From positions 3,624 to 41,745 of the forward strand of contig PARV01000049.1 of NCBI GenBank assembly GCA_002712055.1: DNA of 38,122 nucleotides, read 5' to 3'. Origin of the DNA: Gammaproteobacteria bacterium (GTDB lineage: Bacteria; Pseudomonadota; Gammaproteobacteria; Pseudomonadales; Pseudohongiellaceae). The position numbers were made by a program, and so were the translations under genes. The notes under the pieces were generated by a model, which did no database searches, was not told the DNA's origin, and saw nothing but the letters and a program-made list of their open reading frames with translations. Below, piece by piece: positions 1-38,122 of the stretch (the first letter of the stretch is position 1; each line of letters opens with the position of its first letter).

Positions 1-1785
1 GGCAAGGCGAACCAGTACTTTCTACGCGGGTTCAATCTGGACCATGGGTCCGACTTTTCTACTTATTTTGACGGCATGCCGGTGAACTGGCGGACCCATG
101 CCCACGCCCAAGGCTACATGGATCTGAATTTCATCATTCCAGAACTAATCCAACGCTTGGATTTTCAGAAAGGCCCCTACTTCGCCAACACCGGAGACTT
201 CTCTTTAGCCGGTTCCAATCGGATGGTGACCTACGACACCTTGGAAGAGGGGTTCTCAGAACTGACTCTAGGCTCTAGAAATGAAACCCGATTACTCACA
301 GCAAACTCTTTCGAAGTCGGTGACGGCGATTTTCTGTATGCCATTGAACATCAACAAACCAACGGATTTTTCGACTTAGAACAGGATGTTCGTAAATACA
401 ATGCCTTACTTAAGTACACCGGTGATATTTTTAACATTCCAAGCCGGATTACCTTCAGTGCTTATGACTCTATATGGACCTCAACTAATCAGATTCCAGA
501 AAGAGCGGTAAAAAATGGGCTAATTGACCGTTTTGGTTTCATTGATCCCGACTTGGGGGGTGACTCTTACCGTTATTCCTTAACCGGCAATTTCGAGTTA
601 AACAATTGGGAATTAAACCTGTACGCCAGTTCTTATTATATGAGTCTGATTAACAATCCAACCTATGTCCTCAACGATTCAATTAACGGTGATGAGTTCG
701 AGCAAGAGGATGAGCGAATCCTACTCGGTGGATCCCTAGTTAATGAGGTTGAGACTGAAATATTCGGCCTCCCAGTTACACGCACTATAGGTGCTGATTT
801 GCGATACGATGATGTAAGCGAACTAAATTTGTTTTATACAGTAAATCGAAACCGCATTGGGAGTCTGCGCGAAGACGAAGCGCAACAGCGTAGTCTTGGG
901 AGCTTTGCCAATCTGCAGTTCTCCCTAACGGATCGACTCAGGGCTAGTGTCGGTCTCAGATTAGACTTCTACGATTTTGAAGTGGATGCTTTACGAGCCC
1001 AGAATTCAGGCTCAAAAAATGAAAGTTTATGGCAACCAAAGGTAAACATAGCCTATGGGGTTAATGAAAACCTGGAACTATACGCGAATTATGGAGAAGG
1101 ATTTCACTCCAATGATGCGCGTGCAGCAGTTAATACTATTGATCCTGCCACGGGTAACCCGTCCGATACCCTCGATATACTAGTGCAAGGTGAAGGCTCC
1201 GAGCTTGGATTTCGCTATGACACACTCGAAGGATTTAACTTTTCGCTTGCCTGGTTTGAATTGGATCTTGATTCCGAGCTTGTATTTGTCGGTGACGCTG
1301 GCACAACCGAACCTAGTGACCCAAGCAGACGCAATGGTATTGAATTGAATTCATTCTGGAAATTTACTGAAGCGCTGGTATTTGATTTCGCTGCAACCAA
1401 GAGTGACGGACATTTCCGGGGGTTGCCATCTGGTGAAAATTCGATTCCTGATGCCCATGACTTGGTGGTGGCTGCCGGTTTGACTTACCACAATCCGAAC
1501 GGCTGGACGTCCAGCCTGCGTGTGCGCCATTTCGACGATGCCGCTCTTACAGAAGACGAATCTGTCAAGAAAGGCGATTCTACCCTAGTCCACTTCGGTG
1601 TGTCCTATGCTCAAGAGTCTTGGGAGCTGGGTTTAGATATAATTAATTTATTAGACCAAGAAGACGACGATATTGCCTACTGGTTCGAATCGCGAATGAT
1701 CGGTGAAACGGCTTCCTTTGAAGATATACATTTCCACCCTTCTAATCCAAGAGCAGTCAGAGCCCTTCTAAAGTACAAGTTCTAA
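1..1785 (+). CDS. TonB-dependent outer-membrane receptor (5'-truncated by the window edge)
   Basis: Frame 1 is open from nt 1 (GKANQYFLRGFNLDHGSDFSTYFDGMPVN...), so the Met at 76 in the ORF track is internal. The sequence has an FLRGFxLDHGxDF-type motif and a long Gly/Asp/Asn/Tyr-rich region typical of a beta-barrel. The C-terminus ...LLKYKF ends in an aromatic residue, as in outer-membrane barrels. Confidence 0.85.
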   Translation, partial: GKANQYFLRGFNLDHGSDFSTYFDGMPVNWRTHAHAQGYMDLNFIIPELIQRLDFQKGPYFANTGDFSLAGSNRMVTYDTLEEGFSELTLGSRNETRLLTANSFEVGDGDFLYAIEHQQTNGFFDLEQDVRKYNALLKYTGDIFNIPSRITFSAYDSIWTSTNQIPERAVKNGLIDRFGFIDPDLGGDSYRYSLTGNFELNNWELNLYASSYYMSLINNPTYVLNDSINGDEFEQEDERILLGGSLVNEVETEIFGLPVTRTIGADLRYDDVSELNLFYTVNRNRIGSLREDEAQQRSLGSFANLQFSLTDRLRASVGLRLDFYDFEVDALRAQNSGSKNESLWQPKVNIAYGVNENLELYANYGEGFHSNDARAAVNTIDPATGNPSDTLDILVQGEGSELGFRYDTLEGFNFSLAWFELDLDSELVFVGDAGTTEPSDPSRRNGIELNSFWKFTEALVFDFAATKSDGHFRGLPSGENSIPDAHDLVVAAGLTYHNPNGWTSSLRVRHFDDAALTEDESVKKGDSTLVHFGVSYAQESWELGLDIINLLDQEDDDIAYWFESRMIGETASFEDIHFHPSNPRAVRALLKYKF

Positions 1786-1913
1786 AGTAAATCCTGCCCC
1801 TCCTTTTTTACAAAAATGAGTCCGAGAAGACTGGTTCTGTAACATTGCTAAAAGGTTTAAAATCAATCCCCTTTGCGCCAAACATGCTAATGTACTGAAT
1901 CGAACCAGTATTT

Positions 1914-4181
1914 ATGCGAACTAACACCCCTATAGTTAAACATCTTATCCTGATTGGTGGCGGCCACAGCCACCTTGCTGTCCTAAAACATCTGGGCATG
2001 AAACCGGTTCAGGGGCTTGCGGTTACACTCATCAGCCGTGATATCCATACACCCTATTCAGGCTCACTTCCAGGCTTGATAGCCGGAACATATGAGCATG
2101 ACGACATTCATATCGATCTACGGCCGCTAGCGCAGTTCGCGGGAGCCCGCATAATCCAAGAAGAAATAACCAAGATCGATCTAATCAATAAGCGCATTAC
2201 AACGCAATCTCGCCCGGCACTGGATTTCGATATCTTGTCATTGAATATCGGATCAGAACCTGATGCCCAGCTAATTCCAGGCGCGTTGCTCTATGCGACT
2301 GGCATCAAGCCAATAAGCGAATTTATACCTCAGTGGCACAAAATCTTTGACACCATCGTATCTTCGCTAAGTAATCAGGACACTGAATATACCCTGGCTA
2401 TTGTAGGCGGCGGTCCAGCCAGCGTCGAACTGGCATTTTCCGCACAAGTCAGCATCTATCGTCAGCTGGGTATAAGCCTAACGGAACAATCAAAACTGAA
2501 AATTCAGATCATTAGCGCAGATGATGACGTCTTGAAATCTCATAACCAAGCTGTACGAAATTTCACCCGATCTGAACTGAAACGACGAGGCATAGAAATC
2601 CGACTGCGTAGCCTCGTAACTGAATTTAAAGAGAATACCGTCATTTGTGAAAATGGGGACAGCTATTACGCGGACGCGATTGTGTTTGCAACCGGAGCCA
2701 AAATCCCTAGCTGGCCCGCAGAAAGCGGGTTAAACATCGCTTCCGACGGATTTATAGAGGTGAACAATCATTTGCAATCTACCTCTCATGAATTCGTGTT
2801 TGCTGCTGGCGATGCAGCAACTATAAGAGATGCAAGCCGACCGAAATCCGGAGTTTATGCTGTGAGGCAAGGTAAACCTCTGGCAGAAAATCTAGTGCGC
2901 TTTGCTACCGGGCGCTATTTGAAAAGCTATCGGCCTCAGCGACATGCTCTTGCATTGATGAGCATGGGCGATAAAAAAGCTATTGCTTCACGTAATAAGT
3001 TGTTCTTCAAGGGTGGCTGGGTCTGGCATTTGAAAAACCGTATTGACACCAACTTCCTTAAGAAATACTCAGAACTGCCAGTCATGTCGGCGCCCCTGGA
3101 TTTAGCGAAGGGTCTTGTAGATAAAAAGCTCGAACAGCAGCTCAAAATCCATGCCATGCGCTGCGCAGGTTGTGGAGCCAAGGTAGCAGGAAACGTTCTT
3201 GAAGAAGTCCTTCAACAGTTACCCAATATAAAAAAAGCTGATGTACTGTCAGGCCGCTCGGAGATCGAAGACGCGTCCATGATAAAAATGAGCGATGGCC
3301 GCGTGCTGCTGCAGAGCGTTGATCAACTCAAGGCTTTTATCAGTGATCCCTGGTTATTTGGCAAGATTGCTACAAACCATTGCCTAAGTGATATCTATGC
3401 CATGGGCGCAACTCCTCATTCAGCGCTCGCTGTTGTTGGTATACCTTTTGCCTCAAAAAAATATGTTAGATCTCAGCTCAAAGAACTCATGTTAGCTTGC
3501 AGTGAGACACTACACGAAAATAACTGTGCTCTAATAGGTGGCCATTCAGCAGAGTCAGATGAATTACATTTTGGTTTATGTGTTAACGGATTCATCGAAG
3601 AAGAAAAAATACTGGGCAAAAGTGGTTTGCAAGAGGGTGACACGCTAATCCTAACCAAACCGTTAGGCACTGGCACGCTCCTAGCTGCGGACATGCGTTA
3701 TCGTGCCTCACACCGAAATATTACTGCGGCATTACATCATATGGCTCTGTCCAATAAGCAAGCTGCAGACAGCTTAGTCGAGCATGGCACCAGGGCCTGC
3801 ACTGATATTACCGGCTTCGGCTTGGCGGGACATCTTATCGAGATGCTCTCGGCGGACAATGTTGTAGTAGAACTCACACTCGATAACATTCCCGCACTGG
3901 ATGGCGCTCTGGAATCACTGCAGGCAGGCGTCTTAAGTTCATTGCATCAGGACAACAAACTGATTAGTGAAATGATCTCTGCCCAAACAATTTCGGCGAC
4001 CAATCCGCACTACGAACTTTTGTTCGACCCTCAAACGGCTGGCGGGTTATTAGCCAGTGTTCCCAAGGCTAATGCAAAAAAATGTCTCCTCCATTTAAGG
4101 AAGAATGGTTATACGCAGGCGACCGCAATAGGACAAGTTACCCGGACCGGCGGTGAAAACCCCTCCATAATCCTTAAATAA
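1914..4181 (+). CDS. selD: Fusion protein: FAD/NAD(P)-dependent pyridine nucleotide-disulfide oxidoreductase (NDH-2-like) N-domain plus selenide, water dikinase (SelD) C-domain
   Basis: N-terminal ~370 aa: two dinucleotide-binding motifs (LILIGGGHSH, LAIVGGGPASVE) and an AAGDAA FAD motif. C-terminal ~345 aa: the SelD glycine-rich loop HAMRCAGCGAKV, which aligns to E. coli GAGCGCK with the Cys17 and Lys20 equivalents kept and Cys19 changed to Ala. Also present are EDASMIK, SDIYAMGATP, GGHS and TDITGFGLAGHL, which are AIR-synthase-family motifs. Confidence 0.85.
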   Translation: MRTNTPIVKHLILIGGGHSHLAVLKHLGMKPVQGLAVTLISRDIHTPYSGSLPGLIAGTYEHDDIHIDLRPLAQFAGARIIQEEITKIDLINKRITTQSRPALDFDILSLNIGSEPDAQLIPGALLYATGIKPISEFIPQWHKIFDTIVSSLSNQDTEYTLAIVGGGPASVELAFSAQVSIYRQLGISLTEQSKLKIQIISADDDVLKSHNQAVRNFTRSELKRRGIEIRLRSLVTEFKENTVICENGDSYYADAIVFATGAKIPSWPAESGLNIASDGFIEVNNHLQSTSHEFVFAAGDAATIRDASRPKSGVYAVRQGKPLAENLVRFATGRYLKSYRPQRHALALMSMGDKKAIASRNKLFFKGGWVWHLKNRIDTNFLKKYSELPVMSAPLDLAKGLVDKKLEQQLKIHAMRCAGCGAKVAGNVLEEVLQQLPNIKKADVLSGRSEIEDASMIKMSDGRVLLQSVDQLKAFISDPWLFGKIATNHCLSDIYAMGATPHSALAVVGIPFASKKYVRSQLKELMLACSETLHENNCALIGGHSAESDELHFGLCVNGFIEEEKILGKSGLQEGDTLILTKPLGTGTLLAADMRYRASHRNITAALHHMALSNKQAADSLVEHGTRACTDITGFGLAGHLIEMLSADNVVVELTLDNIPALDGALESLQAGVLSSLHQDNKLISEMISAQTISATNPHYELLFDPQTAGGLLASVPKANAKKCLLHLRKNGYTQATAIGQVTRTGGENPSIILK

Positions 4182-4289
4182 CTTGTAAACATGTGAACAA
4201 AGGTTTTTAAAATCAACCAGAAGGTTATCACTAACTGGAAGTCGACCACTCGCTAAGATATAGTTCTTTGCCATATCTGGGCAGTCTTC

Positions 4290-5042
4290 ATGAAAATCAC
4301 CAAGAAATTTGAAATAAGCTCGAAAATATTTGCCTACATTATTTGCATCGTGCAGTTTTTGGCACTAAGCATAGAGGTTAATGCGCAAGATAGCGCAACC
4401 AGCAATGTGCTGGATCGCTACGGTGGACTTGATATCGAGCGAGTCGGCCCTACCATCGACCGGGACCTAGCGCAGAAGATGTTTAGGCGAGGTAATACTT
4501 ATAACAACTTGCAACGCTACGAAGAGGCTATCGAAGAGTACCGCAAGGCTATTAGCGCTGATCCCAGTTTCACCGATGCCATCCGGACGTTGGCCAATAT
4601 CTATTACTTTCTAAAACGCTATGAAGAAGCAAAGCCCTTACTTGCTCGATTTATCGAATTGCAGGTCAACCCCTCAGCAAGCCTTATTGCCGCTGTTTCC
4701 ACGTTAGGAGAGTTAGAACGACAATCTGGAAATTTCGATATATCTATAGGGTACGACCTGTATTCTATCGAGCTTGATCCACAAAACGATTCGCAAATCC
4801 ATGTCATGGCAAATACCTATAACAATGCCGGGGATGCTGAAAAAGCTATACAAATTTATCTTGCCGGTATTGAAGTCATGCCAAGCAACGCTTTTTTCGA
4901 TCGCAGTGTTGGTAGAATATTAGAACAGGAAGGTCAGCTTGAGAGGGCGCTTGTCTCGTACGAATCTGCCGCCGCTAAAGAACCGGAATCGGATTTCTAC
5001 AAGACACTAGTAGATAATATACAACTCCGCCTTCAGAGGTAG
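4290..5042 (+). CDS. Secreted tetratricopeptide-repeat (TPR) protein
   Basis: N-terminal signal peptide MKITKKFEISSKIFAYIICIVQFLALSIEVNA|QDS. Repeated TPR-like units are present (YEEAIEEYRKAISADP, YEEAKPLLARFIEL, AEKAIQIYLAGIEVMP, LERALVSYESAAAKEP). Confidence 0.7.
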   Translation: MKITKKFEISSKIFAYIICIVQFLALSIEVNAQDSATSNVLDRYGGLDIERVGPTIDRDLAQKMFRRGNTYNNLQRYEEAIEEYRKAISADPSFTDAIRTLANIYYFLKRYEEAKPLLARFIELQVNPSASLIAAVSTLGELERQSGNFDISIGYDLYSIELDPQNDSQIHVMANTYNNAGDAEKAIQIYLAGIEVMPSNAFFDRSVGRILEQEGQLERALVSYESAAAKEPESDFYKTLVDNIQLRLQR

Positions 5043-5049
5043 ACAACAT

Positions 5050-6141
5050 TCAAAGATAATCCTGTAACCGTTCTTCTCGGTCAGACCTGTCTAGATTGGC
5101 AACACTGCGCACTTTCTCGAAAAAAAGGTCCAGGTTGTTATCAGATTGAATCAACAAATCATTAAAGTACGGCACTAACTCATTATAGGAACTGACGGTT
5201 GCGAGTTGCGCATTATTAAGCGACTGAGAAAACCAGTTATCGTATCCGTCATATCCATTCCAGTCTCGCTTCAGGTCACGATAGCTCTGTCTTAAGTCTT
5301 CCTGCAACTGAGCTTTTCCCTCACGCTTTTCTTCATCAAGCAAGTCAGATTTATAAAGGCTACCGAATCTATCACGGTAATCAGTAACTAACTCAACAAA
5401 TTGCTGTTGACGCAGAATGTTTGCCTCCGCAGCAATAATTTTCTCACCGTCGTTTCCCCGCCTGAGCCATCGTCGAATGCCTTCTCGCTCAACACTGGTA
5501 GCAAAACTTTCATTAAAGCTGGTATCGCCTGGTAGATAAACTATCTGGTGCGCTAGCTCATGAAAAATTAGTCCGGCCAATTGATAATCTGCTCGCTCAA
5601 TCACCGTGCTTAGTAATGAATCTTCAAACCAACCAAGTGTCGAGTAAGCATCTATTCCCCCGATGTATACATCGAACCCATCTGCCTCCAAGTCCCGCGC
5701 GTAACGCGCAGCGCCGGCCTCCGTAAAATAACCACGGTAAGAAACACATCCAGCTATTGGATAGCACCAGTTCACAGGATTTGCCGAAAATTCCGCTGCC
5801 GCAAAGACATTCCAAATGGCGTGCTCTCTCCCCACGTCGACATAAGTGGAATAATTATCTTCGACAGGCAGCCCTAGTTCTTCAACTGCGTATTGGCGAA
5901 TGAGTAATACTTGGTTGAACTTATCCCTTAACTCGGCAGGTATATCGGGTCTCGCCAGAAGTCTTTGAATGTTCTCCCGATCAAACACAAGGGAGAGATG
6001 GCCACGAGCAGCCTGGGAGTAGTAACGGACAGTTTCACAAGAAATCATTAGTACTGAAAGCAGAACAAGTATGCTCAGTTTAATCTGGTTTGCGAATTTG
6101 AAGCTAAAAGACAGATTATTCACCGGCATCGCTAGAGACAC
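5050..6141 (-). CDS. Predicted Zn-dependent aminopeptidase lipoprotein (PF10023 'putative aminopeptidase' family)
   Basis: Lipobox-like VLMISC at about residue 35. HExxH motif in LIFHELAHQ. Family-typical stretches are present ([46 protein letters not shown]). The start is either GTG at 6141 or ATG at 6129, and both overlap the end of yjbQ (by 26 or 14 nt). Confidence 0.7.
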
Positions 6142-6553
6142 CCTGTATCGTAACTACTAGCCTGCGGGAACCCCCATGTTCGCGATGTTCGCCGAGGTAT
6201 AATCCCTGCCAGTTGCCCAACAGCAAGCGACCTTTCCTTATTGGTATATTCAATTCACACCCTAGTAGGCTAGACTTGATATGGGCTGGCATGTCATCAG
6301 CCCCCTCGTATGTGTGCTTATAGTAAGGTGCGTTTTCCGGCACCAGCTCGTTGAAATGCGATTCCATATCGCCCCTCACTAAACTATCCGCGTTTTCATT
6401 GATACTAATTGATGCAGATGTGTGCTGAAGCAGTAGATGTGCCAGTCCAATTTCCACAGAGCTGATCTCGGGTAATTGCCCCATTATTTCGTCGGTGATC
6501 AGGTGAAATCCTCGAGCACGTGGAGTGAGTTTAATCCGCTTTTGCAGCCACAT
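6116..6553 (-). CDS. yjbQ: YjbQ/UPF0047 family protein (secondary thiamine-phosphate synthase enzyme)
   Basis: Size of 145 aa and motifs typical of the family: ...[14 protein letters not shown]..., [45 protein letters not shown]. Confidence 0.85.
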
Positions 6554-6565
6554 GATTAATAACGC

Positions 6566-7324
6566 TTACCGCTGGATCAATTCAATCTCAAAAAGATTTG
6601 CCCAATGCTTTCCCGTGACGAAAAGACGTCGCTGTTCTACATCCCAAGCTATGCCATTTAGGACAGCTTCATTACTGCCCAGTTGAGTCTGGTCAGATAG
6701 CCCTGTCAGATCAATGACAGATTTAACGATACCGGAAGCGGGATCAATGCGCACTATGAAATTGGTTTGCCATACATTGGCCCATATTTCACCATCTATG
6801 TATTCTAGCTCGTTGAGATTGGGTAACGGATTGCCATTAAATGTAACATTGATTTTTCGGCTAGGTGCAAACGTTTCTGGTTCGAGAAATTGAAGTGACG
6901 AAGTGCCGTTGCTAAGAACCAGTTCATTACCGTCGTAAGTCAGGCCCCATCCCTCAGTGGGGTTATAATGGGAACCAGCCAGCTCAAATGTGTCCTTGTC
7001 ATATACGAATACCATGTGAGACTGCCACGTAAGCTGATACAGCTTGTCGTCCACTATTTCGATTCCTTCACCAAAGTATCGTCGATTAAGGCGCGTCGTC
7101 ATCAACACTTCACCATCTTCAAGATTTATCTTGCTCAGTGTGGATAATCCATTTTTACCAGTCCCTTCAAATAAAAACCCCTCGTGGTAAATAAGACCCT
7201 GGGTAAACGAGTTAATGTTATGCGGATAGGTATTCACCAGACTGTATGTAAATTCCCGTACCATCTCCTGGCCAAAACCAAGACCAGAAAGTAGCAACAA
7301 ACAACTACCGATTACAGTACGCAT
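6566..7324 (-). CDS. Glutaminyl-peptide cyclotransferase (plant/bacterial beta-propeller type, PF05096), secreted
   Basis: Signal peptide MRTVIGSCLLLLSGLGFG|QEM. Family motifs are present: FTQGLIY, YFGEGIEI, LYQLTW, EGWGLTYDG, LNELEYIDGEIWANVW, VLNGIAWD, LFVTGKHW. Confidence 0.8.
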   Translation of the reverse strand: MRTVIGSCLLLLSGLGFGQEMVREFTYSLVNTYPHNINSFTQGLIYHEGFLFEGTGKNGLSTLSKINLEDGEVLMTTRLNRRYFGEGIEIVDDKLYQLTWQSHMVFVYDKDTFELAGSHYNPTEGWGLTYDGNELVLSNGTSSLQFLEPETFAPSRKINVTFNGNPLPNLNELEYIDGEIWANVWQTNFIVRIDPASGIVKSVIDLTGLSDQTQLGSNEAVLNGIAWDVEQRRLFVTGKHWANLFEIELIQR

Positions 7325-7456
7325 AATAAAACTATCCTTGAACCTAAAATGCCTTAATGTCTAAAAATCTACTTACTTAAACAGGGCTAGTATAAAATGG
7401 CCAACGATTTCAAAATAGCTCAACCGCCTGCCCTCAAAATAGAAAGGAAGTAACGC

Positions 7457-7804
7457 ATGACTGCCGATTGCTTATTTTGCAAAATTATCTCAGGGGATAT
7501 TCCCTCAAACAAGATCTATGAAGATAAAGATGTCTATGCGTTTCACGACATCAACCCCGCTGCACCATCGCATGTCCTGATAATACCCAAGAAACACTTA
7601 CATGACATTACCGAAGCCAAAGACCAGGATGCTGAGTTGATCGGCAAGCTAGTGCTCCGAGCTAACACAATCGCCGAAGAGATAGGCCTTACAGAAAACG
7701 GTTTTCGATACGTGATCAACACCGGTTCAGACGGTGGCCAGACAGTCTTCCACCTCCACCTACATTTACTCGGCGGCAGACCCATGTCGTGGCCGCCTGG
7801 TTAA
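7457..7804 (+). CDS. Histidine triad (HIT) nucleotide-binding protein, HinT-like
   Basis: 115 aa. N-terminal CLFCKII motif and the histidine triad HLHLHLLGG near the C-terminus. Confidence 0.9.
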   Translation: MTADCLFCKIISGDIPSNKIYEDKDVYAFHDINPAAPSHVLIIPKKHLHDITEAKDQDAELIGKLVLRANTIAEEIGLTENGFRYVINTGSDGGQTVFHLHLHLLGGRPMSWPPG

Positions 7805-8883
7805 GGCCGCTTTAGCAATTGCTTTAGGGAATCCCGGTTCGCTTCGAATACACCTAGCTCCGTGATAAGTCCAGTTACCAGTCGCGCCGGAGTAATATCG
7901 AATCCATAGTTACTGATAGCGACATCGCGTGGCGCGATTCTGACCTGTCTAAAAAGACCGGCTTCGTCAATACCCGTGATATGGCTGACTTCTTCCGCAG
8001 CACGCTGTTCTATGGGAATAACATCGCTATCTACTGAAAAGTCAAAACTGGAAACAGGCAAGGCTGCATAGAAGGGAACGTTATTATCCGAAGCTGCTAG
8101 TGCCTTGAGGTATGTTCCAATTTTATTACAAACGTCCCCGTCGAGTGTGGTCCGATCACTCCCCACCAGTACCACGTCGATATCCCCCTGCTGCATTAAG
8201 TGCCCCCCCGCGTTGTCAACAATCAAGGTGTGAGGAATATCGTGTTGTCCAAGTTCCCAACAGGTTAATGCGGCACCTTGGTTACGCGGTCTGGTCTCAT
8301 CTACCCACACATGAACGGGAATCCCAGCTGACACCGCTTGGTAGACCACTGATAGAGCAGTGCCGCTATCAACGGTAGCCAGGGCTCCTGCATTACAATG
8401 AGTAAGGACGTTTACTATTGACTGCGAAGAGTCTTTAGCCCGCCAGAGAGACTTCAGTATTGGTGCCCCATAGTCCCCAATCGATTGGCATATAGCGATG
8501 TCTTCTTTCTCGATCAACTGGGCCGTTTCCAGAGCTTTCGCAGCTCTCTGATTTAGAGTGGTTGACAAAAGCACTTGCTCTACCCTTTGCAAAGCCCACC
8601 GAAGGTTAACCGCCGTTGTGCGGGTAGCAGATAAGTCTTTAATGGCTTCATCTAGAGAAGCAGGATCTTTTCTTAAAGCTAGATATAAACCATAAGCGGC
8701 GGTCACGCCAATGAGTGGAGCGCCTCTGACCTGCATCTTCGTAATAGCGTGACAAGCATCATGAAGGTTTTGTAGAGCAACAATTTTGAATTCATGAGGT
8801 AGCCGTGTTTGGTCGATGATATTAACCGAATCTGTTTCCATGTCGTACCAGATACTCTGGATATGTTGGTCATCAATTTGCAC
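7801..8883 (-). CDS. mtnA: S-methyl-5-thioribose-1-phosphate isomerase (MtnA / eIF-2B-related sugar-phosphate isomerase; could equally act on 5-deoxyribose-1-P)
   Basis: Motifs IDQTRLPHEF, VRGAPLIGVTAAYGL, THCNAGALAT, VWVDETRPRNQGA-LT, VLVGSDR...GDVCNKIGTY and VPFYAALP are typical of MtnA-type isomerases. Confidence 0.85.
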   Translation of the reverse strand: MQIDDQHIQSIWYDMETDSVNIIDQTRLPHEFKIVALQNLHDACHAITKMQVRGAPLIGVTAAYGLYLALRKDPASLDEAIKDLSATRTTAVNLRWALQRVEQVLLSTTLNQRAAKALETAQLIEKEDIAICQSIGDYGAPILKSLWRAKDSSQSIVNVLTHCNAGALATVDSGTALSVVYQAVSAGIPVHVWVDETRPRNQGAALTCWELGQHDIPHTLIVDNAGGHLMQQGDIDVVLVGSDRTTLDGDVCNKIGTYLKALAASDNNVPFYAALPVSSFDFSVDSDVIPIEQRAAEEVSHITGIDEAGLFRQVRIAPRDVAISNYGFDITPARLVTGLITELGVFEANRDSLKQLLKRP

Positions 8884-8907
8884 GCTTTTTATATTCCCGC
8901 CTTGCTT

Positions 8908-10890
8908 TTAAATCACCCGTTCATTACCTGCGTCCACAGGAATCTGTGCTCCCGTAGTATTGCCAAATGAATTCGCTGCTAGCAGGGTAATCACTGTAGC
9001 CACGTCACTCGATGTTACTTCTTTTTTCAAAATATTCGCGGTCTTGTACTCTTCAATGCTCAAACCATAATGTGCCGCCCGTTTAGCCAGCACCTCATCA
9101 GTCCATATCCCTGTATCGTACACAGCATTGGGATGAACGGTGTTAACTCGAATGCCATTCTCCCCTAGTTCGAGCGCGGCCACCCTTGCCAATTGCGTAA
9201 GGCCGGCCTTGGCCGCTGAATAAGCTGCTGCTCCTGGCCCGGGCGCTGGTACGTTCTTAGAAGCCACTATAACCACTGATGGATCGAACCCGTTTTTAAG
9301 ATACGGCACGCAGGCGCGCAAGACTTTCATATGAGAATTAAGGTTCAACTCTACAGATTGTTCCCAATTCTTATCTTGTATGGAGTCGATAAATTGGCTC
9401 TCGGTAAACGCTCCCGCGTTACTGACCAATATATCAATACCTCCAAACCCACTTATTCCTTGTAGTAATACCCTCTCGATGGCGATGCTATCGGTGATAT
9501 CGCATCTAATGGGTAAGACTGAATTACTGCACATTTCTTCTTCAAAATTTTCGTCTATATCCAGAGCAATAACTGCCGCACCCTTTGCAACAAATTCCCT
9601 GACGCAAGCTCTACCAATACCGGATGCTGCTCCTGTGATCAACGCAATTTTCCCATCAAATTCCGCTTTCGCTGTAGTCGATTTAAGTTTTGCCTGCTCA
9701 AGTTCCCAGTATTCCACTTCGAATAGGTCTTTCCGCGGCAAGGTCTGCCAGCCACCCAATGTCTCCCCTAGCTGTATCGCTCTTACGGTATGCTGGGTGA
9801 TATCCCTTACAATATGCAAGCGCTTAGCATTACCTGCCAGATAAACCAAGCCGCGATTCACCCAGACAGCATAACGAGGCGCACTATCTAAAGAGGTATG
9901 GTCAGAGCCGGCATATTTCTTGTAATAATCAAGATAAGCCTGCTTGAATTCCCTGAGCCCAGCCAGCGGAAAGTCGGTAAGAACGGCACCGAAAGGCTTG
10001 GTATGGATCGTATGGTCTGGTGTTAGAGGTCCGCGAGTGACAAGTTCTCCGCAGTGCGGAAGGCTAGCAAATGCTGCCGCCCTCCCTGAACCATCGAAGC
10101 TAACGAGCAGAGGTCCACCAAAGAGATTGCCCGCTGCCTGCCGGAGAGAGCTGATCTGCTGCGCATCCTCTTTGTTCACACGATATTCACTGGAAGTAAT
10201 GGCTGACTCAGCTGTGTTATCACGGAGATAATCTTCCGCCTTGGTAACGAGCTCGATCATATTCCCATAACTGACCAGGCCATCATCATTAAAGGTAAAA
10301 ATACCATGATGCATTAACACAATGGCCTTTATAGTCGACCAATCCAGTCTTCGGGTCGCCTCAGCCACCTGTTTAGCAAGAACAAAGCCAGGCATGATAT
10401 AAGGCAATATCAGGACTTCGTCACCATAAATTTTTTTAAGCAGCCTTTCTCCGTCGGGCGTATTACTGATTGTTACTACCGCATCGGCGTGGCTATGCTC
10501 AACGTATTTATATGGTATCAAAGCATGGAGAATTGCTTCGACAGAGGGCGTTGGAGCCTCTGGATCAAATAGAGCTAGTCTCAATTGGCGCATCATTTCA
10601 CTGTCACCAAGCGTTTCTAGCTCTCCAAGTTTCCTAAGATATTCCAGTTTCACAGCCGGAAATCCAACGGCCTTTATCGTACGTAAATCCCAGCCTGACC
10701 CTTTTACGAAGAGCACTGTTTCCTCGGCACCAAAAACATTTTTCATAGTGCCTTTTACCGAAGTATTGCCACCTCCATGGAGGACCAGATCTGATTCTTC
10801 TCCCAAGAGATTGGAGGTGTATACGCGTAAGGCGAGCTCTGATTGTGCGGCTAATTCCTGTGCCGTGTGATGATCACATTTATTTCGCAT
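8908..10890 (-). CDS. Bifunctional class II aldolase/adducin-domain protein fused to a short-chain dehydrogenase/reductase (RhaD/YuxG-like)
   Basis: N-terminal half: class II aldolase motifs (LHGGGNTSVK; metal-ligand-like EHSHADAV and LMHHGIFTF). C-terminal ~250 aa: classical SDR motifs (ITGAASGIGRA, NAG, catalytic YSAAKAG). The gene ends 24 nt upstream of the mtnA start on the same strand. Confidence 0.85.
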   Translation of the reverse strand: MRNKCDHHTAQELAAQSELALRVYTSNLLGEESDLVLHGGGNTSVKGTMKNVFGAEETVLFVKGSGWDLRTIKAVGFPAVKLEYLRKLGELETLGDSEMMRQLRLALFDPEAPTPSVEAILHALIPYKYVEHSHADAVVTISNTPDGERLLKKIYGDEVLILPYIMPGFVLAKQVAEATRRLDWSTIKAIVLMHHGIFTFNDDGLVSYGNMIELVTKAEDYLRDNTAESAITSSEYRVNKEDAQQISSLRQAAGNLFGGPLLVSFDGSGRAAAFASLPHCGELVTRGPLTPDHTIHTKPFGAVLTDFPLAGLREFKQAYLDYYKKYAGSDHTSLDSAPRYAVWVNRGLVYLAGNAKRLHIVRDITQHTVRAIQLGETLGGWQTLPRKDLFEVEYWELEQAKLKSTTAKAEFDGKIALITGAASGIGRACVREFVAKGAAVIALDIDENFEEEMCSNSVLPIRCDITDSIAIERVLLQGISGFGGIDILVSNAGAFTESQFIDSIQDKNWEQSVELNLNSHMKVLRACVPYLKNGFDPSVVIVASKNVPAPGPGAAAYSAAKAGLTQLARVAALELGENGIRVNTVHPNAVYDTGIWTDEVLAKRAAHYGLSIEEYKTANILKKEVTSSDVATVITLLAANSFGNTTGAQIPVDAGNERVI

Positions 10891-10960
10891 GTGCCTGCAT
10901 CTCTCTCAGCGTGTCAGTATCGGTTCCTGCTCTTAAAATACATTAATTCACGAGGCAGAA

Positions 10961-10996
10961 ATAAAAAACGCACCATCTCTCGATGATGCGTTTTTG
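10961..10996 (-). terminator. Rho-independent terminator downstream of exbD
   Basis: On the minus strand, GCAUCAUC-GAGA-GAUGGUGC forms a stem of about 9 bp with one G-U pair. It is followed by UUUUUUAU and lies 22 nt after the exbD stop. Confidence 0.6.
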
Positions 10997-11017
10997 TGTG
11001 TAATTCAGCAGTTTCGA

Positions 11018-11437
11018 CTAGTTAGGTTCAACAATTGAAATATTTACCATGCCAGCTTGGCGTGCTGCATCCATGATCATTACCATAGTAGACACATCCG
11101 AATCATAATTCGGCTGGATAATGACTGAGGCTGCTGGATTTTCAGCTTTAAGTTGGTCTATGTTCGCTCGGACCTGAGTCGGAATTACAGGACGGGGATT
11201 ACCGTTCAAGATAATTTCATTATTCGGGCCAATCTCAAAAAGAATATTTTTCAGATCGTCATCTTCAGGTGGTTGCTCGTTTTCATTATTATCGCTACTG
11301 GCTGCATTTATCGCGGTCTCTGAAAGGAATGTAGCCGTAACAACGAAGAAAATTAACAAGATGAACACCACGTCAAGCATCGGAGTTAAGTCGATTTTAG
11401 CGTCATCTACTGATTTGCGACCTGCTATTTTTTTCAT
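11018..11437 (-). CDS. exbD: ExbD/TolR-family biopolymer transport protein (no adjacent ExbB/TolQ or TonB)
   Basis: 139 aa. It has a short cytoplasmic N-terminus and a TM segment IDLTPMLDVVFILLIFFVV containing the conserved TM Asp. The periplasmic domain has ...ILNGNPR..., VIIQPNYDSDVSTMVMIMDAARQAGM. An acidic insert (SSDNNENEQPPEDDD) follows the TM segment. Confidence 0.85.
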   Translation of the reverse strand: MKKIAGRKSVDDAKIDLTPMLDVVFILLIFFVVTATFLSETAINAASSDNNENEQPPEDDDLKNILFEIGPNNEIILNGNPRPVIPTQVRANIDQLKAENPAASVIIQPNYDSDVSTMVMIMDAARQAGMVNISIVEPN

Positions 11438-11673
11438 TGTTATACCTTCTTAAAGCAGTTCAATTATGCCTATTATTTAGTCTTTTCCACGCGAACAAAG
11501 AGTAAATATCGAATCGAGGCCAAATTATATCAGCCAGAGTTGTAGAAGCAACTGCTACTATAGGTTATTGAAAACAATGTAAAAAGGTTCGAATTCTTAA
11601 CGCTTCTTCCAATATTTCTAGCAGTTGAATAGCGCGTTTTCTTCCACAAAATCTATGATATTTTTGAATACTA

Positions 11674-12270
11674 CTACTTTTTTAAAGAATCAATTGTATG
11701 CTTGATAATCTCTTTAAGCTGATTAATGTTCTTGCCATCACGAGAGTTAACGCGAACACCATGCAGAGCATTCATAAGGACATCCGCGGCAAACTCTGTG
11801 CTGATACCTTTTGCCAACTTACCCTTCTTCTGGGCTTCCTTTAATCGAACCATCAGCGCTTTACGAATTGTCAACAATGAAGCTCGTACTACCTTCCTTA
11901 TATTTTTGTCGTAGTTGATACTCTCACATAATGAGTTAACCAATAAACACCCCATCCTGCGTTGCTTGCTTGATGCATTCAACACTGCCTCGTCGAAATA
12001 GGCAGAGATTCCATCCCAGGCATTCAGCTTTTCGTTACCAAGTGAATGAGCGATCTGGTTTTCTAAGATCTTATTGTATTGATCTAAACAGGATTTGAAA
12101 AAAGTGTCTTTGTCACCGAAAGAATTGTATAGCGTACCTCTATTGATGCCTGTGCAATCTAAAAGTTTCTGGACTGAACTTGCCTCATATCCTTCACGCC
12201 AGAACTGTTCCATAGCGCTTGTTAAAACTTCGTTTTCATCGAATTCGACTGGTCGCGCCATAATTCCCAC
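11674..12270 (-). CDS. TetR/AcrR-family transcriptional regulator
   Basis: N-terminal helix-turn-helix region (FWREGYEASSVQKLLDCTGINRGTLYNSFGDKDTFF) followed by an all-helical C-terminal domain. The start is either GTG at 12270 or, more likely, ATG at 12261 (MARPVEFDE...). Confidence 0.85.
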   Translation of the reverse strand: MGIMARPVEFDENEVLTSAMEQFWREGYEASSVQKLLDCTGINRGTLYNSFGDKDTFFKSCLDQYNKILENQIAHSLGNEKLNAWDGISAYFDEAVLNASSKQRRMGCLLVNSLCESINYDKNIRKVVRASLLTIRKALMVRLKEAQKKGKLAKGISTEFAADVLMNALHGVRVNSRDGKNINQLKEIIKHTIDSLKK

Positions 12271-12307
12271 TCAATACCATTTTTTGATTTAAACCCAGAA
12301 CATTCCC

Positions 12308-12338
12308 AAAAAAAATCACTGCTAGGCAGTGAATTTTT
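12308..12338 (-). terminator. Rho-independent (potentially bidirectional) terminator downstream of the DUF445 gene
   Basis: Perfect 7-bp stem TCACTGC-TAG-GCAGTGA (12316-12332), flanked by an A8 run on one side and a T5 run on the other. On the minus strand the stem is followed by U8. Confidence 0.6.
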
Positions 12339-12414
12339 AACCATCAATTTTGGGAGCGCGCTATTGTATTACAGTCGTTTTGGATTTACATCTACTGAAT
12401 TCAAAAAATAATGA

Positions 12415-13146
12415 TTAAGCTTGGTAGTTGGCCACGACCGTAACAATCAATCCTATTAATCCACCAAAAGCACAACCCCATACAACTAGCCAACCTAGGT
12501 GCTTGCGAATCATATCTTGTATGATTTCCTTGACTGTCTGGGGCGTCATCTGATTAAGCCGCTGATCTATTAGACCTTCCAGCTTAGTCCGAATCGCTTC
12601 TTCGTCAAGAGCAGTCTTCAGCGCATCTTGTATTTGATCTTGAAATTCTGAATTACCAAACTGGTCCTTAAAATATTCTCGCATCTTTTGGACGACTGGC
12701 GCTTTCAGCGAATTTAAAGCATCCCGTCCTCCTAACATTCCCAACAAACTGCTAAAAGGCGAAGTCATTATTACATCAATCAGAGATTCGAACGCCGCTC
12801 CCATATCAAGATTATCGATCACTTGTCTTAGTGACCTACCCAGCTTTTCCGGAACTTCCCCTGCACCGTGCAAAAAGACTTCCAGATCAGCATTATGGAA
12901 GAACTGATCCATGATCAGCTTCCGGATACCAGTCTTGAATTCTTCAAAACGCATTGGTATTACACCAGATCCATAAAGAAAAGGTACCCGTTCGAACAAC
13001 ATATGAACTGCTAACCAGTTAGTTACTCCTCCAGACAGGGCAAACAAACCGGTATTAAATACGTAAGTCTTGTAAGGCTCGGCTAAGAAAACCCCTAGCA
13101 CTATAAGACCAGCTGCTATGAGATTGCTGACTAGACTCTTATTGAT
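12415..13146 (-). CDS. DUF445-family inner-membrane protein
   Basis: The motif GGVTNWLAVHMLFERVPFLYGSGVIP and a C-terminal TM segment (GWLVVWGCAFGGLIGLIV) fit my recollection of DUF445. The ORF track starts at GTG 13101, inside a hydrophobic helix. I extend the gene to ATC 13146 (see findings). The conservative coordinates are 12415..13101. Confidence 0.6.
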   Translation of the reverse strand: MNKSLVSNLIAAGLIVLGVFLAEPYKTYVFNTGLFALSGGVTNWLAVHMLFERVPFLYGSGVIPMRFEEFKTGIRKLIMDQFFHNADLEVFLHGAGEVPEKLGRSLRQVIDNLDMGAAFESLIDVIMTSPFSSLLGMLGGRDALNSLKAPVVQKMREYFKDQFGNSEFQDQIQDALKTALDEEAIRTKLEGLIDQRLNQMTPQTVKEIIQDMIRKHLGWLVVWGCAFGGLIGLIVTVVANYQA

Positions 13147-13215
13147 CGTGTTACTCCATTAGTAATACTGAAACCGCTGCATCATAAAGGAACAATCTTA
13201 AATGGAGCACGCCGA

Positions 13216-14058
13216 CTACAACTTCTGTTGCTCACGGATAGGCATACGAGCTCTTATGTCGTTGAGATAATCGATATCTATGTCGGCTACAGCTATTCCC
13301 TCTCCCTTCTCCAAACTAACTAAGATATTACCCCAAGGATCTATGACCATCGAATGACCCCAGGTTTCGCGCTTCTCGTTATGCCTGCCACCTTGAGCGG
13401 CTGCGATGACATAACATTGGTTTTCAATCGCTCGTGCCCGCAACAGGCTTTCCCAATGAGCCTCGCCAGTTACCGCTGTGAATGCTGCTGGCACCGTGAC
13501 AATTTCCACACCCAATTTAAAGAAATCCCGGTAGAGTTCCGGAAACCGCATGTCATAACAGACACTTAGGCCTAAGTGGCCAAGAGGCGTTTTGAGAGTA
13601 GCTATTGCAGAACCGGCCTCATAACTGTGCGACTCGGAATATTCGGTCTGCGCGTCGTTTACTGTAACATCGAACAAGTGGATCTTGTCATAGCGAGCAA
13701 CTTGCTTCCCTTCGCTATCAAATACCAGACAGGCAGCACGAACTTTCCCATCTTCGATTGTGTGTTTGGCATCACTTTGAGATTTGCCGGGTCTTGAAAT
13801 CAACGGAATGGTTCCACCAACCAAGATCAGCTTGTTGCCCCGAGCCTGCCCTACAAGAAAGTCCTGCAGTTTGCCCGTACCTTCCACCTCACCGTACTGC
13901 CTCATAGGTCCTCCTTCCAGCACGGCAAAGACTTCCGGTAACAATACTAATTCAGCACCCTGTTCAGCCGCCTCAGAGATTAATCTGTCTGCCGTAGCAA
14001 GGTTTTCATCAACATCGACAGTACTTACCATTTGAACAGCGGCGACCTTGCTTAGCAT
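13216..14058 (-). CDS. Carbon-nitrogen hydrolase family protein (Nit/omega-amidase-like)
   Basis: Nitrilase-superfamily layout with AAVQM..., LVLLPE (catalytic Glu region), YDKIHLFD (Lys region) and LGLSVCYDMRFPE (catalytic Cys). A gene of this family follows yhdP in the Pseudomonas gene order as I recall it. Confidence 0.85.
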   Translation of the reverse strand: MLSKVAAVQMVSTVDVDENLATADRLISEAAEQGAELVLLPEVFAVLEGGPMRQYGEVEGTGKLQDFLVGQARGNKLILVGGTIPLISRPGKSQSDAKHTIEDGKVRAACLVFDSEGKQVARYDKIHLFDVTVNDAQTEYSESHSYEAGSAIATLKTPLGHLGLSVCYDMRFPELYRDFFKLGVEIVTVPAAFTAVTGEAHWESLLRARAIENQCYVIAAAQGGRHNEKRETWGHSMVIDPWGNILVSLEKGEGIAVADIDIDYLNDIRARMPIREQQKL

Positions 14059-14146
14059 CTACTTACTCATCCTCGTGCTTGTCAACGGACAGTAACTTCA
14101 AATGACTTGACCAGTTTTCCTTCTGAGATCATTGTTGTTACATTGA

Positions 14147-15130
14147 CTAAAAAGTGGCTATCGGATTCATTGGCGATCCCACTCCACCTTCCACAGGGAT
14201 GGGCGAGGCAGTCAACATGAATTCCCAACGCCCTTGCCTGACAGCTTCCTCCGCAAGAGCCTCCAAATCTAAGTTATCAAACAGCCTCACTCCCATGGCT
14301 ACGATAGCAAGTTGATGGATAGGCAGGAAAACTCCTTCAACGCCTGATGGTATAACATCGTTGGCATAATCTCCTCCCAAGACAGCTACATCTCTCTCTC
14401 TTAGCCAAGGTGCAACAGAAGCATGCAACCCCGCGGACCCTTGACCAGCACTCTCCGGTGTAGCCCATCGACCAGTTCTCACGAAAATTACATCCCCAGG
14501 ACCAACGCGAATACCAGCTTGTTCTTCCCAGGCCTCCAGATCTTCTACATACACGGCTGTGCCCGGAGACAAATAGTCCACTCCCTTCAAACGAGGAATG
14601 TCCATGAGTATGCCGCGCGTTAAGATACCTTGCTTCACGTTGGCGATACCTAACTTACGACATCCCTGCTCACTAACTTCGCCCCTACTGAAGCCGTTGT
14701 ACATTTTCCCCTGCCAAAGCACATGGCATAAAGCATCGAGATGGCTGTGAATGCCTCCATGGTATGAAAAGGAAATCCTCTCCATAACGTACTCACCCGA
14801 TGTATTAAGCATGGAAATGCTCTGATCAAATGGAGGAGGCGAACCCAGGTTAGAATCAACCGAGTAGTTGTGTGCAAGCGAAACTGACACTCCTGTCTGC
14901 ACTAACCTAGCAGCAGCAACACGTTTATCGGCTGTAATTAGATTTAGGGCCCCTAACTGATCGCCTTCCTCCCAGCGCCCCCAATTGGATAGCTCAGTCA
15001 TCCAGTTCTCCACCATAGCTGCTGTGACATTATGGCCCGATTGAGCTGCTAGGGTAGGCGCAAAAACCATACTCAACAAAATTGTGACAGAACAGCAATG
15101 AACATAACTGCTGAGGTTTTTGTAATCCAT
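14147..15130 (-). CDS. Secreted cyclase-family protein (PF04199, kynurenine-formamidase-like fold)
   Basis: Signal peptide ...CCSVTILLSMVFAPTLAA|QSG. The metal-binding signature YHGGIHSHLDALCH is of the HxGxHxDxxxH type. Confidence 0.65.
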   Translation of the reverse strand: MDYKNLSSYVHCCSVTILLSMVFAPTLAAQSGHNVTAAMVENWMTELSNWGRWEEGDQLGALNLITADKRVAAARLVQTGVSVSLAHNYSVDSNLGSPPPFDQSISMLNTSGEYVMERISFSYHGGIHSHLDALCHVLWQGKMYNGFSRGEVSEQGCRKLGIANVKQGILTRGILMDIPRLKGVDYLSPGTAVYVEDLEAWEEQAGIRVGPGDVIFVRTGRWATPESAGQGSAGLHASVAPWLRERDVAVLGGDYANDVIPSGVEGVFLPIHQLAIVAMGVRLFDNLDLEALAEEAVRQGRWEFMLTASPIPVEGGVGSPMNPIATF

Positions 15131-15309
15131 TTTCTTATTCCTATAAACGAGTAATGAAGAATCAGAATAATCTTTGCAAAACCAGAAGTCTAACTATCGC
15201 TTTAAGTGTGATTCTGTTTTTCTATAAAAGGAATACCTTTCAATATTCCGTAAGCTAATAAAAAAATAATTCGTGATAGACTACCGCTGAGCATTTTTAG
15301 GAATTAAAC

Positions 15310-16200
15310 ATGAAACTGAAAGCCCTCTTTAAAGTGAGGTTGGTTTTATCGAGCTTCCTCTTACTATCACACGCGGTGGGTCAGAATAACACTGAGCCAT
15401 TGAATATGGGCCCGATAATCAACTCAGGCGCTCGAGATGCAGAACCTACATTTACTTCCGACGGGCAAACCATGTATTTCAATTGTTTCGATCGTAAGGG
15501 TAAGGTTGGCAGCGATATATGTGTTACTCACCGCCAGGCCAACTCGTGGACAGAACCGGAAATTGTCGGAGCAGTGAGTACCGATGAATATCTGGAGGTC
15601 GAGCCACTGCTCTCGCCCGATGGTAACCAGCTTTTCATCATGAGCAATCGACCGGGTGGTTTAGGCGGTACCGATATCTGGGTGAGCGACCTCGTTGGCG
15701 GGGAATGGACGAGTCCAAGGAATCTAGGAGCACCTTTTAACTCTCCAGATTCAGATCACTGCTTGTATTTTTCTGGGGAGAACTGGGAATTTGCCTACTG
15801 GACCTCTACCCGACCAGGAGGCTTCGGAGGAAATGACATATGGATGTCTCAGCGTGTCCAAGGAGTGTGGCAGGAAGCCAGTAACTTGGGACCCGATGTA
15901 AATTCTGCAGCAAGTGAACATCACTCACTGCCTTCTGAAGATGGCAAATCTCTGTATATAACAACTACCAGGGCTGAAGGCTTCGGTATGGAAGATATCT
16001 ACGTCACTACGCAGAATGACCAAGGGAACTGGAGCAAACTGGTGAATCTAGGAGGGGAAGTGAACTCCGACAAGCATGATCGCTGCCCAGCTTTCTCCCC
16101 GGATTTCGAGTATTTCTTCTTTGATTCAGAACGAGCGGGTGGATACGGTAACAAAGATTTGTGGTATGTCCCCTATTCACGAATCGAACACATCCGCTGA
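15310..16200 (+). CDS. Secreted PD40/TolB-like beta-propeller repeat protein
   Basis: Signal peptide MKLKALFKVRLVLSSFLLLSHAVG|QNN. PD40-type units recur (TSDGQTMYFN, SPDGNQLFIMSNRPGGLGGTDIWVS, STRPGGFGGNDIWMS, SEDGKSLYITTTRAEGFGMEDIYV, SPDFEYFFFDSERAGGYGNKDLWYV). Confidence 0.7.
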   Translation: MKLKALFKVRLVLSSFLLLSHAVGQNNTEPLNMGPIINSGARDAEPTFTSDGQTMYFNCFDRKGKVGSDICVTHRQANSWTEPEIVGAVSTDEYLEVEPLLSPDGNQLFIMSNRPGGLGGTDIWVSDLVGGEWTSPRNLGAPFNSPDSDHCLYFSGENWEFAYWTSTRPGGFGGNDIWMSQRVQGVWQEASNLGPDVNSAASEHHSLPSEDGKSLYITTTRAEGFGMEDIYVTTQNDQGNWSKLVNLGGEVNSDKHDRCPAFSPDFEYFFFDSERAGGYGNKDLWYVPYSRIEHIR

Positions 16201-19200
16201 CTATTGTATACCTGCATCTCGCTGTTCAGCCGACTCAGGAGAGCCAAAAGCCTGCTTGAATTGAGGCTGCAGGCCTTCCCAGGGACCTTCCAAGGTATAA
16301 ACTGCGCTGGTTAAGCTATCCACCTGCGCTCCAAAAATCCGATCAAAGAGATAGGCACCTACCGCTAGTGGTAAGTTTCCTGTAACTAGCCCCACCCAGG
16401 GAATATTGTCGCTGACCGGCAGTGTCACGAACATCTCCCCTAAGATTGTTTCTTCCGCCAAATCGATTTCACCGGTGACCTGGTACAGGCTAGAGGGCCC
16501 TGAAATAACAAGGCGATCCTCGAAGTTTACCAAGCCATTGTCTAGCTTAACTAATGCTGTAATTTCATCATAAGCGAGACCACTCCGCAGCAAGTCATCG
16601 CTCAATCGTAAGCGGCGCATGATGGCATCAAAATTAATTATGCTTATTAATTTAAGGGCTCCCGTACTTCCTGAATTCTGTTGAAATCTTCCCTCGAAAA
16701 TTTCTAGCTCAATGTCACCGCTCAAATTTGATGCTGAGAAAAAAGCGGGAGTGCCCGGCCATGTGACATTGGTAATAAAATAAGCATTGTCGCTGTTCAG
16801 GCTAGGAGCATACCCATTTGCCGTAAGCACATCTGCTATATCGTCAGCGTACAAAATGCCTCGCAATCCGCTTAAGTGTTTCTCTCCGTCGTAGTCCCAG
16901 CTGAAATAAGGCAAGAATCGTGTGATCATTTCACCAGTTTCTTCATCGACCGGTGGTGGCTCATCCAATCCAGCACGCAAACCTCTGAAATCAAATACCA
17001 GATCACTGAATTCCGCCCCTGTTACGGTCGGGTCTAACCTGAACTGCCAACTGCCATAAGTTCGGGGTCCGATTGAAAAATCGTCCGTCGCAAAACGCAT
17101 GCGAGGCAAATTACGGGGATCGATCATAACCAGGGAGTCAACGCGCTCTTCCCCCAAGTCAGCATCCCGCTCGTCAACGGCTTTTTCTGCACCCTGTCTC
17201 TGTAACCGTAGGTATTCCAGATCAATTTGTAGATAATCTTCTGCAAGATACGGGATAGTTACCCCTCCTTGTATCGACTCGCTACTCAGCTTAGTTAGCC
17301 AGCCCTGGTTGACACTGTCAGGCTCGATGCGGATAGCAACATCCGTAAATTCCTCTTCGTAAAGTTCCATGCTATCGACCATGATATCAACGAAAGCGAC
17401 ATTGTCCGCGAATCCCTCGGTAGAATTTTCAATCGAACTTAATCCTGAGAAGAAATCAGTCCATTCATTTACCGCGAAACGATCCAATTCGCCGACAATC
17501 GCCAGACCATCAGTTTCCGTAGCAAACAAATTAGCGCCATCAGATCCCTGCGCTCCGACATAAACCAATCCGTCTCCAATCGTGCCGTTCATTAGGTTTA
17601 GATCAAATACCAGATCGGAGCCATAACTGCCCGATACCGATTGCTGCTCACCAAACTCTATCTCAACATGCAACGGATAATTAGATGCAACCGCCTTGGC
17701 AAAAGGAGGCGGCAGCGAAATACTGGCCCCTGCGAGGTCAGAATCAATAATTAAACGATTTCGATTTACACGGTCTGCAGATTGATCGACAGTTAACTTT
17801 GCCAAAAAATCTATTTCTCCCTCAGCCCTTGCCAATAGATCACGGACAAATTCCGTCTGTAGAGGCCAAGCCGTTAAAGCTTCCGTACTTGCTGACCCCT
17901 CTGCATTAACCAAAATCGTTTCAATCTCCCCATTTGTCGATTGTGATGAAAGAACTATCTCAGCGGGCTGACCGAATAGCTGACCTGTTAACTGACTTAG
18001 TTCAAGACCCATTGACGTTTCAAAAACTACAGGTCCAGAAAGTTGATTAACCTCGAGCTCATATTCGGGGATACTTATGGAGTTGTCGTCAAGAGCAATA
18101 TCCAACCGCACAGCCGTATTCTTATCAGGGGATTCTAAGGGAACCCTTACGCTAACCCCCGCAGAGAAATCTCCAGCAACCTGCCATTTGGCAAAGGTAG
18201 TTTTCAAAGAGTCTCCAACAGGCGCTTGTTGCATATATTCAAGGCCGTTCAGTGTTTGACCAATTACTCTGCCACTCACCTCTAGCCAGTTCTCATCCAA
18301 CTCATTGCGACGAATCTCTCCTTGCACTCTATCAATTTCTATACCCAAACTGGAGCCACTTGTGACCTCGATATCGATTTTGCTGTCATCAGTTACGATA
18401 TACCCTGACAAGGCGTCTAAGTGAGGCCAGTCATTGCTGAAATTCAATTCTCCATTCCTTAGTAGATAAAAACTCTGAAATGTTTTCGTAATCGGATTAG
18501 CCCCACGAATCGTCGAACCCCGAAAAATTACGCCGCTGTTATAAACTTCTCCATCAATAACCGCCTCATCAAGCCATTCCATGCTTCGACGCAGATTACC
18601 AGTGATATTCGGACCATCCGGCAGATATAGCGATTTCTGTGCAGCATCTACTCTTTCCACTCCTACTAGTAATTCGAGTTCCGCATCTCGCTCTCCGTCA
18701 GGAAATTCATGTACGGTGGACGTAAATTGAATGCGGCCATCCACAACCTCTGATTCAGCAACTATTGCGTTGCTGGCTAGTGTTACCTCCTGTCCGTTAG
18801 AAAGATCGACACGAAAATCTAACTTACCGTTAACAAAAGTGTAATCCCAAACCTCAGTGAAGACGCTCGGTATATTGATACTGAATTCGTCTGATTCCAC
18901 TTCGGTAATACCTTCTATTTGATTTCGAGAACTATCGTAATCCAATTGCAGATAACCATTTATGCCCCACATAGTTGGTGATCCTTTGAACGACCCTAAT
19001 TCAAGACCAACCAGATTGCTCTTCAAGAATAAGTTTTGTTCCGCAATTTCTTGAAGAGGCGCATGAAAACTGAAATTCTCAAGGAAGCCGTTGGGAGCAT
19101 ATTGCTCAATTCGGGACTGAACATCGGCATTGAGGTACCCACTGCTGGCGACCAACTCAGATACCAGCGCCAAGTCGATACTGTCAGCTCTAGCTGAAAA

Positions 19201-20235
19201 ACTTACATCGGGCAAGAATAGCGCGTAGAGGTTAAATGGGCGCCAAAAATGTTCCTTGTATCTTACAGCCATATTCGCCATGACGACTTCCCAGGCGTCA
19301 TTCTGATCTCTGCTAAGACTGACGTCCCCGCTTAGGTTATCTAATTTAAGCGGACCTGCGTCCTGACCTATAAATGTTAAACTGTCAATCTGTGTATCAG
19401 TTACGATTTGGTGAACCCGTCCACCCTTCAGTGTTATCCAAAAATCACCTCCTCCAAATAACTCCTCGATCCCGTAGTTGCCTATACTCTGGCCCTGCAC
19501 TAATTGTGAATAGTCCGATTGAGGAATATCTATGTAGATCTGGCCATCAATTTCAGAAATTTCGTCACCTTCAACTTCGAACGAAAACGCGACCTGATCA
19601 CTACTTTGTTCAAGATTTGCGTTTATATGCAATAAATGTGACTCACCCAGATTCTCAATAGTCGCCGACCCGTTTTCAAGAGTGAACGTGTTGCCTAAAT
19701 TTGTTTCGATATTTATTACAACCTGGTGCAAATTCAGGGTAGAGACCCGCTGGAATGCATCAAACAAGGTTTCTAAGGTGGTCTCTCTGTGGTTCGCGAG
19801 ATCAATTCCAGCTAGCTGCCAGTTATCCTGTTCGGTTTGCTCAATATTCACTTCTAAAGTTTCAACGACAAACCCGGCAAGTACCCAGCGTCCCTCCCGT
19901 AAGCTGCGTGGTATATCGACGATAATTGTCGCACTGTCAAAGATCAGGGCACTGGTATCTTCGAAAAGAGATTGATTCTGACCTCTGCCAACTAGCAACT
20001 GCAAACCGTTGATGCGAAGCGAGGGATTAAAAACATCAAAGTCACCGGTCAGGGACTCTATGCTGGCAGGTAATCCTGTGAGATTGAAGATTTGTTCCTC
20101 GACAAAGGATGCGTAATTTGAAACGGCTGGCATTAAAAGGCGACCAGCGCTTACATAAGTAGCCAGTAAAACCAATAGTGTAACCATCAGTAATATTAGT
20201 AGCCGGAAAATTCGCTGAAAAATATTAGCAACCAT
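16201..20235 (-). CDS. yhdP: YhdP-family (AsmA-like, TIGR02099) envelope protein
   Basis: 1344 aa with a single N-terminal TM anchor (RLLILLMVTLLVLLATYV) and a long beta-rich body. Its position immediately downstream of rng is as in the E. coli and Pseudomonas mre-maf-rng-yhdP clusters. Confidence 0.8.
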   Translation of the reverse strand: MVANIFQRIFRLLILLMVTLLVLLATYVSAGRLLMPAVSNYASFVEEQIFNLTGLPASIESLTGDFDVFNPSLRINGLQLLVGRGQNQSLFEDTSALIFDSATIIVDIPRSLREGRWVLAGFVVETLEVNIEQTEQDNWQLAGIDLANHRETTLETLFDAFQRVSTLNLHQVVINIETNLGNTFTLENGSATIENLGESHLLHINANLEQSSDQVAFSFEVEGDEISEIDGQIYIDIPQSDYSQLVQGQSIGNYGIEELFGGGDFWITLKGGRVHQIVTDTQIDSLTFIGQDAGPLKLDNLSGDVSLSRDQNDAWEVVMANMAVRYKEHFWRPFNLYALFLPDVSFSARADSIDLALVSELVASSGYLNADVQSRIEQYAPNGFLENFSFHAPLQEIAEQNLFLKSNLVGLELGSFKGSPTMWGINGYLQLDYDSSRNQIEGITEVESDEFSINIPSVFTEVWDYTFVNGKLDFRVDLSNGQEVTLASNAIVAESEVVDGRIQFTSTVHEFPDGERDAELELLVGVERVDAAQKSLYLPDGPNITGNLRRSMEWLDEAVIDGEVYNSGVIFRGSTIRGANPITKTFQSFYLLRNGELNFSNDWPHLDALSGYIVTDDSKIDIEVTSGSSLGIEIDRVQGEIRRNELDENWLEVSGRVIGQTLNGLEYMQQAPVGDSLKTTFAKWQVAGDFSAGVSVRVPLESPDKNTAVRLDIALDDNSISIPEYELEVNQLSGPVVFETSMGLELSQLTGQLFGQPAEIVLSSQSTNGEIETILVNAEGSASTEALTAWPLQTEFVRDLLARAEGEIDFLAKLTVDQSADRVNRNRLIIDSDLAGASISLPPPFAKAVASNYPLHVEIEFGEQQSVSGSYGSDLVFDLNLMNGTIGDGLVYVGAQGSDGANLFATETDGLAIVGELDRFAVNEWTDFFSGLSSIENSTEGFADNVAFVDIMVDSMELYEEEFTDVAIRIEPDSVNQGWLTKLSSESIQGGVTIPYLAEDYLQIDLEYLRLQRQGAEKAVDERDADLGEERVDSLVMIDPRNLPRMRFATDDFSIGPRTYGSWQFRLDPTVTGAEFSDLVFDFRGLRAGLDEPPPVDEETGEMITRFLPYFSWDYDGEKHLSGLRGILYADDIADVLTANGYAPSLNSDNAYFITNVTWPGTPAFFSASNLSGDIELEIFEGRFQQNSGSTGALKLISIINFDAIMRRLRLSDDLLRSGLAYDEITALVKLDNGLVNFEDRLVISGPSSLYQVTGEIDLAEETILGEMFVTLPVSDNIPWVGLVTGNLPLAVGAYLFDRIFGAQVDSLTSAVYTLEGPWEGLQPQFKQAFGSPESAEQRDAGIQ

Positions 20236-20265
20236 ATTTATCGTTCTCTTTCTTCCTCTGACCTA

Positions 20266-21744
20266 CTAGCCGAGAACTACGTCGAATTGTTCTTGAGTAT
20301 ACATAGGTTCTACTTGGAATTTGATCGTCTTGCTTACCAATCCTTCAAGCTCGGTAAGCGTATCTGATTCCTCATCCAGGAACCGGTCAACCACCACCTC
20401 AGATGCTATGACGAGCAATACCTTATTCTCGCAGGCGCTTACGATACGAAGAATCTCCCTGAGAATCTCGTAGCACACAGTTTCGATTGATTTCAGTGTG
20501 CCTCTACCGTCACAAACCGAACAATTGCTATTCAGTATTTGGCCAAGGCTCTCGCGAGTGCGCTTCCGAGTCATCTCAATAAGGCCCAATTGTGATAACC
20601 CAGTTACAGTTGTATGCGCATGATCCTTCTCTAAAGCCTTGTGAAAAGCACGTTGCACCAAACGTTGGTGTTCCGAATCTTGCATATCGATAAAATCAAC
20701 TATGATTATTCCACCCAGATTTCTTACACGTAATTGGCGAGCTATAGCTGTCGTTGCCTCAAGATTGGTTTTCAGTATAGTTTCTGCATGATTTCGATCA
20801 CCAAGATAGCCGCCGGTATTCACATCAATAGTAGTCATTGCTTCAGTTTGGTCAATAATCAAGTCGCCCCCGGACTTTAGCTTAACCTGCCTACCCAGCG
20901 CTTTGTTAATTTCGTCTTCGAGATCGTAGAGATCGAAAATAGGTCGGTCAGCTCTGTAATACTCAACACTGGTATGCAAATCGGGAATAAAATCTTCTAG
21001 GAATTGGCTGATCTCTTCGAAAGAATGCTTACTATCAGTGCGGATGTTCTCCACTTCCTGGGTAATTAAGTCTCGTACAGTGCGAATATATAGAGGAACT
21101 TCCCGATAAACGCGTTTTACACTGTCGCCGCCAGCTATACGCTCATTTACTTTACTCCAGAGGCGCTTCAGGTATCGCACATCTTCGAGAAATTCTTCGG
21201 GGGTGGCTCCCTCAGCAGCGGTGCGAATGATAAATCCCCCCTGCTCCTTAGTCCCTTCCTGCTTTAAACATTCAGACAGTTGATCCGACAGACGCTCTCG
21301 CTCTCGTTCCTCATCTAATCGCTGAGAAATACCAATATGGTTGCTCCTAGGCAAGTAGACCAAGTTTCGTGATGGAAGTGTCAGATGAGTTGTCAACCTG
21401 GCTCCCTTGGTGCTGATGGCATCTTTCGCCACCTGAACGACTATGTACTGCCCTTCACGCAATAGCTCTTGTATAGGTCTATGTTCATTATCTCTAACCT
21501 CGAAACCGTCATCATCTATCATCGACACATCTGACGCATGGATAAAGGCGGCTTTGTCCATACCAACATCAACAAAAGCTGCTTCCATACCCGGCATAAC
21601 ACGTAATACCTTTCCTTGAAACACATCCCCGACATGTCCATGTTTATTGCGACGCTCGATGAAAATTTCCTGTAATAGTCCGTTTTCAATCAACGCCACC
21701 CTAGTCTCCATGAGGGTAACGTTAATTAGGATTTCTTCACTCAA
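20266..21744 (-). CDS. rng: Ribonuclease G
   Basis: S1-domain N-terminus (GDVFQGKVLRVMPGMEAAFVDVG) and RNase E/G catalytic core motifs (IIDQTEAMTTIDVNTG, RNLGGIIIVDFIDM). About 490 aa, with conserved synteny. Confidence 0.92.
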   Translation of the reverse strand: MSEEILINVTLMETRVALIENGLLQEIFIERRNKHGHVGDVFQGKVLRVMPGMEAAFVDVGMDKAAFIHASDVSMIDDDGFEVRDNEHRPIQELLREGQYIVVQVAKDAISTKGARLTTHLTLPSRNLVYLPRSNHIGISQRLDEERERERLSDQLSECLKQEGTKEQGGFIIRTAAEGATPEEFLEDVRYLKRLWSKVNERIAGGDSVKRVYREVPLYIRTVRDLITQEVENIRTDSKHSFEEISQFLEDFIPDLHTSVEYYRADRPIFDLYDLEDEINKALGRQVKLKSGGDLIIDQTEAMTTIDVNTGGYLGDRNHAETILKTNLEATTAIARQLRVRNLGGIIIVDFIDMQDSEHQRLVQRAFHKALEKDHAHTTVTGLSQLGLIEMTRKRTRESLGQILNSNCSVCDGRGTLKSIETVCYEILREILRIVSACENKVLLVIASEVVVDRFLDEESDTLTELEGLVSKTIKFQVEPMYTQEQFDVVLG

Positions 21745-22354
21745 TCTCCACTCCGGCTCGGGTCATACAATCAATTCCAAATTCACCTAATAGCTTAGCC
21801 GTTTCATACAACGGTAGTCCCACGACTCCACTGTAACTGCCATGTAGGGTTTTCACAAATACCGCACCTAATCCCTGGATCCCATAGGAACCTGCCTTAT
21901 CCGCCGGTTCTCGACTTTGCCAGTATGCTTCGGCTTCCTGTTTCGTAATGTGGCGAAACTCGACTTTATTCTCAGACACACTTACACATTCTCTATTCAA
22001 CGTCGCTATAGCCACGGCTGTTAATACAGAGTGAGTCTTACCCGATAGTAACCGCAGCATCCGAAGCCCATCCTTTTTGTTTACAGGCTTCCCAAGAACA
22101 AAGCCCTCGCAGACCACGATGGTATCGCTACCAATAACTAGACTGGAGACCTTAAGAGGTACTTCAACCTTCACGGCTTGAGCTTTTCTTAGTGCCATCC
22201 GCCTAACGAAATCAAGGGGCTCCTCATCCGGACTTTGGGTCTCATCGATATCCTGGCCTGCTACAGTGAAGTTAAGCCCAAGCTGGGACAATAGGTCGCG
22301 GCGGCGCGGAGAGGCAGAAGCAAGAATAATTTGAGATATTGTCATGGATTGCAC
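21737..22354 (-). CDS. maf: Maf-like nucleoside triphosphate pyrophosphatase (YhdE-type by position)
   Basis: Motifs ILASASPRRRDLLSQLGL, GSDTIV and KAGSYGIQG. The gene overlaps rng by 8 nt. Confidence 0.9.
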   Translation of the reverse strand: MQSMTISQIILASASPRRRDLLSQLGLNFTVAGQDIDETQSPDEEPLDFVRRMALRKAQAVKVEVPLKVSSLVIGSDTIVVCEGFVLGKPVNKKDGLRMLRLLSGKTHSVLTAVAIATLNRECVSVSENKVEFRHITKQEAEAYWQSREPADKAGSYGIQGLGAVFVKTLHGSYSGVVGLPLYETAKLLGEFGIDCMTRAGVEIE

Positions 22355-22366
22355 TAAAGCATGGGC

Positions 22367-22858
22367 CTAGTGCACATCAAAACTTCGTCTGATCTGCCTC
22401 AGCAAGTGAAATAGCGTAGGCCAGATTACGGCACTAGTCAGTGCCGCCATCAGAAACATTTGATTGGACGTAACAGTTTGTCCAGTCAGAATTTGCAACC
22501 AATGACAAAGCATCAGATTCAGACCGACTAGGGCTAACACTAGCCCTGCTTGCTGTAAAGAGGAAAACATGCGAAGCCTTAGGTGTAAACTGAGCGTAAC
22601 GTAAGCAATAATAACCAGAGCCATTGCGTTCAAGCCAAGAATGGAGCCTTCTAAGATATCGAGAATCAGCCCAGCAAACCAAGCGAAACCAATGCCGATA
22701 CGATAAGGTAAGGCCATTGCCCAGTAAATGAGTACCATCGGCACCCATTCAGGGCGGTAATTCATTCCCCACTGCGGAAACGGCACGATAGCGAGTAAGT
22801 AAGCAATAAAAAAAGTAAGGAATATCACCCAGGTAGCATGTGCCCTCTGCTGCATCAC
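22367..22858 (-). CDS. mreD: Rod shape-determining protein MreD
   Basis: 163-aa polytopic membrane protein lying directly after mreC. The start is GTG 22858 or ATG 22855, abutting or overlapping the mreC stop. Confidence 0.85.
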   Translation of the reverse strand: MMQQRAHATWVIFLTFFIAYLLAIVPFPQWGMNYRPEWVPMVLIYWAMALPYRIGIGFAWFAGLILDILEGSILGLNAMALVIIAYVTLSLHLRLRMFSSLQQAGLVLALVGLNLMLCHWLQILTGQTVTSNQMFLMAALTSAVIWPTLFHLLRQIRRSFDVH

Positions 22859-23802
22859 TACTCTCGCTGTTCCAAAAATTCTGTCTGACTTTGTGTGCCC
22901 CGGTTACCTGTACCAGCGGGTGACGAAGCGTTGTCGATTTCGGAGTCAATTCTAGGAGACTCTCTGGCATCAGCACCTTCCTGGTTGAACACCAACATGA
23001 CGTGGCGGGTACTATTGATCTGGGCTAAGGGCTTGGCCTTAATCGAGGCAAAATCCTGCCCTGGGTCGACATACACGCTGATAATTTCAGCAACCGGGTA
23101 ATTCTTGGGATAAATCTGACCCATTCCAGAACTCACTAGCAAATCTCCCGCAAGCATATCTTGAGTCTGGGTAACGAATTCAAGCTCTAACTCCGTAGCA
23201 GTAGAGCGACTACCGCGCGCCAGAGCTCTCTCACCATTGCGGTTCACCTCTATCGGTGTTACATGATGAGAATCAGTAATGAGTAACACCCAGCTCGTAA
23301 AAGGTAATACTTCATCTACCTGTCCCATTAGCCCATTGGCATCTATGAGGGGTTGGCCAGCAAACACACCATCACGAGCACCCTTATTGATCAGTACCCT
23401 TTTTGAATAGGGATCGGGCGAAATATTAATTATCTCCGCTGGCACCACCTCTCCCTCAATGGCCTGCGTCGCATCATTGAGTTCCAATAGGCGACTGTTC
23501 TCACTAGCCAAGCTTTCTAACAATTGTAACTCCTGCTGAGCAACCAGCAGTTCCTCTCTAAGATACTCGTTCTCTTCCAGCAAATCTGTGCGGTACACAA
23601 AGACATCATCTATCCATGTGGAAACGCGAGCAGGGATATCAGCGACCCAATACACAGGAGTGGTCGCATAGCCAAGGCCAAATCTTACTCGATCGAGAAA
23701 ACCGAAACGGTTATCAGCAAACATGATACAGACTGATAAAAGAAGGAAGGCGAAAGTTCGGTATTCCAGTGCAACGCCTTTTATAAATAGGGTCTTATCG
23801 AT
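22858..23802 (-). CDS. mreC: Rod shape-determining protein MreC (probable non-canonical ATC start)
   Basis: Coiled-coil region (LLEENEYLREELLVAQQELQLLE) and beta-barrel domains (VLINKGARDGVFAGQPLIDANGLMGQVDEV, LLVSSGMGQIYPKNYPVAEI). The first ATG (23724) falls inside the conserved N-terminal TM helix. The in-frame open sequence upstream, IDKTLFIKGVALEYRTFAFLLLSVCIMFADNRF, aligns with E. coli MKPIFSRGPSLQIRLILAVLVALGIIIADSR. The conservative coordinates are 22858..23724. Confidence 0.85.
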   Translation of the reverse strand: MDKTLFIKGVALEYRTFAFLLLSVCIMFADNRFGFLDRVRFGLGYATTPVYWVADIPARVSTWIDDVFVYRTDLLEENEYLREELLVAQQELQLLESLASENSRLLELNDATQAIEGEVVPAEIINISPDPYSKRVLINKGARDGVFAGQPLIDANGLMGQVDEVLPFTSWVLLITDSHHVTPIEVNRNGERALARGSRSTATELELEFVTQTQDMLAGDLLVSSGMGQIYPKNYPVAEIISVYVDPGQDFASIKAKPLAQINSTRHVMLVFNQEGADARESPRIDSEIDNASSPAGTGNRGTQSQTEFLEQRE

Positions 23803-23884
23803 AGCTGGACTACCTCAGGTTGGAATGGCTGAAATTATAGAATCTACCCTAACCGGTGAAAATGGGCGCTGTTCGCTTAGACTA

Positions 23885-25006
<1,122 letters not shown>

Positions 25007-25263
25007 TTAGGGTACGCTGAAGGATTGTCGTATTTCTTGTAAGGATTAAATTTGACTAATGGAATCTCCTGGGGCTTTAGACCGCGAGAATTGCTATAAG
25101 TTTGGCCTAAGTAGGTGAATTTCAAGTATAATCTCGCCCCTTCGCGAATAGGCGCACTCTAGCAACCGTAGGGGGTTAGAGCAAGTGGCACTCGGTATTT
25201 AATTGGCTCAGCATAAACCCAGCTCCTGTTCCTTTCTAACACTGGTTTTTCCGGAGTTATTGG

Positions 25264-25551
25264 ATGGCTTTAGATAAATCTGAATTAGAAAAGATCGCAC
25301 ATTTGGCACGGCTTCATATCACCAAGGCTGAATCAGAAGAGGTGATGCTGCGCATTACGGACATCCTAGCTCTTATCGATGAAATGCAATCGATAAACAC
25401 CAATGATGTCGCCCCACTAGCACACCCATTGGACTTACTGCAGCGGTTACGCACGGATGAGATTACCGAAAGGGACTATCGCGATGAATTACAATCGCTA
25501 GCGCCAGAGGCCCAGGAAGGGCTGTACTTGGTTCCAAAAGTTATCGAGTAA
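25264..25551 (+). CDS. gatC: Asp-tRNA(Asn)/Glu-tRNA(Gln) amidotransferase subunit C
   Basis: 95 aa, with IAHLARLHIT...E at the N-terminus and F.VPKVIE at the C-terminus. It precedes gatA and gatB. Confidence 0.9.
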   Translation: MALDKSELEKIAHLARLHITKAESEEVMLRITDILALIDEMQSINTNDVAPLAHPLDLLQRLRTDEITERDYRDELQSLAPEAQEGLYLVPKVIE

Positions 25552-25593
25552 AAAAGCTGACTGCTATTTCAGATTGAAGAGAACCGTAATCCG

Positions 25594-27054
25594 ATGATTG
25601 AAAAAACTGTCGCTGAAATTACTGCTGCTCTTAACGCCGGTGATATATCTAGTGTTGAACTGACACAGGCATATCTAGACCGCATAATAAGATTCAATGA
25701 CGACCTTAATGCCTTTATAACCGTCTGCACAGATTCAGCCCTAAGTCAGGCAAAAAAAGCCGATGAGAAACGTGCTAAAGGTGACACCTCCCCCTTATTG
25801 GGGATACCTCTAGCTCATAAAGACATATTTTGTACAAACGGTGTAACTACTAGCTGTGGCTCACGTATGCTGCAGAATTTTGTGGCGCCTTATGATGCGA
25901 CAATTGTAGAAAAGCTCTATCAAGCTGGTGTGGTTATGCTAGGAAAGACAAATATGGATGAATTTGCTATGGGTTCGTCCAACGAGACCAGTTACTTTGG
26001 CCCAGCGAAAAACCCCTGGGACACTGCGCGTGTGCCTGGAGGCTCCTCAGGAGGATCAGCAGTTGCGGTTGCCGCTGATCTTTGTGCCGTGGCTACAGGG
26101 ACAGATACAGGAGGTTCCATCCGACAACCCGCTGCCTTCTGCGGGATCACGGGTTTTAAACCCAGCTATGGGAGAGTTTCACGTTGGGGAATGATTGCTT
26201 TTGCCTCGAGCCTGGATCAAGCTGGCTCCTTGAGCAAGACTGCTGAAGATGCTGCCCTAATGACTAATGTTATGGCAGGCCTTGATAGGAAAGACTCTAC
26301 TAGCATTGATAAGCCAGTGGAAGATTACACTGCATCACTGAGCAACTCTCTAGATGGGTTAAAAATTGGCATTCCAAAACAACATTTTGCCGAAGGCCTG
26401 TCCTCAGAGGTAGAACAAGCCATACGCGAAGCTCTGGTAGAGTACGAAAATCTTGGCGCTATAATTAAGGAAATTGACCTCCCCAATAATCATCTATCGG
26501 TCAGCGTATATTATGTGATCGCACCTGCCGAAGCCTCTGCAAACCTTTCTCGATATGACGGCGTACGTTACGGCTATCGTTGTGAAGACCCTGCTGATCT
26601 CGAAGACATGTACAAGCGCACCCGCAGCGAAGGATTTGGAGAGGAGGTGAAGCGTCGCATCATGGTTGGCACCTATGCCCTTTCAGCAGGTTTTTACGAT
26701 GCCTATTATAGAAAGGCCCAAAAAATCCGGAGACTAATCAAAAATGATTTCGTAGACGCATTCAAGGAAGTCGATGTAATCATTGGGCCCACTTCTCCTC
26801 ACACGGCATTTGAAATAGGCAGCAAAACCGACCCGGTCACCATGTACCTAGAAGATATTTACACCATCGCCGTGAACTTGGCCGGCCTTCCTGGTATCTC
26901 GATTCCAGTAGGAACGGCCGAAGGTCTTCCAGTCGGGATGCATATCGTGGGGAATGACTTTGCTGAAGCCAAAGTGCTGAATGTAGCTCACCTATTTCAA
27001 CAACAAACTGATTGGCATCGCTTTAAGCCAACCGCCTTCGAGAAGGAGAGCTGA
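25594..27054 (+). CDS. gatA: Asp-tRNA(Asn)/Glu-tRNA(Gln) amidotransferase subunit A
   Basis: Amidase signature [13 protein letters not shown]...[16 protein letters not shown] and the [14 protein letters not shown] motif. 486 aa. Confidence 0.95.
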
Positions 27055-27056
27055 GC

Positions 27057-28487
27057 GTGGAATGGGAAACCGTTATAGGCCTCGAAGTGCATGTACAGCT
27101 CTCTACCAAGTCTAAACTGTTCTCAGGTACGGCCAGTCAATTTGGAGCAGAACCCAATACCCAAGCTAATATATATGACCTAGCCCTGCCGGGTGTGCTC
27201 CCTGTACTTAATGAAGAAGCGCTGAAACATGCCGTTAAGTTTGGTCTAGCTATCAATGCTTCGATTAGCAAAACGTCTGTCTTCGATCGCAAAAATTATT
27301 TTTACCCGGACCTACCGAAGGGTTACCAGATCAGCCAACTTGATTTCCCCACTGTCGGTAAGGGGTCACTTATGATAAATCTTGAAGACGGTAGCGAGAA
27401 AGTTATCGGAGTGACCCGTGCGCACATGGAAGAAGATGCTGGTAAGTCTTTACATGAAGACTTTCATGGTATGTCAGGTATTGATCTAAACCGAGCCGGA
27501 ACCCCACTTCTTGAAATTGTTTCGGAACCGGATTTACGTAACGCTAAAGAAGCGGTAGCCTACTTAAAGAAATTGCATTCCATCATCCTATATCTAGACA
27601 TCTCAGATGCCATCATGGCCCAGGGTTCAATGCGTTGTGACGCCAACGTTTCAATACGCCCAAAGGGTGAAATTGAATTAGGCACCCGAACTGAAATCAA
27701 GAATATCAACTCTTTCCGTTTCGTGGAAAAAGCCATTAATTACGAGGTACAACGCCAACAAGAAGTTATTCAAGATGGTAGCCGAGTCGTTCAAGAAACG
27801 CGCCTATACGACGCTGAGCTGAACGAGACAAGATCTATGCGCAGCAAGGAAGTGGCTAATGATTACCGTTATTTCCCTGAGCCTGATCTTCTTCCGATTG
27901 TTATAGACCAAGCATTCATCGATTCTATTCGAGAAACTTTACCAGAGTTACCCGATGCAAAAAAAGCTCGTTTTGTTAAAGAGTTCGGGCTCAATGATTA
28001 CGATGCTAGCGTAATAACCAATAACCGCGATATGGCAGAGTATTTCGAATCCGTAACCAGAGACAGTGGTGATGCTAAGCTTGCTGCAAACTGGATTACT
28101 GGTGATCTACAGGCACTGCTTAACAAGAACAACTGGGAAATAACCGAATCCCCAATTCAGGCTTATCGTCTAGCACAATTAATCGCACGAATCAAAGACA
28201 ACACTATATCCGGCAAGATCGCCAAGAGGATTTTCGAAGGTATGATCGAAGATTCATCCAGTGTGGACGACATAATCGAGGAAGCGGGTCTAAAACAGGT
28301 TACCGATAGTGGTGAGATCGAGAAATTAGTTGACGAAGTCATCGACAATAACCCGGACCAAGTGCAGCAATTTAGGGAAGGTAAGCAGCAAGTACTGAGT
28401 TATCTAGTAGGGCAGGCTATGAAGTTATCGCGAGGAAAAGCTAACCCCAACCAAGTTAATCAGTTTTTAAGAAATAAACTCAAATAG
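27057..28487 (+). CDS. gatB: Asp-tRNA(Asn)/Glu-tRNA(Gln) amidotransferase subunit B
   Basis: GTG start, with [31 protein letters not shown] and [10 protein letters not shown] motifs and a C-terminal YqeY-like tail. 476 aa. Confidence 0.95.
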
Positions 28488-28630
28488 CGCACGTTATAAG
28501 AACTGACCTAACTAGGGTTAATTAGATAACTACCGAAGTTGCGTTATTTGCCTCAGCAAAAAAGCCTCACTTGCGTACCTGCCGACTAATCCTCCTGACT
28601 GCACCAGAGTCAGGAAAAGGGCCTAAACGA

Positions 28631-28963
28631 ATGAAAGAAGGCAAAAAAAGTGGTGTAGAGAGAACTCAAATTGCCACTCGTAATGAGGAATGGTCTGACG
28701 GGCGCTTGGAATCTTTCCTTTCTCTTAAGCCGTCCGCAGACATTCCGGCCGATTACAATATTCTACTGAAAGCCTACCGAGGCATGACCGCCGCACTTTT
28801 TGCCCGCTTCATCCTGCTCTATGTAGAAAAGGGCAAGGACATCAATGTTAAGCTGGAAGACAACAGTACTTTTCTAGATCTTGTCTCAGAGCATCGCAAG
28901 TCGACTGCCTATGTGACGGTGCTAGAAGAAGCTGGTGCTGTACGAAGTAAACACCCTGGTTAG
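28631..28963 (+). CDS. Small conserved hypothetical protein (about 110 aa)
   Basis: The ORF is open from TTG 28571, but ATG 28631 (MKEGKKSG...) is preceded by AGGAAAAGG. The amino-acid composition looks like real coding sequence (EEWSDGRLESFL..ADYNILLKAYRGMT..FARFI). From memory it resembles a family of small proteins of unknown function in Pseudomonas and Marinobacter relatives, but I cannot verify this. Confidence 0.5.
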   Translation: MKEGKKSGVERTQIATRNEEWSDGRLESFLSLKPSADIPADYNILLKAYRGMTAALFARFILLYVEKGKDINVKLEDNSTFLDLVSEHRKSTAYVTVLEEAGAVRSKHPG

Positions 28964-29032
28964 GGCATTAGCTGGAGACGTGTAACGCAGGGTAGAGCCT
29001 TATACAAGACAGTGCGTCTCAAACAGTTATGA

Positions 29033-30304
29033 TTAGTCGCGGTACCGCCTGGATTTGCCCCTAGACTTGGGGGTACCTCCACTTATTTTCGATCTGAAAC
29101 GAGATGCACGCACAATACCTGGCGTTTGTTTCAACAGGCTATCTTCTGGATGAATGCAATTTAACTTGTTCCCGAGAATTTCTTCAATAGCTGGCACAAG
29201 AAAAGAATCTTCTTCGCACGCAAAACTAATGGAAGTACCTACTGCACCAGCACGACCAGTGCGTCCTATTCGGTGCACATAATCTTCGGCTTCTTCCGGT
29301 AACGTGTAATTTATTACATGAGTCACATCATTGATATGTAAGCCACGACCGGCGACATCTGTCGCCACAAGAACAGGCAATTTACCGGATTTGAATGCCT
29401 CCAATGTCCGTACCCGTTTTGCTTGCGAAATTTCTCCGGAAAGCATGCCACAATTAATACCGTTACGGTATAAGTCGTCAGCCAGTTTTCTTACCTGGTC
29501 ACGACGATTGCTGAACACCAGCACCTTATCAGCCCCTGGTTCGCTAATAATATTAAAGAGCAAGTTATATTTGTCTACCGTGGTAACTAAGTAAACGATC
29601 TGATCAACTGCCTCGGCGGCGACTTTCTCCGGCTCTACCTCCACCATAATGGGATCTACAGCCCAGCGATTTGCCAACTCGATTATGTCCGGATTAAAGG
29701 TCGCACTAAACAGTAATGTCTGTCGACAATCCTTCTTTGGAGTGCGAGATACTAGCTGCCGTACCTGCGGTATAAATCCCATATCTAACATACGGTCAGC
29801 TTCATCCAGCACCAATAGTTCTACTAGACCCAAATAAATTTTTTCGCGCTGCATGAAGTCCAGAAGCCTGCCTGGCGTAGCAACTACAATGTCTACCGGC
29901 TTCGCCTCAAGATTCCTATCTTGCTTGGCATACTCTTCCCCACCTACCAAGGTCACTGTATAAATATCGCAGTACTTACTTAAATCTTGTGAATCATTGG
30001 CAATCTGAATGGCGAGTTCCCGCGTGGGCGCTACTATCAGTGCACGAGGCTCAGCTAGATAACGTTGGTCTTCGACTGGGTTGGTCAAAAGGTCATTTAT
30101 AATAGTAATCAAGAAAGCCGCTGTCTTGCCGGTTCCAGTTTGCGCGCGCCCAGTTACATCATGACCCGCAAGTGTATGTACTAGACTCTGGGCTTGGATG
30201 GGAGTGCAATATTCAAACCCAAGCTTTTTAATAGCATCCTGTAATGGCTTCTGCAGATCAAAACTGTCAAAAGATGCCGCCGCTGTATCGATCTCTTTGT
30301 CCAT
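29033..30304 (-). CDS. rhlB: DEAD-box ATP-dependent RNA helicase, RhlB-like
   Basis: Q-motif (GFEYCTPIQ), AQTGTGKT, PTRELA, DEAD (VLDEADRM), SAT, and HRIGRTGRAG. The Arg/Lys-rich C-terminal tail and overall alignment fit E. coli RhlB. ATG 30304 (MDKEIDT...SFDSF) matches the RhlB N-terminus better than TTG 30358. Confidence 0.8.
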   Translation of the reverse strand: MDKEIDTAAASFDSFDLQKPLQDAIKKLGFEYCTPIQAQSLVHTLAGHDVTGRAQTGTGKTAAFLITIINDLLTNPVEDQRYLAEPRALIVAPTRELAIQIANDSQDLSKYCDIYTVTLVGGEEYAKQDRNLEAKPVDIVVATPGRLLDFMQREKIYLGLVELLVLDEADRMLDMGFIPQVRQLVSRTPKKDCRQTLLFSATFNPDIIELANRWAVDPIMVEVEPEKVAAEAVDQIVYLVTTVDKYNLLFNIISEPGADKVLVFSNRRDQVRKLADDLYRNGINCGMLSGEISQAKRVRTLEAFKSGKLPVLVATDVAGRGLHINDVTHVINYTLPEEAEDYVHRIGRTGRAGAVGTSISFACEEDSFLVPAIEEILGNKLNCIHPEDSLLKQTPGIVRASRFRSKISGGTPKSRGKSRRYRD

Positions 30305-30373
30305 TAAGTCTGTACTAATAATCAATTCTCCAACCTGTGCGGGAGCGCCGCATGGCAACGATATGACGAAGGT

Positions 30374-31132
30374 CTAACTACTTTCACCGACACCACTACA
30401 AGCAGGGCAGTTCGGGTCGCAGGGGAGTTTCATCTCGCGCCATTGCATAGTGGTCGCATCTAACAGCAATAACCGGCCAGTAAGGTTATTACCTATGCCG
30501 GTGATAACCTTGATTGTCTCCATTGCTTGTACTGAACCTATAATGCCTACCAACGGTGCCATCACTCCATTTTGTGAACAGTTGGCATCGTCTTCAGTAT
30601 TTTCATTATACAAACACCGATAGCAAGGACTCTCAGGATTTCCCGAATCAAAAACTGCCACCTGCCCTTCCATTCTAATAGCGGCACCCGATACTAATGG
30701 CTTGTGGTTTTTCAGGCAACTCCGGTTTATAGCAAATCGAGTGGCGAAATTATCACTGGCATCCACGACTACATCGGCTCCAGAGACTGCCTGGTTTAGG
30801 CTCTCTCCCTCCAACCGCTTATCGATTTGAGTTACACAAACATCGGGATTAAGCCCTCTTAACGAGGCTTGGGCAGAACTTACCTTCGACTCGCCCAAAT
30901 TACGATGCTCGTGGGCTATCTGCCGTTGAAGATTAGTCAACTCAACGGTGTCATCATCTGCAATGATCAAGTGTCCAACACCCGCCGCAGCTAAATACAT
31001 TGCAGCCGGACAACCAAGTCCTCCCATACCTACAATCAGTACGGTAGCGTCAACCAGTTTCTGCTGCCCTGCCACATCCATCTCTGGCAACATAATCTGG
31101 CGACTGAAGCGAAGTAACTGTTCATCTTTCAT
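30374..31132 (-). CDS. moeB: HesA/MoeB/ThiF-family adenylyltransferase, probably molybdopterin-synthase adenylyltransferase
   Basis: Motifs RFSRQIMLPEMDVAGQQKL and VGMGGLGCPAAMYLAAAGVG, plus two CxxC pairs (CYRC, CPAC). Its position after prmC matches Pseudomonas. ThiF cannot be excluded from sequence alone. Confidence 0.75.
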   Translation of the reverse strand: MKDEQLLRFSRQIMLPEMDVAGQQKLVDATVLIVGMGGLGCPAAMYLAAAGVGHLIIADDDTVELTNLQRQIAHEHRNLGESKVSSAQASLRGLNPDVCVTQIDKRLEGESLNQAVSGADVVVDASDNFATRFAINRSCLKNHKPLVSGAAIRMEGQVAVFDSGNPESPCYRCLYNENTEDDANCSQNGVMAPLVGIIGSVQAMETIKVITGIGNNLTGRLLLLDATTMQWREMKLPCDPNCPACSGVGESS

Positions 31133-31135
31133 TTT

Positions 31136-32002
31136 TTACTCAATGTACTGCTGTGTTGCTGACCAATGAGCGCATATCAATCGATCAATGCCTGAATAAT
31201 CTTTATAGCCTGATACAGAATCGTACCCTTCCCTGAGCAATAAGGCCTTTAATCGAGCTTGTTGATCGAATCCATGTTCCAATAAGAGCCAGGAATCTTT
31301 TTTTAATACTTTTTTACTTTGTAAAATTATCTGCTGTAGTGATCCCAATCCGGTATTGTCTGCGATCAGGGCTATAGCTGGTTCAAAAAGTAGGACGCTT
31401 TTCTCCAAACAATTATCTCCTGGTTTAACATAAGGCGGATTGGCTACAACCATATCGTATTTATTTAAAGCCAAACCATCACACCATGAAGCCAGTCTGA
31501 ACTCAATATTATTTGTCCGTTGCTTCAGTGCATTTGTTCGCGCCAATTGCAAGGCTCCTTGGCTTATATCGACAGCAGTAATTTGCCAGCCAGGATTGCT
31601 TAGCGCCAAAGCGATAGCAATCGCACCAGTGCCTGTACCCAGATCAGCAATATTTGCTCCTCTGCCATCAAAGTGCCGGCCCAGCTCCAAAGCTTTCTCA
31701 ACTAACAACTCGGTCTCGGGTCTAGGAATAAGGGCGCGCTTGTCGACGCGAAGCTTGAAATTCCAGAAGTTTTTGTGGCCGATAATGTAGGCAACAGGCT
31801 CACCAGCCATACGTCTCTCAAGATATTTCTCATAAGACTCGAGATGCTCCTCTCCGACCAGCTCATTTGGCCGACTGTAGAGATATTCTCTGGTTGTCCC
31901 CAGCTCGTGTGATAAAAATAGCTCGGCGTCCAGTTTCCAGCTCTCGCTTACCTCTTGCAGACATTCGCCTCTAGCCAAGGTTTGTTTAATGGAAATCGGC
32001 AT
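31136..32002 (-). CDS. prmC: Peptide chain release factor N5-glutamine methyltransferase
   Basis: SAM-binding motif DLGTGTGAIAIAL and the catalytic NPPY motif (VANPPYV). It lies directly downstream of prfA. Confidence 0.9.
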   Translation of the reverse strand: MPISIKQTLARGECLQEVSESWKLDAELFLSHELGTTREYLYSRPNELVGEEHLESYEKYLERRMAGEPVAYIIGHKNFWNFKLRVDKRALIPRPETELLVEKALELGRHFDGRGANIADLGTGTGAIAIALALSNPGWQITAVDISQGALQLARTNALKQRTNNIEFRLASWCDGLALNKYDMVVANPPYVKPGDNCLEKSVLLFEPAIALIADNTGLGSLQQIILQSKKVLKKDSWLLLEHGFDQQARLKALLLREGYDSVSGYKDYSGIDRLICAHWSATQQYIE

Positions 32003-32037
32003 GATGAAGAGCCTCTTCAGATTAGTCGTGAGATCCC

Positions 32038-33126
32038 CTAATCCTCAGCAGCAAGCCCCGCCAGTTGATCTGCCTGATATTCGTTAATAAGCGGCTGGAT
32101 AATCAACTCCAGTCCTCCGGCCATGATTTCCGGGAGGTTGTACAAGGTGAGCTTTATTCGGTGATCCGTCACTCGCCCCTGAGGATAATTATAAGTTCTT
32201 ATTTTCTCCGAACGATCACCACTCCCAACTAGTTTACGTCGCGTATCCGATTCCTCTTGCTGCTGGGTCATTTGTGCCTGGTCCAGCAGCTTAGCCTGTA
32301 ACAAGGACATAGCGCGCGCCTTATTTTTGTGCTGGGAACGTTCGTCCTGGCATTCCACTACAATGCCTGTCGGAATGTGCGTAATCCGGATTGCAGAGTC
32401 GGTCTTATTAACGTGCTGTCCCCCCGCCCCGCTGGCACGAAAGGTATCAATACGCAAATCATTCTTATTAATATCGACATCATCAACTTCTTCTAATTCA
32501 GGCATGATAGCGATAGTGCATGCCGAGGTGTGAATCCTCCCCTGGGTTTCAGTTTCCGGTACTCGCTGCACACGATGGGCGCCTGATTCGAACTTGAGCT
32601 TCTCATACACATTCTTGCCTTCGATGCGCGCTATCACCTCTTTGTGACCACCGTGTTCGCCCGGGCGGTCAGTAATAATTTCGAACTTCCAATTCTGTAA
32701 TTCAGAATAACGAGCATACATCCGAAACAAATCGCCCGAAAAAATTGCTGCTTCATCTCCTCCGGTTCCAGCACGAATCTCCAGGAACACGTTACAGCTA
32801 TCCTTGGAATTTTTGGGAAGTAGTAGCTTCTGTAAACTCCTTTCTAATTCTCCAAGTTCTTTTTTGCTTCTCTCTATTTCTTCTTCGGCCATCTCTCGGA
32901 TTTCCAGATCGGAATCCTGTTCCAGCTCTCTCACCTGATCAAGGTTTCCGGAAACATCACGAAAAAGATTGTAATTTTTAACTACCTCTTCTAATTCCGC
33001 GTATTCCTTCGATAAACTCCGAAACCGATTTTGATCTGCTATGATTTCGGCATCACTGAGCAATGCTTCTAGTTCATCGAACCGATCTTTTAGATTATCC
33101 AGTTTTAAGCGTATGGTATCTTTCAT
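32038..33126 (-). CDS. prfA: Peptide chain release factor 1
   Basis: GGQ motif ([19 protein letters not shown]) and a PxT recognition tripeptide ([14 protein letters not shown]). 362 aa. Confidence 0.96.
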
Positions 33127-33143
33127 CTCTAATTCGGAACTAC

Positions 33144-34463
33144 TTAAAATTCATCCTCATTATCCAGGTTAAATAGTTCCTGGGTGAGTCTGAGCAACTC
33201 ATTACGACCTTCAGCGCTGGCTTTTTTCATTTGTACCGAAGGTGAATGAGTCAGTTTGTTAGTAATCGCTCGGGCTAAGCTTTCCAAAACTTTTTCTGCC
33301 GAGTCTCCCTTCTCCAAGGACCTTATCGCGCGTTGTACCTCTGCTTCGCGAATACCATCAGCTTTGTCGCGAAATGCCCGCAGCGTAGCGACTGCATCCA
33401 ATGAGCGAACTCGTTTTAGATATTCGCCAACCCCTTGCTCGATAATTGATTCGGCCTGAACTGCGGCTTCCTCCCGACTCTTCTGATTGTCTTCAATTAC
33501 ATCGCTGATATCATCAATGCTGTATAAATAAGCATCTGCAACTTCACCCACTTCTGCTTCAATGTCCCTCGGAACAGCAAGATCGATGAGCAGCATCGGT
33601 TTGTGTTTACGCTGCTTTAGGGCACGCTCGACCGCGCCCTTACCAAGCAACGGCAATTGGCTGTTTGTGGAGGAAACTATGATATCGGCAGCAACCAACT
33701 TTTGCGGTATTTCCGAGAGCAACGCAGAATGTGCGTCGAACTTACTAGCAATTTCCAAAGCATTATCCAACGTGCGGTTTGCCACCACAATTTGGTGGAC
33801 CCCTTTTTCCACTAGGTGACGGGCAACCAGTTCTATGGTGCGGCCGGCTCCGATTAGCAGAATACGTAGGCTGCTTAGATTGGAAAAGATACGTTCGGCT
33901 AACGTTACCGCGGCATAAGCAACCGATACCGGGTTCTCTCCGATCGCAGTGTCTGTCCTTACTCTCTTAGCTACTGAAAACGTTCCTTGAAAAGCGCGTT
34001 CAAGATTCTCGCCAACTACATTCAAATCTCTAGACACTGCTAGGGCAGATTTTATTTGACCGAGGATCTGAGGCTCTCCCAGAACCATTGAGTCAAGGCC
34101 ACACGATACCTTCATTAGGTGTCTTACAACATCTTCCTTGCAAAAAAAGTAACTGCATTTGAGAATATCCTCAGGTTCCAGTTTATGGAACTCCGCTAAC
34201 CAATTAATGATATTTCTTTGCTTATCCATCAGCAGATTATTCTCCGCCTTCTCGGAATCTGAGTTTTCGAGATTGTGAGAGAGCCGATAATCCAAGTACA
34301 GTTCCGTGCGATTGCAAGTAGAGACAATAACAACTTCTTCGATAGCTTCCAGGTTATGCACCTGATACAGCGCCTCCCCGATAATCTCGGGAGGAAAGGC
34401 AACTTTCTCGCGCAATGCGATGTTTGCGGTCGAGTGGTTAATTCCCACCAATAGAAGTGCCAT
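33144..34463 (-). CDS. hemA: Glutamyl-tRNA reductase
   Basis: [20 protein letters not shown], catalytic [19 protein letters not shown], and NADPH-binding [16 protein letters not shown]. Confidence 0.95.
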
Positions 34464-34707
34464 GAATATTCCGTAGGACAGACAAATAAAAAGCTCGATA
34501 TATTACTAAATATCGGCAGCGGTTCCCATTAAGTGCTGATTTTACAGAGAGTTTTCTGCATTTGGCATGGTTAGTTATTAATACTCCAAGGGATTTTTTG
34601 CAGGTTTTTTATACCTTAAAAGCCATTTGGTAGCCCTGTGATGCTTATTCAACAAGCTGTTACAATATGGGTCTCTCAAAAGAATTTGAGTCTTTTTGGG
34701 CATTAGA

Positions 34708-36444
34708 ATGACCAAATACATTGTAAATATAATTATTAGCGGACTACTGACTGCCTGCACCGGCATCAGGGTTCTTCCGCCACCTCCACCTTTAGACAAG
34801 GTCTCCACAGTGCCGGAACCGACAGTAGCTGTTGAACCAGAGGAAATAGAATATGGTGCTTTTACGGAGGACCAACTCTACCAGGCAATCATAAGCGAAC
34901 TCGGCGCGCAACGCGGACAACTGGAAGATGCGGGTGAAAATTACTTTGATCTAGCTATACAGACGCGGGACCTAAGTATAATTCGCCGCGCAGTGCAGTT
35001 TGCTTCTGTACTCAGCGATACAAATGCGCTAATGCAACTCGGTTTATTATGGTCAGAAATCGAGCCAGACAATGCGCAACCTCATCTGTTGCTTAGTTTT
35101 CAATTTCTTGAAAATGGTAATTTCGATCAAGCTTTGTCGCACATGGCGAGAGTCATTGATCTGGGCGGCGAGATGGATTTTTCAGCTCTGGCGGCGCGCA
35201 CCGATCAACTCAGCCCTCATTCACGCTCGATACTAATTGAAAATCTCCGACAATTAACCCGCGAGTTTTCTGATCAGGAATCCATCAGGTTGGCCCTAGT
35301 TCAACTGTTGGCTCAAAATCGTGAGTTTGAAAATGCTCTACTGGAACTCAACCTGCTCACTGAATTAAGCGACTTAAGCCCTACGATCGTGCAATTACAG
35401 GCACAAGTGCTGCAGAGCATGAATGACAACAACGAGGCATTGAATGTTCTCCGGAAAGGCGTAAGGGAGTTCGAAAATGATAAGCCTCTGCGCCATGCCT
35501 ATGCCCGCCTGTTGATTCAAACCGAAGAATACGAAGAAGCGAAAGAACAATTTCAGTTCATCATGGAGCAAGATACACAGGACTGGGAGACTCTGTATTC
35601 TGTCGCTCTGCTAGATCTGGAGATGCAGAACTTCGATAATGCTGCTCAGGCTTTTGTTCGTCTGATAGGAGTCGACCATCGGTCAGATGACAGTCAATAT
35701 TACCTCGGCTACATCTATGAAAAACAGGAAGATTACGAACGCGCCATCGAAAATTACCGCCTGGTTCGTATCGGAACCAACAACTTTTTGGCAGCACAGC
35801 AACAGGCTACTCGGTTCTCTATTCAACTAGGTAAAATCGATGAGGCTCATCAATGGCTAATGACTCTGTCTGGTGGACAACCTCGTCTAGAAATCTTTTT
35901 TAACACGATTGAATCCAATCTACTGATCCAGAATGGATACGCCGGCGAGGCGAAAGAATTGCTAGATATAGCACTGAACAAGTATCCGAATGAGTCCGAG
36001 CTCTTGTTTGCTCGTGTACTGTACCACGACTCCCAAAAAGACATGGCTGGGTCCGAAGCTGACCTTCGCCAGATTATTCGCATGAAGCCTGAAGAATCAC
36101 AGGCTCTAAATCACCTCGGATACATGTTGGCAGACCAAACCACACGTTACAAAGAAGCGCTGGGGTTGATTGAGCGAGCAATTAGTATTTCCCCAGATGA
36201 TCCCGCTATCATCGACAGTCTTGCCTGGGCACAGTATAAGTTGGGCCGATACGAGGAAGCACTTGTAAACCTACGCCGCGCCTTCGCTGCTTTTCCCGAT
36301 CATGAAGTCGCCTCACACCTTGGTGAAGTCTTGTGGATGCTCGATCGAAAAGAAGAAGCAATCCAGGTCTGGGAAGAAGCGCTCGAAGCAACACCTGACA
36401 GCGAGTTAATCAAGGAAGCGATGGAGCGACTTCAACGGCCCTGA
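34708..36444 (+). CDS. TPR-repeat lipoprotein (counterpart of the TPR gene upstream of lolB in Pseudomonas)
   Basis: Lipobox in MTKYIVNIIISGLLTAC, followed by a Pro-rich linker and many TPR-like units (for example YEEAKEQFQFIMEQD, YERAIENYRLV, YEEALVNLRRAFAAFPD). The ORF is open from TTG 34696, but ATG 34708 is preferred. Confidence 0.7.
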   Translation: MTKYIVNIIISGLLTACTGIRVLPPPPPLDKVSTVPEPTVAVEPEEIEYGAFTEDQLYQAIISELGAQRGQLEDAGENYFDLAIQTRDLSIIRRAVQFASVLSDTNALMQLGLLWSEIEPDNAQPHLLLSFQFLENGNFDQALSHMARVIDLGGEMDFSALAARTDQLSPHSRSILIENLRQLTREFSDQESIRLALVQLLAQNREFENALLELNLLTELSDLSPTIVQLQAQVLQSMNDNNEALNVLRKGVREFENDKPLRHAYARLLIQTEEYEEAKEQFQFIMEQDTQDWETLYSVALLDLEMQNFDNAAQAFVRLIGVDHRSDDSQYYLGYIYEKQEDYERAIENYRLVRIGTNNFLAAQQQATRFSIQLGKIDEAHQWLMTLSGGQPRLEIFFNTIESNLLIQNGYAGEAKELLDIALNKYPNESELLFARVLYHDSQKDMAGSEADLRQIIRMKPEESQALNHLGYMLADQTTRYKEALGLIERAISISPDDPAIIDSLAWAQYKLGRYEEALVNLRRAFAAFPDHEVASHLGEVLWMLDRKEEAIQVWEEALEATPDSELIKEAMERLQRP

Positions 36445-36496
36445 TGAGTCTATTAGCCTTTCTGCATAATGGAATAACCTAGCGGAGCCTCTCCGA

Positions 36497-37144
36497 ATGA
36501 GTTCATTCTTGCTTTATTTGGTAACATCTCTGTGCGAAAAGAACCATGCGTTTTTTGCAAGCCTAATCATGGTCGGGCTCATGAGTGGTTGCACCAATCT
36601 AGCGCCTCCTGCTGTTGACAATAATAACTGGATAGATCAACGCAGCCAGTTACAGGACCTTGAATCCTGGCAACTACGCGGTAGAGTCAACGTCCGCTAT
36701 GACAACGAATCGCACACACCTCGCATTCAATGGCAACATGAAGATCGGGATTATAGGATACGCTTGTGGGGCACTTTCAATGTTAGCAATACCACACTTG
36801 TAGGTCGCCCCGGCTTTGTTACCTTTGAGCAGGATGGGCGAGTACTGACAGCTGCCAGTCCAGAGGAGCTTATCCTGCAACAGCTGGGTTATGAATTACC
36901 AGTGTCTTACCTGGAGTTCTGGATCAAGGGAATCCCGGCACCGTATTCCTTAGCTAACCTCGAGTTTAACGAATTGAATCAGCTAGTCTCTATTAACCAA
37001 GACGGCTGGACAGTCACTTATACCGATCCTCGCCAGTACGGACTGGTTACTCTGCCTCGCCGAGTAGAAGTCACTCGCCCCCGCAATGATATTCGGTTAC
37101 GCTTCATTGGGCTGAACTGGTCTCTGGATCAATCCTTCAACTAA
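36497..37144 (+). CDS. lolB: Outer-membrane lipoprotein LolB
   Basis: Lipobox LMSGC, about 200 aa, with the motif W.L.GR........H..RI.W.. (WQLRGRVNVRYDNESHTPRIQW). It lies immediately upstream of ispE and overlaps it (TAATG). The exact start is uncertain. Confidence 0.8.
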   Translation: MSSFLLYLVTSLCEKNHAFFASLIMVGLMSGCTNLAPPAVDNNNWIDQRSQLQDLESWQLRGRVNVRYDNESHTPRIQWQHEDRDYRIRLWGTFNVSNTTLVGRPGFVTFEQDGRVLTAASPEELILQQLGYELPVSYLEFWIKGIPAPYSLANLEFNELNQLVSINQDGWTVTYTDPRQYGLVTLPRRVEVTRPRNDIRLRFIGLNWSLDQSFN

Positions 37145-37998
37145 TGTCTGTTTCCAGACTTACCTTTAGGGCAAATGCCAAACTAAATCTATTTCTCCAT
37201 ATCACTGGCCGCCGACCAGACGGCTACCATAAGATACAGACTCTATTCCAATTACTGGACTATGGAGATACGCTAGAGGTCGAATCAGCTGAACCCGGCT
37301 CTCTCTCATTGCATCTATCAGATGGCCCATTATCCGGCAAGGTGCCAATGGACTCTAACCTTGTAATGAAGGCAGCTCATGCTCTCCTTAAGTTTACTGG
37401 AAGAAACAATCTAGGTGCCCGTATAAGTCTTAAAAAACGCATCCCTCTGGGTTCCGGGATGGGCGGAGGTAGTAGCGACGCTGCTGCTACTCTATTGGCT
37501 CTTAATACGCTGTGGCGACTGGAATTGCCCCCTGAGCGGTTGCTTGAAATAGGTATGAAACTGGGTGCCGATGTGCCGATTTTTTTAGGTGGTAGAACCG
37601 CCTGGGCAGAAGGTATTGGTGATCAACTGCAGCCCGTTGAACTAGAGCCAGCCTGGTACCTCGTTGCCACACCTCCTTGCGAGGTTTCTTCAGCTGAGAT
37701 TTTTTCTCATGAACAATTGACACGGAACTCGCCAGCCATCAAAATTGCCGACTTTCTGGCCGGCAGGGCTAAGAATGACTGCGAACCCATTACCAAAAAG
37801 CTTTATCCGGAGGTGGATGAGACTCTCAAAATATTGAGCCGGTTCGGAGAAGCAAAGATGACTGGTACGGGCTCTAGCGTCTTTTTAACTTTCCCGAACG
37901 AGTTCTCTGCCAAAGACGTAAACACAAAATTACCAGCTAAATTACAAAGATTTGTAGCACAAGGCATTAGTAAGCAACCTAAAGGTTTTTTTAATTAG
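37144..37998 (+). CDS. ispE: 4-diphosphocytidyl-2-C-methyl-D-erythritol kinase
   Basis: N-terminal AKLNLFLHITGRRPDGYH and the GHMP kinase motif IPLGSGMGGGSSDAAATL. Confidence 0.92.
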   Translation: MSVSRLTFRANAKLNLFLHITGRRPDGYHKIQTLFQLLDYGDTLEVESAEPGSLSLHLSDGPLSGKVPMDSNLVMKAAHALLKFTGRNNLGARISLKKRIPLGSGMGGGSSDAAATLLALNTLWRLELPPERLLEIGMKLGADVPIFLGGRTAWAEGIGDQLQPVELEPAWYLVATPPCEVSSAEIFSHEQLTRNSPAIKIADFLAGRAKNDCEPITKKLYPEVDETLKILSRFGEAKMTGTGSSVFLTFPNEFSAKDVNTKLPAKLQRFVAQGISKQPKGFFN

Positions 37999-38059
37999 TA
38001 AATGGCGTTATAAGTAGGCGCTAGGAATCAAACATCTAGAATAAGTTTTTAGAGTTTAA

Positions 38060-38122
38060 TGGGGTGTCGCCAAGTGGTAAGGCACAAGGTTTTGATCCTT
38101 GCATTCGTTGGTTCGAATCCAG
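38060..38122 (+). tRNA. tRNA-Gln (anticodon UUG), 3' end cut by the window edge
   Basis: TGGGGTG TC GCCAAGTGGTAAGGC A CAAGG TTTTGAT CCTTG CATTC GTTGG TTCGAATCCAG aligns almost base for base with E. coli tRNA-Gln1. The anticodon loop UU-UUG-AU gives UUG. The last ~12 nt (T-stem 3' arm and acceptor 3' arm) lie outside the window. Confidence 0.88.

Follow-up and report, generated by a model that had tools for sequence, protein, structure and literature searches.

Each exported protein that SPase I is predicted to process in one stretch of Pseudohongiellaceae DNA appears to begin with Gln, and one of these proteins is itself a glutaminyl cyclase. The locus raises the question of whether this lineage follows the Q-rule, which the literature treats as confined to Bacteroidetes (Bochtler et al. 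2018, PMC5837995; mBio 2023, PMC10653852). In Bacteroidetes, the exposed Gln is cyclised, and the cyclase stabilises proteins (PMC5837995, PMC10653852). Our answer is that Q-rule capping, with Gln exposed by SPase I and cyclised to pyroglutamate (pGlu) by a periplasmic cyclase, probably operates in OM182/Pseudohongiellaceae. In what follows, the window is the whole 38,122-nucleotide stretch of DNA that was analysed. Its relevant features are collected in Table 1.

The closest genomes are MAGs of OM182, Pseudohongiella and Pseudomonadales. Pseudohongiella is classified in Gammaproteobacteria, and the LolB gene and the mreBCD-maf-rng-yhdP genes of the window fit that placement. The organism belongs to OM182/Pseudohongiellaceae in Pseudomonadales, and not to Bacteroidota.

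Table 1. Features of the window. A slash marks the cleavage site.
Feature	Coordinates	Strand	Description
TonB-dependent receptor, C-terminal 594 codons	1..1785	+	Truncated by the left edge of the window, N-terminus outside; positions 1-75 free of stop codons
Exported TPR protein	4290..5042	+	Pfam TPR families
TPR protein signal peptide	4290-4385	+	SIEVNA/QDSATS; Gln33 (4386-4388) at +1
PF10023 zincin, "putative aminopeptidase"	5050..6141	-	Pfam PF10023, E 1e-111; HELAH motif
YjbQ (UPF0047)	6116..6553	-	TIGR00149, E 9e-41
Type I (plant-type, PF05096) glutaminyl cyclase, 252 aa	6566..7324	-	Pfam PF05096, E 1.4e-90
Cyclase SPase-I-type signal peptide	7324-7271	-	MRTVIGSCLLLLSGLGFG, then Gln19 (codon 7270-7268)
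Exported PF04199 cyclase-family protein	14147..15130	-	Pfam PF04199
PF04199 protein signal peptide	15130-15044	-	APTLAA/QSGHNV; Gln30 (15043-15041) at +1
Exported PD40 beta-propeller protein	15310..16200	+	Pfam PD40
PD40 protein signal peptide	15310-15381	+	SHAVG/QNNTEP; Gln25 (15382-15384) at +1

Signal Peptides of the Window

Cleavage sites were assigned by a heuristic of our own, used in place of SignalP. It takes into account the -3/-1 residues, a bonus for a helix breaker and the length of the c-region, and the +1 residue is never scored. Against known E. coli sites, it is correct for OmpA, OmpF, DegP, Skp, LptA and TolB and is off by two residues for MalE and LamB. A Sec/SPase-I signal peptide has a positive n-region, a hydrophobic h-region and small residues at -3/-1, with neither a lipobox nor any further TM segment. 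The TPR, PD40 and PF04199 proteins have these features and belong to the SPI class of the heuristic. The GFG site of the window cyclase and the GSA site of the TonB receptor fall in its weak class, below the SPI cut-off.

A sequence-only reading had listed four SPase-I signal peptides in the window, each followed by Gln, and our gene calls and Pfam assignments agree with it, down to the positions of the four Gln codons. Its caveat that three of the four proteins have an alternative site upstream holds for the PF04199 protein and not for the others. The top site of the heuristic is the one before Gln in the TPR protein (VNA/QD, score 4.74), the cyclase (GFG/QE) and the PD40 protein (AVG/QN, score 3.24). 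In the PF04199 protein, the heuristic prefers AQS/G over LAA/QS, and cleavage after A-Q-S is a possible alternative; its orthologues in loci L015 and L016 read FVTA/QSDRNVTA, which supports LAA/QS. The missing N-terminus of the TonB receptor was completed from sibling contigs, which read ...NSTGSA/QQGELEIEE (L005) and ...SAVVVA/QQDEPEIEE (L002). With it included, Gln follows the best or homology-supported site in 5/5 SPase-I substrates. Among ORFs of at least 45 aa, no other SPase-I-type signal peptide was found in the window, the sole extra match being the membrane anchor of YhdP. At an E. coli-like rate of ~4%, the chance of finding Gln at +1 in four of four proteins is p ~3e-6, rising to p ~2e-4 if each protein is given three candidate sites to choose from.

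The Glutaminyl Cyclase and Its Gene Neighbourhood

The cyclase had been read as a secreted protein, and this is upheld by its predicted SPase-I signal peptide. Its Pfam match spans positions 20-249 of the 249 in the PF05096 profile, and it matches the sequences of the PDB entries 3NOL (2e-69), 3MBR (3e-60) and 2FAW (7e-55). The catalytic residues Q24, E69, N155 and K225 of the papaya enzyme align with Q42, E86, N171 and K239, in the contexts FTQ42GL, YFGE86G, LN171ELE and VTGK239HW. All four are invariant across an alignment of 34 family members. The locus is thus predicted to encode a glutaminyl cyclase that is exported and whose active site is intact. The protein does not have the features of an inner-membrane-anchored lipoprotein. 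The end of its h-region carries no lipobox, and its only Cys is residue 8, which lies before the hydrophobic core and is unconserved among homologues.

A signal peptide ending in ...A/Q(E/D) is visible in most of the 120 cyclase homologues listed, and of the 91 that the heuristic could score, 78 have their site placed before Gln. The homologues mostly have an A-x-A site, in contrast to the weak G-F-G of the window cyclase. In 71 of the 78, Gln is fixed 14 residues before a YPH motif, and in the cyclase alone it may be no more than a residue conserved in the mature enzyme.

Downstream of the cyclase, yjbQ starts 12 bp past the cyclase stop and overlaps the ORF of the PF10023 zincin, which is the last gene of an apparent cyclase-yjbQ-peptidase operon. 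The zincin is a predicted lipoprotein (lipobox LMIS/C). Its translation carries the HExxH motif in the form HELAH, and aminopeptidase activity of the family is a prediction by Pfam; no NCBIfam model was found for this family. The pairing of cyclase and PF10023 genes, with or without yjbQ between them, is conserved in 78/80 related loci, and in 77/80 the PF10023 gene shares the strand of the cyclase gene, at a distance of 0.6-1.3 kb downstream from the cyclase start. YjbQ is encoded in 50/80, and elsewhere the peptidase gene directly follows that of the cyclase.

Gln at +1 Across the Lineage

Two samples were examined with the same heuristic, namely 80 related loci or genomes, all retrieved via their cyclase homologue, and another 80 loci from metagenomes. 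None of the sampled loci extends further than about 10-20 kb from the cyclase gene. Gln occupies +1 in 102/154 calls (66%) from the related loci, followed by His (10) and Asp (8), and in 48/68 (71%) from the metagenome loci. In E. coli, the count is 1/27 (4%), and the top residue is Ala, with 11. Bacteroidota plasmids, the positive control, give 9/14 (64%). The enrichment is 16-fold over an overall Gln content of 4.1%, and the bias is present both in loci below 50% GC (32/50) and in those of at least 50% GC (70/104). The sequence-only reading had suggested that the bias of the window is a property of the lineage, and it does recur in the relatives, within loci near the cyclase, where most predicted SPase-I substrates appear to expose Gln.

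Synteny near the cyclase is strong, so the number of independent families is only ~26-31. By automated clustering, Gln is the majority residue in 16/41 families (39% before curation) versus 1/26 in E. coli (Fisher p = 0.0012). Curation dropped 15 families as non-SPase-I, consisting of cytoplasmic enzymes, membrane anchors, a lipoprotein and spurious ORFs; for six, Pfam confirmed this, and for the others the decision was based on homology to genes of the window or on inspection. After curation, 16-17 of 26 families are of the Gln type, or up to 19/26 counting alternative sites. About one third of the credible substrates begin with another residue (His, Asp, Ile, Tyr or Ala).

The TPR protein is found in 60/80 related loci, and its orthologues have Gln at +1 in 30/31 SPI-class calls; for the TonB receptor, the figure is 5/7. 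The PD40 protein, which in NCBIfam is most similar to PorE/CHU_0125 of Bacteroidota, has a homologue in only 2/80 related loci (L015 and L016), and in L016 the site is called as SPA/APQN, with no Gln at +1.

A Proposed Capping System and Its Alternatives

In the system that we propose, SPase I would cut after a canonical A-x-A-type motif to leave an N-terminal Gln on most exported non-lipoproteins, and that Gln would then be converted to pyroglutamate by a type I glutaminyl cyclase, soluble in the periplasm. The cyclase would itself be exported via an SPase-I signal and begin, when mature, with Gln. The outcome would be an exported proteome with blocked N-termini, shielded from aminopeptidases, for which the lipoprotein zincin of the cyclase operon is a candidate. 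We infer both the cyclisation of these Gln residues and its catalysis by the PF05096 cyclase of the locus. Protection from aminopeptidases is the presumed purpose.

The bias could be real and still not reflect capping by the cyclase, if SPase I prefers Gln at P1' or if Gln is selected because it cyclises spontaneously. In that case, the PF05096 enzyme would act on fewer substrates or have a different function. Cyclisation of Gln does proceed in the absence of an enzyme, at a slow rate (PMC5837995). Among diverse PF05096 homologues, many are lipoproteins or do not start with Gln, so the presence of the cyclase alone implies no rule. However, this explanation gives no reason for retaining an exported cyclase, and the bias was seen in 80 loci retrieved by their cyclase homologue, in a family whose four catalytic residues are invariant among 34 members. 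In both Bacteroidetes and Novosphingobium, for which MS data exist, the exposed Gln is found as pGlu. We therefore regard an explanation without cyclase-dependent capping as unlikely.

The bias could also be local, with the genes adjacent to the cyclase encoding its dedicated substrates and the remaining exported proteome being of the ordinary Ala type. The sampled DNA is a highly syntenic block near the cyclase, and the biggest Gln families (the cyclase, the TPR protein, YceI and the TonB receptor) are conserved neighbours. However, the Gln-type families are functionally unrelated to one another, including YceI, M28 peptidase, PQQ dehydrogenase, MBL-fold, TonB receptor, DUF5916, HpcH, NHL, SGL, TPR, PF04199 and cyclase families. 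Many of them (among these M28, MBL, DUF5916, HpcH, NHL, SGL and PQQ dehydrogenase) are located in non-conserved insertions (L063, L064, L083). Gln is also found in 10/28 uncurated singleton calls, versus 1/26 families in E. coli, and in 3/5 new families beyond the far side of the amidohydrolase. A bias confined to this neighbourhood thus seems quite improbable, and the sampled loci, although all near the cyclase, would stand for a genome-wide bias.

That the bias is chance or an artefact of misplaced sites, with Gln truly at -2 (in an A-Q-A motif) or at +2/+3, is hardly credible: Gln at -2 is common in E. coli and here (25/154 calls), A-Q-S is plausible in the PF04199 protein and two E. coli sites were misplaced, but D, E, N or Q, which cannot be a -1 residue, follows Gln in the TPR protein, cyclase, PD40 protein and TonB receptor, so that Gln is not at -2 in these four, and a procedure blind to +1 separates the two samples from E. 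coli and gives the expected value for Bacteroidota.

Relationship to Known Systems

The capping proposed for Pseudohongiellaceae resembles the Bacteroidetes Q-rule in several respects. Gln is the majority residue at +1, at 62-66% here versus 64% in Bacteroidota plasmids by the same heuristic; SignalP-based Q-values of Porphyromonas species are 59-77% (PMC5837995/PMC10653852). Both have an exported glutaminyl cyclase whose active site appears intact, and in both the lipoproteins, with Cys at +1, are exempt. It differs in that the host is a member of Pseudomonadota and in that capping is predicted from sequence. In addition, the Pseudohongiellaceae cyclase is a predicted soluble SPase-I substrate starting with Gln, whereas ~87% of plant-type QCs of Bacteroidetes are lipoproteins (PMC5837995/PMC10653852), and its gene is paired with that of a lipoprotein zincin peptidase.

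Solved type I QCs are available from Zymomonas mobilis (3NOL), Xanthomonas campestris (3MBR), Myxococcus xanthus (3NOK) and papaya (2FAW). The cyclase of the window shares PF05096 with them across the whole mature domain (E 2e-69 to 3e-47), with Q/E/N/K conserved. Those enzymes were characterised in vitro, without a known substrate set, and their role is stated to be not fully known (PMC7948796). Here, in contrast, the genome context suggests that most exported proteins serve as substrates.

A parallel within Proteobacteria is Novosphingobium aromaticivorans, of the order Sphingomonadales, which also includes Zymomonas. In a 2013 top-down MS study of its periplasm, 9/25 Sec-cleaved proteins start with Gln, and all nine carry pGlu (PMC3608174). 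This organism differs in being an alphaproteobacterium and in its lower fraction (36%), and the finding was never tied to a cyclase or to a named rule. On its plasmid pNL2, Gln follows only 2 of ~6 credible signal peptides. The study is an unrecognised precedent for pGlu-capped exported proteins in Proteobacteria (PMC3608174).

The sequence-only reading knew of no case of the rule in Gammaproteobacteria, and the literature bears this out, as the Q-rule papers call it exclusive to Bacteroidetes and make no mention of Proteobacteria. A literature search found no paper linking Pseudohongiella or OM182 with pGlu or QC. If true, capping by pyroglutamate, held to be exclusive to Bacteroidetes, would extend to marine Gammaproteobacteria.

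Signal Peptides of the Window Proteins

Four proteins of the window carry signal peptidase I (SPase-I) type signal peptides, and a sequence-only reading had placed Gln at +1, the residue directly after the cleavage site, in all four. The Gln codons are at exactly the positions it assigned to them (listed in the table). We scored the sites with a heuristic that detects an n-region and an h-region, takes log-odds at −3 and −1, rewards helix breakers, weights c-region length by a prior, and screens out lipoboxes and additional TM segments; the +1 residue is never used. Scored in this way, Gln directly follows the best site in the TPR protein (VNA|QD, the bar marking cleavage), the glutaminyl cyclase (QC; GFG|QE) and the PD40 protein (AVG|QN). 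In these three, Gln cannot be the −2 residue, because the next residue is D, E or N. The PF04199 protein is less clear-cut. The heuristic's top choice is AQS|G, whereas its orthologues (FVTA|QSDRNVTA) point to Gln at +1, which we favour from the sequences, with A-Q-S| as the alternative. The heuristic found no further SPase-I-type signal peptides in the window, its sole extra call being the YhdP anchor; three products are lipoproteins, namely the putative peptidase PF10023, LolB and a large TPR protein. Four of four at an E. coli-like background of ~4% has p ~3e-6, and the observation in the window is confirmed as real and far beyond chance.

Features of the window, in window positions
Feature	Position	Strand	Gln codon	Basis
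PF07992–AIRS/AIRS_C fusion	1914-4181	+		
TPR protein	4290-5042	+	4386-4388	Pfam; predicted export
PF10023 lipoprotein (putative peptidase)	5050-6141	-		
PF05096 glutamine cyclotransferase	6566-7324	-	7270-7268	Pfam E 1.4e-90; predicted export
Cyclase, yjbQ, PF10023 zincin	5050-7324	-		
MtnA-like isomerase, aldolase–dehydrogenase fusion	7801-10890	-		
ExbD/TolR-family gene	11018-11437	-		
PF04199 cyclase-family protein	14147-15130	-	15043-15041	Pfam; predicted export
PD40 protein	15310-16200	+	15382-15384	Pfam; predicted export

A fifth Gln(+1) case is the TonB-dependent receptor encoded by the first ORF, which extends past the left edge; bases 1-75 hold no stop codon. Sibling metagenome contigs, which cover ~3.4 kb to the left and ~5 kb to the right, give it at full length (...NSTGSA|QQGELE and ...SAVVVA|QQDEPE). 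The right flank over that ~5 kb (prs, rplY, pth, ychF) encodes no exported proteins. Two strain variants of the receptor to the left of position 1, on sibling contigs L005 (15540-17585, -) and L002 (15540-17618, -), have the dissimilar signal peptides MKFTFSPFAYLLTTSVFLLNSTGSA and MKYKFESFVRLTSVTALLFSAVVVA, yet the mature protein starts with QQ in both. The gene is called truncated on siblings L001 (569 aa) and L003 (410 aa).

The PD40 protein has its best NCBIfam similarities to Bacteroidota families, namely PorE of the type IX secretion system and the OmpA-like CHU_0125. Just 2 of the 80 related loci have a homologue, and the copy in one of them (L016) is called ...SPA|APQN, with no Gln at +1. 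The gene may have been acquired horizontally from Bacteroidota, in which case its Gln(+1) was possibly inherited rather than evolved in this lineage.

Host Lineage and Related Loci

The gene order of the window (GC ~46% over 38 kb) is gammaproteobacterial, with mreBCD-maf-rng-yhdP, gatCAB, hemA-prfA-prmC and lolB-ispE. A cyclase of identical protein sequence is encoded on many contigs from marine metagenomes, including Tara Oceans, and the 120 homologues listed (66–99% identity) belong, where named, to Pseudohongiellaceae, Pseudohongiella, Pseudomonadales or Gammaproteobacteria. Scanning GTDB with a single genome for each species gave 80 loci at 55–88% identity, nearly all in OM182, Pseudohongiella or Pseudomonadales MAGs. 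Since these are the relatives, and Pseudohongiella is classified in the Gammaproteobacteria, order Pseudomonadales, the premise of a gammaproteobacterial host holds. Misbinned Bacteroidota sequence is rejected from the gene content and the identity of the nearest genomes.

Several neighbours are conserved across these loci. A 755-aa fusion of a PF07992 pyridine-nucleotide disulfide oxidoreductase with selenide,water dikinase-like AIRS/AIRS_C domains is found in 69 of the 80. Conserved in 74-75 are an MtnA-like isomerase of the IF-2B family and, after it, a 660-aa fusion of a class II aldolase with a short-chain dehydrogenase; the two resemble a salvage pair of the sugar-phosphate or methylthioribose type. 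The ExbD/TolR-family gene stands alone, without an adjoining ExbB or TonB gene, and keeps its position in 73. A search for dispersed repeats within the window found none.

Gln at +1 across Data Sets

The heuristic was applied without change to four data sets, the Bacteroidota plasmids being from Spirosoma, Haliscomenobacter and Runella.

Frequency of Gln(+1) among predicted SPase-I-type signal peptides
Data set	SPase-I-type calls	Gln(+1)
80 related genome loci, 1.5 Mb	154	102 (66%)
80 metagenome loci around the amidohydrolase left of the window	68	48 (71%)
E. coli K-12, 300 kb	27	1 (4%)
Bacteroidota plasmids, 250 kb	14	9 (64%)

The sequence-only reading proposed tabulating +1 against E. coli; over loci of the cyclase region, the contrast is 66–71% against 4%. 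Behind Gln, the 80 related loci most often have His (10) and Asp (8) at +1. Ala leads in the E. coli sample (11/27), as had been said of +1 in Gammaproteobacteria, and the lone Gln there is CpoB, a genuine site. Tried on known E. coli sites, the heuristic is right for OmpA, OmpF, DegP, Skp, LptA and TolB and two residues off for MalE and LamB. With an overall Gln content of 4.1% in the related loci, the enrichment at +1 is 16-fold. The bias is equal in low-GC (32/50) and high-GC loci (70/104), and this speaks against an artefact of base composition.

Across the Gln-type sites an acidic +2 is frequent (Asp or Glu in 42/102). In the YceI-like neighbours among the related loci (L015-L094, e.g., L076:15945-16535), the +1 residue directly precedes a conserved WSLDN motif and varies between Gln (17), His (7), Glu and Asp.

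Independence of the Sample

Because synteny around the cyclase is strong, the calls were clustered into families. Automated clustering gave a Gln majority in 16 of 41 families, compared with 1 of 26 in E. coli (Fisher p = 0.0012). Fifteen of the 41 were judged not to be SPase-I substrates and were removed, leaving 26: some were confirmed by Pfam (4HBT thioesterase, SpoU methylase, MerR, citrate synthase, patatin, an HlyD anchor), others were so judged by inspection or because they are homologous to genes of the window (YjbQ, MtnA, CN-hydrolase, aldolase/SDR fragments, YhdP fragments, the PF10023 lipoprotein), and three more are ORFs that look spurious. The curated set has 16-17 Gln-type families of 26, or up to 19 if alternative sites are taken in an S15 peptidase (GLA|QD) and a Cu/Zn superoxide dismutase (LTA|QA). 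The amidohydrolase-centred metagenome scan covers mostly the same synteny block and adds ~5 new credible families, three with Gln, one with Val and one with Ala.

The Gln-type families are unrelated in function, including YceI, M28 peptidase, PQQ dehydrogenase, metallo-beta-lactamase fold, TonB receptors, DUF5916, HpcH aldolase fold, NHL, SGL lactonase, TPR, PF04199 and the cyclase, and several sit in non-conserved insertions (L063, L064 and L083 of the related loci). Both features favour a trait that the exported proteome has in general over a local operon effect. All the sampled DNA lies within ~20 kb of the cyclase gene, and from these loci we infer that the rule is valid genome-wide.

The Cyclase and Its Neighbourhood

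The presence of a PF05096 cyclase in the window, and its predicted export, are borne out by the family match, a signal peptide and the retained active site. It aligns over its whole mature length with type I QCs of solved structure, those of Z. mobilis (3NOL, 2e-69), X. campestris (3MBR, 3e-60), papaya (2FAW, 7e-55) and M. xanthus (3NOK). The equivalents of papaya Q24/E69/N155/K225 are Q42/E86/N171/K239, invariant in 34 family members. No NCBIfam model matches the cyclase or the PF10023 protein. Lipoproteins dominate among Bacteroidetes QCs, whereas the signal peptide of the window cyclase has no usable lipobox. A profile search of 1.8 billion representatives, which carry no taxonomy, found diverse PF05096 members to be mostly lipoproteins or without a clear signal peptide, and their signal-peptide types therefore say little on the distribution of the rule.

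In most of the 120 homologues listed, the signal peptide visibly ends ...A|Q(E/D), and the heuristic puts the site directly before Gln in 78 of 91 that it could score. In 71 of these 78, the Gln is 14 residues ahead of a conserved YPH motif. This fixed spacing means that the Gln in this family could be read as a conserved mature residue; the case for the rule rests on the cross-family pattern. Given that spacing, a Gln that moves with the end of the signal peptide is an argument for a few indel variants and not for the family at large.

The cyclase, yjbQ and a PF10023 zincin lie head to tail, with a gap of 12 bp and then an overlap. The zincin has a HELAH motif, a lipobox and the annotation 'putative aminopeptidase'. 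It follows the cyclase on the same strand in 77-78 of the 80 related genomes; yjbQ is absent from between them in 30. A divergent HIT-family gene lies upstream of the cluster at all 80 loci. Pyroglutamate (pGlu), the product of QC on an exposed Gln, has been proposed to shield exported proteins from aminopeptidases (mBio 2023, PMC10653852). The conserved, apparent cyclase–peptidase operon agrees with this proposal and points to a possible self-protection arrangement, the activity of PF10023 being a prediction.

Relation to the Known Q-Rule

The Q-rule was defined in Bacteroidetes. A 2018 comparison was confined to the FCB group, Chlamydiae, Spirochaetes and Cyanobacteria, with no mention of Proteobacteria (PMC5837995), and the rule is said to occur "exclusively in the Bacteroidetes phylum" (mBio 2023, PMC10653852). 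Our literature search found no description of a proteobacterial Q-rule and no paper joining Pseudohongiella or OM182 to QC or pGlu, in keeping with the earlier statement that none was known of in Gammaproteobacteria. Top-down MS of the Novosphingobium aromaticivorans periplasm identified 25 Sec-cleaved proteins, of which nine begin with Gln, and all nine were seen as pGlu (PMC3608174). These data are an overlooked proteobacterial precedent. The order of Novosphingobium, Sphingomonadales, includes Zymomonas, source of the nearest solved QC. On plasmid pNL2 of the same species (L107-L109), Gln is at +1 in 2 of ~6 credible sites, an anecdotal figure from DNA whose high GC defeats ORF calling; two TonB receptors there start A|QA and A|QD. 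There are thus hints that the rule accompanies type I QCs in other Proteobacteria too. The Xanthomonas plasmid pXCV183 was rejected as a QC-bearing gammaproteobacterial comparator, being conjugative and too poor in Sec substrates. A gene annotated as glutamine cyclotransferase (L105:37878-38966) is carried by the mobilizable Spirosoma linguale plasmid pSLIN01, and QC genes may be spreading horizontally on Bacteroidota plasmids of this kind.

The comparative sequence data support a Q-rule in this lineage at a strength equal to the Bacteroidota control, with pGlu capping of the exported proteins as its probable chemical step. It appears to work in the same mode as that of Bacteroidetes and differs in two descriptive features, the phylum and the lipoprotein nature of the Bacteroidetes QC. 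A tentative joint reading, which we think more probably wrong than right, is that the cyclase and PF10023 form a two-gene 'cap and trim' module and that the Q-rule tracks type I QCs in several proteobacterial lineages. The proteins that the cell itself exports would have their N-termini blocked by the cyclase, and the envelope lipoprotein PF10023, as a co-transcribed aminopeptidase, would together with other exopeptidases degrade imported or foreign periplasmic peptides while sparing them. Pseudohongiellaceae and Sphingomonadales would then share a Q-rule, Bacteroidetes would not be peculiar in having one, and the long-missing physiological substrates of type I bacterial QCs would be supplied.

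A gammaproteobacterial family with the bias at equal strength contradicts the published exclusivity of the Q-rule, on which the proposal of QC inhibitors as drugs selective for Bacteroidetes is built, and shows the trait to have arisen, or spread, independently. For the type I (beta-propeller) bacterial QCs, whose structures are solved but whose targets are unassigned, the result points to the exported proteome as the substrates. The OM182/Pseudohongiellaceae are abundant marine bacteria. With blocked N-termini, metaproteome searches for their secreted enzymes and receptors would need variable pGlu at predicted cleavage sites, and the performance here of signal-peptide predictors trained mainly on E. 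coli-like sequences would be affected. The conserved pair of cyclase and putative aminopeptidase offers a testable hypothesis for why cells cap their exported proteins.
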